Assembly (NCBI GenBank): GCA_963758285.1
Contig: CAVWUT010000006.1
Location: 434,327-498,326 of the forward strand
Reading direction: 5' to 3'
Length of the DNA stretch: 64,000 nucleotides
From: Terriglobia bacterium
GTDB taxonomy: Bacteria > Acidobacteriota > Terriglobia > Terriglobales > Acidobacteriaceae
The notes under the pieces were generated by a model. It did not search any database and was not told the origin of the DNA. It saw nothing but the letters and a program-made list of their open reading frames with translations. Shown piece by piece: positions 1 to 64,000 of this stretch; within the stretch, counting starts at the first letter, position 1, and every line of letters starts with the position of its first letter. Both the position numbers and the translations under genes were made by a program.

Positions 1-2
1 AA

Positions 3-92
3 CCCGGAATGCCCATCCAGCCGGGCGGGCAACCCAATCAGCCGGCGCAACCTCCGCAGACGACGGGCCAACCCGGCGAGCCTGAAGAATAA
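3..92 (+). CDS. 3' end of a gene starting upstream of the window; Pro/Gln/Gly-rich C-terminal tail
   Basis: Frame open from the window edge: ...PGMPIQPGGQPNQPAQPPQTTGQPGEPEE, TAA at 90-92. Low-complexity only, no family assignable. Confidence 0.3.
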   Translation, partial: PGMPIQPGGQPNQPAQPPQTTGQPGEPEE

Positions 93-194
93 TCATCGGC
101 TCGGCAATTGCCCGCTCGGTGCCAGAGCATATCCGCAACCCCATCCACTTCTCGCACAGAACGCGAGAAATGGTGCGCCCAGCTTCGCCCGTCG

Positions 195-2816
195 CTACAT
201 CGTTGGCCTTTCGAGTTGGGCGCAAAGCACCACCAGGGTCATGTCATCGTGCTGCTTGGCGCCGGCGACGAAAGTGTCCGCAGCCTGCATGATGCGGGCA
301 ATGATTTCAGAAGGACTCAGGCCGACGCAGCTTTTCACCGTTTCCATTAACTGCTGCTCGCCCCATTCCTCGTCGGCGTTGTTCATAGCCTCGCTGATGC
401 CGTCAGTGAAGGCAATCAGAATGTCCCCGGGATTGATGGTCACAGTTGCCTGCTGGTAGGGGAAGCTTTCGAGCAAGCCCACCACCGTGCCTCCGGTTTC
501 GAGACGGTTGATCTGCCACTCCTGCGCTGAGCGATGAAACAGCATGGGCGGATTGTGCCCCGCATTCACGTAGGTGAGCATCCGGGTTGCCGGATTGTAC
601 TGGCCATAGAAGAAAGTCGCATAGCGGTTTGAAGAGGAAGCCTCATACACCAGGCGGTTTACATTGCTGATCAGCGCAGCAAGGTTTTCCGGCGCCCGGG
701 TCGCCTCGCCTCGTAACGATGCCTGGAGGCTGGCCATCATCAAGGCAGCCGCGATGCCTTTACCGGAGACGTCGCCGATGGCAATGCCAAGCTGTCCGCC
801 GGGTAGAGCCAGAAAATCGTAGTAGTCGCCGCCCACGCCGAGGGCGGGACGGCACGCACCGGAATAGTCAATCCCGATAATCGGGGGAAGGGTTTGCGGA
901 AAAAGCCGCTCCTGCACCTCGCGCGCGATCTCCACTTCACGGTTCAACCGTTCGCGCTGCGCGACTTCGTCGGCAATGGCAGACATGAGGCGCGCGTTCT
1001 CCAGCGCCAGCCCGGTTTGCGCCGCCACCGACTTGAGCAGGCGGACGTCGGTTCCCGAGTAAGGTTCGTCGGACAACTTCGGTCCCAGGCTGATGAAGCC
1101 GAGGAGTTTGTCTCGCGTGCTCAGCGGCAACAGTAATTCACTCTGCAGTTGCGCGAGTTTCGCGCGATCTTCTTCGCTGACGTCCGGCTCGCGATACAGC
1201 CACGAATTGGGATCGTCGAGATATACCCGGGCCGGTTCGTTGTGTTTCTCCAGAGCTTTAATTGTTCCGCCGGTGCGCGGGAAGGTAACGTCCGGCGCGG
1301 CTCCATAGCCCAGCGCGTATGCCGGGCGAAAGAATCCGCCTCCTCCAAGCAGCACTGCGACCCTCGGAATATGGAGCGTATCGGAAATTCTCGCTGCTAC
1401 GGTTTCGATCAGCGGACGGGTCTCGACCATGCTGCGGACCTGGTCGATTAACTCGCTGAGAACCTGCTCGGCGTTGTAGGCTTCGCGGAAAAATCTGCGG
1501 TCGGTCCACCGCCGCAGGCGGTCCGCACCGCGGCTCAGGCTGAATCCCACCAGAAAAGTGACCACGATAAGGATGATCTTCATCGGCCGGTGCTGGCTCT
1601 GTCCGATCCACGAAGTCGCGATGAGGGTGATGGTAATAATCATGCCTATTTGCAACGCGCGGATTCCGCTCTTTGCCAGCCCGTACTGCAGACCTTGGCG
1701 GACCACTACCCTCACGTCCATGGCGCGCTGCACCACGATCACATAGGCCAGCGTCAGCGGGAAAATCGTGGTCAGGATCAGTCCAATTCCGATCAGCCAG
1801 TCGGGGAATATGTCGTACATGGATTGGCCGCGAATCAGAGAAATGATCTGGATCAGGAACAACGGAACCATGGAGACGGTCGCGCCCCAGTACAGCAGGA
1901 GAAGCCGTCGCTTGGCATCGTGCGAGATCGCCATCGCAGACTTGGTGAAGATCGAGCTGAAAAAGCCGAAACCGATCATGCCTATGACGTAGATGCGCAA
2001 AGGCGTTTCAAGCGGATGGAATCGCTGAAGAATCTGTTGCGAGCGGGCGTAGTCCGTCATGTCCGTGATCGAGATCGCGACATAGAAATAGATCTCCACC
2101 AGAACCGGAGCGATCACCAGCACCGGGATCCATTTCCGCCACGATCGCATTCGCGTGTAGAACGGAAAAGGCTCCGGGAAGAAGAACCCGAACAGGAACA
2201 TGAAAATCGCCCACCCGACTGCGAGCGTGGTGCGATACGCCATCCCCACTTCGCGGTAACCTGGGCCCCAGCTCTCAATTTTGAACGAGCTGAACAGTTG
2301 CGAGAAACAGAACATCAGTCCGAGCAGGATCCACGCCAGCTTGTCACGTGGCCGGACCAGCACTACCCAGGAGCCTAGCAGGACGCATCCGATGGGCGCC
2401 ACAATGTTCAGCAACACATCGAAGACCACGTGGCTCAACGGAGTGGTTCCCCGGGTTACGGGAAGAACCACGGAATGTTCGCCGGATTTGGACCTTACTG
2501 TGAGTTCGATCTGACCTCCCGGTCGCGCTCTGGCGTAGGCTTCCGACAACATCGCAGTCCCGGTGTACTTTTGCCCATTGACCGCCAGTAGAGTGTCACC
2601 GGTGTGCAGGCCAAGGTTTTCCGCCTCCGGCCGCACGATCTCCAGAGAAGCGCTGGCATCTGCGGGCAGGACGAAGGGCACCTCGATCGGCTGTGCGCGC
2701 CAGATATCCTCGGCATAGCGGACTTGAAACAGCATTGCCCCGGCAAAAAGAACAGCCAGGCACACGTATTGGACCACTGGCACCGATGGTCTTTTTGTGG
2801 GCGCGCCATTTCTCAT
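195..2816 (-). CDS. membrane-bound PP2C (SpoIIE/RsbU-type) serine phosphatase with PDZ-like, multi-TM and GAF-like regions
   Basis: 873-aa ORF. PDZ-like LHTGDTLLAVNGQKY...IELTV, about 9-10 hydrophobic helices, GAF-like LLLPLSTRDKLLGFISLG. PP2C motifs GVGGDYYDF, GDVSGKGIAAAL, AFTDGISEA, DDMTLVV. Confidence 0.85.
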   Translation of the reverse strand: MRNGAPTKRPSVPVVQYVCLAVLFAGAMLFQVRYAEDIWRAQPIEVPFVLPADASASLEIVRPEAENLGLHTGDTLLAVNGQKYTGTAMLSEAYARARPGGQIELTVRSKSGEHSVVLPVTRGTTPLSHVVFDVLLNIVAPIGCVLLGSWVVLVRPRDKLAWILLGLMFCFSQLFSSFKIESWGPGYREVGMAYRTTLAVGWAIFMFLFGFFFPEPFPFYTRMRSWRKWIPVLVIAPVLVEIYFYVAISITDMTDYARSQQILQRFHPLETPLRIYVIGMIGFGFFSSIFTKSAMAISHDAKRRLLLLYWGATVSMVPLFLIQIISLIRGQSMYDIFPDWLIGIGLILTTIFPLTLAYVIVVQRAMDVRVVVRQGLQYGLAKSGIRALQIGMIITITLIATSWIGQSQHRPMKIILIVVTFLVGFSLSRGADRLRRWTDRRFFREAYNAEQVLSELIDQVRSMVETRPLIETVAARISDTLHIPRVAVLLGGGGFFRPAYALGYGAAPDVTFPRTGGTIKALEKHNEPARVYLDDPNSWLYREPDVSEEDRAKLAQLQSELLLPLSTRDKLLGFISLGPKLSDEPYSGTDVRLLKSVAAQTGLALENARLMSAIADEVAQRERLNREVEIAREVQERLFPQTLPPIIGIDYSGACRPALGVGGDYYDFLALPGGQLGIAIGDVSGKGIAAALMMASLQASLRGEATRAPENLAALISNVNRLVYEASSSNRYATFFYGQYNPATRMLTYVNAGHNPPMLFHRSAQEWQINRLETGGTVVGLLESFPYQQATVTINPGDILIAFTDGISEAMNNADEEWGEQQLMETVKSCVGLSPSEIIARIMQAADTFVAGAKQHDDMTLVVLCAQLERPTM

Positions 2817-2890
2817 AAGGAACCGCCGGAAAGGGTGATTGTACAGGGGCGGTGGACTCGATGTCGGAATTTGGCCGAGCGGGCGGGCGG

Positions 2891-3289
2891 CTATTTCTTT
2901 CGGACTGGATTGACGGGCGTAACCATGGGCCGCCGGACCGGGACGATGGCCCCTCGCGAAGGATCAGCAGCGGCGTTGGCCCGGGTGAGCACCTCTTGCT
3001 GGATGTATTGCACGAACTCCTGAATCTGACGCTGCATCTCCTCCATGCGCTCGCGCATTTGCAGGATAATCGCCATCCCGCTGATGTTCACTCCCAGATC
3101 GCGGGCCAGCGAAAGAACGAATTCCAGGCGCTGGAGGTCTTCGTCGGTGTAAAGGCGGGTATTGCCCTCGGTCCGGGAAGGCTTGAGCAGGCCTTCGCGC
3201 TCGTAGAGGCGCAGGGTCTGGGGATGGATCTCGTACATTTCGGCGACGGCTGAGATCATGTAGGCGCCTTTGGACTTGCGTTTGGTCAC
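2891..3289 (-). CDS. hspR: MerR-family heat-shock repressor HspR
   Basis: HTH YMISAVAEMYEIHPQTLRLYEREGLLKPSRTEGNTRLY is typical of HspR. GTG start at 3289 (ATG alternative at 3259). Lies in a dnaK/dnaJ neighbourhood. Confidence 0.8.
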   Translation of the reverse strand: MTKRKSKGAYMISAVAEMYEIHPQTLRLYEREGLLKPSRTEGNTRLYTDEDLQRLEFVLSLARDLGVNISGMAIILQMRERMEEMQRQIQEFVQYIQQEVLTRANAAADPSRGAIVPVRRPMVTPVNPVRKK

Positions 3290-3414
3290 CGGGATCCCTC
3301 GCTGCGCTCGGGATTTCGCCTGCGGGCTCCCGCTGCGCTCACGCCCGCAAGACGGCTCAACATCTCGGCGACGGCCGAGATCATGTATGCGCCTTTGGAT
3401 TTGCGTTTGGTCAT
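3286..3414 (-). CDS. 42-codon upstream ORF whose first 18 codons duplicate the hspR N-terminus
   Basis: ATG 3414 ... TGA 3288-3286. Peptide MTKRKSKGAYMISAVAEMLSRLAGVSAAGARRRNPERSEGSR. The stop overlaps the hspR GTG (GTGA). Too short for the ORF track; coding status unproven. Confidence 0.35.
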   Translation of the reverse strand: MTKRKSKGAYMISAVAEMLSRLAGVSAAGARRRNPERSEGSR

Positions 3415-3440
3415 AGGTCGGTTCGTGCTCAAATCATATC

Positions 3441-3475
3441 CAAAAAAAGAAAGAGACGCAGCAAGCTACGTCTCC
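3441..3475 (-). terminator. Rho-independent terminator of the permease gene
   Basis: Minus strand GGAGACG-tagcttgctg-CGTCTC followed by TTTCTTTTTTTGG, 27 nt after the stop at 3502. Confidence 0.7.
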
Positions 3476-3501
3476 ATAGGTCAGATCACAAAAGTTCGGG
3501 C

Positions 3502-4911
3502 TTAGTCGTACGCCGCCACTTGCGGCTCCTCTTTGGCAGGTTGAGTCCATCCGCCGGGCTTGAGAGCGTGGTTGATGAAGTACGCGACCACGCCTGCGCC
3601 GATCAGGATCATCCCAAAAGCAAACGAACTCATGCCCAACACCTGCTCGCTTTCGCTTCTTACGACCGAGAAGCCGAGCAGGAGTATGGGAGCGATGCCA
3701 ATCGCGACAGCTCCGAACGTACCCCCGGGAACGCGAAACGGCCGTGCCAACTCGGGCTCGCGGAAGCGCAGCCAGATCAGCGCCAGAAATTCCAATCCCA
3801 GACTTCCGCCGTAAAGAAGAATGTCGAGCGTCACCAGGCGCTCAAAGCCGAGACCAAGGCACATGGCCCAGCAAATCGCCAAAGCGATAATCGCTACCCA
3901 GGGCGCCCGGGTTCGGGGATGCAGCTTGCCGAAGAACTTGGGCAACATACCATCTTCGGCCATGGCGAGCGGCAGCCGGGAATAGCTCATGACCAGGGCA
4001 TTAAACATGCCGAAGCCGCTGATCATGCCGCCCAGTGCCAATCCAACTCTAAGCAGCGGACCGCCCATAAGGCCCGCGATGTCGGCCCAGAAGCCGGTTT
4101 CCCACGCGCTGGCGGGAAGGCCGGTCGTCCACATGGCCGCCACCGGGAGAACGTAACTGACGCTGACAATCGCCACTGCCCAAAGCATGGCCCGCGGATA
4201 GGTCCGCTGCGGACGTTCCACCTCGGTGGCGATGGTAGAGGCGTTGTCCCATCCCATGTAGTTCCACATGCAGATAAGCAATCCGGTCAGGATGCCCACG
4301 CCGGAAGCAGACGGCCTGGCCGCCGCATGCGCCAACATTCCGAACTTCAGCGGCGCAATGACCGCAATGGCAAGAAACGGCGCCGACAAAAGGAAGAACA
4401 GCCACAGCGACGTGGTCGAAACTACGCGTACTCCCGCGATGTTCAGCAGCGCACACACTGTCACCACCGCCAGCGCAACCATTACCCCGCGATGTCCCTC
4501 GGCAAACCACGGAAATAGCCGGTCGAGATAAAGGACAAACAGGGTGGGATAAATCGCCATATCGAAAATCGACGCAACCAGCGAAAGCCAAGCTTCCTGA
4601 AATCCCCAGAAGTTTCCCATCGCTCGTCGCACCCAGGCGTAATAGCCACCTTCATGGGGCAGTGCGCTTGAAAGTTCGCCGATCATGAACGCGGTGGGCA
4701 GGCTCCAGAGAACCGGAGTCAGCAACAGGATGAGGATCGCCTTGCCATAGCCCGCGCCGTGCACGATATCTTCTGTGCCATAGGTTCCACCAGACACCAT
4801 AAAGAAGGTGGCAGCGACCAATGGCCAAAGAGTGAGGCGGACGGATTTCTTCCGGCGGGGAATGATGGTGGGCGGTTGAGTCGGTTGACGGACAGCGCTA
4901 GCGGTTGCCAA
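3502..4911 (-). CDS. APC-superfamily amino acid/polyamine permease
   Basis: 469-aa ORF with about 12 hydrophobic helices and an APC-like N-terminal segment FFMVSGGTYGTEDIV. Confidence 0.8.
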   Translation of the reverse strand: MATASAVRQPTQPPTIIPRRKKSVRLTLWPLVAATFFMVSGGTYGTEDIVHGAGYGKAILILLLTPVLWSLPTAFMIGELSSALPHEGGYYAWVRRAMGNFWGFQEAWLSLVASIFDMAIYPTLFVLYLDRLFPWFAEGHRGVMVALAVVTVCALLNIAGVRVVSTTSLWLFFLLSAPFLAIAVIAPLKFGMLAHAAARPSASGVGILTGLLICMWNYMGWDNASTIATEVERPQRTYPRAMLWAVAIVSVSYVLPVAAMWTTGLPASAWETGFWADIAGLMGGPLLRVGLALGGMISGFGMFNALVMSYSRLPLAMAEDGMLPKFFGKLHPRTRAPWVAIIALAICWAMCLGLGFERLVTLDILLYGGSLGLEFLALIWLRFREPELARPFRVPGGTFGAVAIGIAPILLLGFSVVRSESEQVLGMSSFAFGMILIGAGVVAYFINHALKPGGWTQPAKEEPQVAAYD

Positions 4912-5257
4912 TTTCGATGGCTTCCTCCTTGGGGCGAATCACTCTCAGCCACCTCGTCTCCCTTGTTGCGAGGCTCCCGGTGCAAGCGATTCCGGGCATT
5001 TCGGCGAAGTTAGTTCGCAGGTAAGAGATTACGGCAATTTTCCACAGATGCAACAATTATTTTGAAATTTTTTGTCAGCCCCGGCGGGTACGGAGGTAAC
5101 GCGGGCGGATTCTGGAATGACCCCGCTGCCACGCCAACTGCGGAACCGACGGTAACGCTGCTATGCGCGACCGGGGCCGCGGCTGCTTCGCCGGTTCAGT
5201 TTCTTCGCCATTTGCGTTATAAAGGTGGGCAAACAATTTTTCCCAGGAGACGAAAGC

Positions 5258-5713
5258 ATGAAAACAACACTCATGGTTGTTCTCTTCAGCATGCTGCTGT
5301 TTGCGCAATCTGAAAAGCAGCAGAACACGTTTACTCCGGATCAGATTAAGTACGGTCCGCCTCCCCCGTTCGTGGCCGCGGGCGCCCAGCTTGCCGTGCT
5401 TGAAGGCGACCCGACTGCCAGCACCGGCGATTTTACGATCCGCCTGAAGATGCCGAGTGGCTACAAGATCGCGCCTCACTGGCATCCTAAGCGGGAGAAT
5501 GTGACGGTGATTTCCGGCAACTTCAAAGTGGGGATGGGGGACAAGTTCGATGTGAGCAAGATGACGAACTTCTCCGCCGGAAGCTTTGCCTACCTGGATC
5601 CCGATATGCACCACTACGCCATGGCATCGGGACCGGTCGTAGTCCAGGTGCATGGCATGTCGCCGCTGCAGTTTAACTATGTGAGTCCGGCGGACGACCC
5701 CAGCAAGAAGTAG
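5258..5713 (+). CDS. secreted cupin-domain protein
   Basis: Signal peptide MKTTLMVVLFSMLLFA. Cupin core HWHPKRENVTVISGNFKV...HHY. GGAGA 8 nt upstream of ATG 5258; the ORF-track start 5225 is less likely. Confidence 0.7.
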   Translation: MKTTLMVVLFSMLLFAQSEKQQNTFTPDQIKYGPPPPFVAAGAQLAVLEGDPTASTGDFTIRLKMPSGYKIAPHWHPKRENVTVISGNFKVGMGDKFDVSKMTNFSAGSFAYLDPDMHHYAMASGPVVVQVHGMSPLQFNYVSPADDPSKK

Positions 5714-5742
5714 TTAGAGGATCAGCCGACTGCGAGCGGGAG

Positions 5743-6969
5743 CTACAGATTTTTCCAAAGCTCAGCCCTGGGGTCTTCGGGGTTGAGCTTCGCCAGCTCG
5801 CGGAGCAGTTCTTTGGTCTTCTCGTCGCGGGGCATGGGGACGGTGATCTTGACTTCGACGATCTCATCCCCGCGCGCACCCTCTTTGGTCGCCGAGGGCA
5901 CACCTTTCTCTCGCAGCCGGAGCTTTTGACCCGACTGGGTTCCCGGCGGAATCCGCAATTGGGCGCGGCCATCAATGGTGGGCACTTCAACTTTGGCGCC
6001 GAGAGCGGCCTCGGTCGCAGTGATCGGAACCGTGAGGTGAATGTCGTCCGCTTCGCGATGGAACACGGGGTGGTCGCCGGTTCGGATGATGACGTAGAGA
6101 TCACCGCCGGGTCCGCCGCGGAGACCGGCGTTGCCTTTGCCGGCAATGCGAATGCGTTGCCCGTCGCGGGTTCCAGGCTTGATCCGGACTTCCAGCGGCT
6201 CGGTGTGGTCGACCGTGCCTTCGCCGTGACAGGCCGCGCAGGTTGAGAGATTCTTGCCCGTGCCATGACAATGCGGGCAGGGAACATTGAACTTCATGCG
6301 GCCGCCAGTCTGAGTGACCTGGCCAGTGCCGCTGCACTCCGGACATTTGCCGGGCGCCTCGATCACGCCCTGTCCGTGGCAGTTTGCACAGGCGTCGCGG
6401 CGGGCGATGTTCAGCCGCATGACGCCGCCGCGGATCGCGGTCCAGAAGGGAACATTGACCTGGTACTCGAGATCGGTGCCCGGCTCAGGCTCTTGCTGCG
6501 CTGCTCCGCCGCGTCCTCCTCCGAACATGCCGGAAAAAACGTCGCGAAATCCGCCGCCGGTGCCTGAACTTTTGCGGCCACGGCCGCCCTCGAACAGGTC
6601 AGAAAAATCGAATCCGCCGAAATCGAAGTGGGCGCCTTGCGCTCCGGTCTGCTCGCCTTGGGGAAACCCCGCACCTGGAAACCCTCCGCCGGTAGCGCCG
6701 GCGCGGGCATAGGCCTCGGCAGTTGCGGGATCGATGTTGTCGGAGTAGAAACCGACCTGGTCGTAGACCTTGCGCTTTTTGGGATCGCTGAGAACGTCGT
6801 TGGCTTCGGAGAGGGCCTTGAACTTCTCCTCGGCCGACTTGTCTCCGGGATTGACGTCGGGATGATACTTGCGGGCAAGCTTGCGGAATGCTTTGCGGAT
6901 GTCCTCGGCGGAGGCGGACTTCTTCACCCCGAGGATGTCGTAGTAATCTTTTTTTGCGGTGGTTGCCAT
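5743..6969 (-). CDS. dnaJ: chaperone DnaJ
   Basis: J domain with HPD (KYHPDVNPG), a G/F-rich linker, and four CxxCxGxG zinc motifs ([32 protein letters not shown]). Confidence 0.97.
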
Positions 6970-7020
6970 TAGCAGAGAAGATTACTCTAAACGCCATCGA
7001 TTGAGACATAAAAGACCAAG

Positions 7021-7084
7021 CCACGGATTCGCACGGATTTTCACGGATTATTCTTAATCCGTTTTGATCCGTATCGATCCGTGG
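7021..7084. repeat. long imperfect palindrome built from three CACGGAT modules and their mirror images
   Basis: CCACGGAT-tcg-CACGGAT-ttt-CACGGATT attctt AATCCGT-tttg-ATCCGT-atcg-ATCCGTGG, in the dnaK-dnaJ spacer. Confidence 0.6.
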
Positions 7085-7123
7085 CTGCGCCTTGTCATCA
7101 CCTATCGAACTGCGCTCGGACTG

Positions 7124-7146
7124 GGGACAGGCGAGACGCCCGTCCC
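7124..7146. repeat. GC-rich REP-like hairpin (GGGACAGGCG family)
   Basis: GGGACAGGCG-aga-CGCCCGTCCC, 15 nt downstream of the dnaK stop. Related copies at 55851 and 57049. Confidence 0.55.
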
Positions 7147-7160
7147 TACACAGACCGTGC

Positions 7161-9092
7161 TTATTTCTTATCTTCCACGTCCACGTACTCAGCGTCGATT
7201 ACGCCTTCGTCTTTCTTCTGACTGGCGCCGTTGCCGCTTTCCGATGGACCAGCACCGGGCCCTGCGCCGGGCGCAGGCCCTGCCTGCGACTGGGCGGCCT
7301 TGTACATCTGCTCGGCCAACTTGTGCGAGGCTTTGGTCAGGTTCTCGCGGGCACGATCCATGGCCGCCTTGTCGCCGCCTTCGAGCGCCTTCTTGGCATC
7401 GGCTACGGCACTTTCGACGTCTCCACGCTCGGAGCCCGAGATTTTGTCGCCGTGCTCGCGCAGCATCTTCTCCACGCTATAGACCATGGAATCGAGCTGG
7501 TTCTTGGCCTCGATGACTTCGCGCTGGGCCTTGTCCTCGGCCGAATGCGAATCGGCTTCCTTTGCCATGCGGTCGACTTCCTCTTTGCTCAGACCCGAAG
7601 ACGACGTAATCGTGATCTTCTGATCCTTCTGCGTGGCCGTGTCCTTGGCAGTCACGTTCAGGATGCCGTTGGCATCGATGTCGAACGTCACCTCAATCTG
7701 CGGCAAGCCGCGTGGTGCCGGCGGAAGTCCCGTCAGATGGAACTTGCCCAACGTGCGGTTCTGTCCGGCCATGGGCCGCTCGCCCTGCAGCACGTGCACT
7801 TCGACCGAAGTCTGATTGTCCGCCGCGGTCGAAAACGTCTCCGTTTTGCGCGTGGGAATCGTCGTGTTGCGCGGGATCATCGGAGTCGCCACCCCGCCCA
7901 GAGTTTCGATCGCCAGCGTCAACGGAGTCACGTCGAGCAGCAGCAGATCCTTCACTTCGCCCTTGAGCACGCCGCCTTGAATCGCCGCACCCACCGCGAC
8001 CACTTCATCCGGGTTTACACCTTTGTGAGGCTCTCTGCCGAACAACTCCTTCACCAGCGCCTGAATGCGCGGCATACGCGTCTGTCCACCGACGAGCACA
8101 ACTTCGTTAATTTTGCTGGCGTCAATCCCGGCGTCCTTCATGCACTGTTTGCACGGGCCTACCGAACGCTGAATGATGTCTTCCACCATCGACTCCAGTT
8201 TGGCTCGGGTCAGCTTCTTGACCAGGTGCTTCGGCCCGCTCGCGTCTGCCGTGATGAACGGCAGGTTAATCTCGTGCTCCATCGTGGTCGAAAGCTCGAT
8301 CTTGGCCCGCTCGGCCGCGTCCCGCAGACGCTGCAACGCCATTTCGTTGCCCTTGGCGCGCAGGTCAAGGCCTTCGTCTTTCTTGAACTCGTCAATCAGC
8401 CAATCGACCAGCCGCTGGTCGATGTTGTCGCCGCCCAGGTGGGTATCACCGTTGGTAGCTTTGACCTCGATCACGCCCTCGCCAACTTCGAGGATGGAAA
8501 TGTCGAACGTGCCGCCGCCGAAGTCGTACACGGCGATGGTCTCGTCCTTCTGTTTATCGAGACCGTAGGCCAGCGCCGCCGCAGTCGGCTCGTTGATGAT
8601 GCGCTTGACATCCAGCCCGGCGATCCGCCCAGCGTCTTTGGTCGCCTGGCGTTGCGCGTCGTTGAAGTACGCCGGCACAGTGATGACCGCGTCGGTGATC
8701 TTCTCGCCGAGATAGTCTTCTGACGCCTTCTTCAGCTTCTGCAGAATCATGGCTGAAATCTCAGGCGGAGTATGTTCTTTGCCCTGCGCCACGACGGCGA
8801 CGTGATCGCCCTGGCGCACGACTTTGTACGGGACCATCTTCATTTCTTCGCTGACTTCGTCGTAGCGCCGTCCCATGAAGCGCTTGATCGAGTAAATTGT
8901 GTTTTCCGGATTGGTGATGGCCTGACGTTTCGCCACCTGTCCCACCAGCCGCTCGCCGGTCTTGGTAAAGCCCACTACGGACGGCGTGGTCCGGCCTCCT
9001 TCTTCGTTAGCGATGACCTTCGGCTCGCCACCTTCCATGACAGCGACGCAGGAGTTGGTGGTGCCGAGGTCGATTCCGATTGTTTTGGCCAT
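7161..9092 (-). CDS. dnaK: chaperone DnaK (Hsp70)
   Basis: 643 aa. Contains [21 protein letters not shown]-type motif ([10 protein letters not shown]), and an acidic C-terminal tail. Confidence 0.98.
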
Positions 9093-9157
9093 AAACGGCT
9101 CCTTTCGATGCTTATAAGTGCTTTATAATCAATAAGAAGTTGATTGCGCTCTGTCCC

Positions 9158-9187
9158 ATGCTAAGACCTGAGTGAATCATTGTCAAT
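9158..9187 (-). promoter_or_regulatory. candidate dnaK promoter with overlapping HAIR-like (HspR operator-like) inverted repeat
   Basis: Minus strand TTGACA (9186-9181), 17 nt, TAGCAT (9163-9158). aTTGAcA-N7-ACTCAgG (9187-9167) compares with HAIR CTTGAGT-N7-ACTCAAG: right half 6/7, left half 4/7. Confidence 0.45.
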
Positions 9188-9326
9188 GTTTAGATGCATG
9201 GGGGTGGTATCGGATGCTCAGAATCAAGAAAGAGGGGAACCGCCGAAGATTGTTAAGATAAAATCTGCTCGAACGGAATGACAATTCCCGCGCCGTTCGG
9301 GGGTTCCAATAGTTGAGGTATTAAGA

Positions 9327-9596
9327 ATGTGCCGGAATATCAAAACCCTATTTAACTTCGATCCGCCGGTCACTGAGGACGAAGTGCGGGCGGCTTCGCT
9401 GCAGTTTGTGAGGAAGATCACCGGCTTTAACAAGCCGTCGAAAGCCAATGAGAGCGCGTTTCTGGCTGCGGTCGATGAAGTAGCCGGCGTCTCGATGCGC
9501 CTTCTTCGTTCGCTCGAAACCACGGCGCCGCCGAAGAATCGTGAAGAAGAAGCGGCCAAGGCGAGAGCTCGCGCCGCCGAGCGATTCGGAGATTGA
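9327..9596 (+). CDS. DUF2277-family small protein
   Basis: 89 aa starting MCRNIKTLFNFDPPVTEDEVRAASLQFVRKITGF, a very characteristic DUF2277 N-terminus. Confidence 0.75.
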   Translation: MCRNIKTLFNFDPPVTEDEVRAASLQFVRKITGFNKPSKANESAFLAAVDEVAGVSMRLLRSLETTAPPKNREEEAAKARARAAERFGD

Positions 9597-9629
9597 GTCA
9601 TCCGGAGCCTCGAGGGTGGGGAAGTTTAC

Positions 9630-10103
9630 TTACTTCTGAGACCGATCAGGCCACAGATGCGTAACAGCCAGCGCCACCGCGATGCCTAGTGAAACCTCGA
9701 TGAAGCGATGCAAAGCCACGATCCACGGTGGTCGGTTGTGCGAGATCAATAAGATGATGGTCAGCGTAATCGCCGCAAAACGGTAAGCGCCGCGCAGTCG
9801 AAGCAGCGTGCACACCGCCCCGCATAGAAATATGGACGTTGCATAGACCAGCACACCGCTACTGGTGAAAAAGGTGGCGATCAAGGCTCCCAGCGCCGCG
9901 CCCAAAGCTGTTCCGGCAAAGCGCTGCCACGCCACGGTCCGGGGGTTGATGGTCGATTGGATGATCACGATGGCGGAAATCGGCGCCCAGTAGAACTCGG
10001 GAAGCTTCAGAAGGCGAGCCAGCAGCAAGGAAGCGACGGCCGCGACCGTGGTCCGTGCCGCGTCGATGATGGTTTCAGGCAGCGGCGTGGATGTGGTTGC
10101 CAT
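9630..10103 (-). CDS. small FUSC/ArAE-like membrane protein
   Basis: Four hydrophobic helices; LKLPEFYWAPISAIVIIQ resembles the FUSC-type N-terminal module. ATG 10103 preferred over the ORF-track start 10187. Confidence 0.55.
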   Translation of the reverse strand: MATTSTPLPETIIDAARTTVAAVASLLLARLLKLPEFYWAPISAIVIIQSTINPRTVAWQRFAGTALGAALGALIATFFTSSGVLVYATSIFLCGAVCTLLRLRGAYRFAAITLTIILLISHNRPPWIVALHRFIEVSLGIAVALAVTHLWPDRSQK

Positions 10104-10330
10104 GGTCAGAGTGTGGTGGCGCAGGCTGCGGGTCCATGCTAACTCGGAAGGGTGCAGCGGCCAAGCGGATCGTACGGAGCTGTTCACAGTAGCACAGTTC
10201 GGAAATTGTCCTCCCGAGCGGAGAAATCCGGTTCGCTTGCCAAACCGGATGTCGGAGCCGAGGGATCTGCCGGAATGCTTGCAAAAGCGCCAAGACTAGT
10301 ACACCCTCGATTGCAGCTTATCCTTTTATC

Positions 10331-10798
10331 ATGCCCGATCCGACGGAGGAACTCGACCGATGCCTTGCGGTGATCACAGCGACCTTGGCCCATCAAGACC
10401 CACTAACGTTGTCCCACGTCGAGGCGCAGCTTCGTGAGCCGAAACTGACGGCGTGGACGGCCAAACAGAGGTTTAAGTCTTTGCTGAAACTGGCAGCCGC
10501 GCACCGCGGGCGCGGTCAGCTTGGCCGCCTCCGAGCAGCCTTGATGCTGGGCGCGACCTCATTTGGGGCTGACTTCGTTGAGGCAGTGGAACGCGGTGCC
10601 GTGCTCTTGTCAGATGGCACGAAGAAATTCCGCCAGTTTCTTCAACATTTCGACGGCGAAGTTCGGAACGTCCGACGCTCCGGGTTGGCGGTTCTTGGAA
10701 GGTCGGCTCCAGACATATATCGCGTACGACCAGTTAGTTGCCGCCGCTGCCGCCAGCGAGCGAGGTGCGTTGCCCCTGCTATTGGGTTCGCCCGGTGA
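10331..10798 (+). CDS. hypothetical; probably the true N-terminus of the following gene, separated by a frame change
   Basis: The first 110 or so aa look protein-like (MPDPTEELDRCLAVITATLAHQDP...FRQFLQHFDGEV). The Arg/Cys-rich tail does not. Overlaps the next ORF by 236 nt in another frame. Confidence 0.4.
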   Translation: MPDPTEELDRCLAVITATLAHQDPLTLSHVEAQLREPKLTAWTAKQRFKSLLKLAAAHRGRGQLGRLRAALMLGATSFGADFVEAVERGAVLLSDGTKKFRQFLQHFDGEVRNVRRSGLAVLGRSAPDIYRVRPVSCRRCRQRARCVAPAIGFAR

Positions 10799-12587
10799 GG
10801 CAATAAGGAAGGTGCTCGTATTGGCGCACTTGCGTTTCCTGAGCTATATGGATTATTCGCTGCCTTCCGCCATTCGGGATTGGCTAGAGGGATTCGGGCC
10901 ACCCGAGGAGTTTGCAAGCATTGCGTCGCTGCTGGTTGCCGTTGCCAATAAGCACAAGCCTCTTGCTTCGATCGACTTTGTTCTCCCCCTGGCTTCGGAC
11001 ATTGCAAGCGCGGAGATGCGAGCCCTTATGGAATATGGGCGAATATCACACCAGAGCTACGAGGTATCCAAGGATATTTCCATCTTCGGCTACGGACTCG
11101 AGGCTCATCGAGGAGGATCTGCTTCACAGGTGTTCTATTTGCGTCCCCCGACCCCGGAGTTCGAATACGCAATGCGTTTGGGATTTATCCGGTCACAGGT
11201 TGGTCGATCAAAGGCCAGGATGGACGCAACACTCGGCCTGCCTGTCCGTCCCATGTCGATCCTTGGGGCGGCGGAGGTATTTGCCGCCCGTCTGCGCGAT
11301 AGAATCTGCGAACTTAAGGATGGAGGCTCGGATTGGAGACGCATTGTCCTCAAGTTCCCAGCTATTCCCGAATTGTACCGGGGCGTCCTGTCCGGCGGAT
11401 TCTACGAAGACTTCGCGGAGCAAGAGGAACTTGGCCTAGATTTCCTAGCTCCGTTGAGTCGACGGGGTGAGCCACAGATACAACTCACGGACCGGCTAGA
11501 CATCGCGACTTTCCTCAGGATCTGGCGGCTATTGCGCTTTCTCTGCTTCGTGGACATCTGTGCTGTTCGATCGTTCGAGAATATGGATCCCTCGACTCTT
11601 TTCAACTCCGTTCTGCGAATTGCCAAGGAGAAGGACTTGGTTGCGCTCGTCGCTTCCATGGGCATTAAGGAGGAGGAAATCAGCGAATTCTTAAGGCTTG
11701 TTGCGGCGGACACGCGGCGCCTCGGGTACCTAGATATTCAGTACCGCCCGTTTCTCAGGCTCGCGCCCAGCACGCTTGGAGGGTATACCAGTCCGCCAGA
11801 AATTCTCCATGTACCGGCTCTTGTTGGGTTTGCGAACGTGCTGCGCAACGTTCAGTCAGCAAATCAGCTTCGATTGCCTCGAAATGCCGAGCTCTTCGTC
11901 GAAGCTGTCGCCGATCTATTGAGCAGACATTTCAGTAAGGTCACGGTAAATCGGAGAGTAAAGTCAAAGGTCGAGAATACGGACATAGACGTGGCAGTGC
12001 TGGCGGACAAAACGCTCTACCTGTTCGAATGCAAGCACTCAGTGCCCCCGACCGGATCGCACGAAATGCGCAACGTCTGGGAGGACGTCGAAAAGGGCGT
12101 GCGGCAGCTAGAGACGGCGCTACGCTTGCTTGCCGATCGCGCTCGGTTGCGCGACTATCTGACGGGATGGTTTCCGGGAGTGACGGACCGGGACACTGCG
12201 GACGTCAGCATTGTGCCGTGCGTGATCTGCTCGCACAGAATTTTTGGAGGTTTGTGTCACGCAGGCGTCCCGATAAGGGACTTCTCGTCTCTGGCCAAGC
12301 TCACCCAGGACGGCGTCGTGGGGCTAGGCGCTATGAGTGATACCGAACTGGTATTGCACCGATTCCGGGTTACCAGAAGGGAGAAGTTCTCAGCGGAAGA
12401 TCTAGACGACTACCTCAGCGCCGATTCCAAGTTTTTCGCTATGTTCGCGCCGTTCATGCATCCTGTGTCCAGGCTGGCGAGATGCGCCGACGTGTCTGTT
12501 GCACGTGAGACATATGTTTACGAAGTCGATTCGGAAGAATGGATATTTGCACATGGAGTCGCTCGGATTTACCCGGCTCGAAGATGA
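10563..12587 (+). CDS. large uncharacterised protein with C-terminal PD-(D/E)xK (NERD/restriction-endonuclease-like) motif
   Basis: Long ORF with spot GC of 48-53% against about 60% for neighbours. Motif DIDVAVLADKTLYLFECKHS at 11982-12035 (D...ExK). No other domain recognised. First ATG clear of the overlap is 10848. Confidence 0.7.
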   Translation: MGLTSLRQWNAVPCSCQMARRNSASFFNISTAKFGTSDAPGWRFLEGRLQTYIAYDQLVAAAAASERGALPLLLGSPGEAIRKVLVLAHLRFLSYMDYSLPSAIRDWLEGFGPPEEFASIASLLVAVANKHKPLASIDFVLPLASDIASAEMRALMEYGRISHQSYEVSKDISIFGYGLEAHRGGSASQVFYLRPPTPEFEYAMRLGFIRSQVGRSKARMDATLGLPVRPMSILGAAEVFAARLRDRICELKDGGSDWRRIVLKFPAIPELYRGVLSGGFYEDFAEQEELGLDFLAPLSRRGEPQIQLTDRLDIATFLRIWRLLRFLCFVDICAVRSFENMDPSTLFNSVLRIAKEKDLVALVASMGIKEEEISEFLRLVAADTRRLGYLDIQYRPFLRLAPSTLGGYTSPPEILHVPALVGFANVLRNVQSANQLRLPRNAELFVEAVADLLSRHFSKVTVNRRVKSKVENTDIDVAVLADKTLYLFECKHSVPPTGSHEMRNVWEDVEKGVRQLETALRLLADRARLRDYLTGWFPGVTDRDTADVSIVPCVICSHRIFGGLCHAGVPIRDFSSLAKLTQDGVVGLGAMSDTELVLHRFRVTRREKFSAEDLDDYLSADSKFFAMFAPFMHPVSRLARCADVSVARETYVYEVDSEEWIFAHGVARIYPARR

Positions 12588-12743
12588 ACGTAGGAAACTG
12601 AACGGTCCGATGATGGCTGAGGATATAGAGCGCGAACTGGCGTCGAAGAGACCCGCAGCGGATGACGGGTCAGGCGCGCCGCCGTGAACGGAGAGGGCTC
12701 CCGGCGCTGTCTTGTAGGATTGAGAGTGTCCGACCCACACCAA

Positions 12744-12785
12744 CAAAAAACCCCACCCTAGCGCACAGAACGCGCTAGGATGGGG
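12744..12785 (-). terminator. Rho-independent terminator of groESL
   Basis: Minus strand CCCCATCCTAGCGC-gttctgt-GCGCTAGGGTGGGG followed by TTTTTTGTTGG, about 50 nt after the groEL stop. Confidence 0.8.
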
Positions 12786-12833
12786 CACCCTTCAGATCTG
12801 CTAGCTACTAACTACCAGCTACTAGCTACTCGC

Positions 12834-14510
<1,677 letters not shown>

Positions 14511-14575
14511 CTAAGATTTCTGAATTTGTAAGCAGGCTGGGCCTGCGAAAATGACTGGCTACTAGCGTCTAGCTA

Positions 14576-14902
14576 CTAGCGTCTGCTTCCGGCGGTTTCC
14601 TTTTTCGTCGCGCCGCTCAGGATGCCGAGTACTTCTTCTTCGCGCATGATGACGAAGTCTTCGCCATCCAACTTGATCTCGGTGCCCGAGTACTTGCCGA
14701 ACAGGATGCGGTCGCCTTCCTTGACGTCCAGCGGGCGGATCTTGCCCTCTTCGTTGATCTTGCCTTTGCCGGCGGCAATAACTTCGCCTTCCTGCGGCTT
14801 GTCCTTAGCGCTGTCCGGGATGATAATGCCACCACGGGTGGTTTCCGCCTCTTCCACACGACGGATGAGGATACGGTCATGGAGTGGGGTAAATTTGGCC
14901 AT
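14576..14902 (-). CDS. groES: co-chaperonin GroES
   Basis: [42 protein letters not shown], directly upstream of groEL. Short basic C-terminal extension. Confidence 0.97.
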
Positions 14903-14970
14903 AATGCGAAACTCCTTTCGTTCGATTCGGTTAGAATTTTGGGTTGGACTGGCAGGGATTGCTTGATTAG

Positions 14971-14996
14971 TAGCACTCTCTGCCCACGAGTGCTAA
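14971..14996. promoter_or_regulatory. CIRCE operator (HrcA site) upstream of groES
   Basis: gTAGCACTC-N9-GAGTGCTAA against consensus TTAGCACTC-N9-GAGTGCTAA, about 70 nt upstream of the groES start. Confidence 0.8.
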
Positions 14997-15025
14997 TTGT
15001 AGATGGTTGAGTGGGTTGCCGTCAA
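14996..15025 (-). promoter_or_regulatory. candidate sigma70-type groES promoter
   Basis: Minus strand TTGACG (15025-15020), 18 nt, TACAAT (15001-14996), abutting the CIRCE element. Confidence 0.55.
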
Positions 15026-15120
15026 GCGGCGGAGGGGTCGACACGATGTATTATATTTGCTATCAACAACTTACTGGATGGATAGCGATGAGCGCTGCAT
15101 CCGGTTTTCGCAGGGCACAT

Positions 15121-15537
15121 ATGAAGGAGATTGCAATTCTTGTCACGCTTCTTGCGGTGATACCCTTGCCTGCGGCGGGCCGGAAGAAGGATGAAGGGCC
15201 ATCAGCTACGCTGAATTTCGTGGTCCTGAAGGAAGACAGCGGGAAGCCGGTACGCAACGCGTCCGTCGTCATGCACCAGGTCGACAGCAAGGACAAGCAG
15301 CAGCGCGGCGGCCTCGAATTGAAGACGGATGCCGACGGCAAGTGCGGAATGGACGGCATCCCGTATGGAAAACTGCGGGTGCAGGTCCTGGCGCCGGGGT
15401 TTCAGACCTTTGGCGATGACTACGACGTGAACCAGTCGACGATGGAGATCACAGTCAAGCTCAAGAGACCGGCGGGGCAGTACTCGATTTACGATGAGCA
15501 TCCGGGGGAGAAGAAGCCGGAACCGCAGAAGCCGTAA
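15121..15537 (+). CDS. secreted carboxypeptidase-regulatory-like (CarboxypepD_reg) domain protein
   Basis: Signal peptide MKEIAILVTLLAVIPLPAAG, then a beta-sandwich-like LNFVVLKEDSGKPVRNASVVM...GKLRVQVLAPGFQTF. ATG 15121 preferred over 15007. Confidence 0.6.
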   Translation: MKEIAILVTLLAVIPLPAAGRKKDEGPSATLNFVVLKEDSGKPVRNASVVMHQVDSKDKQQRGGLELKTDADGKCGMDGIPYGKLRVQVLAPGFQTFGDDYDVNQSTMEITVKLKRPAGQYSIYDEHPGEKKPEPQKP

Positions 15538-15548
15538 GAAATCGCTTT

Positions 15549-15658
15549 CCGTCGTTCGTCCTGCGTCGTTCGCGAAAACCGGGGAACCAAAAAAGCAGGT
15601 GATGAGTGCTAGAGTAAAGCTGACGGCGAAGGACCAACGACGAGCGACCAACGACGAA
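15549..15658. repeat. inverted repeat element built from CGTCGTTCG / CCAACGACG units
   Basis: Left arm CCGTCGTTCGTCCTGCGTCGTTCGCG; right arm CGAAGGACCAACGACGAGCGACCAACGACGAAG. Fills the spacer between two + strand genes. Confidence 0.5.
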
Positions 15659-15662
15659 GATT

Positions 15663-16043
15663 ATGGACTACCTACTCAAGACCGAACCCTCTGAATATTC
15701 TTTTGCTGACTTGCAACGCGATCAGGCCACGATCTGGGATGGAGTTTCGAACCCGGTGGCGCTTAAGAACCTGCGCGGGATGAAGGCGGGAGACCGCCTG
15801 GTAATCTACGAAACCGGCGACCACAAGAGTGCCGTAGGGACGGCGACGGTGGTTTCGGTGGACGTCTCCGAGATCAAGAACCCGCAAGTGAGGATCAAAG
15901 CCGGCAAGCCGATTCCCAAGCCGGTGACCTTGGCCGAAGTGAAATCCAACCATCAATTCGCCGAGTCGCCGCTGGTGCGGCAGGGAAGGCTGAGCGTGGT
16001 GCCCCTGACACCGGCGCAGCACAAGTTTCTGACCGGTGAATAG
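15663..16043 (+). CDS. EVE (PUA-like) domain protein
   Basis: MDYLLKTEPSEYSFADLQRDQATIWDGVSNPVALKNLRGMKAGDRLVIYET is a typical EVE/DUF55 N-terminus. Confidence 0.8.
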   Translation: MDYLLKTEPSEYSFADLQRDQATIWDGVSNPVALKNLRGMKAGDRLVIYETGDHKSAVGTATVVSVDVSEIKNPQVRIKAGKPIPKPVTLAEVKSNHQFAESPLVRQGRLSVVPLTPAQHKFLTGE

Positions 16044-16098
16044 CAAAAGCATCGCCCTTTCGCAAAGAGCGCGAACAGGACGGGGCATCCGGCTGGCT

Positions 16099-16413
16099 CT
16101 ACAGTCTGTCCTTCAGGCTGGCAGTCAACTCACGCAGTGCCGACTCGTTGCGGCGATACCACATCCACTGGCCAACCTTGGTGACTTCGACGAACCCGGC
16201 GCGGCGAAGGACCGCCATGTGGTGTGAGATGGTCGGTTGAGAAAGATGAACTCGTAGCTCGATATCGGAGGCGCACAGTCCGGACTCTTTGCCAATGGAA
16301 CATCCGCCACGTTCTTTCAAGGCTTGAAGAATTCTGCGCCGGGTGGGATCGGCGATGGCGTTCAGCATTCGGGCGAGGATCTTGTCGGAGTCTTGCATGG
16401 CCAACAGCTTCAA
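16099..16413 (-). CDS. ArsR/SmtB-family transcriptional regulator
   Basis: LNAIADPTRRRILQAL...LSQPTISHHMAVLRRAGFV winged-HTH signature. Confidence 0.85.
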   Translation of the reverse strand: MKLLAMQDSDKILARMLNAIADPTRRRILQALKERGGCSIGKESGLCASDIELRVHLSQPTISHHMAVLRRAGFVEVTKVGQWMWYRRNESALRELTASLKDRL

Positions 16414-16460
16414 CCAGTGGATCGGTGGCTGTCAATGTAGAAAGCGCTTTCCGCTTGAAC

Positions 16461-16484
16461 GCGCACGGGCGGGGACGCCCGCGC
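16461..16484. repeat. degenerate GC-rich REP-like hairpin
   Basis: GCGCACGGGCG-ggga-CGCCCGCGC between the ArsR and SPOR genes. Confidence 0.4.
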
Positions 16485-16523
16485 CTACATCGCAATTTCA
16501 ATCCCGGCCGTCCTGCTCCGGCG

Positions 16524-17120
16524 CTATCTCTTTAAGATCGGGTTATAGCCGTCGCTGACCAGCTTGGCACGCATGGCTTCGGCATCCTTGACGTCGGTAT
16601 AAGGCCCGACCTGCACGTGAAACAGCTTGTCGCTGGGAACGCTCGCGATCACCGCCGGATACTGCTTTTTCTTTAACGCATCGACCAGAGCGTCGGCGTC
16701 TTCCTGTTTGCTGACGGCGGCAACCTGCACGAAATAGCCATTGGTCGGGAGAGAAGCGGATTGGTCAGGGGGAGTTGGCTTGGCTTCGTCGGCAGGCGGC
16801 GGGGCGGTCGTGTCGGCGGGGTTGCCCTCCTTTGCCGTCAACTGGCTGTTTGCATCCTTGTCTCCGACTGCCTTGTAGAACGTCAGATTGGATGGAGGGT
16901 TCTGGGTGTCATTCGTCTTCAGCGCGGAGGGACGCGTGCCGGCAGGGGCGGTGACAGCAGACTGGGAAGCGTCGGCGGCAGAAGGCTTGGTGGAACCCTT
17001 GCCGATGGAGTAGCCCAATCCGAAAAACACTCCGCAGAGAGCGACCAGTCCGAAGAACAGAAACAGCATCTTGCCGACGCCTAGTGTGATTTCTGTGTCT
17101 TCAGACTTAGACGACGTCAT
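16524..17120 (-). CDS. SPOR-domain membrane protein
   Basis: One N-terminal TM helix, a Pro/Ala-rich linker, and a C-terminal SPOR-like GYFVQVAAVSKQEDADALVDALKKKQYPA...FHVQVGPY. Confidence 0.8.
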   Translation of the reverse strand: MTSSKSEDTEITLGVGKMLFLFFGLVALCGVFFGLGYSIGKGSTKPSAADASQSAVTAPAGTRPSALKTNDTQNPPSNLTFYKAVGDKDANSQLTAKEGNPADTTAPPPADEAKPTPPDQSASLPTNGYFVQVAAVSKQEDADALVDALKKKQYPAVIASVPSDKLFHVQVGPYTDVKDAEAMRAKLVSDGYNPILKR

Positions 17121-17150
17121 TCTCTGCCTCAGTTCCGATCATGACTTTAA

Positions 17151-17945
17151 TTATCCCGCCTTGCTAGCTGTGCCAGCGGGATTGCCCAGCAGCTTCTGAA
17201 TTCCGGAGAAAAAGTCTACCGGCACGGGGAACACCACCGTGGTGTTTTTCTCCACGCCGATCTCAGTGAGAGTTTGCAGGTAGCGCAACTGCACGCTGAC
17301 CGGCTCGGTGGCCAGCAGCTTGGCGGCATCCACCAGGCGCTGCGCGGCAGAGAATTCGCCTTCCGCATGGATGATCTTCGAACGCTTCTCACGTTCTGCT
17401 TCTGCCTGCTTCGCCATGGCGCGCAGCATGGATTCGGGCATATCAACCTGTTTGACTTCGACATTGGCGACCTTCACGCCCCAGGGCGCAGTGTGGGTAT
17501 CGAGAATGCTCTGCAACCGCAGGTTGATTTTTTCGCGGTGCGCCAGCAATTCGTCGAGTTCCTGTTCTCCAAGCACCGAGCGCAGCGTGGTCTGAGCAAA
17601 CTGTGAGGTCTGGTAAACATAGTTGGAAACCTCGACCACGGCTTTGTTCGGATCGATCACGCGCAGGAAGATGACGGCATTCACTTTCAACGTGACGTTG
17701 TCGCGGGTAATGATGTCCTGGGGAGGAACCTCGAGCGCTTCCTGCCGCAGGGAAACGCGCACCATTCGGTCGATGGGCGAAAACACCAGGATGATACCCG
17801 GCCCTTTGGCCGTTCCCAGCAGGCGGCCCAGGCGGAAGATGACGCCACGTTCGTACTCGGCCAGAATTTTGATTGAACTGAGAACGTACAAAGCGACCAC
17901 AATAATGGCGATGGTGGTGAAACCAATCCCTGCAACTTCCATCAC
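17151..17945 (-). CDS. SPFH/band-7 (stomatin-like) protein
   Basis: N-terminal TM helix then [15 protein letters not shown]...[22 protein letters not shown], a typical stomatin/slipin core. Confidence 0.9.
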
Positions 17946-18062
17946 ATCCTCCGCGCTGACTGTAAGGGATGCCTACGAGCGGATTGTATCGCAGTTGGAC
18001 GGGCGCGAGCGGTGATTCGGCGCGGACGGGGGTGTTTTGCGAGATACCGAGAGAATGAATAG

Positions 18063-19355
18063 CTACCCTGTCGTTCGTTCCACTTCCAACTCCAATCCGT
18101 CAATCTTGCGCACCACGACGCGCTGGCCCGCTTCCACAGGAGAGGAGGCGGTCGCATCCCAAAGTTCGCCGTGGATGAAAACCTTGCCCTGCGGCGAAAG
18201 TGCGGTCTGGGTGAGCCCGACTTCGCCGATGAGTCCTTGCGCGCCGGTCACGACCTTGTTGGCGCGGGCCTTCAAGGCAATGTTCATCAGAAAGACGGTG
18301 ATGACGCCGAGAGGGATGCTCACGGCCAGCGCGGTCAGCAGGTGAACTCGCATCTCAGGAATGGGGGCGTCAACCAGGAGCAAGCCGCCCAGCGTCAGGG
18401 TGACGATTCCGCCGATACCCAGCACGCCATGGGTGGCGAACTTCGCCTCCAGCGCGAATAGAGCGAAAGAAAGAAGAATCAGAATTACAGCGGCGAAACG
18501 CGTGGGAAGCAGGTTGAACGCGAAAGCAGCCAGCAGGATGAAGACCACCCCAACCATTCCCGGCACCACCGCGCCGGGATGATTGAACTCGATGTAAAGT
18601 GCCAGCGCGCCGATGGCCAGCAGAATGAAGGCCATGTTCGGATCCATGAAGAAATCCAGGACAAGCTGCCGAAGGGTCATATCGAAAACTCGAACCGGCT
18701 CGCCGACCAGGTTCAGCGTGACGGTCTGCCCGTTGAAACGCTTGACCGGCTTGCCTTGCATTTGCTTGAAAAGATCGTTTTCGTTCGCGGCAACATAATC
18801 GAGCAGATGCTGGGACAGCGCTTCCTGATCGGTCCAGGACTTGGATTGGCGAATAGCACTTTCGGCGAGTTCAACATTGCGGCCGCGCATGGAGACGAAC
18901 GAACGCATGAAAGCGGCCGAGTCGTTCTCGATCTTTTCTTTCATGACGTCATCCATCTTGCCGCCGAAGGCCGAAACCGGATGGGCCGCACCCGTGTTGG
19001 TTCCGGGCGCGGCGGCGGCAACGTCAGCACTTTCCAGAATGAAGAAGCCGGCCGAGGCAGCGCGGCTGCCGCTGGGCGTGACGTAGACAATCACCGGCAC
19101 CGGAGACGCGACGATCTTTTCGATGATCTCACGAGTCGAGTCCAGCAGTCCGCCAGGAGTATTCAGCTCGATCAGCAAGGCCTGGTCGTGGTGGCGCTCG
19201 GCGTCGGCGATGGCCCGGCCGATAAACTCCTCGGTAATTGGCTGAATGGTGTCGTTCACGACAATTTTCAGAACTTCGGCTGCTGAGGGTACGGCCAGCA
19301 ATGGCAACGTCGCCAGAAGGGTCAGCACTACGGGTCGAACAAAACGGCGTTTCAT
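18063..19355 (-). CDS. NfeD-family membrane-bound ClpP-class serine protease
   Basis: Signal peptide, ClpP-like LIELNTPGGLLDSTREI...SRAASAGFFI, TM block, and a C-terminal NfeD OB-fold-like segment. Sits upstream of the SPFH gene (classic pair). Confidence 0.85.
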   Translation of the reverse strand: MKRRFVRPVVLTLLATLPLLAVPSAAEVLKIVVNDTIQPITEEFIGRAIADAERHHDQALLIELNTPGGLLDSTREIIEKIVASPVPVIVYVTPSGSRAASAGFFILESADVAAAAPGTNTGAAHPVSAFGGKMDDVMKEKIENDSAAFMRSFVSMRGRNVELAESAIRQSKSWTDQEALSQHLLDYVAANENDLFKQMQGKPVKRFNGQTVTLNLVGEPVRVFDMTLRQLVLDFFMDPNMAFILLAIGALALYIEFNHPGAVVPGMVGVVFILLAAFAFNLLPTRFAAVILILLSFALFALEAKFATHGVLGIGGIVTLTLGGLLLVDAPIPEMRVHLLTALAVSIPLGVITVFLMNIALKARANKVVTGAQGLIGEVGLTQTALSPQGKVFIHGELWDATASSPVEAGQRVVVRKIDGLELEVERTTG

Positions 19356-21082
19356 GGATTAGGCAGTGGCTGCGCTTCCTGCGCCAGCTTGGCTGCGAGG
19401 GCGCGCTTAAGCGCCAGGGCGGCGGGATTGGAGGGGTCCAGTTGGAGCGCGCGGTCCACCTCCGCGGACGCCGTCTCAATCTTATTGTCTCGCAAATCGA
19501 GCCCGGCTAACAGTAGAAGGGGTTCTGAGGATTCGCGAAGGCGCAGGGCTTGCTCGGCTTCCAATCGGGCTCCGGCATCGTCATGGTTGGCTTCAAGAAC
19601 AGCGGCAAGGCCGGCGTGGGCGTCCGCGTTCGAGACGTTGAGCGCGATCGCCTCGCGAAATTCCCGTTCGGCTTCGCCGACAAAACCCTGGCGGAGAAAT
19701 TCGTGACCGCGGTCGGCGTGAAATTGGGCGTGGGTACGGGGATCGGTTTTCGCCAGACGCTGCTCAGCCGCGGCTTCGATTCCCAGCGCCAACTGGCGGA
19801 AAGAGCTTTCGTCGTACGTGGTGCGAATGCGCGCCAACGGCATCTTGGAACTGGCGGGAACGACGCCGTGTGGCGCTGCAGGATTGTTCTGGGCGGAGAT
19901 GGTTTGCAGCAACGACTCGGCCTCCGCATCTTCTGGCCAAAGATCGCCGGCTTCATGGAGTTGACGCGAAGCTCCAGTCAAATCTCCCTGGCGATAGAGT
20001 TCCAGGGCCAGGTTGAAGCGGTAGTCGGGATCGCTGGGATCGTCCTCGACGGCCTTGCGGAAGTAATCGGCTGCGCTCTTCCGGTCGCGCCGGGACGTGA
20101 CCACTCCCAGGTTGTTGTAAACCTCAGCCAGCGGCAGACGCGCAGCCACAAACTCGAAAGCCGTCTCGGACCGGGAGAAGTCACCCTGAGAATATGCGGC
20201 CAAGCCAAGATAAAAATTGGCTTCGCGCGCCAGGGGATGGTCCTGCGGCACATGCGCCAGCCATGAGGCCGCCTGCTCGTACTGGCGCTCGCGATAGTAC
20301 GTCTTGCCCAGAGAAAGCATGGCTTCGGGATAATTCGGATTCAGCCGCAACGCTTCGCGGAAATGCTGAATCTGTTCTGCGCCGGCGGTCGCCGTAATCC
20401 CACGCATATAGTTCTCAAACGCATCAAGCCGAATGGGAGACGCCAAATCCAGGTAGGCTTCGCGAGTGATGCTGAGCGTTGGACGCAGCACGCGCAGCAG
20501 ATCCCAGGCCAGCAGAGTTTCCGCTTTGATGAGGTCGGGCAGCGGTCCGGATTCGGTCGACGGAGGCAGAAGCCGCTGTCCGCGCATGTCGAGCAACTGT
20601 GCGGTGGCCTGGAAGGTACGGCCATCGAAATGGTAGCTGCCCAGCAGGGCATAGTCCACATCGAGTTGTTCGGCGATGCGGTAAACCGTGGCCCGCGAGG
20701 GATGAAGCTCCAGTGGAATGCCCAGGCGGTCATACGCCCGAATGCGGTCTTCGCGCGAGAGCACGTACAGAGTCGGAGAATCGAGACGCTCCCGGAGCAA
20801 TTCGGGGAAGGAATCGCCAATCCATTCCAGTCCCGGAGCCTTCGACTCGTTGTCAAAGGGAATCACGAGGAGAGTCTGTCCAGCGGTGGGAACCGCTTGC
20901 GCTGCCGCCGCGGCGGAGAACAGGCCGGTCAGGACTAAAACTGAAATGATGCGAAGGTTCAAGCTAAGAAGATTATAGCGAGTCTGGAGGAGGTGTAAGG
21001 CGGGTGTGTCTCCGGTATGACGCGGCTGCCTTTCACGAAATTGTCGTCCCGAGGAAAGCGAGGGATCTGCATTTTGCGGCAA
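19352..21082 (-). CDS. secreted TPR-repeat protein
   Basis: Several TPR-like units (ALRLNPNYPEAMLSLGKTYY, AVEDDPSDPDYRFNLALELY, ALQLDPSNPAALAL). The likely true start is TTG 20962, giving the signal peptide NLRIISVLVLTGLFSAAAAAQA. The ORF-track 5' extension overlaps a repeat element. Confidence 0.7.
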   Translation of the reverse strand: MPQNADPSLSSGRQFRERQPRHTGDTPALHLLQTRYNLLSLNLRIISVLVLTGLFSAAAAAQAVPTAGQTLLVIPFDNESKAPGLEWIGDSFPELLRERLDSPTLYVLSREDRIRAYDRLGIPLELHPSRATVYRIAEQLDVDYALLGSYHFDGRTFQATAQLLDMRGQRLLPPSTESGPLPDLIKAETLLAWDLLRVLRPTLSITREAYLDLASPIRLDAFENYMRGITATAGAEQIQHFREALRLNPNYPEAMLSLGKTYYRERQYEQAASWLAHVPQDHPLAREANFYLGLAAYSQGDFSRSETAFEFVAARLPLAEVYNNLGVVTSRRDRKSAADYFRKAVEDDPSDPDYRFNLALELYRQGDLTGASRQLHEAGDLWPEDAEAESLLQTISAQNNPAAPHGVVPASSKMPLARIRTTYDESSFRQLALGIEAAAEQRLAKTDPRTHAQFHADRGHEFLRQGFVGEAEREFREAIALNVSNADAHAGLAAVLEANHDDAGARLEAEQALRLRESSEPLLLLAGLDLRDNKIETASAEVDRALQLDPSNPAALALKRALAAKLAQEAQPLPNP

Positions 21083-21112
21083 CTACAGATCCCTCACTTT
21101 GCTCGGGATGAC
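21043..21112. repeat. 27-nt-arm inverted repeat element (GTCGTCCCGAGGAAAGCGAGGGATCTG ... CAGATCCCTCACTTTGCTCGGGATGAC)
   Basis: Near-perfect palindrome just downstream of the ndh stop. A related degenerate element lies near 35555-35610. Confidence 0.6.
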
Positions 21113-21127
21113 AAAACTCTGGCAAAT

Positions 21128-22483
21128 TCACCGTTTGGGGAGCGGAACTTGGCTCGCCACAGCCTGCTGGGCGACTCGCTGTTTATCGGACGGCGCCCTG
21201 CTCTCGCTATGAGTCGCCTCCCAACTCGGCAAAGTTTGGTCTCCGGTGATCAGGCGGGCGCCGCGTTCGTAGGTTAGGTACGACCATGCCCACTGGATGA
21301 GAACGATGATGCGGTTGCGAAATCCGATCAGAAAGAAGATGTGGATGAAAAGCCAGGCCAGCCACGCCACAAAGCCCGAGATATGAACCTTGCCGAATTG
21401 GGCAATGCCTGCGGCACGGCCGATTGTCGCGAGACTGCCTTTGTCTCGGTAGTGAAAATTCTGGCGGGCTTGACCACACAAATCGCGCATGAGGTTACGC
21501 GCCGTGGCAGCGCCTTGTTGGATGGCGACCGGCGCCACTCCCGGCAGCCATTTTCCATTTTCATCTTGCAGCGCGGCCAAGTCGCCGATGACGAAGACTT
21601 CCGGATGTCCGGGAATGCTCAGGTCAGGATTGACCAGAACGCGTCCGGCGCGATCGACCGGCGCGCCCAGCTTTTTTCCGAGCGGGGACGCTGCTACACC
21701 CGCGGCCCACAGAACCACCGCCGCGGGGATGCGGGTTTCTCCCATCCAGACTGCGGCAGGCTCGACCTTGGTTACCAGGGCCGAAGTGTGCACCTCAACG
21801 CCAAGTTCCCTCAGTTGCTCTTCTGCGCTGCGTGAAAGATCTTCGGAATAGGTTGGCAGAATGCGCGGCCCGCCTTCCAGAAGAACGATGCGTGTTCGCT
21901 TTGGATCGATCTTGACGAACTCGTTTCCGAGAACGTGCCGGGAAATCTCCGCCAGTGTGCCGGCCAACTCCGCGCCGGTAGGGCCTCCGCCTACGATGAC
22001 GAAATTCAAATCCATGGCACTTTCGCCGCTGGCCGTCTGGCGTTCCGCAAGCTCAAAAGCAAGCAAAACACGGCGTCGAATTTCCAGCGCATCCTCGATG
22101 GTCTTTAGTCCCGGAGCAAAAGGTTCCCATGAGTCGTGGCCGAAATAGGAGTGGCTGGCGCCTGCGGCAACGATGAGGTAGTCGTAGGAAACCTCGAGAT
22201 CGGCGAGCCGGACAATCCTCCGCTCAAGATCAACATCTTGCACTTCGCCCAGCAGGACTTCGGTGTTACGCCGCCCACGCACGATCCATCGAATGGGGGC
22301 GGCGATCTCGGCTGGAGACAGTCCGGCGGTCGCCACTTGATACAGGAGCGGCTGAAAGGTGTGGTGATTGGTGCGGTCGATCAGGGTGACATGCACCGGC
22401 TGGCGAGCCAAGCCGAGCGAAGCCTGCAGGCCGCCAAAGCCGGCGCCCACGATGACTACTCGCGGAATTTCCTTGCTGTGCAT
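21128..22483 (-). CDS. ndh: type II NADH dehydrogenase (NDH-2)
   Basis: Two dinucleotide-binding motifs (VVIVGAGFGGL, FVIVGGGPTGAE) and a C-terminal membrane-anchoring helix region. Confidence 0.88.
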   Translation of the reverse strand: MHSKEIPRVVIVGAGFGGLQASLGLARQPVHVTLIDRTNHHTFQPLLYQVATAGLSPAEIAAPIRWIVRGRRNTEVLLGEVQDVDLERRIVRLADLEVSYDYLIVAAGASHSYFGHDSWEPFAPGLKTIEDALEIRRRVLLAFELAERQTASGESAMDLNFVIVGGGPTGAELAGTLAEISRHVLGNEFVKIDPKRTRIVLLEGGPRILPTYSEDLSRSAEEQLRELGVEVHTSALVTKVEPAAVWMGETRIPAAVVLWAAGVAASPLGKKLGAPVDRAGRVLVNPDLSIPGHPEVFVIGDLAALQDENGKWLPGVAPVAIQQGAATARNLMRDLCGQARQNFHYRDKGSLATIGRAAGIAQFGKVHISGFVAWLAWLFIHIFFLIGFRNRIIVLIQWAWSYLTYERGARLITGDQTLPSWEATHSESRAPSDKQRVAQQAVASQVPLPKR

Positions 22484-22560
22484 CGCGCAGCGTAATAGAA
22501 TCCATCCCCAGTCGGATCGGGGGCTGAGAGCACCGCATCTCAGTTCAATAGATTCGGAAG

Positions 22561-23274
22561 ATGGATGGCAGGTTGAATACTTTTGCAGTCGAGCCCCAAG
22601 ACACCGTAACTTTCGAGTTAACCGGCAAGGTCAAACAAGCTTCCGCGCGGCAACTCTCAACCCTGGCCGCATGGCTTGAGGTCGGATTGGTGTTTGCGCT
22701 GATCCTGCTGGCAGTGTGGACGCGGCAGGGAATTGTGAACACGGTCGCCTGCCTGTCGGCGGTAGGCTGCATTCTGTTTTTCACCAGCCGCAGTCCGTAT
22801 TCGATGCGCGAGTTGGGATTGGCGTCTCCTGCCAGGGGAACGATGATCACACTTTCCCTGGGAATCATTCTGGCGGTGATGATCGCGGCCAGCGGGGCGT
22901 TCATGAAGCTGGTGCTGGGGCCGGCGCAGGCGGTGCCCATGGACCGCGCGTGGCAGTATGCGATCTGGTCATTCGTTCAGGAGTTTATTCTGCAATCGTT
23001 CTTTTATCTGCGGCTGAAGTCTGCGCTCGGACACCGGCGTGCTGCCGGGTTCGCCGCCGGCTTGTTTGCAGTGGCACACCTTCCCAGCCCGGTGCTGACT
23101 GTTCTCGCCTTTGCCGGTGCTGTGCTTTTCTGTGAACTGTTTCACCGCTACCGAAACCTGGTTCCCATCGGCCTAGTGCACGCGCTGCTTGGATTGACTA
23201 TTGCGGGCAGCCTTCCCGACAGCCTCCTGCACCACATGCGTGTGGGGATCGGCTATCTGACGTACCATCCGTAA
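22561..23274 (+). CDS. CPBP (CAAX) family intramembrane protease
   Basis: 6-7 TM helices; motifs QEFILQSFF, FAVAHL, HALLGL. Confidence 0.7.
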   Translation: MDGRLNTFAVEPQDTVTFELTGKVKQASARQLSTLAAWLEVGLVFALILLAVWTRQGIVNTVACLSAVGCILFFTSRSPYSMRELGLASPARGTMITLSLGIILAVMIAASGAFMKLVLGPAQAVPMDRAWQYAIWSFVQEFILQSFFYLRLKSALGHRRAAGFAAGLFAVAHLPSPVLTVLAFAGAVLFCELFHRYRNLVPIGLVHALLGLTIAGSLPDSLLHHMRVGIGYLTYHP

Positions 23275-23354
23275 GCCTAGGCATTATCGCAGTGCCTTCG
23301 GCTCCTCGCAATGGGCGTAAACGTTCAACGATGAAGAGAGCAAGTTTGGCAGCA

Positions 23355-25019
23355 CTAATGCTTCTGCGCGAACCTTGTGCCGAAGAAATCGCCCACGTTC
23401 CACGTCGGGCGCTCGGCCTGCTGCGCCACCTCGAAGCCAACGAGGAATGACAATCCCGTGGACCTTGCCGCCGAATCGAAATAGAACAGCTGGTTCATGT
23501 TGTCTTTCGGTGTGTGGTAAATACTCGAGATCCATTTTTGGAAGACCGCGGCGCCATCCACCTTCGGGTCGGCGCTCTGCATTCCAGGCCACATGAACAC
23601 GGCCGGCACGCCCTGCTTCACAAACGAATACTGATCGCTGCGAATGAAAATCACCTCTTCGGGAATAGGGTCGGGGCTGATCGTGTATCCCATGTTACGC
23701 GCGGCCGCCTCCACATCTTTCGACAAGCTGGAATGCTCCACGCCGAGCGGCACAATGTCCTTGTTGGGCCACAGCAGGCCGCCCACGCCGTCAATGTTCA
23801 CATCGGCGACAATGTTTTCGATCGAAACCGTGGGAAAGTGAGCAAAGTAGTCCGATCCGAGCAGGCCCTTTTCCTCGCCAGTGACCAGGATGAACAGAAT
23901 CGAGCGTCGCGGCGCCTGCAGCAAACTCGAGAACGCGCGCGCCACTTCGAGGACCGCGGAAGTACCCGAAGCGTTGTCCCACGCCCCGTGGCAAATAGTG
24001 TCTTCCTCCGCCGGGCGGCAGATGCCGAGATGGTCCAGATGAGCGGTGAACACGACCTACTCCTGCGCGAGCTTGGGATCGGACCCAGGGAGCTTGGCGA
24101 TCACGTTGCGGCTTTCGACTGGCGTGTGCCGGCTGACCGTGTGGATCTTCACGCTCACGGGCAGCAGGAACGTCGCGGGCTTGCTCTCCCGCGAGGCAGC
24201 GAAGATTTCGGGTAGCGTCTTGGGAGCGCCTGCAAATAGCGCTAAGGCGCCGCTTTCGTTCATCAGCGCACCGGCGCGGATTTCCGGAATCGCGTCTGCG
24301 GGTACGCCTTTCGGGTTGAGCCAATGCATGCTTCCGGCGCGAATCTGGGGAACGAGCCAGCTCCATTTATAGCGCTCGAAAAATTCCGGCGCCTGGATGG
24401 CGATGATCCCGACGGCTCCGTGTACCGCGGCGTTCCGGGCCTTCACGACGAAATCGGAAAAATACGCGCGCTCGGTGGAGGGGAATCGGGGAGGCGCGCC
24501 TCGCAGCATCACGACCACCTTTCCGTGGACGTCTACGCCCGCGTAGTCGTCATACTGAAATTCCGGTGCCGTCACCCCGAAGCCCACGTAAGCCACGCCT
24601 GCATCCACGGTCGTATCGGTCTCCAGCGGGTTGCCGCCCGTGATGTAGTCTTCGGCAAATACGAGCGTCTGCCGTTTGCCGTCGCGCACGAGCTCGAACG
24701 AACTCTGCTCGGGGACGAGGTCCACTTTGCGCAGCGGCACGGGCTGGAACCATGTGCCGTTCACTCCGGCGGGGACGAGTCCCATGGATTCGAGCTCCGT
24801 GGCCACGTAACGCGCCGCAACTTCGTGGCCGCGCGCGCCCGTCTGGCGGCCTTCGAGAAGGTCGTCAGAGAGGAATCGCATGTGTGCGGCGATGGCCTCC
24901 GGACGGATCACTTTGATGGCGGCGTCGGCTGCAGCCTGATCGGCCGGGCTGAGCTCTTGCGCACTCGACGGAACACAGAATATTGCCGCCAACAAAACTG
25001 CAAACAAAAAGGGTTTCAT
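23355..25019 (-). pseudogene. secreted M28-family aminopeptidase interrupted by one in-frame TAG
   Basis: ORFs 24057..25112 and 23355..24053 are in the same frame: ...GSDPKLAQE-TAG(24059-24057)-VVFTAHLDHLG. M28 motifs DNASGTSAVLE and VTGEEKGLLGS. Signal peptide from ATG 25019. Confidence 0.8.
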
Positions 25020-25151
25020 GTGTTCTCCCGTTTCCTGGGTTTGACACACGCGGCATTCTACACCCTGCGCTGTCCTTCCGAGGCCGGGCAGGGACTCAGT
25101 TGGCTGACTCACTGGCGCGGACCTGGGAAGGCGATTCGGAAGTGGGCAGCG

Positions 25152-26519
25152 TTATTTCACCAGTCCCACAATCAGGGCGCTAGGCCCGGGCAGGTTGATC
25201 CGGCATACCTCGGTGAACCGCGCGGCCTTCATCCAGCGGGTGTATTCGACCTCGCTGTAACTGGCGCCAGCGTCGGTGGCGACGAGCATGTTCAGTGAGA
25301 ACAATGCCGCGTGTTGCGGCCCGGCTTTGTCGGGATTGAGGATGAAGTCTTGCACGACGAGGCGGCCGTTCGGCGCGAGTGCCTGGCGGGCACGGCGGAA
25401 GATGTCCTGGTTCTGCTCTTCGGAAAACATGTGGCAGATTGCGTTCAGCATGACGATGTCGTAGGCGGAGCCAAAATCATCTTGAAGCATGTCTCCCGCG
25501 CGAAGGCTGACTTGCGCTGAGACACCGGCCTGGCTGACATATTCGGCGGTGAGGGGCACGACCTCAGGGACGTCAAGAATCTCGCACTGCACATCGGGAC
25601 AAGCTTTTGCGAACGCGATGGAGTATGCGCCGGAGCCGCCGCCGAGATCGAGAATGCGGCGAACCCCAGCTGTGCCCAACGCCTTCACAACCAGCGGAGC
25701 GCGCTCTTTGGCGTGGCGCTGCATGCCGGCGATGAAGTTGCGCGTCCATTCGGGAGTGTCGTCGCGACTGATCGGGACGCAGGTACCATTGCGCACGGCG
25801 TCGGTCAGCGTGCTCCAGCGATGCCAGATGTTGGCGGTGTGCAGCAGACCATTGCGGTGGTTGTCTTTGGAGCCCTGAACAAAGAATCGTGCGGACTCGT
25901 GTGTGTTCCTGTAATCATTGCCGCTCTTCGACAGAAGTCCGAGGGCGACGAGCCCGTTGAGCAGCATGCCCACGGCGCGCGCATTCGCATGAATTCTCGT
26001 TCCGATCTGCTCCGCATTGGCTCCATCCCCCACGGCGGTAAAGATGTCGAGTTCGAGCGCCGTAAGAATACAACGGCTCGGCATGTAGCCGCGGATCATC
26101 TGATCGAGGCGATCGGGCAGCGTCCCTGCCTTGTCGCGGGCAGCCATCGCGGCACGGAACTTTTCTGCATGCTCGACCGCCATGGCCTTCATCGCAGGGG
26201 CATCGTTCCACACGAGACGACCGACGGGCTTGCCATCCCGCAGATGCGTACCGACGATTTCGGATACATCCGCCGGTTGCACATGCCGGTACCATACCCC
26301 CGCCGGATAGACGACCATCACGGGACCTTCATCACACAATCCCATGCAGCCACAGGTCGTGAGTTGTACATCGTGGCCGAGGCCGCGTGCCTGAGTTTCG
26401 CGATCCAGCGCGTCCAGCACCGCGAACGACCCGCTCGCCGGACAGGACGGGACTCCTTCTGGTTTTTGTTGCGTGCAGACGAAAAGATGAAAACGGAACG
26501 GTTCCATTATGGTCTCCAA
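25152..26519 (-). CDS. fusion of a thioredoxin-like [2Fe-2S] ferredoxin module and a class I SAM O-methyltransferase
   Basis: N-terminal FHLFVCTQQKPEGVPSCPASG...TTCGCMGLCDEGPVMVVYP. C-terminal O-MT-like region with ILDLGGGSGAYSIAFA. Confidence 0.7.
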   Translation of the reverse strand: METIMEPFRFHLFVCTQQKPEGVPSCPASGSFAVLDALDRETQARGLGHDVQLTTCGCMGLCDEGPVMVVYPAGVWYRHVQPADVSEIVGTHLRDGKPVGRLVWNDAPAMKAMAVEHAEKFRAAMAARDKAGTLPDRLDQMIRGYMPSRCILTALELDIFTAVGDGANAEQIGTRIHANARAVGMLLNGLVALGLLSKSGNDYRNTHESARFFVQGSKDNHRNGLLHTANIWHRWSTLTDAVRNGTCVPISRDDTPEWTRNFIAGMQRHAKERAPLVVKALGTAGVRRILDLGGGSGAYSIAFAKACPDVQCEILDVPEVVPLTAEYVSQAGVSAQVSLRAGDMLQDDFGSAYDIVMLNAICHMFSEEQNQDIFRRARQALAPNGRLVVQDFILNPDKAGPQHAALFSLNMLVATDAGASYSEVEYTRWMKAARFTEVCRINLPGPSALIVGLVK

Positions 26520-26733
26520 TCATATGATTATTGATGGTAACGCTTTCATTGTCGCCGACGCAGAGCCGGTTCTGCGAATCTCAGGGAATGCGGCGCAACG
26601 CGAGTGCAGGTAACTCGGAGTAGCCGACCGACCGGGAACAATTCTGGGTTAAGTTAGCGCTTATGAGACCACACCCTGCAAGTCACTCGTCGCCGCCACC
26701 GCTCATCGGATAACATGTCCGGGACAGCGTGAG

Positions 26734-28383
26734 TTGACGTTGCCCTCAAAATCCCTACCCAACGAATTGCAGTCTGATGCGGCGAGCCACGCGCCTGTGC
26801 CGCAGAGTTCGCCCCCTGGCGTGCTTTCGATGCTCTTCCAGTGGCTCATGCCGTCGGTGGCCGATCTGTTGCTTGTCGCCCTGCTCTTCGGATTGAGCGC
26901 CGGGGCGCTAGGGAGGATTTTGCTGCGGGATGCCGACACCGGATGGCACATCCGCAACGGCCAGGAAATATTGATGATGCACGCTGTCCCTCGCACCGAT
27001 TCATTCTCCGCCAGTTTGAATGGAAAGCCGTGGTACGCGTGGGAATGGCTCTACGACATTCTGATTGCGGCCATCCATCAGACGCTGGGATTGAATGGAG
27101 TAGTGTTCTACTCGGCGGCGATTATTGCGGCAACGTTTGTGGTCACGTTCTACTTCGCGATGCGCCGCGGAGCGAACTTGGCGGTTACGCTGTTCCTGCT
27201 GATTCTGTCGCTGGGGGCTTCGGCGGTGCACTTGTTGGCTCGCCCGCATGTGTTGAGCTGGCTGTTGGCGGTGATTTGGTTTGAGGTCGTCGACTCTGCG
27301 GACATCTCTCCAAGCCGCGAGAATCAACGTCAGTTGGTCAGCCTCCCTGTGCTGATGCTGCTCTGGGTGAATCTGCACGGAGGATTTCTTCTGGGCTTCG
27401 TTTTGCTGGGTGCATATATGGCGGGCATGGGAATTCAGTATTTCTCCGAGCCAGACCGGCGTGCGGAGTCAACCCAGGTTCTGAAGCGGCTGGGCCTGGT
27501 GACGGCCTTGTGTGCGGCGGCGAGCCTGGGCAATCCCTATGGCTACAAGCTGCATGTTCATGTGTACCGATACTTGACGGACCGCTTCCTGATCAACCAC
27601 ATCAGTGAGTTTCTTTCGCCGAATTTTCACAGCCCGGCACAGCTGTGCTTTGCGCTGTTGATCATGATGACCATCCTTGTGCTGGCCAGTGCGAGGAAGC
27701 GGCTGCACCCAGCGCAAATGCTGGTCATTCTGTTTGCGGTTTACGGCGGACTGTTCGCCACGAGGAATCTTCCCGTGGGGTCGCTGCTGCTTACGCTGAT
27801 GGTGGCTCCGGCAATGAGTGAAACGATTGCCGCGGCTGCTGGTTCGGCAGCTGTGGCCGGCTGGATGCGCGATTTGTGCTCGTGGCTCGATCGCTTCGGT
27901 TCGCGTATGCAGAGGCTGGAATCGCATTTCCGCGGGCACGCATGGCTGGTGGCGGGGTTTCTGGCAGGCCTGTGGGCATGCGCCCACGGAGGGCGGCTGG
28001 GTTCGGAGCAACTGATCAACGCCTATTTCGATCCGCAACGCTTGCCGGTCGAAGCTGTCGAAGTGATCAAGCAGCGTGGAATTCGCGAGCCGATCTTCAG
28101 CCTGGACCGCTGGGGCGGGTACTTGATTTATCGGTTGGCTCCGCAGACCAAGGTGTTTGTCGATGACCGGCACGACTTCTACGGGGATGCGTTCATCAAG
28201 GAATATCTGAACGTGACCCTGGCCCAGCCCGGCTGGGACAAGGTTCTGGAGGAAGAGCACGTTCACTGGGTCTTGATGCCGGAGGAATCGCCGCTGGCCA
28301 ATATGCTCAGACTGACGCCGGGGTGGAAGATCACGCACGAAGACGACACGGCGGTATTGTTCCAGCGGAGCGAGGGGCGCTAG
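26734..28383 (+). CDS. polytopic membrane protein, possibly GT-C-like glycosyltransferase (family uncertain)
   Basis: 549 aa with more than 10 hydrophobic helices and a soluble C-terminal region. TTG start, so the exact start is uncertain. Confidence 0.5.
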   Translation: MTLPSKSLPNELQSDAASHAPVPQSSPPGVLSMLFQWLMPSVADLLLVALLFGLSAGALGRILLRDADTGWHIRNGQEILMMHAVPRTDSFSASLNGKPWYAWEWLYDILIAAIHQTLGLNGVVFYSAAIIAATFVVTFYFAMRRGANLAVTLFLLILSLGASAVHLLARPHVLSWLLAVIWFEVVDSADISPSRENQRQLVSLPVLMLLWVNLHGGFLLGFVLLGAYMAGMGIQYFSEPDRRAESTQVLKRLGLVTALCAAASLGNPYGYKLHVHVYRYLTDRFLINHISEFLSPNFHSPAQLCFALLIMMTILVLASARKRLHPAQMLVILFAVYGGLFATRNLPVGSLLLTLMVAPAMSETIAAAAGSAAVAGWMRDLCSWLDRFGSRMQRLESHFRGHAWLVAGFLAGLWACAHGGRLGSEQLINAYFDPQRLPVEAVEVIKQRGIREPIFSLDRWGGYLIYRLAPQTKVFVDDRHDFYGDAFIKEYLNVTLAQPGWDKVLEEEHVHWVLMPEESPLANMLRLTPGWKITHEDDTAVLFQRSEGR

Positions 28384-28424
28384 GGCGCTGAACCTGAGTG
28401 GAAAGTGTCCGCATAGATGAGACT

Positions 28425-28724
28425 TCAGAGCCGGTTTTTCCAGTATTCGGGCCGCCGGTGCCCATGAGCAACGGCCAGGACGAGAATGTGGGAGGGAAGG
28501 GCTCGATAGACGATGCGGAAAGGGAACTCGCGGAGGCTGTACTTTCTGCAATCGCCGAAATAGGATGGCCAGCGCTCCGGGGCACGTTGGATCTTTGCTA
28601 TAGCTTGACCAATGGTACTTTCAAAGTTTATGGCCGCAACGTGACTTCGTTCGCGATACCATGCTAAAGCCGCCAAATACTCCTGTTCCGCTTCTGGGTG
28701 GAACTCGAGCGGCTTACTCGCCAT
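28425..28724 (-). CDS. RelE/ParE-family toxin
   Basis: 99 aa: FHPEAEQEYLAALAWYRERS...REFPFRIVYRALPSHILVLAVAHGHRRPEYWKNR. Overlaps the upstream antitoxin gene by 11 nt. Confidence 0.8.
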   Translation of the reverse strand: MASKPLEFHPEAEQEYLAALAWYRERSHVAAINFESTIGQAIAKIQRAPERWPSYFGDCRKYSLREFPFRIVYRALPSHILVLAVAHGHRRPEYWKNRL

Positions 28725-28944
28725 CGAGGAGCTTACGCCCCTTTTGCTGAACCTGGCTCCACGAGACAGTCTTCACCCTACCGGATTGAATATCTTCGAG
28801 GCGGTGGGCGATCTCTTTCTGCCACGCGAGGTCCGCGTCTTCATCGACTGTGGAGTCCAAGCTGTCAATCAGATTAGCTGCGAGTTCGGCACGCTCGTGG
28901 TCGGGCAGGGCAAGGGCCTTTTTGAGTAGCTCGCTGGCTTCCAT
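28714..28944 (-). CDS. addiction-module antitoxin (TIGR02574-like)
   Basis: MEASELLKKALALPDHERAELAANLIDSLD...LAWQKEIAHRLEDIQSGRVKTVSW. ATG 28944 preferred over 29001. Confidence 0.7.
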   Translation of the reverse strand: MEASELLKKALALPDHERAELAANLIDSLDSTVDEDADLAWQKEIAHRLEDIQSGRVKTVSWSQVQQKGRKLLDGE

Positions 28945-28951
28945 GGGTCGA

Positions 28952-28993
28952 ATTATACGCCCGTGGTTGTCGATTTGTGCAGCTGCTGACAAC
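28952..28993 (-). promoter_or_regulatory. candidate promoter and operator of the ParE-like TA pair
   Basis: A perfect TATAAT (minus strand, 28957-28952) lies only 7 nt before ATG 28944, so the mRNA would be leaderless-type. A nested palindrome GTTGTC...GCAGCTGC...GACAAC (28966-28993) lies upstream. Confidence 0.35.
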
Positions 28994-29360
28994 GGACTCA
29001 ACTCACCTTACCAGCCTCTCCCGCAGCCGGCGGCCGTCTATTCCGAGTACGATGAGAATCCTGCTTGCCTTGCACTAACTACTTTCTCCAACCACCACTT
29101 AGGCAACAGGCCTGCCCATACCTCGACGCCTGTAATTCTTTCCCAGATCATGGCAAATCCTACCTGTGGGGTTAATCGACGGACCAGCATTTTATTGGCT
29201 TTAAAAATGGCACGGAGAGTGCTACAAATACAGGCAGACGAAGTGGCGCGCAACGGGGCGTTCAGGAGAGTACTTCGGCCAGAGGTTTCCTTGAACGCCC
29301 CTTGCATTGTTGCGAAGGTTTCCTCTTAACTGGCCGACTCAGCCCTCCCCCGATTGTTTC

Positions 29361-29588
29361 TCAGACCTGCGCCAGTTTTTCCAGAATGTCAATCCCTGCA
29401 CGTCGGAGCAGCCCGGCAATGACCGGCTCCTTCATCCTGGAAGCGTCGTATTCTACCCGCACGACGCGCTGATCCTGATCAAAACGGAGGCGGCGGATTC
29501 CGTACACCTCGCGCACACTGTCGAGCGCTCGCATTTCTGCTTCGCCGGGGACGGCGCCATAGCGATAGGCGAGTTCCATCTGGGTCAT
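29361..29588 (-). CDS. hypothetical 75-aa protein
   Basis: Protein-like composition (MTQMELAYRYGAVPGEAEMRALDSVREVYGIRRLRFDQDQRVVRVEYDASRM...). Divergent from copA. No family recognised. Confidence 0.45.
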   Translation of the reverse strand: MTQMELAYRYGAVPGEAEMRALDSVREVYGIRRLRFDQDQRVVRVEYDASRMKEPVIAGLLRRAGIDILEKLAQV

Positions 29589-29675
29589 AAGCGGTTTTGC
29601 ACCTCTCCATCAAAGATACAACAATCGATTCGTGGCTTGGGATAATCTAATCACCAGCTTGCAGCGTCATGAATT

Positions 29676-32342
29676 ATGGAGAGCCCGGTCACGCTCGTGA
29701 AAGATCCGGTTTGCGGGATGAAGGTGAATCCCGCCACATCGCGCCACATCGCTGAGCATGACGGGAAGACCTACCACTTTTGCTGCGCGCATTGCGCGGA
29801 CAAGTTCAAGGCTGAACCGCAGAAATATCTCAATCCAGCCAAACCAGCTGCGGGCCTTGTGACGTTGGCCATGCCGAGTGCTGCCTCTTCGGCGGCAGTA
29901 AGAGCCAAAGACCCAGTTTGCGGCATGGAGGTTGACCCGTCCACAGCCAAGCATCGCACGGAGCACGTCGGCAAGACCCACTACTTCTGCAGTACGCATT
30001 GCCTGGAGAAGTTTCGTGCGAATCCGACGCAGTATCTTTCAACCAAACCTCTAGCTCAGGCAGGCCAAGTCATACAGATTTCTTTATCTTCTCCTTCAAG
30101 AAAGTCGACGGCCCCGGCCCAGGGCAACTACGTTTGCCCGATGTGTCCCGAGGTTCGAGCGAGCAAACCGGGACCGTGTCCAACGTGCGGCATGGCGCTC
30201 GAGCCGGAAATGCCTGTGGCCGCAACTCGCTTTGAGTACACCTGCCCCATGCATCCGGAAGTGGTGCGACCCGGCCCGGGGTCATGCCCGATCTGTGGTA
30301 TGGCGCTGGAGCCGCGCACCGTCACACCCAAGGAAGAGGACAATCCTGAGCTGCGCGACATGACTCGCCGCTTCTGGATGAGTCTGGCTCTGACCGCTCC
30401 CTTGCTGGCTGTCGCCATGGCCGACATGCTGCCCGGAATGCCTGTGCAGCATGCATTGCCTGCGGGTTGGTTGCCATGGCTTGAGTTCGTGTTAGCCACT
30501 CCGGTTGTGCTTTGGGGAGGGCTGCCATTTTTCCAGCGCGGCTGGACCTCCGTCGTCAACCACTCCACCAACATGTTCACCCTGATTGCGATGGGCACGG
30601 GCGTGGCTTACGGCTACAGCCTGCTGGCAACCATCTCGCCAGGCATTTTTCCGCAGTCGTTTCGCGAGATGAGCGGTACGCCTCCGGTTTACTTCGAGGC
30701 GGCGGCTGCAATCGTTACCCTTGTGCTTCTGGGACAGGTCCTGGAACTCCGCGCCCGCGGCCGAACCGGGGCTGCCATTCGCGCCCTGCTGGATCTGGCG
30801 CCAAAGACGGCGCGGGTTGTCCGGAATGGCGCCGAAGTCGATATTCCGCTGGATCACGTGAGGGTTGGCGACCGTTTGCGGGTGCGGCCCGGCGAGAAAG
30901 TTCCAGTCGATGGTGTGGTGCTCGAAGGGAAGAGTTCGATCGACGAATCCATGGTGACCGGCGAGTCGATTCCGGTCGAGAAAGAGCCGGGTAGCCGGCT
31001 GATCGGCGCAACTATGAACGGGACTGGATCATTCATTATGCGTGCCGAGCATGTTGGTGACGAAACGCTGCTCGCCCAGATCGTGCGAATGGTCAGCCAG
31101 GCGCAGCGCAGCCGCGCGCCGATCCAGCGTTTGGCGGACCGGGTTGCCGGGTATTTTGTTCCGGCGGTGATTGCCGCAGCATTCCTGACATTCGCCGCAT
31201 GGAGCATATTTGGACCCGAGCCACGCCTGGCCCATGCGCTGGTCAATGCAGTTGCCGTGCTGATCATTGCCTGCCCTTGCGCTTTGGGCCTGGCGACTCC
31301 AATGGCAATCATGGTTGGCACCGGACGCGGTGCACATGCGGGGGTGCTCATCAAGAACGCGGAAGCGCTGGAAATCCTGGAGAAGGTCGACACGCTGGTC
31401 ATCGACAAGACGGGTACGTTGACTGAAGGCAAGCCTTCTTTGGAGTCGGTAGTTGCGGTTCCGGGCATGAGTGAGACTGAGTTGGTGAGCCTGGTCGCCA
31501 GTCTGGAGCAGGGAAGTGAGCACCCGTTGGCGTCTGCGATCGTGACGGCAGCCAAGGCGAATGGGATCGAGCCGAAGACCGCATCGAACTTTCAATCTTC
31601 CACTGGCCGTGGGATTACCGGCACGGTGGATGGCAAACTCGTTGTAGCAGGAAATGAGCAGTTCCTGCGCGAACTGGGCGTTTCGCCAGATTCGTTGACG
31701 GCGGGTGCCGACCAACTACGCCGCAATGGTCAGACCGTGATCTTCGCCGCAATCAATGGCCGAGCGGCGGGCGTGTTGGGCATCGCCGACCCGATTAAAC
31801 AGTCCACACCGCATGCGATTCGCCAGCTCAAGGCCAACGGCCTTCGCATCGTGATGCTTACCGGCGACAGCCGCAGCGCCGCCGAGGTGGTTGCGCGCAA
31901 GCTCGGCATCGAGGAATTTGAAGCCGAAGTCTTGCCTGCCAGAAAATCCAAGGTTGTGAAGCGCCTGCAGCAGCAAGGCCGGACCGTGGCCATGGCTGGA
32001 GACGGCATCAACGATGCGCCTGCGCTGGCGCAAGCCAACGTCGGTATCGCGATGGGAACCGGCACGGATATCGCCATGGAAAGCGGTGGAGTCACGCTGG
32101 TAAAAGGCGATCTGGCGGGCATTATCCGGGCGCGGCGGCTGAGCCAGGCCACGATGCGCAACATCCGGCAGAACTTGTTCTTCGCCTTTATCTACAACTC
32201 GGTCGGAGTGCCGGTCGCGGCGGGCGTTCTGTATCCCTTCTTCGGCTGGCTGCTGAGCCCGATTCTAGCAGCGGCGGCGATGAGTTTCAGTTCGGTATCG
32301 GTGATTACCAACTCGCTGCGGCTGAGGAAAGTAGAACTGTGA
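29676..32342 (+). CDS. copA: copper-translocating P1B-type ATPase
   Basis: Two TRASH/YHS-like motifs and two CPxC...CPxCGMALEP motifs at the N-terminus. CPC in [13 protein letters not shown], plus DKTGTLT, SEHPLA and GDGINDAP. Confidence 0.93.
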
Positions 32343-32367
32343 TCCTTACGGGTTCAGGCTAGCCTCA

Positions 32368-32817
32368 TCAGGATCGGGGAGTCACTGCTACGGCTCCCAG
32401 CCACTTTACGGGCAGATGAGCGGCCAACGCGTTGGCCAGGCGCTCATCTGCGGTGACGAGTTCTGACTTTGAGTCAGTAGCTAAGGCAAGGTAAAGCGCG
32501 TCGTACACGCTGCGATCGAAGGCGTTCGCGATGGCAAATGCCGCCTCCAGCAGCTTGTGCGACGAAACCGTCGGGAAGTTGCGCTCACGCGTGGCCTGCA
32601 AGGCGTCTGCGGCGGAACGCGTCGACAGTCTCTTGAGCCGGACTGCCTTCCACAACACATTGCCGAACTCGGCCCAGAACAAGTCAGGCACCAGAAACCG
32701 TACTTCACCGCCGGAATAGCGTTTCAGTAATTCCAGAGCTTCCGTAGTGAGCGTTTCCCCGGCTGCGGGAAGAAACCACTTGGCGGCGACGCTGGCATCG
32801 ATCACATAGGTGATCAC
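32368..32817 (-). CDS. vapC: PIN-domain toxin VapC
   Basis: MITYVIDASVAAKWFL... with conserved acidic residues. 4-nt overlap with the upstream antitoxin gene. Confidence 0.85.
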   Translation of the reverse strand: MITYVIDASVAAKWFLPAAGETLTTEALELLKRYSGGEVRFLVPDLFWAEFGNVLWKAVRLKRLSTRSAADALQATRERNFPTVSSHKLLEAAFAIANAFDRSVYDALYLALATDSKSELVTADERLANALAAHLPVKWLGAVAVTPRS

Positions 32818-33062
32818 CGTTGGCGATCCCGACGTTGCAGTTCTTCGCTGGAGGAGAAATTCCGGGAAAGGGCGCGGCGCGAACGCGCACGTTGTGCCTG
32901 ACGAAGAAACCGCTGCCGCGCTTTGCGCTCCGCTGCCGTAACCACATTGTCAGCCAGCAAGTGAACGACCTCGGCGGCCATCGAGGTACGGTGCTGACGG
33001 GCCTGTTCACGCAGAGCGTTGTAGAGGTCATCCGGGACATTGTCTACATATAGGGTTGCCAT
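32814..33062 (-). CDS. vapB: RHH/FitA-like antitoxin VapB
   Basis: MATLYVDNVPDDLYNALREQARQHRTSMAAEVVHLL is a typical FitA/Arc-type antitoxin N-terminus. Confidence 0.75.
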   Translation of the reverse strand: MATLYVDNVPDDLYNALREQARQHRTSMAAEVVHLLADNVVTAAERKARQRFLRQAQRARSRRALSRNFSSSEELQRRDRQR

Positions 33063-33091
33063 AGGTAACTCCTATCACTCTAATAGAAGAA

Positions 33092-33107
33092 TGCTAGCAC
33101 ATTAGCA
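33092..33107. promoter_or_regulatory. possible vapBC operator (short inverted repeat)
   Basis: TGCTA-gcacat-TAGCA, 30-45 nt upstream of the vapB start. Short, so weak evidence. Confidence 0.25.
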
Positions 33108-33317
33108 CACTGGAAATCTAGAAATGTCTCTCACGGGGTTCGCAGGCGCTTTCGGCCACGGAATCGTCAGCCGCCTCGATTCGGTTCAGCTGTGTACAAA
33201 ACCCTCGTCCCCTCGCCCATTTTCATCCATAGAAGGTAAGCGGTCTTTGCCCTACCAATTGACAGACCCGCCCGCCTGCAACAACAATAGGTCGAAACTC
33301 AGTGCGCGGAGAAACTT

Positions 33318-34163
33318 ATGACGGATGAATCAGCCCCGGTTCACGAACCCTTTGCCGAAGTTGAACACATTCCTGAGGGCGAAGGGAACGCATGGAAGTG
33401 GGTTGCGATCCTGCTGGCGGTCCTGTATGCCGCCGGCTCGCTGTACTTCATGGTCACCTTGCGAACCCGCATCGACAAGCTGGGGAACGATCAGGATGTG
33501 AGCAACGCGCAGATCGCGCAACTGAATCAGCGGCTTCAGTCGGCCGACGCAGCCACTGAAACGCTGGCTACCCAACTTGGCATCACCAAGAAGGAGCTGG
33601 CGCAGCGCTCCGAAGAACTGCAGCGCCAGCAGCGCGCCGCGGTGGAGAAACTTTCAGCCGAGCAAAAGCAGCAAATCGGCCAGGTCAGCGGCGAGATCGC
33701 CAATGTGAAAGGCGATGTGGGCGGAGTGAAAACCGATGTTGCCTCGACGAAGTCGGAACTTGCTGCCACCGAAGCCAAGCTGCAGAGCGCAATCGGCGAC
33801 CTCGGCGTGCAAAGCGGATTGATTGCTCACACCCGCGACGACCTCGAGGTGCTAAAGCACAAGGGCGATCGCAACTACTACGAGTTTACCCTGGTAAAGA
33901 ACGCGCAGCCGCAGCCGATCGCCACGGTCAGCCTGCAGCTGAAGAAAACCGACGTGAAAAAGGGCAAGTTCACCCTGAACGTCACCTCCGACGACAAGAC
34001 CATCGAGAAGAAAGACAGAAATATTGCCGAGCCGATCCAGTTCTACAGCGGCAAGGATCACCTCTTGTTTGAGCTGGTGGTCTGGACGGTGGAAAAAAAC
34101 AAGGCGGTGGGCTACCTGAGCACGCCAAAAGGCGCACCCATTCCGGTCACGCCGGGCCAGTAA
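33318..34163 (+). CDS. single-pass membrane protein with long coiled coil and C-terminal beta-rich domain
   Basis: TM helix WKWVAILLAVLYAAGSLYFMV. Heptad-like Q/A/E-rich region. Its stop overlaps the next start (TAATG). Confidence 0.6.
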   Translation: MTDESAPVHEPFAEVEHIPEGEGNAWKWVAILLAVLYAAGSLYFMVTLRTRIDKLGNDQDVSNAQIAQLNQRLQSADAATETLATQLGITKKELAQRSEELQRQQRAAVEKLSAEQKQQIGQVSGEIANVKGDVGGVKTDVASTKSELAATEAKLQSAIGDLGVQSGLIAHTRDDLEVLKHKGDRNYYEFTLVKNAQPQPIATVSLQLKKTDVKKGKFTLNVTSDDKTIEKKDRNIAEPIQFYSGKDHLLFELVVWTVEKNKAVGYLSTPKGAPIPVTPGQ

Positions 34164-34684
34164 TGATTCCCGGCACGCACGTTCTTCTGGGCATCATGCT
34201 GCGCACGCTGGTGGTGTATCTGGTTGTGCTGGCGGGCGTGCGCGTCAGCGGCAAACGCGAAGTCGGGCAGATGACGCCCTTTGACCTGACGTTGCTGCTG
34301 CTGATCAGCAACTCGGTGCAGAACGCCATGACCGGCCCGGATACTTCTCTAGCGGGAGGAGTGGTGGCGGCCTCTACTCTGCTGCTGATGAACTACCTGA
34401 TCGCGGAAGTTTCCGGAGGTAATCGGCGATTCCGCAAGTTTGTCGAAGGCCAGCCCAGCTTGCTGGTCCACGACGGTCAAGTCATTCCTTCGCACATGGC
34501 GCGGGAACACGTCAGCATGGATCAACTGCACACTGCCATGCGCGAACACGGCATTGGGACCATGCATGACGTGGCGCTGGCAGTCCTGGAGGTCGACGGT
34601 TCCATCAGCTTCCTGAAGTATGACGAGATCAAGCCGGACGCAGGCACCCACCTGGCCCGCAGAAGGTTTATTCAAAAGCATTAG
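34163..34684 (+). CDS. DUF421 (YetF-like) membrane protein
   Basis: LRTLVVYLVVLAGVRVSGKREVGQMTPFDLTLLLLISN is a typical DUF421 N-terminus. Confidence 0.8.
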   Translation: MIPGTHVLLGIMLRTLVVYLVVLAGVRVSGKREVGQMTPFDLTLLLLISNSVQNAMTGPDTSLAGGVVAASTLLLMNYLIAEVSGGNRRFRKFVEGQPSLLVHDGQVIPSHMAREHVSMDQLHTAMREHGIGTMHDVALAVLEVDGSISFLKYDEIKPDAGTHLARRRFIQKH

Positions 34685-34708
34685 CGAGTAGGAGTAGGGC
34701 AGATGTGG

Positions 34709-34728
34709 GGCGGACACTCCTGTCCGCC
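34709..34728. repeat. REP-like hairpin GGCGGACA-ctcc-TGTCCGCC
   Basis: Perfect 8-bp stem 25 nt after the DUF421 stop. Related copies at 52031-52052 and, inverted, at 55898-55915. Confidence 0.5.
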
Positions 34729-34849
34729 TAGAACGTCGCCCGCAAGTGCATCCTTCTTTGGAAAGGTCGTCGGCGCTCCACGCCAGATCCCTCGCCCCGC
34801 TGGAGAAAGCGCGGGGTCTTCGGGATGACGTTCCTGAAGAAGCAGCCTC

Positions 34850-35431
34850 TTACTTCGTAAGCACCAGCGGCATTGGCTGGTCGTACGGCTGGATGGTCAC
34901 CGTCAGCGATTTTCGGCTGGCGAAAGCATCCGCCGTGACCGGAAACGTCACGAGAATGGTTCCGGTAGCCTGGCCGCCGGGTTCGATCTTCGTTTCGCGC
35001 GCCAGCGGTGAAAGCGCATGTTGCTTCAGCACAGGAAAAGCCTGGAAATACCGATCGACGTCAACCGCTGAGGCCGACTCATCGCTGAATTTTCCGTTGG
35101 CTGTTTCAAGTGTGGCTTCCATGGTGCGAATCCAATACGGTTTCTCGCCGTGATTGAAGATCGCAACGTTCACCGCGACCATCAGCAGATTCTGGTTCGG
35201 AACCTCAACCGAAGCGATGTCGGTAATTGCCCCGGTCGCAGCCGAAGTCGACCGCTCAGTAAGGGCGAGGATCGCGGCAATGACCGCGACCGCGGCGATC
35301 GTGATGGCAAGAATCTTGATCGGCGGCAGGTTCTTTTTGGCGGTGCCAAATTCCTCGGCGATATTGAATGGAGTTTGAGGAACCGGCTTTGGAGACAGGG
35401 TCGGAACAGGCGGATTTGTTTCGTCAGGCAT
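34850..35431 (-). CDS. membrane-anchored hypothetical protein (beta-rich ectodomain)
   Basis: 193 aa with a Pro-rich N-terminus and one TM helix (IKILAITIAAVAVIAAILAL). No family named with confidence. Confidence 0.55.
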   Translation of the reverse strand: MPDETNPPVPTLSPKPVPQTPFNIAEEFGTAKKNLPPIKILAITIAAVAVIAAILALTERSTSAATGAITDIASVEVPNQNLLMVAVNVAIFNHGEKPYWIRTMEATLETANGKFSDESASAVDVDRYFQAFPVLKQHALSPLARETKIEPGGQATGTILVTFPVTADAFASRKSLTVTIQPYDQPMPLVLTK

Positions 35432-35554
35432 GAGTCTCGATGATTGTACTGCGTTCCGGCAACGACAGCCTACCTCCGTCCAAAGCGTCGATGTAGGCGC
35501 GAGCGTCCTCGCTCGTGTGGGGCTGGCTTCGCATCTGAGTATTGAGCCTTTCTG

Positions 35555-35690
35555 TCATTTCGAGCGAAGGTCCGTCCTCCGCTCGTCGGAGGGCGGCCGT
35601 AGTCGAGAAATCTGTTGTTGGGCTGGCGCGACCGGAAAGCAGGTTTCTCGACTCCGCAGGATTCATCCGCATTCACGGGTGATCCGGTGG
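35555..35690. repeat. composite of GC-rich hairpin elements
   Basis: GGTCCGTCCTCCG-ctcgt-CGGAGGGCGGCC, then GAGAAATCTG...CAGGTTTCTC, then an ATCCG/CACGG-type motif. The ORF-track ORFs here are translations of these repeats. Confidence 0.45.
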
Positions 35691-35740
35691 CGCTCAAATG
35701 ACAACGGAAAATTATGGTACAACTTCTGCGGCCGCCATCC

Positions 35741-35770
35741 TTGACAACTCCTCATTATCGGTTCGACAAT
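35741..35770 (+). promoter_or_regulatory. promoter-like element in a 630-bp gene-free region
   Basis: TTGACA (35741-35746), 18 nt, GACAAT (35765-35770). No annotated gene lies downstream on this strand. Confidence 0.3.
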
Positions 35771-36065
35771 ATCACATAGACATTACTGCTCTTTGATAAT
35801 TAGCTCCATGGCGAACCTTGGCCGGCGTCACGTCCATTTTCGTCTCCGGAATTGGATTGGGGCTGAGCAACCCACGACGAAAATGACGACAGGCTAAATC
35901 CTTTGCTTTCTAGATTTTGCCTGTAACCCCTTACGTGTCTAGATTTTGGCGGTAAAATCTCCGTAACATGATGATTCCACTAGACCGAGGGGGAGGGGGT
36001 ATACTCCTCTTTTGAGCCTTTTTCGCCAGAGAAACCGCATAAGAACTCGATCGTTGCGGGCAAGC

Positions 36066-37811
36066 TCACGCCCACGCGTGCTTCATGGCTTGGGCGAACT
36101 TTGAGGTCGGCAGGGTATTGAGGACGTCCGGTTTGGTCAGCCAGGCCCGGCGCGCCTGCAGCACTCCGTAGCGAATTTTGGCGAGATGGGAAGTGTGGTG
36201 GGAATCCGTGTTGATCACGATCTTTCCACCATACTGCTTGGCGAGGCGGAGATGCCGGTCGCATAAATCGAGGCGATCGGGATACGCATTCAGCTCCATC
36301 GCAACTTTCTTCTCGGCTGCTGCCTTGAGCACCGCGTCTACGTCGAACTGGTAGGCATCGCGGCGCAGCAGCAAGCGGCCGGTGGGATGTCCGATGATCG
36401 ACGTATTGCGATTGTTCACCGCCCGGAGCAATCGGTCCGTCATCTCCGCCGGGGTTTGATTGAAGTGCGAATGGACGCTGGCGATCACCAGGTCCATTTG
36501 TTCCAGCACCGAATCGGAGAGATCGAGCGATCCATCCGCCAGAATATCGACTTCGATGCCGGCAAAAATTCGAATGCCCTCGGTCTGGTCATTCACCGCG
36601 CGGATGCGCTGGATGTGCTCGACCGCCCGCTTATCATCCAGGCCATTGGCGAATGCCAGGTTCTTGGAGTGATCGGTGATGGCCATGTATTTGTATCCGT
36701 GGGCGCGGGCGGCCTCGGCCATTTCTTCAATCGAATTCCGTCCGTCGGTTTCGACGGTGTGCATGTGCACGTCGCCCTGCAGGTCGGGCTGCGTGATCAC
36801 TTCGGGCAGCGCGCCGTGTTCCGCCGCATCGATTTCTCCGAGGTTCTCGCGCAACTCGGGCGGAATGTAGGCCAGCTTCAGCTTGGCGTAAATCTCTTCT
36901 TCGGTTTTGGCAGCTACAACCTTTTCGTTGTCGAGGCGAGCCAGGCTGTACTCGCTTAACGTGTAGCCCATCTTGAGGGCACGCTGGCGCAAGGCGACGT
37001 TGTGCGCTTTGCTGCCGGTGAAATACTGCATGGCTGCGCCGAATGAGGCCGGGGCCAGGAGGCGAACGTCGACTTGCATGCCGCCGCGCAGTCGGAAGCT
37101 GACTTTGTTCTCGCCGCGAGCGATGATGTCCATGAGCCCCGGCAGCTTGATGATGTGGTCGATCAGCTTTTGCCGCTCCGCGTCATCGCAGCAGGCTTTG
37201 CCGGTGACCAGAATGTCGAGATCGCCCACCGTTTCCCGGCCGCGCCGCAGGGAGCCAGCCGGGGTTACCTTCTCAACGCCGGGATAATGTTTCAGGTGTT
37301 CCACAATGTTTCCGGCTTGGATCTCAGCCGCATCGAGCAGGTAACGTCCGCCAATCCGGCGATAATCTTCGATGGCCTTGAGCAGCTTCTGCTCCTGCTT
37401 CTCACCCATGCGGGGGAGTTCGCGAATCTTGCCCTCGCGGGCCAGTTTTTCGACTCCTTCGACATCGCATACTTGATAGGCACTCCAGATCAGGGCGATG
37501 GTCTTTGGCCCCAGTCCCTGAATTTTGAGCAGGTCAAGAATGGTAGGGCGATATTTGTTGAGCAGGTCGGCGTGAACCGAAAGGCGGCCGTCCTTGAACA
37601 TTTCCTGAAGGTTCTGCAGCATGCCTTTGCCGATCCCGGGGATTTCCAGGACCTTCTTGGGCTCATGGATCAGTTCAGAAACCTGCTGCGGCAGCGCTTC
37701 GATAGCTTCGGCCGCGTTGCGGTAGGAACGAATGCGAAAGGAATCCTGGCCGTCAATCTCCAGCAGGCTGGCGGTTTCGTGCAAAATCCCGGCAATGGCT
37801 TTGTTGTCCAT
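36066..37811 (-). CDS. polX: DNA polymerase X with C-terminal PHP domain
   Basis: Pol-beta-like HhH and nucleotidyltransferase motifs (GIGKGM, GSLRRGRETVGDLDILV) plus PHP (DVHMHTVETDGRNS). Confidence 0.92.
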   Translation of the reverse strand: MDNKAIAGILHETASLLEIDGQDSFRIRSYRNAAEAIEALPQQVSELIHEPKKVLEIPGIGKGMLQNLQEMFKDGRLSVHADLLNKYRPTILDLLKIQGLGPKTIALIWSAYQVCDVEGVEKLAREGKIRELPRMGEKQEQKLLKAIEDYRRIGGRYLLDAAEIQAGNIVEHLKHYPGVEKVTPAGSLRRGRETVGDLDILVTGKACCDDAERQKLIDHIIKLPGLMDIIARGENKVSFRLRGGMQVDVRLLAPASFGAAMQYFTGSKAHNVALRQRALKMGYTLSEYSLARLDNEKVVAAKTEEEIYAKLKLAYIPPELRENLGEIDAAEHGALPEVITQPDLQGDVHMHTVETDGRNSIEEMAEAARAHGYKYMAITDHSKNLAFANGLDDKRAVEHIQRIRAVNDQTEGIRIFAGIEVDILADGSLDLSDSVLEQMDLVIASVHSHFNQTPAEMTDRLLRAVNNRNTSIIGHPTGRLLLRRDAYQFDVDAVLKAAAEKKVAMELNAYPDRLDLCDRHLRLAKQYGGKIVINTDSHHTSHLAKIRYGVLQARRAWLTKPDVLNTLPTSKFAQAMKHAWA

Positions 37812-37950
37812 GCGGAATCCAGCTTAGCGAAGAATGCGGCGGAGAGAAAGCGGATCGTCCCAAATTCAGACAAAAAGGAATTGGGCGGAATACGACCCTG
37901 GCTCGTGGGACCCAGCCTGAAGAGCGCACGAGTGGCGAAGAACTTCGAGG

Positions 37951-38160
37951 TTACGCAGGCTTGGTTACATTCGCAGCTTGCGGGCCCTTCGGGCCCTGGG
38001 TGATCTCGAACTCAACCACGTCACCCTCTTGCAGGCTCTTGTACCCCTCCGTCGTGATGGCGCTGTAATGGACGAAAACGTCAGCGCCGTCGTCCCTTCC
38101 TATGAACCCGTACCCCTTTGCGTTGTTAAACCACTTCACTGTCCCTTTCAAACGTTCCAC
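37951..38160 (-). CDS. cspA: cold-shock protein (CSD)
   Basis: [15 protein letters not shown] and DVFVHYS RNP motifs. GTG 38160 with AGGGGG 7 nt upstream. The ORF-track start 38247 is unlikely. Confidence 0.9.
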
Positions 38161-38270
38161 GTACACGCCCCCTGAGGCAGGTCTTTCAAAGCTAGCGCAT
38201 GCCTCGTGTCTGGGGAAATTCTCGGATTGCAATTTCGCGGCTGTCAAGGAAGTACGTCACAACCGGAGGA

Positions 38271-38843
38271 TTATTTCTTGGGCTGGCCGGTGGTTTCATT
38301 CAGCCAGAGCAGGCCGCAGATGGTCTTTCCATCCAGAATCTTACCCGCCATGACCAGCCGAACCGCCTGGCGAAGAGGGAACAACCGGGTCTCGATGGCT
38401 TCATCTTCCTCCGGCTGTGCGGTGCCCGATTGCAGGTCCCTGGCCAGGTAAATAGCCATGGTTTCAGCGACAAAGCCGGGGCTGGCATAAAAGCGCAAAA
38501 TGCGCTTCCAGCGCCGGGCGGAGTAGCCGGTTTCCTCCAAAAGCTCCCGCTTCGCGGCGGCTAGTTCGTTCTCACCCTTATCGATGCGACCAGCGCAAAG
38601 TTCCCAAAGATATTGTTGGGCAGCATGGCGATACTGGCGGATGAGCAGCACACGAGGCTCGGAGCGGCTCTCCTCCACGGCCATGATGACCACGGAGCCG
38701 GTATGCCGCACGATGTCGCGCCTGCCACGAATGCCGGACGGTTCCAGCACGTAATCGGTCGTGACCCAGAAGGCTGGCCCGCGATAAACCTCCTTGGTCG
38801 AAAGCAAACGGGCTTTGCCGCGACTCTGCGACGCTTTTGGCAT
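38271..38843 (-). CDS. Nudix hydrolase (ADP-ribose pyrophosphatase-like)
   Basis: Nudix box GRIDKGENELAAAKRELLEETGY. Confidence 0.85.
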   Translation of the reverse strand: MPKASQSRGKARLLSTKEVYRGPAFWVTTDYVLEPSGIRGRRDIVRHTGSVVIMAVEESRSEPRVLLIRQYRHAAQQYLWELCAGRIDKGENELAAAKRELLEETGYSARRWKRILRFYASPGFVAETMAIYLARDLQSGTAQPEEDEAIETRLFPLRQAVRLVMAGKILDGKTICGLLWLNETTGQPKK

Positions 38844-38852
38844 AGCACCAAT

Positions 38853-38979
38853 ATAATTGGGTGATTAGGCAATTGGGCAATTGGGTAATTGTGTAATTGG
38901 ACCCCGCGAGGGCTGCGGGATGGACGGCAAATTACAGATTGCTCAATTACCCGATCACTCAATTTCACAATTACTCAAT
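38853..38979. repeat. palindromic array of about 8-nt NGGYAATT repeats around a central hairpin
   Basis: Left: GGGTGATTA GGCAATT GGGCAATT GGGTAATT GTGTAATT. Centre: CCCGC-gagggct-GCGGG (38903-38919). Right: the mirror set (AATTAC..., CAATTACCC, AATTTCAC, AATTACTC). Confidence 0.65.
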
Positions 38980-38985
38980 CTTTTC

Positions 38986-39834
38986 ATGGCCAAGCCAAGC
39001 ATCGCGATCGTTGGACCGGGACGCCTCGGAAGGACGCTGGGATCGGCATTGGCGAAGGCAGGCTATCCGGTTCAACAGATCATATCCCGGAGCAGCCCGG
39101 CGTCGGTGAGAAAGGCCCGAGAGCTGGCGAAAGAACTTGGGGCCGCGAAGGCTGTGCTTCCTCGTGTCCAACTGAAAACTGACTTGCTCTGGTTGTGTGT
39201 GCCGGACCGAGAAATCTCGGCGGTAGCGTGCAAGCTGGCCGCCCGGACAGTTCAAGTCAAAGTCGCCTTTCATTCCAGCGGCGCCTTTCCCAGCGATGAA
39301 CTCAGTGCGCTGGGAAAGCGTGGCGCGGCGATTGCATCGGTTCATCCCATGATGACGTTCGTTCGCGGATCAGTGCCGTCGTTCCAGGGAGTACCGTGGG
39401 CCGTGGAGGGAGATGTCGCAGCGCTGAGGATGGCGCGAATAATCGCACGCGACTTGGGCGGAAACTCGTTCGTTCTGGGCAAGCAAGCCAAAGCGGCTTA
39501 CCACGCCTGGGGAGCGTTCCTATCGCCGCTGCTGGTGGCCGCTCTGGTCACGTCAGAACAGGTGGCGCGAGCAGCTGGCCTTTCCGCGCCGAAAGCCCGC
39601 AAGAGGATGATGCCGATCGTGCGCCAGACCCTTGCCAACTACGCAGCTCTTGGCCCGGCGGGGGCCTTCAGCGGTCCGCTGGTCCGCGGCGATACAGAAG
39701 TCGTGCGCATGCACCTCAAGGCACTGAAAAAAACGCCGGCAGCCAGGCAAGTCTACCTGGCGCTGGCGCGATCGGCACTGCGACATTTGCCAGTCGGGCG
39801 GCGGAAACAGCTGCAGAAGATTCTGTCACGCTAA
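38986..39834 (+). CDS. Rossmann-fold / DUF2520-type putative oxidoreductase
   Basis: MAKPSIAIVGPGRLGRTLGSAL (GxGxxG). ATG 38986 preferred; the upstream part of the ORF-track ORF is a translated repeat. Confidence 0.65.
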   Translation: MAKPSIAIVGPGRLGRTLGSALAKAGYPVQQIISRSSPASVRKARELAKELGAAKAVLPRVQLKTDLLWLCVPDREISAVACKLAARTVQVKVAFHSSGAFPSDELSALGKRGAAIASVHPMMTFVRGSVPSFQGVPWAVEGDVAALRMARIIARDLGGNSFVLGKQAKAAYHAWGAFLSPLLVAALVTSEQVARAAGLSAPKARKRMMPIVRQTLANYAALGPAGAFSGPLVRGDTEVVRMHLKALKKTPAARQVYLALARSALRHLPVGRRKQLQKILSR

Positions 39835-39889
39835 ACTAAAACGACCGCACAACAGGCCCCGGTCAGCGCCAGACCCTTAACCGCTACGC

Positions 39890-40696
39890 CTAGCTCAGCA
39901 TCAATCTCCGAATATTTCGCGCGCGGCCGCTCGACTCGTCGCAATCCACTATGATGGCGCATAGGCGGACGTCTCCGCTGGCAGGCTCAAAGCGTGCCGG
40001 CATATTATTCAGGAACTTTCCGACTACGATCTCTTTCTTTACCCCAATCACGCTCTCGTAGGGTCCGGTCATTCCGACATCCGTGATATACGCCGTGCCG
40101 CCGGGCAATACGCGCTCGTCCGCCGTGGGAACATGGGTGTGTGTCCCGACCACAAGCGTTACTCGCCCATCCAGGTACCATCCCATGGCCATTTTTTCCG
40201 AGGTGGCCTCGGCGTGGAAATCCACCAGGATGACCTTGGCCTTGATTTCTTTCAGCAATTCATCGGCAATCCGAAACGGGTCGTCGTTCGACCCCATGAA
40301 TATACGTCCCTGCAGGTTCACCACAGCGTACGGGATGTTTCTTTTTGTGCCCTCAAATATGCCCCATCCTGCCGTTCCCGGCGGATAGTTGGCGGGCCGC
40401 AACACTCTCCGTGCCTGGCTGTAGGGATTCCCGTTTTCCGCTGCGAAATACTCCACCAGTTCCCGCTTGTCCCAGACGTGATTGCCGGTGGTGATCACAT
40501 CGATGCCCAGCTCGAACAGCTCTTCGACGAGCGCCGGAGTGATGCCAAATCCCCCGGCCGCGTTTTCTCCGTTGGCAATGATGAGGTCGATCTGGTGATC
40601 TTTGACCAGGCCCGGCAAACGATCCTTCACGATGGTTCGCCCCGGACTGCCGAAAATGTCGCCGATGAAGAGTAGTCGCACGCGCAATCCAATCAT
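39890..40696 (-). CDS. ymdB: YmdB-type metallophosphoesterase (TIGR00282)
   Basis: LLFIGDIFGSPGR, NGENAAGGFG, DFHAEATSEK, GTHTHVPTADE. ATG 40696. Confidence 0.85.
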   Translation of the reverse strand: MIGLRVRLLFIGDIFGSPGRTIVKDRLPGLVKDHQIDLIIANGENAAGGFGITPALVEELFELGIDVITTGNHVWDKRELVEYFAAENGNPYSQARRVLRPANYPPGTAGWGIFEGTKRNIPYAVVNLQGRIFMGSNDDPFRIADELLKEIKAKVILVDFHAEATSEKMAMGWYLDGRVTLVVGTHTHVPTADERVLPGGTAYITDVGMTGPYESVIGVKKEIVVGKFLNNMPARFEPASGDVRLCAIIVDCDESSGRARNIRRLMLS

Positions 40697-40787
40697 CGCT
40701 CCCAGACGTTCCTGTCCTGGGCCGAACTTTCGATGGTAACACGCACACCTGAGCGGCAAACGCCGGCGGGCGAGGTTAGGGCTGAGT

Positions 40788-42305
40788 TTAGCGGGCCAAC
40801 GTAGCAGTTTTCAGGAAGTCGTAATTTCCCGGAGGATTGAGCGTCAGATTGCGCACGCGCTTAGTCGCCACCATCACGTTGTCGATATACCACAGATTGA
40901 TGTAGGGCACTTCGTCGGCCAGACGCTGCTGAATTTCCGCATAGAGCTGCTTGCGGGTGTTGATGTCCAGTTCGCTTCGGGCGCGGTCAATCAGCTCATC
41001 CACGCGCGGATTGGCATAAAACGTCCGATTCGCGCCGTGGGGCGGAAATTTCGACGAGTGGAACACGTATTCGAAAATGTCGGGATCTTCGTTGCCTCCG
41101 ACCCAGCGCAGCGAATGCAACTGGTACTCTCCGCGGGTGACGTCGGCAAAGAAGGTGGCAAATTCGAAAGTGCGGATGTCCAAAGCGATGCCCACATCGC
41201 GCAGTTGCTGCTGGAGAACCGCGACCATCAACCGCGTGCTCTCCTCGGTGGAAGTCTTAATGGTGAGATGGAAGCGGATGCCATTTTCGGCGCGATATCC
41301 GGCCGCATCCAGCAGTTGGCGGGCGCGTTCCGGATCATGCTCGTAGTGCGCAACGTCACCGACGTAGGCCCAACTCTCCGGCGGCAGCAGGCTGTATGCC
41401 GGCCGGGCAAAATCGCGCAGCAGGTAATGGATGATCGGTTGCCGGTCGATGGCATAGGCCAGCGCCTGCCGCCCCCGCACATCTTTAAGAATGGGATCCC
41501 GTGTGTTCATCGCCAGATATCCCAGCACGGTGCCGGGCGCATGCAGCACCTGCAGGGCGTGATCTTGCCCCAGGGCCAGGACCATATCGCCGGTGAAGGC
41601 GTTGATCGCGATATCCGCGCTGCCCTTGCGCAATTCCAGGGCTCGCGTGGTGGCGTCAGGTATCACCGAGAAGCGCACCTGCTTCACTTGCGGGATTGCG
41701 CCCCAATAGCTGTCATTGCGCTCAACAATGACCTCTTTGTCCAGCTCCGCGCTGACAAATCGGAATGGACCTGAGCCTATGGGATGCTGGCTGATTTCGG
41801 TCTTGCTGTCGTAGGGCACGACTCCGATCGCGCCGTCGGAAAGGTTCCACAGCAACGTTGCGAAAGGCTCTTTCAGGTGAAAAACGACGGTGAAATCGTC
41901 GGGAGCATCGATGCGGTCAACATAATGGTACGTGGCGGCCTTGGTGCTGCGGATGGTTCCTTGCAATAGGGAATCGAACGTCCACTTTACATCGCGGGAG
42001 GTTAATGGACGGCCATCATGAAACTTCACGCCGTGGCGCAGGTGGAAGACGTAAGTCTTGGGGTCAGGGACTTCCCAGCGTTCGGCTAATCCAGGCTGAA
42101 CATTGAAATGCTCGTCAAGAGTGAGCAGGTCGTCGAATATGAGATCGTCGATTCTGTAGGATTGCGCATCGAGTCCCACGCGAGGATCAAGATTGGTGGG
42201 ACTGCTTTCGATGATCATGACGAGTGTGTTCGGATCGGGGCGCCTATTTGCGCAAGAGGTAAGAAGTAAGCACGTCGCCAGCAGTAACGCAGGAGGGAAC
42301 ACCAC
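40788..42305 (-). CDS. ABC transporter solute-binding protein, family 5 (peptide/nickel type)
   Basis: Lipoprotein-like LLLATCLLLTSC then an SBP_bac_5-like body. GTG 42305 avoids the 44-nt overlap with anmK implied by the ORF-track start 42413. Confidence 0.75.
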   Translation of the reverse strand: MVFPPALLLATCLLLTSCANRRPDPNTLVMIIESSPTNLDPRVGLDAQSYRIDDLIFDDLLTLDEHFNVQPGLAERWEVPDPKTYVFHLRHGVKFHDGRPLTSRDVKWTFDSLLQGTIRSTKAATYHYVDRIDAPDDFTVVFHLKEPFATLLWNLSDGAIGVVPYDSKTEISQHPIGSGPFRFVSAELDKEVIVERNDSYWGAIPQVKQVRFSVIPDATTRALELRKGSADIAINAFTGDMVLALGQDHALQVLHAPGTVLGYLAMNTRDPILKDVRGRQALAYAIDRQPIIHYLLRDFARPAYSLLPPESWAYVGDVAHYEHDPERARQLLDAAGYRAENGIRFHLTIKTSTEESTRLMVAVLQQQLRDVGIALDIRTFEFATFFADVTRGEYQLHSLRWVGGNEDPDIFEYVFHSSKFPPHGANRTFYANPRVDELIDRARSELDINTRKQLYAEIQQRLADEVPYINLWYIDNVMVATKRVRNLTLNPPGNYDFLKTATLAR

Positions 42306-42369
42306 CGCCCTTTCGCACAAAACGCGAAAAAGGTGGGGCACCCGCGGTATAGATCCGAGGCGATGCCGA

Positions 42370-43524
42370 TCAGGCATAAGAAATCTTTCCCAGGATCGCC
42401 GGCCTTTTCGCACCGGTGGCAGAAGGAAGATTCGACGGATTGCGGCTCCAGGTCTGGTAGGCCAGCAGGGCGAAGGCGGCCGCTTCTTTGGCTTCGGCCG
42501 GCAATCCGAATTCGTCCGACAAGCGCACCGCGAGTCCCATGGGCTTTAACTCATTTACCAGCATGGCCAACAAGATGGAGTTTTTTGCGCCACCACCGGA
42601 AACGATGAATTCCTTGAAACTGGTGCCCCGCTTCGGAACGAACGTGCGTAAGGCTTGTGCGACCGACTGCGCCGTGAGCGCGGTCGCAGTGGCGACTATA
42701 TTCTGCGGATCAGTTCGACCGCACTGCCGGATAAAGTCATTGGCAAACTCGCGGCCAAACTCTTCGCGGCCCGCAGTCTTTGGAGGCTTGCGATGGAAAA
42801 ACGGCGCGCGCAATGCCTCGATCAGCACTCGTTCAATCACGTTTCCGGAAGCCGCTGTTTTTCCGTCTTGATCGTAGCGCACGCCGTACAGGCGCTCCAT
42901 CACGGCGTCGATGACCATGTTGCCCGGACCGGTGTCGAAAGCCACAACCTGGTTGGCGGAGGCTGCGGCGGGAATCACCGTCACATTGGCAATTCCGCCG
43001 ATATTTTGCACGACTCGACCGACTCGCGAATCGCGATACAGGAGAAAATCGAGAAAGGGAACCAGAGGCGCGCCCTTGCCCCCGGCGGCCATATCGGCGG
43101 GACGAAAATCGGAAACCACCGGAATACCGACCCTCGCAGCCAGCAGCGATCCATCGCCAGTTTGCCAGGTGACAGCCAGGTCTCTTCCGAGAAATCTGGC
43201 CGGCTCACCTTGATGGTAGATCGTCTGCCCATGGCAGCCTGCGAGTTCTGCTTTTAGCCGGAACCGTTTCTGGGTGGCGAGCACGGCATCGGCATACAGC
43301 TCCGCCAGAAGAAAATTCAGCCGAGCCAGATCGGCGACGCTCGCTCGCGTGGAGTTCATAGCGGTCAGGACGAAGCGGCGGACATCTTCGGGATAGGGGA
43401 ACTCGGCGTGGCCCAGAAATTTAAACTGCGGCCAACCCGCGCGTCCGCGTCCCGGCACGATTTGTACCAGCGCCACATTAATGCCGTCGGCCGAGGTTCC
43501 GCTCATAACTCCGGCAACTATCAT
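42370..43524 (-). CDS. anmK: anhydro-N-acetylmuramic acid kinase
   Basis: MIVAGVMSGTSADGINVALV... ATG 43524 overlaps the nagZ stop (ATGA). Confidence 0.9.
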   Translation of the reverse strand: MIVAGVMSGTSADGINVALVQIVPGRGRAGWPQFKFLGHAEFPYPEDVRRFVLTAMNSTRASVADLARLNFLLAELYADAVLATQKRFRLKAELAGCHGQTIYHQGEPARFLGRDLAVTWQTGDGSLLAARVGIPVVSDFRPADMAAGGKGAPLVPFLDFLLYRDSRVGRVVQNIGGIANVTVIPAAASANQVVAFDTGPGNMVIDAVMERLYGVRYDQDGKTAASGNVIERVLIEALRAPFFHRKPPKTAGREEFGREFANDFIRQCGRTDPQNIVATATALTAQSVAQALRTFVPKRGTSFKEFIVSGGGAKNSILLAMLVNELKPMGLAVRLSDEFGLPAEAKEAAAFALLAYQTWSRNPSNLPSATGAKRPAILGKISYA

Positions 43525-44627
43525 GCTTCCGCCTTGCGCTTGATGGTTTCCAGCCGCACTTGCTCGCTGAACTCCCACAACTGGCGCGAGAGTTTGTCGA
43601 CTTTCGCCGCACTGGGAGCCGGCACGCGCCGCTTCAGTTCTGCGCTTTTCTTCTTGAGTGCCAGCACACGGCCGGCTGATTCTTCGATCCGCCTGGCAAA
43701 GCTTCGGTTGCGTTCTGCTTCCCGAATGAGTGCCTCATAGGCTCGGATGACGTGTTCCACCTGATGACAGATCAGGCAAACATCTCCTCCGGCGCGGATG
43801 TGCTCGACCGCCGCTTGTTCGACCGGCGCGGCTTTCAAAACTCCGCCCATCTCGAGGTCGTCGGAAACGACCAGTCCACGAAACCCAATCTTCTTGCGAA
43901 GAATGTCCGTGATCCATTTCTTGGAAAGGGAAGCGGGAACGGATTCTCGCGTGACTGCCGGATAAGCTGCGTGCCCAACCAGCACCAGCGGGGCATTCCG
44001 GCGCAAAATGCGATAGGGAGCGAGATCCTCCGTCCACAATTTCTTCCAGGATTTGTTGACGCTCGGCAACTCATGATGAGTGTCCAGGTTCGCTTCGCCC
44101 AAGCCGGGGAAATGCTTGAGAGCGCCCAGCACTCCAGCCGAGCGCAGTCCGGCGAGGAATTCCCGGGCGTAGAGCGCGGCCTGTTCGGGATCAGGGGACA
44201 CGGTCCGCGAACTCATGACTTTTTGCGACGCCGGAAACGCCAGATCCACGACTGGAGCCAAATCCACATTGAAGCTCATCGCCCGGCATGACTCGCCGAT
44301 GATTTTGCCATGCTTTCGGAAAAGCCTGCGGTCGCCGGTGGCGAATACCTCGGCCGCAGATGGTGCCGGGCCGATCACGTTGCGGAACCGGTCAACGGGT
44401 CCGCCCTCCATATCGACGCAGGTGAATGGCGGCAGCGGCGAGGCGGCCCGGCAATCCTGCAACAGCTTGTGGGTTTGCTGCGGGGTGATAATATTCCGGG
44501 CAAAAAGGATAATCCCCGCCGGCTGCACCTGGGCCAGCAAAGCCTGAAGCCGGGGAGTAAACGCAGTGCCGTCAAAGCCGACGACCAAGAGTTGACCGAT
44601 CTGTTCTGTGGTCCGAAGTGTGCGCAC
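43521..44627 (-). CDS. nagZ: beta-N-acetylhexosaminidase (GH3)
   Basis: KHFPGLGEANLDTH and VVSDDLEMGG motifs. Confidence 0.88.
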   Translation of the reverse strand: MRTLRTTEQIGQLLVVGFDGTAFTPRLQALLAQVQPAGIILFARNIITPQQTHKLLQDCRAASPLPPFTCVDMEGGPVDRFRNVIGPAPSAAEVFATGDRRLFRKHGKIIGESCRAMSFNVDLAPVVDLAFPASQKVMSSRTVSPDPEQAALYAREFLAGLRSAGVLGALKHFPGLGEANLDTHHELPSVNKSWKKLWTEDLAPYRILRRNAPLVLVGHAAYPAVTRESVPASLSKKWITDILRKKIGFRGLVVSDDLEMGGVLKAAPVEQAAVEHIRAGGDVCLICHQVEHVIRAYEALIREAERNRSFARRIEESAGRVLALKKKSAELKRRVPAPSAAKVDKLSRQLWEFSEQVRLETIKRKAEA

Positions 44628-44634
44628 GATGCGG

Positions 44635-47283
44635 TTAGACTTCCTTCTTCAGCTCTGCCAGCAAATTCAGCGCCTCTAAGGGCGTAATCCGGTTCAGATC
44701 AACTTCGTGCAGACGCTCCAGCACCGGCTGCGAAAGCGGCGTGAAGATCGTCAGCTGCGCTGGCCGCGGGGGACGCAATTCATCGCTCGCCAGTTGATCG
44801 GTCAAGCGCTGCTCCGCGCTCTCATGCTCAGCCAGCACCTCGCGCGCCCGCACAATGACTTCACTGGGCAATCCTGCCAGCTTCGCGACTTCGATTCCGT
44901 AACTGCGGTCGGCCGCACCCGCTTCCACTCTGCGAAGAAAAACAATTCCACCCGCCGTCTCTTTCACCGACACGTGATAATTCTTTACGCCCGACAATCG
45001 TTCCGCCAGCTCGGTAAGTTCGAAGTAGTGAGTGGCAAAAAGCGTCTTTGCCCGGGTGCGTGCGTGGATGTACTCGATCGCGGCCCACGCGATGGCCAAG
45101 CCGTCGTAGGTCGACGTACCGCGCCCCACTTCGTCGAGCAGGATCAGCGAGCGCGGAGTTGCGGTATGCAGAATCGATGCAGTTTCCGTCATCTCCACCA
45201 TGAAGGTTGAGCGGCCGCGGGCCAGGTTGTCGCTGGCGCCAATCCGGGTGAACACTCGATCCACCACGCCAAGCCGCGCCGATGTTGCCGGAACAAACGA
45301 TCCCATTTGCGCCAGGATCACAATCAGCGCTGCTTGCCGCAAGTATGTCGATTTGCCTCCCATGTTCGGTCCGGTCAGCACCAGAACCGTATGGGTGGTG
45401 GAATTCAGGTAGAGATCGTTGGGGACGAAGCGGTCTCCGACTCCGCCTGCATCTTGCTGCTCAATCACGGGATGGCGTCCACCGATAATCTCGATGTCCG
45501 CTGAGTCGTCAAACTTCGGACGGCAGTAATTCCGCAGCGCCGCAACCTGGGCTAAACCCCCGAGCACATCCACCTCCGCCAGCGCCAGCGCAGTTTGCCG
45601 AATACGTTTCGCTTCGCCCGCGATCGCGTTACGAAGCTCGGCGAAAAGCCGCCGTTCGATTTCGACAATCTTCTCCTGGGCATCCAGGATTTTCGATTCG
45701 TATTCTTTCAGCTCGGGAGTGGTGAATCGTTCGGCGTTCACCAGAGTCTGCTTACGCTCGTAGTCCACAGGCGCCAGATGCAGATTCGGCTTCGAAATCT
45801 CGAGGTAGTAGCCGAAGATCGAGTTGAACTTCACCTTCAGCGATGCAATTCCCGTCCTCTGCCGTTCCCGCTGTTCAATCTGCGCCAGGAATTGCTTGCT
45901 GTTACGGCTCAGGTCGCGCAGTTCGTCCAGTTCTTTATCCACGCCGTTCTGAATCACGCCGCCATCGCTGAGCGAAATCGGGGGCTCCGGCACGATGGTG
46001 TGATCGATGCGCTGTCGCAGGTCGGTGAGTTCATCGACGCCGCTATGCAACGCCCTCAGTCGCTCGGCCGCGAAGCGTGCCAAAGCTCCGCGGAGAGCGG
46101 GCAGCTTGCGCAGCGATGCGGAGAGCGCCAGCACATCCCGCGGATTAGCGGTTTCGAGAGTGACCCGGCTGAGGAGCCGCTCGAGATCGAGGATTCCATC
46201 GAGCGCGCGCCGCAACTCTTCCCGCGCAACCATATCGCGGGTTTGCGCTTCGACGGCATCCAGGCGGGCATTGATTTCCGCCAGGTCAATCGAAGGCCGC
46301 AACATCCAAGACCGCAGCAGGCGCTTGCCCATCGGTGTCAGCGTGGCGTCAACCGAGCGGAACAGGGGAACGCCGCCATCGATTGCCGCGAAGAGAGGCT
46401 CAAGCAATTCCAGGTTGCGTACGGTGACGGCATCCAGCACGAGGCAATCGTGACGCTCATAGAAGCCGATGCGGTCAACGTGGTTGAGCGTCCCGCGCTG
46501 CGTGGAGCGCACATAGTAAAGGATTGCCCCCGCGGCCGCGGCCGCGGCGGGCTTACCGGCCAAGCCAAAGCCTTCGAGCGAGAGCACGCCAAAGTGATTC
46601 TCCAGGAGGGGAATGGCGTGATCTGGGGCGAAGACCCAATCATCGAGCGGCGTCTCGGCAAAGCCGAGCACAGCGGTTGCCGTCGGACGAGCGGGCTTGG
46701 CGGGATCCGTTTCCACTGTACCCTGTCTCTCAAACAATGGCGCTGCCGAGCCGTAGATCAGCTCCTTGGGCTTAAGCTGTTGCAGTTCATCCTGAATTCG
46801 CAGCGCCGCATCTTTGCCGTGAAACTCGGTAGCGCGGAATTCGCCCGTAGAAAGGTCCAGCGCGGCAAATCCAACCCGGTCTGCCGTCTGCGCCAGCGCC
46901 GCCAGGAAGTTGTTCTCTTCGGAACTGAGTGAAGAATCCGCCGCCGTCCCAGGCGTGATCACCCGGGTTACCTCGCGGCGTACCAACTTCTTCGCCAGCC
47001 GTGGATCTTCCACCTGATCGCAGACTGCGACCTTGAATCCTCTGCGAATAAGCTTTGCAATGTATCCCTCTGCGGCGTGGTAAGGCACGCCACACATGGG
47101 GACCGCGATTCCTTTTTCCTTATTGCGCGAGGTAAGAGTGATTTGCAGTTCGCGCGCGGCCAGCACCGCATCCTCGAAAAAAAGCTCATAAAAGTCACCC
47201 AACCGGAAGAACAGCAGGGCGGTGGGATGCTCTTTCTTGATGGCAGCGTATTGCCGCATCAACGGAGTGGAAGGTTCAGTCAT
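44635..47283 (-). CDS. mutS: DNA mismatch repair protein MutS
   Basis: N-terminal TPLMRQY...GDFYELF, Walker [22 protein letters not shown]. Confidence 0.97.
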
Positions 47284-47388
47284 TTCCGGCGGCGTTGCGC
47301 GGATTATAACAAACGGAGAGCGCGCCCTTTTGTGTCGGATGACAGAGCATAGTTGACGGCTTTCCTCTAAGGTGTTTTCCTAATCGCT

Positions 47389-48384
47389 ATGGAACTTCGC
47401 AAAGACCCCATCACCCGTTCCTGGGTCATCACGGGAGATGATGTTTCCGATGCCGCCCCGGCTTCTGAGATTACTTGCCCCTTCTGCGCGGATTCCGCGA
47501 ACCCGTTGCAGGTGGTCTCCAGTCTGGCCGGACCTCCGGGCACACCCTGGTCGGCTCGCGCCGTGGTGCATCCTTATGCGCTGTATCACGTGGAAGGGGA
47601 AGCCGCCCGCCGCGGCGACGGCATTTACGACCGCATGCGGCCCATCGGCGCCCATGAAGTGCTGGTGGAAAATCCCCGCCACGACCGCGATTTGTGGAAC
47701 GCGAGTGATGCGGAAATCGAGCAATTCCTGTTGCTCGTCGCACAGCGCATCCAAGATCTGAAAAAAGACTCGCGACTCAAATACATCAGCATTTTCAAGG
47801 ACCACGGCCACAGCGCGGGCCAGGAGTTCGAACATCCCCACTTTCAACTCACCGCAACCACCTTCGTTCCGCGACGTGTGCTGTATGAGCTGCGGGCGGG
47901 ACGCGAGTACTTTCAGACGAAAGAACGTTGCGTTTTCTGCGACATTATCGCGCAGGAAATGCGTCAGGACTTGCGGCTGGTGGAAGTGCGTGGGGATTTC
48001 ATTGCCACTTGCCCCTATGCGCCGCGAGTCCCCTACGAGACCTGGATTCTGCCCCGCACCCACGAAGCTTCCTTTGAGCGCTCCGGCGGGAACCGGTCCG
48101 GGACGTTACAGGATCTGGGATCCCTTTTGCGCCGCACCCTGCAACGGATTCGCAGCCTCACCGAGGATTTCCATCTGGTCTTGCATACCTCGCCGAACAG
48201 TCTGCATGGCTCGGGCACTTTGGGATACTGGAAGACTTTGGAAGATGATTATCACTGGCACATCGAGATACTGCCCGTTGTGGGGTCGAAAGCGAAGTCG
48301 TACACCTTCAAGGAGGTTTATTACTCACCCATCGGTTCGGAGACCGCTGCCAAACGACTGCGCGAAGCCAGAATCGATTCCTAG
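47389..48384 (+). CDS. GalT-family (HIT superfamily) nucleotidyltransferase-like protein
   Basis: CPFC near the N-terminus and histidine motif EHPHFQL. Exact substrate unknown. Confidence 0.7.
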   Translation: MELRKDPITRSWVITGDDVSDAAPASEITCPFCADSANPLQVVSSLAGPPGTPWSARAVVHPYALYHVEGEAARRGDGIYDRMRPIGAHEVLVENPRHDRDLWNASDAEIEQFLLLVAQRIQDLKKDSRLKYISIFKDHGHSAGQEFEHPHFQLTATTFVPRRVLYELRAGREYFQTKERCVFCDIIAQEMRQDLRLVEVRGDFIATCPYAPRVPYETWILPRTHEASFERSGGNRSGTLQDLGSLLRRTLQRIRSLTEDFHLVLHTSPNSLHGSGTLGYWKTLEDDYHWHIEILPVVGSKAKSYTFKEVYYSPIGSETAAKRLREARIDS

Positions 48385-48415
48385 GGACCGGGATATTGGT
48401 TCACTTGAGGTGGCC

Positions 48416-48778
48416 ATGAATGTGCGACGCATCAAGACCTACACCGGCAATCAGGGCTATGTGTACGAATACTACTTCGTCGGGAAGCGTTCCGCACTTC
48501 CCGGCGATGCCGAATCAGCAGCGACGGAGTACATTTTCGATGTGAGTACGGACCGCAAGACCAAGTTCGCGGTCAGCATTTTTCTGCTGGACAAAGCTGT
48601 GAAAACCTGGTCGGCAAGTCACGGCCGGACGCTCAGCGACGCCGAGCAGTACGGGGCAGTGAAAATGAGGCTGTTCCAGGCGTTCGATGAGGTCGAGAAT
48701 ATGCAAGCCGACGGACGCCGGTTGGACCTCCATGCCGAAGCGTTGGAGGAGGTGCTGGCGAGGCTGGGCATTGACTGA
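48416..48778 (+). CDS. hypothetical 120-aa protein
   Basis: GAGGTGG RBS before ATG 48416. Protein-like MNVRRIKTYTGNQGYVYEYYFVGKR... The ORF-track ORF 47876..48778 is its out-of-context 5' extension over galT. Confidence 0.5.
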   Translation: MNVRRIKTYTGNQGYVYEYYFVGKRSALPGDAESAATEYIFDVSTDRKTKFAVSIFLLDKAVKTWSASHGRTLSDAEQYGAVKMRLFQAFDEVENMQADGRRLDLHAEALEEVLARLGID

Positions 48779-48962
48779 GTCCGTTGCAGAAAGGCCAGAG
48801 GACTTTGCCGGAGATCGCAAGGCTAAAACTGGGGACCCCGCCGTTGTGATCTCCGTCACACGGCCCAGTGATAAGGCCCGCAGTCTTCGGCCTCGCCGGC
48901 GCGGCAGACTATAATCACGCGGTGGGGGAGAAGTTTTACCCAGGAAGGTAACAAGCTTCATC

Positions 48963-49778
48963 ATGTCTATACTGTGGTTGCGAGTAGCGCTGGGTTGTTA
49001 CGCCGTCGGCCTGCTGTATGCGTTGGTGGCGCTGACCCGGATTAGCGATCTCCTGAGCCGCCTGGCTCTGCACGCTGCCTACCTGGGTATGGTCTTCCAT
49101 TTTGTTTCGCTGGCCGAGGCTTTCCTTAGTTCAAGCCAGGTCGCCTTGGCTTCCGCCCACAACGCGGAATCCGTGCTTGGCTTTCTTATCATGGTCGTGT
49201 TCATGCTGGTGTATGGCGTGTACAAGACGACGGCCCCGGGGATTATCGTATTTCCGGTTGTTTTCTTGCTGACTTTCATCTCGGCCACCGGCGAGAAGCC
49301 ATTCCTGGTAACCTCATCCGGTCTGCATTACGGTTGGCTTTTCGCACACATTGCTTTGATCTTTACCGGCTACGCTGCCCTGATCCTCAGTTTCTGCGCC
49401 AGCGTACTTTACCTGATCCAGGAACGCTCGCTGAAATCGAAACGTCCGACCGGCATTCTGGCTTTGCTGCCCGCACTGGAAACCATCGACGAGATCGGTT
49501 TCCGCTCCCTGCTCTTAGGTTTTCCGTTTATGACCCTGGGCTTGATCGCGGGCTCAGTGGTTGCCCAGGCAAAATTTGGCCGTGTGGACCTGCTGGATCC
49601 TAAGATTCTGCTCTCGCTGCTGATGTGGGCGGTGTATCTGATTCTGCTGTACACCCGCTGGAGCGCCGGCTGGCGTGGCCGCCGGGCTGCCTACCTGGCC
49701 GCGGGGGCGTTTGTCTTCGCCCTGATTGCCTGGTTCGCTAACTATTTCAGCGCCATTCACAGGTTTGCACGCTCATGA
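48963..49778 (+). CDS. CcsA/HemX-like cytochrome c assembly family membrane protein
   Basis: 8 hydrophobic helices. Stop overlaps the hemA start (ATGA), the same gene pairing as hemA-hemX in Bacillus though in the opposite order. Confidence 0.65.
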   Translation: MSILWLRVALGCYAVGLLYALVALTRISDLLSRLALHAAYLGMVFHFVSLAEAFLSSSQVALASAHNAESVLGFLIMVVFMLVYGVYKTTAPGIIVFPVVFLLTFISATGEKPFLVTSSGLHYGWLFAHIALIFTGYAALILSFCASVLYLIQERSLKSKRPTGILALLPALETIDEIGFRSLLLGFPFMTLGLIAGSVVAQAKFGRVDLLDPKILLSLLMWAVYLILLYTRWSAGWRGRRAAYLAAGAFVFALIAWFANYFSAIHRFARS

Positions 49779-51070
49779 CCTTTCAGCTCATCGGGGTGAA
49801 CCACAAGAGTGCGCCGGTTGAAGTGCGGGAACGCCTTGCGATCCCCGAGTCACATCTGCCGGACGCCTTGAAGCGGCTCGTCCAGCATCCAGGGGTCAAT
49901 GAGGGGATCATCGTCAGCACTTGCAACCGTGTAGAACTGCTGGCCGGAGCACAGAATGGGGGCGCGGACCTGCGCAAATTTCTGGGCGATTATTTCCAGA
50001 TGGACCGTACGCAGATCGATCCTCATCTTTACGAATATCGTGAGCAGGACGCGGTGCGGCATTTGTTCCGGGTAACGTCCAGCCTGGATTCCATGGTGGT
50101 GGGCGAAGCGCAGATTCTCGGCCAAGTGAAGGAAGCTTACGCCACCGCGCGGGCGGTAGGTGCGGTTCATTCGCAGTTGGATCAACTGCTGACTCGCGCC
50201 TTTGCCGTTGCCAAGCGAGTGCGCACGGAAACGGCGGTGGGCTCCTCCGCGGTCTCGGTGGCTTCGGTGGCGGTGGAACTCGCCAAGAAAATCTTCGGCT
50301 CGCTCCAGGGCAAGAACGTCTACCTTGTAGGAGCGGGCAAGATGACCGAACTGGCAGCCCGCCATCTGCTGGCTCATGGCGCCGGATCGATCTTTGTGGC
50401 GAATCGGACCTACGACCGCGCCATCCGTCTGGCGCAAAAGTTTAACGGCCAAGCCATCGAATTCAACCGGCTGTATGATACATGCGACCGCGCCGACATC
50501 GTCATCACTTCCACCGGTGCGCCGCACGCCATCTTCCGCCGCGAACATGGCGAGCAGTTCCTCAGCCGCCGAAAAAACCGTCCCATGTTCTTCATCGATA
50601 TTGCCGTGCCGCGCGATGTCGATCCGGAGATGAACAAGCTGGACGGCATTTTCGTTTATGACATTGACGACTTGCAGCAGGGCGTGGCCAGCCATGTGGC
50701 CGACCGAAAGAAGGAGGCCGAGCGAGCGGACCAGATTATCAACACCGAAGTCGAACGCTTCCAGGCTCGCCTGCAAACGCTCGACGTGGTTCCCACGATC
50801 GTTTCTCTGCAGGACCACCTGGAGACCATTCGCCAGGCGGAAATCGACCGGGTGCGCGGGCGTCTGGGCCAACTGTCTCCCGAGCAACACCTCGCGGTGG
50901 AAACTCTCACTCGCGGCATCGTAAACAAGATCATGCACACCCCCATCAGCACCCTGAAAACGGCCGCGCGCGAGTCCGAAGCTACTACGGTGGTCGAGGT
51001 GGTCCGCCGCCTCTTCAATCTGCAACAGAAGAATGCGTCCGATGACCCCGGCTCCGGAGGACGCAACTGA
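49775..51070 (+). CDS. hemA: glutamyl-tRNA reductase
   Basis: [16 protein letters not shown]...STCNRVEL and the NAD-binding [12 protein letters not shown]. Confidence 0.95.
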
Positions 51071-52005
51071 TGGCCTGTCTGCGCATCGGTTCTCGCGGAT
51101 CGCAACTCGCACTTTGGCAGGCCCATCACATCAGCGCTCTTCTGCGTGGGCGGGGCCACGAAGTCGAACTGGAAATCATCAAGACGACCGGCGACAAGAT
51201 TCTCGACGTTGCCCTGGCCAAGGTGGGCACGAAGGGCATGTTCACCAAAGAGATTGAAGAAGCGCTCGCCGAGGGCCGCGTCGATCTCGCGGTGCATAGC
51301 CTGAAGGACCTCCCGACTCAACTTTCGCCGGGGTTCGAGATTGCCGCCATCACCGCCCGTGAAAATCCTCGCGACGTGTTCTGCTCAGTCCACCACTCCA
51401 GAATTGAAGACTTGCCGCGAGGCGGGCGGGTCGGCACCAGCAGTCTTCGCCGACAGGCGCAATTGAAGGCATTGCGCGCCGATCTCAAGATTCACCCCCT
51501 CCGCGGCAATGTCGACACCCGTCTCCGCAAGCTGGAACAGGGCGAATATGACGCAATTATCCTGGCTGCAGCCGGGTTGAACCGGCTCGGCAAGACTGAA
51601 CTGGTGAAGCAAGTGATTCCCGCTGAGGTAATGTGCCCCGCGGCCGGACAGGGTGCGCTGGGATTAGAAATTCGCGCCGGCGACGCGGCCATCCGACAGC
51701 ATTTGGTCTTTCTCGATGATTCTGCCGCGCGCGTTTCCACCACCTGCGAGCGAGCAACCCTGAATAAATTGGGCGGAGGCTGCCAGGTCCCCATCGGAGC
51801 GTTTGCCGAGGTGCGAAACGGCCGCGTGTATCTAAATGCCATCGTAGCTCATCCCGACGGATCGAAGGTGTTGCGGGAATCGCTTGACGGTGTGGACCCT
51901 ATCGCACTCGGCGAAGCGGTCGGCGAAACCTTGCTGCGACGCGGCGGCGAAGCCATCCTGGAAGAAGTCTACGGGAAGGAAATAGCGGTTCCGCAGCAAC
52001 CGTGA
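51070..52005 (+). CDS. hemC: hydroxymethylbilane synthase (porphobilinogen deaminase)
   Basis: [13 protein letters not shown]..., [19 protein letters not shown]. Start overlaps the hemA stop (TGATG). Confidence 0.95.
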
Positions 52006-52069
52006 ACGTGTGTCGCGCGGAAAGCGTGTGGCGTAGACACTCCTGTCCGCGCAGGCGGAAATTCAACAG

Positions 52070-52923
52070 ATGAAGAGCCCCACGGAACTGCCGCTTGCTG
52101 GCCTCCGCATCCTGGTTGGCCGCGCCCGCCATCAAGCCAGCGCATTGTCTTGTGATCTTCGCAAGCTGGGCGCGGAGGTCATCGAGATTCCCTTCATTGA
52201 GATTCGCAAGTCGCGATCTTACAAGCCTCTCGACGCAGCTCTGAAGAACCTGGCCGGTTACGATTGGCTCATTCTGACCAGCGTGAACGGTGTGGACGCC
52301 CTTTGGGATCGCCTTCGGAAGCTTCATCTCGCCAGGCGGCACCTGCGGCACCTGAAAATTGCGGCGATTGGCCCGGCTACCAGGAAGGCGATAGAACAGC
52401 ACGGATTGAAGGCCAATGTGGTCCCTGAGGAGTACGTGGCCGAATCCGTCGTCAGGAGCTTGCGGAACAGGGTGAAAGGGAAGCGAGTGCTACTGGCGCG
52501 CGCCAAGCTGGCCCGTGATGTCATTCCCGCGAACTACGTAAGCTGGGCGCACAGGTGGATGTGGTCGAGGCCTACGAAACCGTAATCCCGCCATCTTCCC
52601 GCCGTCGGTTGCGCGCCGTTTTGAAGACTCCCAATCGCCGTCTGGATGTGATCACGTTTACCAGTTCTTCGACCGCGCGAAACTTTCTCGCACTCCTTGC
52701 CGGCAAGGCGCCCCAGCGGCAAACCGCGCGCGGCCGCAAGCTTGCGGGAATGAAATTGGCTTCGATTGGTCCGGTAACCTCTTCAACGCTGCGCCAGCTG
52801 GGTCTTCCGGTCCACATCGAGGCCCGAGAACACACCATCCCCGGCTTGGTTGCGGGCGATCGTCCGCGCCGCGCACGTTCGCTAAGGAATTCTGGCGGCT
52901 CGAACAGAGCATATACAGCCTAA
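52070..52923 (+). pseudogene. hemD: uroporphyrinogen-III synthase, frame-disrupted as sequenced
   Basis: ORFs 52070..52585 and 52555..52923 join as ...ARDVIPA / ELRKLGAQVDVVEAYETV... if one nt is added near 52529-52531. Confidence 0.85.
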
Positions 52924-53019
52924 GAGGCTTGAAACGCTTGTTTCCAACAAGATGTTTTTGGCGTGGCTGAAAGCCGCGCCCTTTCAAATCACAGCCGTTG
53001 ACGCACGCCGGAGAGTTTC

Positions 53020-55000
53020 CTATTCCGTCAGCGTGCAGCCGCAGTCCGCCGGGGGTACATGAGCCCTCAGAAACTCCGAAACTCGCTTGTAGGCGTCGAT
53101 CTGATTCTCAACCTTGGCGAAACCGTGGCCTTCGTTTTCGTACACCTTGTACTCAACCTTGCCGCCGCGTTTGTTGATTGCATCGACGACCTGCTGCGCT
53201 TCGCTGTCCGGGCATCTGGGATCATGCTCGCCGGCCAGTAACAGCAGCGGCGCCCTGATCTGATCCGCAAAGAAGATCGGCGAACGTCGCGATACCGTTC
53301 CTTGTTTTTTTCGGGATCACCCATGGTCGCCAGGTCCGACTGTTGCAGCACCGGGTCCTCGTGTTGAATCTCGGTGAACCAGTTCACGAAGGGCACGATG
53401 GGCACGCCCGCCGCCCACACATCCGGAGCTTTGGTGACGCCCATCATCGTGAGGTAGCCGCCATAGCTTCCGCCCATGAGCGCAATCTTGCTCGGATCAA
53501 GATATCCGGTTTGCTTGATAAAGTCCGCCGCGGCCAGCACATCCAGCAAATCTCCGCCGCCCATATCGAACAGATTCGCCTGCTGGAAGTCCTTGCCGTA
53601 GCCAGTCGATCCACGATAGTTCGGGGCAATCACCATGTAACCCTGGTTCACAATGTGCTGCACAAACCGGTTAAACGAATTCACCGTTTGCACGGCCGGC
53701 CCACCGTGCACATAGACCACGGCAGCGTTCTTGCCATTGCGAATCATGTTGTAGGGCACGTAGACAAAAGCTGAGATCGTCCATTTGCCGTCGCGGCTGG
53801 GATAGTGAACCAGAAATGGTTCAACCATCGCTTCCGAGCGTACACCGCCCACCAGCGAGTTCGTAAGCTGCTGCGACTTATTGGCTCCGATTTGATAAAC
53901 CCACAAATCGCCGGGCGCGGTCGGGCCCGTGTGGTAGTAGAGCAAACGAGTGCTGTCCTTGCTGAAAGCGGAAGGGGTGCCGTGGGGGCTCATTGACGCC
54001 CTGACCCAAGTCTAGCCGCGTACTCTTGCCAGTCGCCAGCTCGTGCAGGTAAGTGTCAGTATTGCCCTCCACATTCGCCGACCAGGTCACGGACCTCCCA
54101 TCGGGCGAAAAGTTGGCTCCGTTGATCTCCCACTTATCCTTGGTCAACCAGGAGATTTTCTTCGTGGGAATATCGAGCAGTCCGACGTTGTCATGGCCGC
54201 TGGCATTGGACGTAATGAGCAACTTCGTTCCATCCGGCGACATGTCATTGGCGCGGTAAAGCGCTTCGCCGTCGTGAGGCGTCAGCAGCCTGCTCTGCCC
54301 GGCAGCCACCTCGGCGATGAAAATATTGGAATCCGTACCTTTCGCCTGCTCTTGGGTGTAGGCGATCCACTTGCCGTCACGCGACCAGATCGGATTTTCG
54401 TTCAGCTTGTCCGCCGGCGTGCCCGTGGTGATGTGCCGGGCCTCCCGCATCAGCATGTCATGAGACGTCAATTTCGTACACTGACGAAGTCTTCGGCTTT
54501 ACTGTGTAGGCGAGGTAGCGTGCGTCGGGCGACCAGCGCGGCGACTCCTCCGCGATTTCCCGCGTGTGGGTCAGGTTGACCACCCGGCCGTCTTTCGGTG
54601 AAACCAGAAAAATGTCCCACTGTTCGTCGCCGTCGTAGTCCGACATGTAGGCGATCCACTTGCTATCCGGCGACCACACGGGTTGCGTCTGCCGCTGGTC
54701 GCTGATGGTCAACTGCGTGGGCCAACCGCCATCCGCCGGCACCAGCCAGAGATTATTCCGGCCGCTGATGTTGCTGACGAACACGACGGTCTTGCCATCC
54801 GGCGACCACGATGCCGCACCAACCTGCCGGGTCATGTACAGGCGCTCGATCGACAGATTCTGCTGAAACTGTTCCACGTCCGCGTTCGGTTTGCTCGTAA
54901 TTTGCTTGGGATCGGTGATGGCTTCCGGAACAGGCCGAGTTTGGGCTGGAGCCAGCGTGGTCATGAATATGACGATAGCAAATGAGATGAGAGCGCGCAT
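53020..55000 (-). pseudogene. secreted S9 prolyl oligopeptidase-family peptidase with beta-propeller, three frame disruptions as sequenced
   Basis: Signal peptide from ATG 55000 and the nucleophile motif GGSYGGYLT. Frame changes near 54460-54500, at 53984-53990 (C5 run) and at 53284-53290. The C-terminus ...RSPIFFADQIRAPLLLLAGEHDPRCP...EFLRAH continues in a third frame to TAG 53022-53020. Confidence 0.85.
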
Positions 55001-55128
55001 GAGGGCTTGGAAAACTCTGAGATTACCTTGATCAGTTTTCAAATGGAAGTTTAGCAGAGCGGGCTGCCGGGTCCCGTCTGCGACCGATTTCGCTCGGGAA
55101 TTGCCCGAATTAAGATGCGGTGATCTGG

Positions 55129-55753
55129 CTACTTCGCCCGTTTGTGAATTTCCACCGTGCTCCAGGTCTTGTCGGCGGCGTGACAGATGCTCTCCAGCGG
55201 ACAATCGGAACATTTCGGTTTACGCGCGATGCACAGCTTGCGCCCGTGCCAGATGATCTGGTGCGCAAACAGGATCCACTTTCCAGGCGGGATCACCTTC
55301 ATCAGATCCCGCTCGATCTTTGACGGGTCAGTATTTCTCGTCAGCTCAAGCCGGCGCGAGATACGCGTGACATGGGTATCCACGACTACGTACCTTGCCG
55401 AACCACGTTCCCAGCAGGACATTGGCAGTTTTTCGGGCCACTCCGGGCAAGGTGAGCAGCTTATCCATCTCGTCCGGAATCTCGCCGCGAAACTCGCTGA
55501 CAATTTTCTTTGCGGCGCCAACAACGGACTTCGCTTTGTTACGAAAAAATCCGGTCGAATAAATATCCGGTTCAAGCTGTTCAGGTGTCAGCGCGGCAAA
55601 ATCCTTCACTGTCGGATATTTCCTGAACAGCTCAGGCGTCACTCGATTTACGGTTGCGTCGGTCGATTGCGCGGAAAGGATCGTTGCCACCAGCAGCTCC
55701 CATGGGCTCTGGTGAGTGAGCGCGCAGGTCGCATCGGGATAAAGCTGATCCAA
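55129..55753 (-). pseudogene. nth: endonuclease III, frame-disrupted as sequenced
   Basis: LLVATILSAQSTDATVN...LPGVARKTANVLLGTWFGK / VVDTHVTRISRRL...CIARKPKCSDCPLESIC, split near 55388-55396. A second shift near 55765 would give ...PERIARILQRLDQLYPDA. Confidence 0.85.
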
Positions 55754-55850
55754 TCGTTGGAGAATCTGGCTATCCGCTCCGGGGCGAGCGGATTGTAGCC
55801 CTTCGATTCGGCGCCGCGAACTGGCTTGGCTTTCTTTGGTTGCGGCGCAG

Positions 55851-55915
55851 GGACAGGCGTCCTCGCCCGTCCGCGGGTCGCAGGTTGAGCGCCTTTGGCG
55901 GACAGGAATGTCCGC
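55851..55915. repeat. two REP-like hairpins upstream of nth
   Basis: GGACAGGCG-tcct-CGCCCGTCC (55851-55872) and GCGGACA-ggaa-TGTCCGC (55898-55915). ORF 55648..55980 translates them. Confidence 0.5.
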
Positions 55916-56429
55916 GCCACACGTGCTTTCTCATGGCGTCCAGTCTTGGCCGGTTGTCGTGGAACTACCCCACGTGGCATCAGTTCATCTCCTGAGGTCC
56001 CAACGAGACCTAAATGTTAGCAGAACAGTGGCGGTTGACAATTGACGCCATGCTGGTAGCTAGGTAGTCTGAAGGTAGATTCTACAAAATTACTATGGCA
56101 GTGAAGTACCATTTAGACTCGGGCAGGTGTGGCGACAGGATGCCAGCGGTCAGGATTATCTCGTCACCAAGGTTTACAGCGAAGTCTTCAGTCAGTACGC
56201 CGTTTTACGGCCAGCCGAGGTGACCGCGCCCGACGCTCCCGCAGTACGCGTGAAGGTCTCGAAAAACACCAACGGTGTAGCTTGTCCGGATTCACATTTA
56301 CGCAGGAGGGTTCGTTCTAGTTCTCATGGAGACGTTGCTTGCAACGTGTCACGGTTGAAGATGCAGCCAGCTGCGTTGCTACGACTTTCGGCCATCGCCG
56401 CATGACGGAAAAAATCCTCGCTATTCTGT

Positions 56430-57029
56430 TTGTCTTCATCAAGTCAGTCATCGCCGCGACCGGCTATGGCGGACTTGCTCGTTCTCATGGCGATCGAGTC
56501 CGCCTGCATCCCGCTGCCCTCCGAGCTGATCATGCCGTTTGCCGGCTACCTGGTGTTTGAAGGCACAATGAGGCTGGTGTGGGTGGCCACCGCCGGCGCC
56601 ATCGGATGCAATCTCGGATCGCTGGTGGCCTACGAAATTGGCTGCTACGGCGGCCGCCCGCTGGTGGAAAAATATGGCCGCTGGATTCTGCTCAGCCACC
56701 GCGAACTCAACTGGGCCGACCACTTCTTCGCCCGCTGGGGATACCTGGCAGTATTCATTGCGCGCTTGCTGCCCGTGATCCGGACGTTCATTGCTCTGCC
56801 TGCGGGAATCGCGCGCATGCCCCGCGGGCGCTTTCACATATACACCTTTCTCGGATCATGGCCTTGGTGCTTTGGGCTGGCGTGGCTCGGCCTGAAGCTG
56901 GGCGAAAACTGGCGAGAGTTAGGCAAGTATTTCCACAAGTTTGACGCGGTCATCGGCGCGGTGCTGGCGCTGGGGATCATCTGGTTCGCCTGGTCGCATT
57001 GGCAGAACAGAATTAGCGCAGCAGAATAG
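56430..57029 (+). CDS. dedA: DedA-family membrane protein (N-terminus apparently displaced by a frame change)
   Basis: LMAIESACIPLPSELIMPFAGYLV... The typical N-terminus MTEKILAILFVFIKSVIAATGYGGL sits in another frame from ATG 56402, implying a shift near 56472-56482. Confidence 0.8.
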   Translation: MSSSSQSSPRPAMADLLVLMAIESACIPLPSELIMPFAGYLVFEGTMRLVWVATAGAIGCNLGSLVAYEIGCYGGRPLVEKYGRWILLSHRELNWADHFFARWGYLAVFIARLLPVIRTFIALPAGIARMPRGRFHIYTFLGSWPWCFGLAWLGLKLGENWRELGKYFHKFDAVIGAVLALGIIWFAWSHWQNRISAAE

Positions 57030-57048
57030 AAGTGACACAGACCATGAG

Positions 57049-57071
57049 GGGACAGGCGTCCTCGCCGCTCC
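57049..57071. repeat. degenerate GGGACAGGCG-family hairpin
   Basis: GGGACAGGCGTCCTCGCC is identical over 18 nt to the 55850 copy. Lies 20 nt after the dedA stop. Confidence 0.4.
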
Positions 57072-57105
57072 GGTTGGGCGTAGCCCGGAAGTTCAAGGAG
57101 GTCTT

Positions 57106-57551
57106 ATGAAGCGGTTCATCCTGGTATCGATCCTGCTGGCCTGCAGCACGCTGTTCGCATCGGCCCGAAGCGCTCCGGCCTGGTCGGGGGCCAGCCTTTC
57201 GTGGTCGAGTACTACTACAGGGCCAAGTGGGGGCATGCGGACGAATTTCTCAAACTGTTCAAGAAAAACCACTATCCCCTGCTCAAGAAAGAAGTCGAGA
57301 TGGGCCGCTTGATCAAGGTCTGGATGGATCAACCGCGCTACCACGCCACGGAAGACGGCCGCTGGGATTATCGCGTGACCATCGTCTTCACAAACGCTAC
57401 CGTGGCCAATGAACCGTTCGACGAAGACGCGCTGAAGAAGCAATTGTTCCCCGATCAGGAGACTTATCAGAAAGAAGAACAGCGCCGCTTCGAGATTCTC
57501 GATGCGCATTGGGATTTGCCGATCAAGACGGTCGAACTGGAAGCGAAATGA
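57106..57551 (+). CDS. small secreted protein of unknown function, frame-disrupted as sequenced
   Basis: Strong RBS AAGGAGG then ATG 57106 and signal peptide MKRFILVSILLACSTLFASA. The body (VVEYYYRAKWGHADEF..., ORF 57201..57551) is in another frame. One extra G in the G5 run 57186-57190 would join them. Confidence 0.6.
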
Positions 57552-58045
57552 GGGCGAGATCACTGTCATCAACCATCCATTGATTTGTAACACTCCAGCT
57601 TGATCTGGCGCAGGTCGGCACGTGAAAATCAAGACTGTCCGATGCGCCGCTGCTTCGGTTTTCCCCGGTTCGGACGATCTCCCACGAGTCCCATCCAATT
57701 GCTGGTTACTTTAGTGCGGGAACGTGACTTGCATCACATGGTCTTGTGAGGATGGAGTGCCGATACTAACGACAGGGCATGGTACGCAACATTGCCAAGC
57801 CCTGCTCTTTTTCAGGCCATACCCTGGGCTCTGCTGAAATCGAGCCGGAACCGCGCCTGCCGCTATGACAGTTGGCTGCAATGTTGGTATCGCTAGCGCT
57901 AAGGACAAGATTGTACCTCTGTTGCCCCATTTCGACCGGCTCAAGATCATTACCGACGTGTTTGGCGGCCTTCCGCCGCAGGCAGCGGGATCGATGCTAA
58001 CGCGATCCATCGGTCATAACGGCTCGTGCAGACGCGAAAGGCGAC

Positions 58046-58686
58046 ATGCCTGACAAGAAAGCCACAAGCGAGAGGATACTCAGGATGGCATTCACCGTCC
58101 TGATTGCTCTCTTGATGGGGATCGGCTACCTGGGGCTTAGCCGAATGAACCAAATCAATACCGATTTGAGCGATGTGCTAGGCAGGCACTGGCACCAAAG
58201 TGCGCTTGTCCCGCGAGGCACTCGCATACTCGAGCCGCAACAGTCGTATCACGATGGAACTTTTCCTTGTCAGGGATAAGGCGGAGATCGACTCCCTCCT
58301 GAAAAACAGGGTTGAGAATAGCCAACACATCTCAGCTCGAATCTCGAAGATCGAGAGTCAGTGCGATGGTCCGGAGGAGAAACAACTGCTCGCGGCTGTC
58401 AAAGATGCGAGAGCCCCATATGTCGCGAGCTACCTGCGTACCCTGCATTTGCTGGTGGATGAACACGACCCAGACGCGGCCAGAATCGTCATGGTCGGCG
58501 AATCGACGCCGGCATGCTCAAATATTCACTCGGCTTGGGAGGACTTCGCGCAATTCCAGATGGACGAGATTGAACAGAGCCGCCAGAGAGAGCAAGACGC
58601 GGTATGCCACGGCCCTGGTCTGGTCCGTGTTGCTGATCGGGCTGTCAGTGTTTGTCGGCAGCTTCGATGGCCTGTTCAACCGCTCC
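58046..58686 (+). pseudogene. N-terminal fragment of a 4HB_MCP-type sensor (chemoreceptor or sensor kinase), frameshifted and truncated
   Basis: TM1 AFTVLIALLMGIGYLGLSRMNQI, a four-helix-bundle-like body, and TM2 ATALVWSVLLIGLSVFVGSF, spread over three frames (58046, 58200, 58312). No HAMP or signalling domain follows. Confidence 0.55.
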
Positions 58687-58990
58687 GGCCCGAATTATCG
58701 CGAGGTTGTCGGCCGTTTCACGGTACGCCGCACCAACGGCGATCTTCTCGGCGTGATGAAGCCGAGTTGCCGTACCTTTCCGGCGCGCAACATGGCGACC
58801 ATCGAAGCCGCGTTGATGCGGCAGGGCATGAGCCAGATCTATCTTTCGCTGGACGATCCCGCCCCTGATGGCACTGTTCCGGTCCGGCTCTATTCAAGCC
58901 GCTGGTGTTGTTGATCTGGCTCGGCGCGCTGATCATGTTCGTCGGCGGCGGCCTGTCGCTGTCCGACCGGAGGCTGCGCGGTGGGCGCGC
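58687..58990 (+). pseudogene. ccmF: 3' fragment of cytochrome c heme lyase subunit CcmF
   Basis: GPNYREVVGRFTV...ATIEAAL...SQIYLSLDDP...VRLYSS / LVLLIWLGALIMFVGGGLSLSDRRLR matches the conserved CcmF C-terminus. One frame change near 58900. No upstream CcmF body. Confidence 0.6.
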
Positions 58991-59223
58991 CGAAACCAAC
59001 CCGAGCGAGCGTCGCCACGCAGAACTCGCATGTCCCTCAAATGCCCAGGCGCAGTTTGGAATTGATCTAGCTCTAAAGTCCGAGCGCCTGAGCCTCAAAT
59101 CATTGCGTCGAGCATTGCCCGATGCGACTGCGCGTATGGAGTAACATTTCAAAAGCGTGGAGGCTCTCGATGAGACAATTGCTGTCCTCCGGCTTTCGCC
59201 CAGTATTGAGGCCCGAGGCGGAG

Positions 59224-59673
59224 ATGTTGCTGCGATTGCGCAGTCCAAACGACGATACGGCTAAGTTGAGAACAAAGCTGCGCGAAGCCGGACTCCGTCC
59301 GACACGAACGCGCCTGGCGCTTAGCGCACTTTTGTTCTCCAAAGGTGATCGCCACGTCACCGCGGAGCAGCTTTTTGAAGAGGCGAACCAGGCTAGGGTG
59401 TCGGTGTCGCTCGCTACGGTCTACAACACCCTCCACCAATTCACCCAAGTTGGTTTTCTACGACAAGTGGCAATTGACGCTTCAAAATCTTATTTTGACA
59501 CAAATACTACCGAACATCATCACTTCTATATCGACGATCGGCATGAGCTTATGGATATTCCCCCGACCAATGTGATCATCGGCAAAGCTCCTGTGCCGCC
59601 AGATGGATACGAGATCGCCCGCATCGATGTACTGGTGCGTTTGCGCCGCAAGGCGGATAACCCGCCAGTTTGA
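59224..59673 (+). CDS. irr: Fur-family regulator of the Irr (iron response regulator) type
   Basis: GLRPTRTRLALSALLFSKGDRHVTAEQLFEEA...VSLATVYNTLHQFTQVGFLRQV...TEHHHFY...PPDGYEIARIDVLVRLRRK closely follows rhizobial Irr, including the HHH motif. ATG 59170 is an alternative start. Confidence 0.75.
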   Translation: MLLRLRSPNDDTAKLRTKLREAGLRPTRTRLALSALLFSKGDRHVTAEQLFEEANQARVSVSLATVYNTLHQFTQVGFLRQVAIDASKSYFDTNTTEHHHFYIDDRHELMDIPPTNVIIGKAPVPPDGYEIARIDVLVRLRRKADNPPV

Positions 59674-60515
59674 TTGTCGCGGGATGACGCTCTTATTTGG
59701 CGCCGAGGGGCGCTTTTGAATCTCTATGCCGGGCGCGGCGCCAACAGCGCCCGAGTTTTAAATTACAAAGACCAAGAACTTTTCAAATTGTAGGCTGCCA
59801 GTTCTCTGCAGCCATAGCCGTGCGCAGTTCACGTAGCCGGGGCTGGCAGCGATAGTTCGCGTCAGATCCATCGGCCTGCCACAGCTCGGGCACAAGTGAT
59901 TTGGATTTAGGCTGTCCCCACCCATGCTTAAGATAGTGACTTGCAAGGCGGATCGTGCCGTGATGGCGGTCACAATTGAGTGGGGATGGTCGAACGTGTC
60001 TGTTGCCGCCTCATCGTGACATCGTCCACGATGCGAAGTCGCTTGCCGCCGGGAGTAGTGAACGGGCGTCCCCAACGGCCCGGTCCGTTGGATAGAAGGA
60101 GGGCTGTCATAAAATGGCGATCATTCGCGCGCGTGTTGTAGCCCCATGAGGATAGAGCTCAACTATCAAGCCGAAACCTTCGAAGAGGCAATTTGCCAAA
60201 CCAAGTGATTTACTTGGTCAAGGGCATGCCCCCGCGCAAAATATTGGATCAGCTCATGGCGCGAGGCTTTGTACGGGACCCTGGCAACAACGCGTTGGAG
60301 GTCGTAGCGCAAAGATTAGGGGAGATGGCCGAACAGATGCGCCATGATCGCATTGGCACGGGGGCCCCGCGTAGCCCAAATCCCATGTAACCAAGCTGCC
60401 GAAGCCGTAGCCGGCCGGCGGCGCCCTTCAGCTTGGCGACGGTCATGGCCTTGTCGAATTCCGACAAGGCAACCGCACCTGTACATCCGACATCCCGGTC
60501 ACTCGGAGGCTGGAG

Positions 60516-60725
60516 CTATCGTGGCTCCGGCTGATCGCTTCGGGCCAGCACCCGAGCGTGGTCACAAAGCATGATTAGCCGACCAGGATACTCCTCGACG
60601 CGGGTTCGGTAGATCGATCGGGCGATCTTGAGGTCGGCGTGACGATCGAGGATCTCCTCGATGCCGGCGCCTTCACCGCCCGGCTTGAAAAGCTCGATCG
60701 AGTATCTTGCAATGTCGGTCGGCAT
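60516..60725 (-). CDS. hypothetical 69-aa protein
   Basis: Protein-like MPTDIARYSIELFKPGGEGAGIEEILDRHADLKIARSIYRTRVEEYPGRLIMLCDHARVLARS. No family named. Confidence 0.3.
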   Translation of the reverse strand: MPTDIARYSIELFKPGGEGAGIEEILDRHADLKIARSIYRTRVEEYPGRLIMLCDHARVLARSDQPEPR

Positions 60726-61085
60726 TCGCCGGACTCTGTATGGGCCACCTAGTCTCCTTGTATTTCTCGACCAGCGTTACGAGACGGAATGATCGGGCAC
60801 GCGTCGTCAACCCAAATGCTTCAATTTTTATGTGTTGGAAAAATAGCCAACATGGCGTCCAGCCAGCTGCCAAAATTTGAAAAATAAGCGTTGTTCAATT
60901 CGCGTCACTGAGTTGCTTAGATACAAACGGATCCTACTCACCAATGGTACGCACAACGCTACTTTCAGGCCGGGTATTGTTAGGCAAAAGCTTGTCCTGT
61001 TGCCTGACCATTTCGTCGTACTTCGGCACTGTGGTGACCTCGCCCTTTGGCACCATGTGCACCACCTTGAAGCCGCCCGCCTTGA

Positions 61086-61181
61086 GCATTCAATTACCTC
61101 GCGTACACCGGCAACCCTGTGGACCGGAAGGCTGTCCATTATCACAACGTCGCCGCGCTTGAGAAGGCGACCTCGACCGCA
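61086..61181 (-). mobile_element. remnant of an IS630-family transposase (DDE region fragment)
   Basis: LLKRGDVVIMDSLPVHRVAGVREVIE resembles the L-x-PGD-IV-MDN-L-x-H...IE segment of IS630 transposases. No intact ORF or terminal repeats seen. Confidence 0.4.
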
Positions 61182-61201
61182 GGCTGACGCAGGTTCTTCG
61201 C

Positions 61202-61864
61202 TCATTCGGTCGGTCTTACCTTCGCTAAGAACTTCTCGAACGCGGCACGACCTTCCTTGCCGGTCTGCTCTTCGACCTTCTGGAGGATCTCATCGACGGA
61301 GCGCGGCTTGGATCCGTCCCGGTGGGTAACGTCGGCTGGCACCCTCACGATCTTAGACAAGCCAACGAGCGCGGTGAAATACGCTAGCGGGTTGGTCTCA
61401 AAGACCCAATCGAAGATCTTGTATCCCTTCTCGTCATAGTGGCGCTGGAAGTCGCCGAGAAACTTGCCGCTAATCACCTGCACATTGCTGTCTTGGCGGA
61501 CAACTACGGGATTGTTGATCCCATCCTGTACCGGCGGCTTAATCTCGACGGTGGCTTCGGTCTTTTTGGAGCCCTTGCGGGATCTCCTCGGCCGCTCAAT
61601 CCGAAAAGCTAACCGGCTTGCGGGATCAACCAGCCCATAGCGCGGCGCCGAGCTGCGAAAGTAGTGGGCGATATAAAGCCGCAGCGCCGACGCCAATGGA
61701 CACTTCGGGTCCTTCGCAGCAACAACGCCCTCAATGAACGCCTTCGCTGTCAATCCGCACTCGGCCGCAATCTCTCGTAGCCAGCCCCAATACGCTGGCT
61801 CTAGCCGGACAGAGGTCGGATGACCGTTGATGATTATTCTTCTGGGTTGAACGTGAGACGGCAT
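61202..61864 (-). CDS. RHH_4-type ribbon-helix-helix protein with about 130-aa C-terminal extension of unknown family
   Basis: MPSHVQPRRIIINGHPTSVRLEPAYWGWLREIAAECGLTAKAFIEGVVAAKDPKCPLASALRLYIAHYF is a complete RHH_4-like domain. ATG 61864 preferred over the ORF-track start 61927. Confidence 0.65.
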   Translation of the reverse strand: MPSHVQPRRIIINGHPTSVRLEPAYWGWLREIAAECGLTAKAFIEGVVAAKDPKCPLASALRLYIAHYFRSSAPRYGLVDPASRLAFRIERPRRSRKGSKKTEATVEIKPPVQDGINNPVVVRQDSNVQVISGKFLGDFQRHYDEKGYKIFDWVFETNPLAYFTALVGLSKIVRVPADVTHRDGSKPRSVDEILQKVEEQTGKEGRAAFEKFLAKVRPTE

Positions 61865-62267
61865 CAGAACAAGCTTGGCACGGCCATTAGCGACAGCGGG
61901 ACCGGCGGACCGCGCCGGCGCCAGCAAATAGGAAGTGGAGCACGCCGCGCCGGTTCATTTTTGGTCGACCTTCGCGCTAGGATGTTCTTGGCGGCACTGT
62001 TGGCGCATCCGATTCACTTCTCAATTGACGTCTTGTTGCTCACGCATGACGCTACTCCAGTGGCTGGCCAAGCAAATCAATCCTGTCATCCCTTGATCCA
62101 GTATAGCCGGGCAGCGCGCCGCCCACCTGCGCGGTTTCTAGCTGTGAACGCGCCATGTGACCACAAGCCGGCGGGTGATGTTCGCAGGTTTTGATACCCC
62201 GCCACGACACACATCTACTGGATAACCTATTGATAATGCGTCGTTTTCTGATTGCTAGGGCCAGAAC

Positions 62268-62474
62268 TCATGCCACTACAATCGTATATATCCCAGACGT
62301 CGCCGAGCCGCATGCGATCGTCAGCATGCCAACAACGCCCTCAATGAACGCTTTCGCTGTCAATCCGCACTCGGCCGCAATCTCTCGTAGCCAGCCCCAA
62401 TACGCTGGCTCTAGCCGGACAGAGGTCGGATGACCGTTGATGATTATTCTTCTGGGTTGAACGTGAGACGGCAT
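62268..62474 (-). CDS. truncated RHH_4 paralogue (repeat copy 2): RHH core plus unrelated 20-aa tail
   Basis: Residues from ATG 62474 are identical to copy 1 up to ...AKAFIEGVV, then GMLTIACGSATSGIYTIVVA and stop. Confidence 0.5.
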   Translation of the reverse strand: MPSHVQPRRIIINGHPTSVRLEPAYWGWLREIAAECGLTAKAFIEGVVGMLTIACGSATSGIYTIVVA

Positions 62475-62869
62475 CAGAACAAGCTTGGCACGGCCATTAG
62501 CGACAGCAGGACCGGCGGACCGCGCCGGCGCCAGCAAATAGGAAGTGGAGCACGCCGCGCCGGTTCATTTTTGGTCGACCTTCGCGCTATGAGGTTCTTG
62601 GCGGCGCTGTTGGCGCATCCGATTCACTTCTCAATTGACGTCTTGTTGCTCACGCATGACGCTACTCCAGTGGCTGGCCAAGCAAATCAATCCTGTCATC
62701 CCTTGATCTAGTATAGCCGGGCAGCGCGCCGCCCACCTGCGCGGTTTTGCTTAGCCATGTGACCACAAGCCGGCGGGTGATGTTCGCAGGTTTTGATACC
62801 CCGCCACGACACACATCTACTGGATAACCTATTGATAATGCGTCGTTTTCTGATTGCTAGGGCCAAAAC

Positions 62870-63073
62870 TCATGCCACTACAATCGTATATACCCCAACG
62901 TCGCCGAGCCGCATCGATCGATCAGCAGCAACAACGCCCTCAATGAACGCTTTCGCTGTCATTCCGCACTCGGCCGCAATCTCTCGTAGCCAGCCCCGAT
63001 ACGCTGGCTCTAGCCGGACAGAGGTCGGATGACCGTTGATGATTATTCTTCTGGGTTGAACGTGAGACGGCAT
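62870..63073 (-). CDS. truncated RHH_4 paralogue (repeat copy 3)
   Basis: Same as copy 2 from ATG 63073, with two substitutions (W to R, L to M) and tail AADRSMRLGDVGVYTIVVA. Confidence 0.5.
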   Translation of the reverse strand: MPSHVQPRRIIINGHPTSVRLEPAYRGWLREIAAECGMTAKAFIEGVVAADRSMRLGDVGVYTIVVA

Positions 63074-63406
63074 CAGAACAAGCTTGGCACGACCATTAGC
63101 GACAGCAGGACCGGCGGACCGCGCCGGCGCCAGCAAATAGGAAGTGGAGCACGCCGCGCCGGTTCATTTTTGGTCGACCTTCGCGCTATGAGGTTCTTGG
63201 CGCCGCTGTTGGCGCATCCGATTCACTTCTCAATTGACGTCTTGTTGCTGGGCGCCATCATAAACCTCGAGGATTGGGTGCGGAGCCTTGGCCTCGGCCA
63301 ATGTGAGGCAGCTACGCGATAGACCTCGGCGTCCTGCCCGGCATCATTAAGGCCAAGTGTTGCCGTTAAATCAAAAAACGGCCATCCCTAAGTGGTGAGG
63401 ACGAAA

Positions 63407-63697
63407 ATGCCAACCGTTGCGCTTCAAGTTACAGTCACTGACTATGCAAAATGGCGGCCTATTTTCGACAAGTACAGGTCATACCGAGCTGAAGCCGGAT
63501 TTAAGAACGAACGGGTATTCCGAAACGTCGACGATCCCAATGAAATAATCATTTGGGGGGAGGCGACGAGCGGATCAAAATTACGCAGGGCGCTGGCAAG
63601 CCCGGAGCTCAAGGCCGCGATGAAAGAAGCGGGTGGCGTGGCTGGAACCTTAAAGCTGCATGTCATCCCTTACAGCAGTGACGCTGTTATAGCATAG
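63407..63697 (+). CDS. small protein, possibly dimeric alpha/beta-barrel (ABM-like) fold
   Basis: GGTGAGG RBS then ATG 63407. MPTVALQVTVTDYAKWRPIFDKYRSYRAEAGFKNERVFRNVDDPNEIIIWGEA... Family call is tentative. Confidence 0.45.
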   Translation: MPTVALQVTVTDYAKWRPIFDKYRSYRAEAGFKNERVFRNVDDPNEIIIWGEATSGSKLRRALASPELKAAMKEAGGVAGTLKLHVIPYSSDAVIA

Positions 63698-64000
63698 ACT
63701 TGGGGATCGCAGCGCGTATTAGTCCATCATCTGTATTGCTCAGGCGCGGCGCACCATACAAATGCCCCGGCTGCTGTATTGTTTTGTCTGGATCAGACGC
63801 ACTGTTTGATGAATCCCATCCAAAGCAGCAGAAACGGAGGTTCGGCAGGAATCTCTCGCCAATGTCGTTCCTTAAGCAGACACGATCTGCGTCAAATGCT
63901 GGGATTGGTGATATCGCCGCCACGGCTTGAAAACGTCAGCATCGACCCTCGCGGAAGCGAATGAGGAGGGGAATAGGTTGGCTTATGACGATCCGCTTCA

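Follow-up and report, generated by a model that had tools for sequence, protein, structure and literature searches.

A candidate PD-(D/E)xK defence nuclease encoded by a single, possibly damaged gene at the groEL/FUSC junction of a Terriglobia bacterium

Gene layout and state of this copy

In the window, the whole stretch of 64,000 nucleotides analysed here, a large coding region on the plus strand lies between a gene for a FUSC/ArAE-like membrane protein (9630–10187, minus strand; Pfam FUSC_2, E = 3.3e-19; ArAE_1, E = 3.3e-13) and the intrinsic terminator of groEL (12750–12786, minus strand), a hairpin with a 17-bp stem and a trailing T run that would form the right boundary of an insertion. 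This is the arrangement that a first-pass annotation of the sequence had described, and, as it had also noted, the coding region has no methyltransferase, ATPase or helicase gene next to it in the window. The FUSC-like gene forms the left flank; it is divergent from the nuclease gene and lies outside the inserted gene. The divergent intergenic region 5' of the nuclease gene (10188–10330) presumably holds its promoter; no match to the sigma-70 consensus was found within this interval.

The nuclease gene as a whole occupies 10331–12687 on the plus strand, and three reading frames are needed to read it. Frame A (10331–10663, plus strand) supplies codons 1–111 (MPDPTEEL...HFDGEV), which align with the N-termini of 22 homologues. 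Frame B (10665–12545, plus strand), defined by translation and homologue alignment, supplies residues 113–738 of the repaired protein: the N-terminal region, of helical/mixed character, then the nuclease core, then the greater part of a beta-rich C-terminal domain. Frame C (12547–12687, plus strand) encodes the 46 conserved residues at the C-terminus (LHMESLGFTRLEDERRKL...GAPP), followed by the true stop codon at 12685–12687; it aligns with the C-termini of every full-length homologue, with G745 invariant and R748 and D751 nearly so. The gene had previously been ended at 12587, the second shift having been missed. With +1 shifts at ~10667 and ~12546 repaired, the product is ~784 aa long (about 86 kDa) and can be aligned over its whole length with 22 homologues (761–922 aa). 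Apart from the effect of these two shifts there are no stops in frame.

The first shift (10664–10668, plus strand) consists of an extra A at 10667 (CGGAACG vs CGGACG), as seen by three-frame translation and by global alignment with a near-identical, independent Logan contig (L011), in which it was the single indel. The window differs from this contig at three positions: C/T at 10267, the extra A at 10667 and A/G at 12072. In the protein of the Logan contig (P0034), frame A runs unbroken into frame B. The earlier annotation had placed a frame switch at 10650–10690 and offered either a 1-nt indel or an internal start at ATG 10848 as its cause. The switch does fall there, with frame A open to 10663 and frame B from 10665, and, as the homologues and the independent contig are continuous across the site, the indel is the correct explanation and the internal start is unneeded and wrong. 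An error of assembly or variation between strains is the most likely cause of this first break.

The second shift (12541–12547, plus strand; +1 at ~12546) is one extra base in ATATTTG, within the context GAATGGATA-T-TTGCACATG, where homologues read on as ...EWI-[AL]HM[ES]SLGF. It is common to the window and the Logan contig, and P0034 likewise ends ...EEWIFAHGVARIYPARR. Programmed frameshifting was considered and rejected, because homologues are unshifted and site 1 is unshifted in the near-identical contig. A further change affects codon AAC (12072–12074, plus strand), which encodes Asn581 at a position that is Asp in nearly all of the family and Glu in two members (REIWE); the contig has G in place of A at 12072, giving GAC, and P0034 reads HEMRDVWE in this region.

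These lesions invite the reading that the gene is a decaying pseudogene, in which the two shifts and the Asp-to-Asn substitution would be genuine and the copy a dead remnant of an acquired nuclease gene, no longer functional. Two +1 frameshifts, the presence of the second in two assemblies with loss of 46 conserved residues including the invariant G745, and the finding that, of three differences from the near-identical contig, two fall within the gene and are damaging all point this way, as does a 66%-identical copy in another MAG (L002) that is also split into two ORFs. However, the window assembly is demonstrably indel-prone: compared with a related assembly it has 20 indel events vs 23 mismatches over 9.9 kb, and a peptidase gene that is intact in the related assembly falls into four frames here. 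At least one of the two breaks is probably an assembly error; the first shift is missing from the independent contig, and every catalytic residue is intact. We consider decay possible, if rather unlikely; it is compatible with the family-level explanation given below. As 1-nt indels are many elsewhere in the assembly, the inactivation that had been suggested earlier is not to be read from a frameshift, and frameshifts in this assembly need read-level support before they are given a biological reading. Nonetheless, as the second break occurs in two assemblies and replaces the conserved last 46 residues, the copy in this assembly may be impaired.

Composition and the groEL/FUSC junction

A low GC content had been taken to suggest foreign origin. 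The underlying counts were exact on recount (29, 32 and 29 of 60), but the deviation they reflect is mild and makes weak evidence: the whole gene has 56.9% GC vs 58.5% for the window, its GC3 is 63.1% vs 68.4 ± 5.6%, and 60-nt windows with ≤29 G+C make up 7.4% of the window. By synonymous codon usage, on the other hand, the nuclease gene is the most atypical and worst-fitting among 26 long genes. A homologous copy from Thermoanaerobaculia has a GC content of 53%, compared with 64% for its locus and 68–74% for the native-looking flanking genes.

We compared the junction with metagenome loci in which groEL and the FUSC-like gene are both present, much as had been proposed for the groEL-to-dnaK interval in related genomes. 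The two genes are 0.2–0.7 kb apart in L030, L039, L046 and L077 and about 1.2 kb apart in L048, and the nuclease gene is absent from this same junction in all five; in one relative, HEPN_RiboL-PSP and GmrSD_N occupy the gap. The description of a neighbouring 'dnaK block' applies to this lineage specifically, since dnaK was found near none of 80 FUSC-homologue loci. We detected no convincing direct or inverted repeats flanking 10188–12743 that would mark att sites or IS ends, no tRNA in the window and no integrase around the gene. As part of our preferred explanation, and with the same slight lean in its favour, the gene was inserted where groEL adjoins the FUSC-like gene, at a site of variable content. 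In Terriglobales-like Acidobacteriota, this groEL/FUSC junction would then serve as a variable spot that takes up defence cargo.

A widespread family with a NERD-type nuclease core

The gene had been called an orphan, which it is not. It has 33 close homologues, and an exhaustive profile search returned at least 754 clusters (at 50% identity) at E ≤ 1e-3, 611 of them at E ≤ 1e-10. Most are 700–800 aa long and matched over their full length, and all are annotated as 'hypothetical protein'. No family member tested reaches threshold in Pfam, NCBIfam or PADLOC, the NCBIfam search giving no meaningful match. A phage origin was considered and rejected, as tblastn against 50,697 phage records found nothing and a search of BFVD structures gave no significant match. 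The family is a widespread, unnamed group of stand-alone predicted nucleases.

The assignment to the PD-(D/E)xK nuclease superfamily, already proposed from the motif, holds. The peptide DIDVAVLADKTLYLFECKHS is indeed encoded at 11982–12041; the end that had been given for it, 12035, is the final base of the Lys codon. The full motif, TDIDVAVLADKTLYLFECKHS (11979–12041, plus strand), aligns with the motif of AF1548 and with the D-x-D...E-S-K motif of the defence nuclease Upx. T550, D551, D553, E566, C567, K568 and Q592 are invariant in 23 aligned sequences, and the window copy keeps the catalytic codons D551 (11982–11984), D553 (11988–11990), E566 (12027–12029) and K568 (12033–12035), all on the plus strand. 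Measured from the true C-terminus, the core is ~216 aa away; the first estimate had been ~180 aa.

Among named families, the core aligns with NERD (PF08378). Resemblance to NERD had been suggested, and it stands in so far as the core aligns, all scores remaining below the Pfam gathering cut-off of 22.1 bits: the window ORF matches with 16.6 bits (E = 0.012), and NERD is the best Pfam match in 11 of 23 members (best E = 4.7e-4). Nine of 10 distant members have no NERD match, and the tenth reaches only E = 0.0076 (17.2 bits); distant members match the PADLOC model PDLC02906 'viperin-associated NERD' at E = 9e-9 to 3e-8 over ~200 profile positions. These profile matches support a relationship to NERD at the superfamily level, and NERD covers only ~70–110 of the 784 residues. 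A likeness to Shedu (SduA), also proposed earlier, found no backing, as neither Pfam nor PADLOC gave a DUF4263 or Shedu match at E ≤ 1.

An AlphaFold2 model of the homologue P0003 (pLDDT 85.7, pTM 0.84) shows, at the motif position, secondary-structure elements in the order of a putative restriction-endonuclease-like alpha-beta-beta-beta-alpha-beta core (helix 509–528, strands 533–541, 546–555 and 558–565, helix 573–597, strand 623–630), and a model of window residues 113–531 has a pLDDT of 82.3. On these models the protein is predicted to consist of a ~530-residue, mostly helical N-terminal region, a NERD-type PD-(D/E)xK core (D551/D553, E566-x-K568) and a ~150-residue beta-rich C-terminal domain. 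The earlier statement that no family is recognisable before the core is right for Pfam, which finds none at threshold in the N-terminal 500 aa; the region nonetheless has a confident predicted fold, whose sole credible structural neighbour is Upx. With the full-length model, Foldseek gave Upx (9wuf) as the only significant match (E = 8.5e-5, probability 1.0, 694 columns). The other matches of appreciable probability (0.33–0.89) are PD-(D/E)xK nucleases (VC1899, Can2, Cdn1, AF1548, McrC and Hjc); Cas4 is also among the nuclease matches, each of which, Upx aside, is individually weak (E > 0.1), with low-probability unrelated folds interspersed. With the non-nuclease part alone, Upx was again the only credible match (E = 3.4e-3, probability 1.0, 428 columns), the remainder being spurious helical membrane proteins (probability ≤0.21).

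The CARF-associated nucleases (Can2, Card1, VC1899/1xmx, Cdn1) resemble the family through weak structural matches to their nuclease domains and through weak PADLOC matches to CARF_PDDEXK and Csx1 (E = 1e-2 to 6e-5). However, these matches fall only in the nuclease core, no CARF or known ligand-binding domain is present here, and no cyclase or CRISPR genes lie nearby.

ZwsA (Zowangsin) is a stand-alone NERD RNA endonuclease of ~80 kDa found in genomic islands of Pseudomonas aeruginosa, with NERD catalytic residues E535, D567, E580 and K582 and a further domain C-terminal to NERD (bioRxiv 10.64898/2026.04.06.716636). A protein of this type would cut phage RNA instead of DNA. The two are alike in size (about 86 kDa vs ~80 kDa), in core position, in a D-to-E spacing of 13 (D553, E566 and K568 here) and in having an extra domain beyond the NERD core, a likeness drawn from published descriptions. 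The D-x13-E-x-K spacing is, however, common among NERD domains; Pfam finds none of the VHS, DUF647 and S4 domains reported for ZwsA, and the Pseudomonas plasmids searched gave no match. A ZwsA-type RNA nuclease is thus quite improbable. A regular expression for the ZwsA catalytic positions gave only a coincidental match.

Genomic contexts and a possible role in defence

Defence genes recur beside homologues in unrelated genomes, as judged from a qualitative sample of about 10 loci. The neighbours include a retron RT-Toprim I-C (E = 5e-227) with Uma2/PDC-S03, a Drt8 reverse transcriptase (E = 5e-124) with an integrase, a CAP12/Pycsar TIR protein, an nSTAND-WD40 protein with a TIR protein between integrases, HATPase_c_3 with a methyltransferase and an integrase, a HEPN protein with DUF4238, a PRTRC-type element with SSB, Rad52 and DUF932, and, on a conjugative plasmid (L096), a complete type I restriction-modification system on the opposite strand. 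No conserved partner gene was found among the homologue loci examined. A small downstream partner was considered and dropped, as the ~70-aa ORFs in L005, L008 and L010 are unrelated and one of them is an IS110 fragment. The family sits in bacterial anti-phage defence islands, which is an association and not proof of function.

A solitary restriction endonuclease, either type IV and modification-dependent or an orphan type II enzyme that lacks its methyltransferase, would also carry a PD-(D/E)xK core, and weak Foldseek matches to McrC are in keeping with one. In a single homologue locus (L010), an N6_N4 methyltransferase gene lies directly upstream; this is the only methyltransferase gene so placed among the loci examined, that of L094 being unrelated, ~2.3 kb off and on the opposite strand, and the type I system beside the L096 homologue lying on the opposite strand. 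Neither the window, where the neighbours are the FUSC-like gene and groEL, nor most other loci have an adjacent methyltransferase. Moreover, Pfam and PADLOC gave no match to the type IV families Mrr, McrBC and GmrSD, and no modified-base reader domain is recognisable, which together make a restriction enzyme highly improbable.

Since homologues occur within integrase-flanked islands, beside the PRTRC/SSB/Rad52/DUF932 element and on conjugative plasmids, the nuclease might instead serve the mobile elements that carry it, in plasmid or ICE maintenance, recombination or entry exclusion, or as an addiction toxin. Against this, we saw no constant association with transfer, replication or recombinase genes, the directly adjoining genes are usually other defence genes, the gene in the window has no element around it (no repeats, tRNA or integrase), and phage genomes gave no matches. 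We regard such a service role as improbable.

We slightly favour a reading in which one gene, gained by horizontal transfer, makes up the locus and encodes a ~784-aa member of this unnamed family of stand-alone nucleases that acts as a one-protein defence module. The earlier suggestion of a single-gene nuclease carried as defence or mobile cargo agrees with this, as it fits both the homologue contexts and the absence of the gene at the relatives' groEL/FUSC junction. The protein is a plausible candidate for a defence nuclease encoded by one gene, though the copy here may be damaged. The targets of such a module would be phages or other mobile elements, and its large non-catalytic region may hold the nuclease off and sense a cue from the invader, upon which the predicted metal-dependent nuclease would cleave nucleic acid. 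Cleavage could destroy the invader or halt the infected cell, by analogy with what has been described for Upx (PMC13099982, PMC13601566). If the family is active in defence, the catalogue of single-gene anti-phage nucleases would gain a sizeable group that now lacks annotation.

Upx is a single-protein anti-phage PD-(D/E)xK system, represented by SeUpx (PDB 9wuf; PMC13099982, PMC13601566), which has domains 1–515, 516–714 and 715–1272 and a catalytic motif with E1176 and K1178 (PMC13099982). Like the present family, Upx is a lone gene that resides in defence islands and has no partner, and its protein has a big non-catalytic region followed by a PD-(D/E)xK core with D-x-D...E-x-K (DVDVFAL...IESK in an acidobacterial Upx vs DIDVAVL...FECK in the window protein). 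In contrast, Upx comprises ~1250 aa (NTD-MD-CTD, the nuclease at the extreme C-terminus) vs ~780 aa here (700–800 in the family), a difference of about 470 residues, and the C-terminal domains differ, ~220 residues following the nuclease core here vs ~95 in SeUpx. Evidence for a second, N-terminal nuclease as in Upx was not seen in this family. The anti-phage action of Upx is set off by a phage protein (terminase or gp16) and includes ssDNA exonuclease activity.

Foldseek TM scores to Upx are low, at 0.14–0.32 (0.27/0.19 for the whole model; 0.32/0.14 with an rmsd of 11.7 for the non-nuclease part), and a PDB profile search did not return 9wuf at E ≤ 10. The PADLOC Upx model PDLC02221 gave no match at E ≤ 1, nor, with distant members as queries, at E ≤ 0.01; the model does recognise genuine acidobacterial Upx homologues. 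As E. coli genomes gave no match to SeUpx and a PbUpx N-terminal fragment used as query returned only fragments, an acidobacterial Upx was rebuilt for profile comparison. Against its C-half profile, itself derived from a sequence reconstructed from a frameshifted contig, hhalign aligned only the 65-column nuclease core, with a probability of 3.7%; a single Upx sequence gave only a spurious alignment. We put forward only tentatively, as an unlikely but specific extension, that the family is a compact, unrecognised relative of Upx. On this view a single immune protein, frequent in soil bacteria and on conjugative plasmids, would act as both sensor and nuclease; binding of a conserved phage protein (for example, terminase) to its ~530-residue N-terminal region would free the NERD nuclease. 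If so, it would be a new defence system to be named, and the Upx sensing architecture would be much more widespread and modular than is currently assumed; a family active in defence would likewise provide a naturally shorter protein in which to study how Upx-type sensing is coupled to cleavage. Upx homologues, too, are found in Acidobacteriota.

Gene model and protein family

The window contains two overlapping plus-strand ORFs, 10331-10798 (155 aa) and 10563-12587 (674 aa), and a third, short ORF in a different frame (12499-12687). Using the 674-aa ORF as query, we retrieved 33 homologues, none carrying a name or Pfam domain; the full-length ones span 761-922 aa, mostly 770-800. Homologue N-termini correspond to the frame opening at 10331 and their C-termini (...EWIAHMSSLGFVRLEDERKKW...) to the third frame. 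When 10331-10663, 10665-12545 and 12547-12687 were joined, the resulting 784-aa repaired protein aligned over its entire length with 22 homologues (38-65% identity). The gene thus extends over 10331-12687 and requires two +1 corrections. The first-pass annotation was largely right about the gene, its motif and the first +1 shift, but overlooked the second, which the homologue C-termini reveal. A 128-aa antisense ORF across the 3' end of the gene (12402-12788, minus strand), called as a gene on a Logan contig, lacks support and is probably spurious.

An exhaustive profile search yielded 754 cluster representatives at E <= 1e-3 and 611 at E <= 1e-10, most of them 700-800 aa long and matched across their full length. 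Among 185,579 species-representative genomes, only four, all Acidobacteriota MAGs, held a close homologue. A 66%-identical homologue in the Acidobacteriaceae MAG MFD05512.bin.2.36 (locus L002, 10202-12296) is split into overlapping 349- and 385-aa ORFs, reflecting either an assembly indel or independent decay.

Two frame breaks and the quality of the assembly

The 751-aa homologue P0034, from the Logan assembly of run ERR12036785, is encoded on L011, a 3,233-bp contig spanning this locus, FUSC-like gene to nuclease gene inclusive. Window positions 9547-12780 differ from this contig at only three sites: 10267 (C/T); 10667, where an extra A in the window creates the first frameshift; and 12072 (A/G), where the window encodes Asn and L011 the nearly invariant Asp of the family. 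The second frameshift, at ~12546, is common to both assemblies.

To gauge the quality of the window assembly, we aligned 48722-58657 to L097, a related ENA assembly. At 99.53% identity, the alignment contains 23 mismatches and 20 indel events, the latter almost always single-base and outside long homopolymers. In the window, four frames are needed to read a prolyl-oligopeptidase/S9-type peptidase gene (PD40 repeats and Peptidase_S9; 52600-55213, minus strand), which L097 carries intact as one 659-aa gene (10001-11980). Similarly, a sensor gene combining 4HB_MCP_1, PAS and EAL-type domains forms one uninterrupted 826-aa ORF in L097 (4434-6914) and appears fragmented in the window (~56100-58870), with several indels within it; the window ORF at 58200-58868 matches only 4HB_MCP_1 positions 59-178. 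That indels are about as frequent as substitutions (ratio near 1) suggests consensus errors in the window assembly rather than evolution. Given this ratio and the peptidase gene broken over four frames, the first frameshift is most likely an assembly artefact or a minor strain variant.

The two breaks differ in support: as the second is common to two assemblies, although their read sets are possibly not independent, it is probably real. If so, the last 46 residues are swapped for 13 unrelated ones, and with them go G745, invariant in the family, and R748 and D751, both nearly so. The window copy may therefore be dead, its frame being interrupted, but the error-prone assembly argues against reading the interruption in this way. 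Homology to L097 ends abruptly on both sides of 48722-58657, which may reflect a synteny break or strain difference. A FUR-family ORF at 59122-59673 (plus strand) covers only the first 84 of 121 profile positions and is possibly a further gene cut short or frameshifted.

Nuclease core and predicted structural resemblance to Upx

The only Pfam match was to NERD, below threshold (16.6 bits versus a cut-off of 22.1); NERD was matched in 11 of 23 family members (best E 4.7e-4), and an NCBIfam search returned no meaningful match. PADLOC gave weak matches to 'viperin-associated NERD' and CARF-associated PD-DExK, the former model being matched by distant family members at E 9e-9 over ~200 positions. 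In the family alignment, T550, D551, D553, E566, C567, K568 and Q592 are invariant. Many invariant positions also lie in the N-terminal 530 residues, among them FEY 277-279, D468-x-QY and RNVQ 505-508; constraint thus acts on the whole protein, beyond the nuclease core. In a confident AF2 model of the homologue P0003 (pLDDT 85.7, pTM 0.84), an extended helical stretch and a mixed alpha/beta region precede the alpha-beta-beta-beta-alpha-beta nuclease core (509-630), and the C-terminal domain is rich in beta strands.

In Foldseek searches, this model matched the single-protein anti-phage system Upx (9wuf) at E 8.5e-5 and probability 1.0 over 694 columns (12% identity, TM 0.27/0.19), and all other full-model matches had E > 0.1. 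Those others of appreciable probability were PD-(D/E)xK nucleases (VC1899, Can2, Cdn1, AF1548, McrC, Hjc and Cas4); Bax1 and R2 endonuclease followed at lower probability, interspersed with low-probability unrelated folds such as CNOT1 and prestin. When the non-nuclease part was modelled separately (window residues 113-531, catalytic strands excluded; pLDDT 82.3), Upx was again the best match (E 3.4e-3, probability 1.0, 428 columns, TM 0.32), every other match being a helical membrane protein at probability <= 0.21. Sequence methods did not confirm this link: neither the window protein nor the distant family members searched matched the PADLOC Upx model, which genuine acidobacterial Upx homologues do match; 9wuf was not among the matches of a PDB profile search; and hhalign against a profile of the Upx C-half aligned the nuclease core only, with catalytic residues in register, at a probability of 3.7%. 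It is reasonable to treat the predicted resemblance as a mechanistic lead rather than demonstrated membership. One genuine Upx homologue (L012, 5001-8710), 65% identical to PbUpx over its N-terminal part, lies frameshift-split on a 125-kb metagenome contig, flanked by a phage integrase and an AIPR (abortive infection) gene.

At ~1250 aa, Upx is a stand-alone defence protein whose C-terminal PD-(D/E)xK domain degrades ssDNA 3'-5' (PMC13099982, PMC13601566); its activator has been reported as phage gp16 (PMC13099982) or as the phage large terminase (PMC13601566). The protein encoded here would be a metal-dependent nuclease working against phage with a Upx-like operating logic, its N-terminal region regulating or sensing. 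The substrate may instead be RNA, the reported target of ZwsA, a stand-alone NERD protein (bioRxiv 10.64898/2026.04.06.716636). The original proposal of a single-gene nuclease is reasonable, and we regard the gene as a candidate member of an uncharacterised family among the well-known single-gene PD-(D/E)xK defence nucleases. Such candidates are numerous, and this copy is an interrupted one.

Mobile neighbourhoods and the groEL/FUSC junction

Homologue loci share no synteny with the window and, across those examined, no conserved partner gene. The genes around the homologues are of the sort expected in a defence island carried by mobile DNA. In L001, a retron RT-Toprim I-C lies directly upstream of the homologue and Uma2/PDC-S03 downstream of it; L007 has Drt8 with an integrase, L004 a CAP12/Pycsar TIR protein, L093 nSTAND-WD40 and TIR with integrases on both sides, L010 HATPase_c_3, a methyltransferase, an integrase, IS110 and a resolvase, and L008 and L009 a PRTRC/SSB/Rad52 element. 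Distant homologues (~25% identity), annotated 'hypothetical protein', reside on conjugative plasmids or megaplasmids of Sphingomonadales, Rhizobiaceae and Cupriavidus; one adjoins a type I R-M system and another DUF4238 and HEPN genes. As an alternative to host defence, the gene may benefit the elements on which it travels. In the PRTRC element, present in two independent metagenomes (L008 1-7776 and L009), the homologue is cargo beside a PRTRC cassette (ThiF, Prok-E2, Prok_Ub, PRTRC_E), SSB, Rad52, DUF932 and a helicase.

Foreign origin, first proposed from low GC, is plausible, but the GC argument is weak by itself. The three original counts were exact on recount, yet 60-nt windows with <=29 G+C make up 7.4% of the whole window and are not rare. 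GC is 56.9% in the gene versus 58.5% in the window, and GC3 of the long central frame (10665-12545) is 63.1% versus 68.4 +/- 5.6% in 48 long ORFs. Of 26 long genes compared, this one has the synonymous codon usage that fits pooled usage least well. The homologue in a Thermoanaerobaculia MAG has 53% GC, its locus 64% and native-looking flanking genes 68-74%.

In the window, the gene lies between groEL and a FUSC-like gene (9630-10187, minus strand). Of the 80 metagenome loci in which a FUSC-like homologue lies, eight contain groEL. A distance of 0.2-0.7 kb separates the two genes in L030, L039, L046 and L077, and ~1.2 kb in L048, without the nuclease gene between them. In L052 (2520-7076), a 4.6-kb gap holds a HEPN_RiboL-PSP and GmrSD_N (DUF262) gene pair, DUF4440 and a dehydrogenase; in L075 (3379-6082), a 2.75-kb gap holds two ORFs without a Pfam match. 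Related soil Acidobacteriota thus vary at this junction: five loci lack the nuclease gene there and two hold other genes. The window gene is therefore an insertion, around which no repeats, tRNA or integrase are left. A Terriglobales MAG among the members of the groEL cluster suggests the host lineage. Between the FUSC-like gene and dnaK lies an 89-aa DUF2277 gene (9327-9596, plus strand; Pfam E 2.5e-36) whose cluster at 90% identity has 102 members. As none of the 80 FUSC-homologue loci has DUF2277 or dnaK nearby, the FUSC/DUF2277/dnaK adjacency is lineage-specific.

Follow-up and report, generated by a model that had tools for sequence, protein, structure and literature searches.

A three-unit array reiterating the start of an RHH_4 gene is probably a decaying local tandem duplication

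RHH_4 proteins (PF13467) are ribbon-helix-helix (RHH) proteins of the MetJ/Arc/CopG superfamily, which comprises transcriptional repressors and antitoxins. Tandem segmental duplication, classically described in enterobacteria, begins with an illegitimate joining event and proceeds by unequal crossing-over. We analysed an array in which the start of an RHH_4 gene occurs three times, near the right end of a 64,000-nt stretch of DNA (the window). A preliminary description of this locus offered three readings, namely dosage amplification of a repressor or antitoxin, an iteron-like regulatory array, and an amplification in decay beside the remnant of a mobile element. The last of these is the supported one, given the truncated copies, the scrambled state of the gene family and a precedent in a relative (locus L040). 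We consider it probable that the array is a decaying local tandem duplication expanded by unequal crossing-over, and not a functional set of three genes.

Repeats arranged head to tail in the order A1-B1-A2-B2-A3 occupy positions 61720–63249 of the window; their periods measure 610 and 599 nt, at ~97% identity. A repeat search located a 300-nt core at 61720, 62330 and 62929, at the same two spacings and with 97–98% identity, and a second repeat family (62152–62295 versus 62754–62897) that is 99% identical. Self-BLAST aligned units 1-2 with units 2-3 at 96.9% identity across 932 nt, and A1 with A3 (61716–62040 versus 62925–63249) at 97.2% across 325 nt; the E-values of 0 to 1e-157 exclude chance similarity. 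TRF reported no array because the period exceeds its maximum of 500, which makes that result uninformative. Together with a MAFFT alignment of the three units, in which the repeats, indels and junctions were mapped, these searches reproduced the unit layout, both periods and the end of the third unit at 63249 as previously described.

Segment A is 320 nt long and joins a 176-nt leader to the opening ~50 codons of a gene on the minus strand, while segment B is ~250 nt of further non-coding upstream sequence, followed by a junction of 32–37 nt. On this strand, A1 comprises codons 1 to ~50 (61720–61864) and the leader of unit 1 (61865–62040, the 176 nt upstream of the ATG), and B1 occupies 62041–62292. 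Unit 2 has its leader at 62475–62650 and B2, which is family-typical at the indel site, at 62651–62894. The leader of unit 3 (63074–63249) is cut at AGCAAC inside a conserved leader stretch and has no B. Each unit had been thought to hold about 68 codons and ~120 nt of upstream sequence. The start codon of the relatives, cluster representatives of 218–220 aa, is the ATG at 61864 (MPSHV), so that the unit really contains ~48–51 codons and the 176-nt leader. The junctions, already described as variable, are seen in the alignment as two fillers on the same strand, f1 between truncated copy 2 and B1 (62293–62329) and f2 between truncated copy 3 and B2 (62895–62928). They are homologous and 3–4 indels or substitutions apart, which points to a single joining event whose product was later copied. 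With its constant period and one novel join point, the head-to-tail array has the form of a tandem duplication.

The units differ by 1.3–2.8%, plus small indels, indicating that the array is old and stable and not transient. B1 carries a private 8-nt insertion, with GCGTTCACAGCTAG where B2 has TAAGC, so that the 8-nt indel noted earlier reappears in the MAFFT alignment; the ORF list contains no ORF conserved across the B1/B2 indels. Three sites distinguish unit 1 from units 2 and 3 and vary among the family copies at other loci as well, which could reflect gene conversion or an origin of the units from different family copies. An assembly artefact, in which a repeat was collapsed or expanded or different family copies were fused into a chimera, might be suspected from the multi-copy nature of the family, from the metagenomic origin of the relatives' assemblies and from the many short-read contigs that break inside the unit. 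It is nonetheless highly improbable: the divergence of the units, with private substitutions and indels including the 8-nt one, is unlike simple stutter, as had been argued before, comparable arrays occur in independent assemblies, and an array of 1.5 kb is easily spanned by long reads.

Only unit 1 runs on into an intact gene, the sole one of the array (61202–61864, minus strand, stop codon at 61202–61204). Its 220-aa product consists of an RHH_4 domain (residues ~7–68) and an uncharacterised helical domain of ~125 aa, for which we use our own name, X. Copy 1 is a clear member of RHH_4, scoring 60.2 bits over profile positions 3–66 of 67 (gathering score 25 bits). Relatives of 218–220 aa share 94–97% identity with the 220-aa protein, and dN/dS among intact copies is 0.15–0.5 in both halves of the gene. 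X represents an unannotated small-protein family, with 137 representatives at E<1e-3, that is found repeatedly beside or fused to RHH_4. A member of the X family is also present on a phage-like contig.

Searches with X gave no family in Pfam, NCBIfam (full-length protein only) or PHROG, and no PDB match either by sequence profile or by Foldseek. Its best BFVD match, a DUF5681 phage protein, has E = 0.29 and serves as a lead only, and AlphaFold, run on the whole protein as a single sequence, gave a poor model (pLDDT 43). When the X domain and a central X-family member were searched by tblastn against phages and plasmids, no match was returned, and scans of viral contigs likewise detected no B terminus, no 220-aa protein and no P0088. 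The locus does not qualify as a type II toxin–antitoxin system, as no known-toxin partner was found adjacent or fused, X having no Pfam, NCBIfam, PHROG, PDB or fold match; at the RHH_4-X locus neither a partner toxin nor an operator was identified. The RHH_4-X protein presumably acts as a regulator that binds DNA.

Copies 2 and 3 are truncated. Copy 2 is a minus-strand ORF of 68 aa (62268–62474, ATG at 62474) with the tail GMLTIACGSATSGIYTIVVA and a stop codon within B1, and copy 3 is one of 67 aa (62870–63073, ATG at 63073) with the tail AADRSMRLGDVGVYTIVVA. Their predicted junction peptides are ...EGVVGMLTIACGSATSGIYTIVVA and ...EGVVAADRSMRLGDVGVYTIVVA, and the C-terminal tails are read via the same junction into B, the source of the stop codon. 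These tails had been called unrelated; they are unrelated to the native protein, but related to each other (...IYTIVVA and ...VYTIVVA). Against RHH_4 the two copies score 45.5 and 38.9 bits and match profile positions 3–43 of 67 only. The RHH core attributed to them is thus retained as to the beta strand and two helices, whereas the last third of Pfam RHH_4 is lost; neither copy has a complete RHH_4 domain, with positions 44–67 and all of X missing.

In agreement with the preliminary description, the RHH peptide is the same in copies 1 and 2, the two differing there by one synonymous change, and has two substitutions in copy 3 (W>R and L>M). Four changes in 320 nt are private to copy 3, and both coding ones are non-synonymous; W>R hits a tryptophan that is retained in all seven of the genuine RHH_4 relatives aligned. 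A dosage amplification of a repressor or antitoxin does not fit, since the repeats stop short of the full gene: they comprise just the leader and codons 1 to ~50 of 220, the extra copies have neither RHH_4 positions 44–67 nor the C-terminal domain, and copy 3 has lost the conserved tryptophan. Copies 2 and 3 appear to be gene fragments with no detectable constraint, the five and four differences per 320 nt giving selection tests no power. Short RHH peptides could still be expressed from them, since the copy 2 peptide is unchanged and both extra copies retain the start codon and the full 176-nt leader. By exact look-up, no record was found of the window's RHH ORFs (five versions) or of the 220-aa product, and no second instance of this locus came to light.

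If such peptides were made, they might heterodimerise or compete with the full protein; alternatively, the three leaders might act as decoy sites that titrate RHH_4-X. The retention of the ATG, beta strand, two helices and leader in each unit, the unchanged peptide of copy 2 and the leader stretch AGCAACAAGACGTCAATTGAGAAGTGAATCGGATGCGCC, which is nearly invariant among family copies, are in line with a regulatory function, and autoregulation is common among RHH proteins. We regard this function as quite unlikely, however, because the last third of RHH_4 and all of X are absent from the peptides, W>R in copy 3 strikes a conserved core position, the identical truncated ORFs are not on record elsewhere by exact look-up, and the whole family is strewn with fragments whose breakpoints are essentially random, as debris would be. 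The DNA of the units argues in the same direction. A promoter scan found no sigma-70-like site on the gene strand within the units, so that the promoter region named in the preliminary description is a putative one, and an Rfam search of 60.5–64 kb gave chance-level matches only (best E = 2.6, far below the gathering score). The RNA fold of the 431-nt leader plus B was not more stable than that of shuffled controls (z = +0.98), and the leader and B do not qualify as a structured non-coding RNA. No short direct repeats or iterons occur in the 450-nt upstream unit, which contains one weak 10-nt inverted pair. An iteron-like array does not fit a 600-nt unit without such short repeats.

The array unit belongs to a multi-copy family of uncultured soil Alphaproteobacteria, and a single MAG contains six of its loci. 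B, leader and gene are contiguous in L001 (window 62292→61190 = L001 5574–6669) and in other loci, and B is therefore native upstream sequence, not a foreign spacer. Deletions and inversions, together with further partial duplications in tandem, have scrambled the family members nearly everywhere. Partial tandem or inverted copies are found in L001, in L020 and L034, and in L039 and L040, inverted pieces lie in L002, L006 and L009, and ~60 distinct breakpoints are spread along the 1.1-kb unit. The arrangement in the window, which had been considered unusual, is accordingly not unusual for this gene family. One relative is particularly informative. In L040, the second B is preceded by codon 7 of the gene and then by 17 nt (CGTTTGCGTGCCACGTA) that match the local sequence beside the first B at every position, and this identity marks L040 as an in situ tandem duplication spanning the unit end. 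The leftmost B and its flank are missing in the window, so that a join point carrying local flank is seen in the relative only. A breakpoint hot spot at codon ~50, proposed from the cut in L041 that lies 3–6 nt from that of the window, was rejected as unproven; with ~60 breakpoints in 1.1 kb, such a coincidence is likely to arise.

A further feature of the family is the left terminus of B. In B1 it reads (A/G)TATATACGATTGTAGTGGCATGAG at ~62288–62292. Across the family the terminus TATACGATTGTAGTGGCATGAG is nucleotide-identical at 13 instances that adjoin at least 10 unrelated flanks, as expected of the end of a mobile element, and for this reason the family may be an undescribed mobile element. 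The B-leader-gene unit would then be mobile or self-copying, its copies having inserted beside or into an older copy, nested or in tandem, at codon ~50. Besides the six loci in one MAG, such insertion would account for the layout of truncated gene, short filler and B terminus that recurs with differing cut points and fillers in L001, L020 and the window, for the family-polymorphic sites that set unit 1 apart, and for L018 and L019, where a full gene is followed by a B-like segment ~135 nt later. (MAFFT sets the filler opposite the post-gene spacer of these two loci, but over ~13 bases only, and this match is not relied on.)

We consider mobility unlikely as the origin of the array. The fillers of the window are homologous and so go back to a single junction, the filler in L040 is local flank, and the rest of the supposedly interrupted gene was not found downstream. 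The family copies, whose right-hand homology ends at differing points, yielded no defined right terminus, consistent terminal inverted repeats, target-site duplication, transposase or recombinase, and no conserved neighbouring gene. Inverted B copies occur in L002 only and have no target duplication. We give equally little credence to the proposal that the unit, of ~1.1 kb or longer, is an undescribed selfish self-copying element of uncultured soil Alphaproteobacteria, with RHH_4-X as its own DNA-binding factor and a mode of copying (e.g., one-ended or template-switching replication) that would yield tandem, inverted and truncated copies.

Two features border the array, on one side a weak DDE_3-like fragment and on the other a recurrent breakpoint at 63250. 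To the right, 63250–63330 (plus strand) is the left edge of a separate conserved block and holds an N-terminal fragment of a SAM-domain cyclase (IINLEDWVRSLGLGQCEAA), with a SAM-like match to L039. The block runs into an ABM-like gene (63407–63697); a HAMP-cyclase gene comes next in other genomes, past the end of the window. Eight loci match the window at 98–100% from 63250 rightwards (two of them from 63244 or 63249), and their left flanks are different and unrelated, including IS110 arrays. On the other side, homology to the family breaks off sharply at 61183, 19 nt beyond the stop codon, where other copies go on with TGTCCACTTGAGATC.... The family-typical downstream region is replaced here by 60828–61182 (minus strand), which contains a DDE_3 (IS630-type) transposase-like fragment. 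The IS remnant mentioned in the preliminary description corresponds to this stretch of 23 DDE_3-like residues, but its score of 13.4 bits (E = 0.069) is below the Pfam threshold and supports it weakly. An IS630 remnant was not confirmed by anything beyond this sub-threshold match. Neither the fillers nor the right-hand flank had a significant relative when compared by BLAST with all loci, and the array and downstream region matched no plasmid by megablast or blastn.

On the duplication reading, the array would have arisen as follows. A resident family unit at this locus would have consisted of a short local flank, B, the leader and the RHH_4-X gene. Illegitimate recombination may have joined codon ~50 (GTTGTTGCTGC) to a point ~35 nt upstream of B, giving a ~600-nt direct duplication with one new junction, and unequal crossing-over between A segments would have added one further unit. 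A later rearrangement would have cut the leftmost unit at AGCAAC, so that it now abuts the recurrent 63250 boundary, and another would have swapped the sequence downstream of the gene, 19 nt past its stop codon. The units would then have diverged by 1.3–2.8% and gained small indels. The leftmost unit has no filler and B of its own, which counts against this reading, as an extra truncation event must be assumed. The anatomy of the repeats, the points of truncation, the multiple and scrambled family copies and the in situ duplication in a relative are shown directly, whereas we infer the sequence of events and the absence of function in copies 2 and 3.

In annotation, the three RHH_4 gene starts in 1.5 kb should accordingly be read as one gene and two pseudogene fragments, and their arrangement lends no support to either an iteron origin or a repressor dosage system. 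The family as a whole combines a selected RHH_4-X gene, a long conserved leader and one precise terminus; each genome carries several copies, and almost all loci are rearranged. A mobile unit would represent a small element that has no recognisable transposase, and an immobile one a good natural example of the decay of a repeat family by local duplication and deletion in IS-rich soil alphaproteobacterial genomes.

Among known systems, RHH_4 proteins resemble the intact gene product, which covers the whole profile, and the truncated copies, which retain the strand and first two helices; they differ in that the intact protein is fused to X and the extra copies have lost positions 44–67. Iteron and RHH operator arrays likewise place co-oriented repeats upstream of a gene for a DNA-binding protein, but their units are ~10–22 bp, as against 600 nt without internal short repeats here. 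MITE-like or IS-derived repeats and IS 'graveyards' share the multiple copies per genome, one nucleotide-precise terminus at unrelated flanks, and frequently fragmented copies near IS110, IS630 or IS5-type genes. In contrast to them, the present unit carries a selected non-transposase gene, and its copies showed neither terminal inverted repeats nor a target-site duplication or a defined second end. Transient amplification under selection differs from an array that is old, stable and diverged by 1.3–2.8% with indels. Compared with the tandem duplications and amplifications of enterobacteria, the unit is very short (600 nt) and includes only the 5' end of a gene and upstream DNA. It shares with them the direct repeats, the constant period, one novel join per unit, more than two copies and, in the relative L040, a join point that carries the local flank.

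The repeat array is real and occupies positions 61720-63249 of the window (described on the plus strand). A repeat search placed the three copies of segment A, 320 nt long and all in the same orientation, at 61720, 62330 and 62929 (spacing 610 and 599 nt). Between them lie two copies of B, a non-coding upstream segment of ~250 nt, and after each B comes a junction of 32-37 nt. By self-BLAST, neighbouring units are 96.9% identical over 932 nt, and A1 and A3 share 97.2% identity over 325 nt. TRF reported no repeat for the array because its maximum period, 500, is below the array period. On the minus strand, the gene-sense strand, the order is unique DNA, A3, junction filler f2, B2, A2, filler f1, B1 and A1, continuing into the gene. 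B1 has a private 8-nt insertion at a place where B2 is family-typical, and unit 3 is cut at AGCAAC, exactly at 63249/63250, within the most conserved leader stretch. The preliminary description of the array was upheld overall, with its 8-nt indel, variable junctions and end at 63249 all as described.

Unit 1 runs into an intact minus-strand gene, RHH_4-X (61202-61864; 220 aa, N-terminus MPSHV). Cluster representatives of 218-220 aa and 94-97% identity have the same start Met, and each A therefore comprises a 176-nt leader and ~50 codons. Pfam RHH_4 matches the intact protein at residues ~7-68 (60.2 bits, profile positions 3-66/67), for which a single-sequence model predicted helices at residues 23-35, 40-49 and 56-70. 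In copies 2 and 3, the truncated front ends of the gene, the match is limited to profile positions 3-43, so that the strand and two helices are retained and the conserved third helix is gone. Both halves of the gene show a dN/dS of 0.15-0.5 when intact family copies are compared, so the fused RHH_4-X is a genuine gene under selection. A 56%-identical relative on a 23.6-kb contig (P0028, 195 aa) carries an in-frame duplication of the whole RHH_4 module, laid out as RHH_4 - RKSRKRRGR - RHH_4, which could form a single-chain RHH dimer or be merely one more duplication product.

X, the C-terminal domain of the gene product (~125 aa; 61205-61582, minus strand), is a separate module and represents an unannotated small-protein family (P0072-P0186). 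In an exhaustive HMMER search, 137 representative proteins matched at E<1e-3, most of them standing alone at 95-150 aa. It belongs to no Pfam, NCBIfam or PHROG family, a PDB sequence search gave no match and a fold search gave no significant one, the nearest lead being phage DUF5681. An alignment-based AlphaFold model predicted five helices with a mean pLDDT of 73 and a core above 90. The link between X and RHH_4 recurs: the two share an operon on the P0072 contig, are divergent neighbours at locus L042 and are fused anew in the distant P0089. One X homologue comes from a phage-like contig, L043, where an SU10-type portal gene is also present; at another locus (L038) X is near DUF6378 and DUF4406 genes.

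The gene belongs to a multi-copy family in uncultured soil Alphaproteobacteria. A scan of species-representative genomes gave seven loci, six of them in a single MAG (an uncultured alphaproteobacterium); 27 further short contigs came from a metagenome scan. In L001, window 62292->61190 is matched as a single contiguous 1.1-kb stretch, so B is native far-upstream DNA of the RHH_4-X gene, not a foreign spacer. Rearrangement is seen at almost every family locus, with ~60 different breakpoints along the 1.1-kb unit: the leader has a 128-nt deletion in L002 and L003 and a 78-nt insertion in many copies, pieces are inverted in L002, L006 and L009, and stop codons or frameshifts occur in L004, L005, L016 and L021. 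In L002, B plus 47 nt of outside flank forms an inverted pair (5722-5976 and 7566-7812, 94% identical) that encloses the gene together with ~900 nt of downstream sequence, which may be a longer unit form or an inversion-duplication. L003 has a shorter inverted leader fragment 3' of the gene. At 6670-6900 in L001, 3' of its gene copy, a ~60-nt motif, GGTGCCATTYAGTGCC...GGGTTGAYGGCACT, is present twice and resembles a small palindromic repeat element.

The left terminus of B, (A/G)TATATACGATTGTAGTGGCATGAG, is identical at 13 instances adjoining at least 10 unrelated flanks. On the right the family has no single end; past the stop codon most copies run on as TGTCCACTTGAGATC... for varying lengths, and window homology ends at 61183, 19 nt beyond the stop codon. 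Tandem partial copies are habitual in the family. L001 has a degraded partial gene, 55 nt and then the B terminus; in L020 the gene is cut at window-equivalent 61491 and followed by 37 nt and B; L039 has the 3' end of the gene and then a second gene copy; and in L034 B alternates with a 3' piece of the gene. L040 carries at least three tandem partial units and inverted segments. Ahead of its second B stand codon 7 of the gene and, next, a 17-nt stretch that exactly matches the local sequence flanking the first B. The duplicated segment thus took in resident flanking DNA, and this is decisive for the mechanism at that locus, an in situ tandem duplication. The region concerned, 2836-4490, is extremely scrambled: after the tandem leader/B units come leader and gene segments in inverted orientation, and every piece is 94-100% identical to the window unit.

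Within the window array, the two fillers show mutual homology (CTGCTGATCGATCGATGCGGCTCGGCGACGTTGGGGTA vs GCATGCTGACGATCGCATGCGGCTCGGCGACGTCTGGGATA), suggesting that a single junction was made and then copied, as would happen in unequal crossing-over between A segments. Over the 320 nt of A, units 1 and 2 differ at 5 positions, 2 and 3 at 4, and 1 and 3 at 9; an assembly artefact is highly improbable. At two sites unit 1 has the family consensus and units 2 and 3 share derived bases; at three more, unit 1 differs from both where the family itself is polymorphic, which may reflect gene conversion. Unit 3 has four private changes, and both coding ones are non-synonymous; one turns the tryptophan of the Y/F-W motif, a residue that each of the seven aligned genuine RHH_4 relatives has, into arginine.

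A regulatory role for the truncated peptides or decoy leaders is unlikely. Retention of the ATG and leader in copies 2 and 3 is the sole argument for their function, and they may be expressed at a low level. Within the units, a promoter scan gave no sigma-70-like promoter in the gene's orientation, Rfam matched no family, RNA stability was not unusual (z = +0.98), and there are no short internal repeats usable as iterons or operators. Of the earlier proposals, decaying amplification alone is supported; dosage amplification of a repressor or antitoxin-like gene and an iteron-like array are unsupported. An arginine-rich antisense ORF, MTVDDYSSGLNVRRHQNKLGT..., extends out of the RHH coding sequence and across the leader in each unit (61820-62194, 62430-62711 and 63029-63322, plus strand) and in L001. 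It has no Pfam match, is disrupted in L002 and L003 by the 128-nt deletion and is probably spurious.

Fragments of genes and elements make up the hypervariable stretch in which the array lies, between the Irr gene (59122-59673) and the conserved block at 63250-64000 (plus strand). On the left, the 61183 end adjoins a DDE_3-like stretch of 23 residues (E = 0.07, sub-threshold), the sole match (about 61090-61160) in the ~1.5 kb at 59700-61200, where no ORF has a family match. Window 60916-61087 is 95% identical to L031, another family-bearing contig. On the right, eight loci with an identical ABM-like protein (L044-L051) match the window at 98-100% from the 63250 edge rightwards, starting exactly there in six, at 63244 in L049 and at 63249 in L050; to the left, these loci have IS110 arrays or other, unrelated DNA. 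Homology of L050 to the other seven is lost within ~3 nt of the edge, and those seven share an extra 80-nt piece. The block holds a SAM-domain N-terminal fragment (63250-63320, by reading the N-terminus of a SAM-domain cyclase) and the 96-aa ABM-like gene (63407-63697), to which the eight loci add a 571-aa HAMP-cyclase. The block is repeated, 98-100% identical, on at least eight metagenome contigs whose right flanks also differ, and an index of the collection lists the exact ABM protein in 110 of its blocks; the alternatives are a hypervariable locus and a repeated module whose left edge is sharp.

The best explanation, which we consider probable, is that the 5' part of one member of a recombination-prone repeat family was duplicated locally and that the resulting array is decaying. 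Nested or tandem insertion by a mobile unit is unlikely, slightly less so than the regulatory role. Of greater interest are the source of B's precise terminus and the cause of the family's heavy rearrangement; as a kind of feature, the array itself is ordinary.
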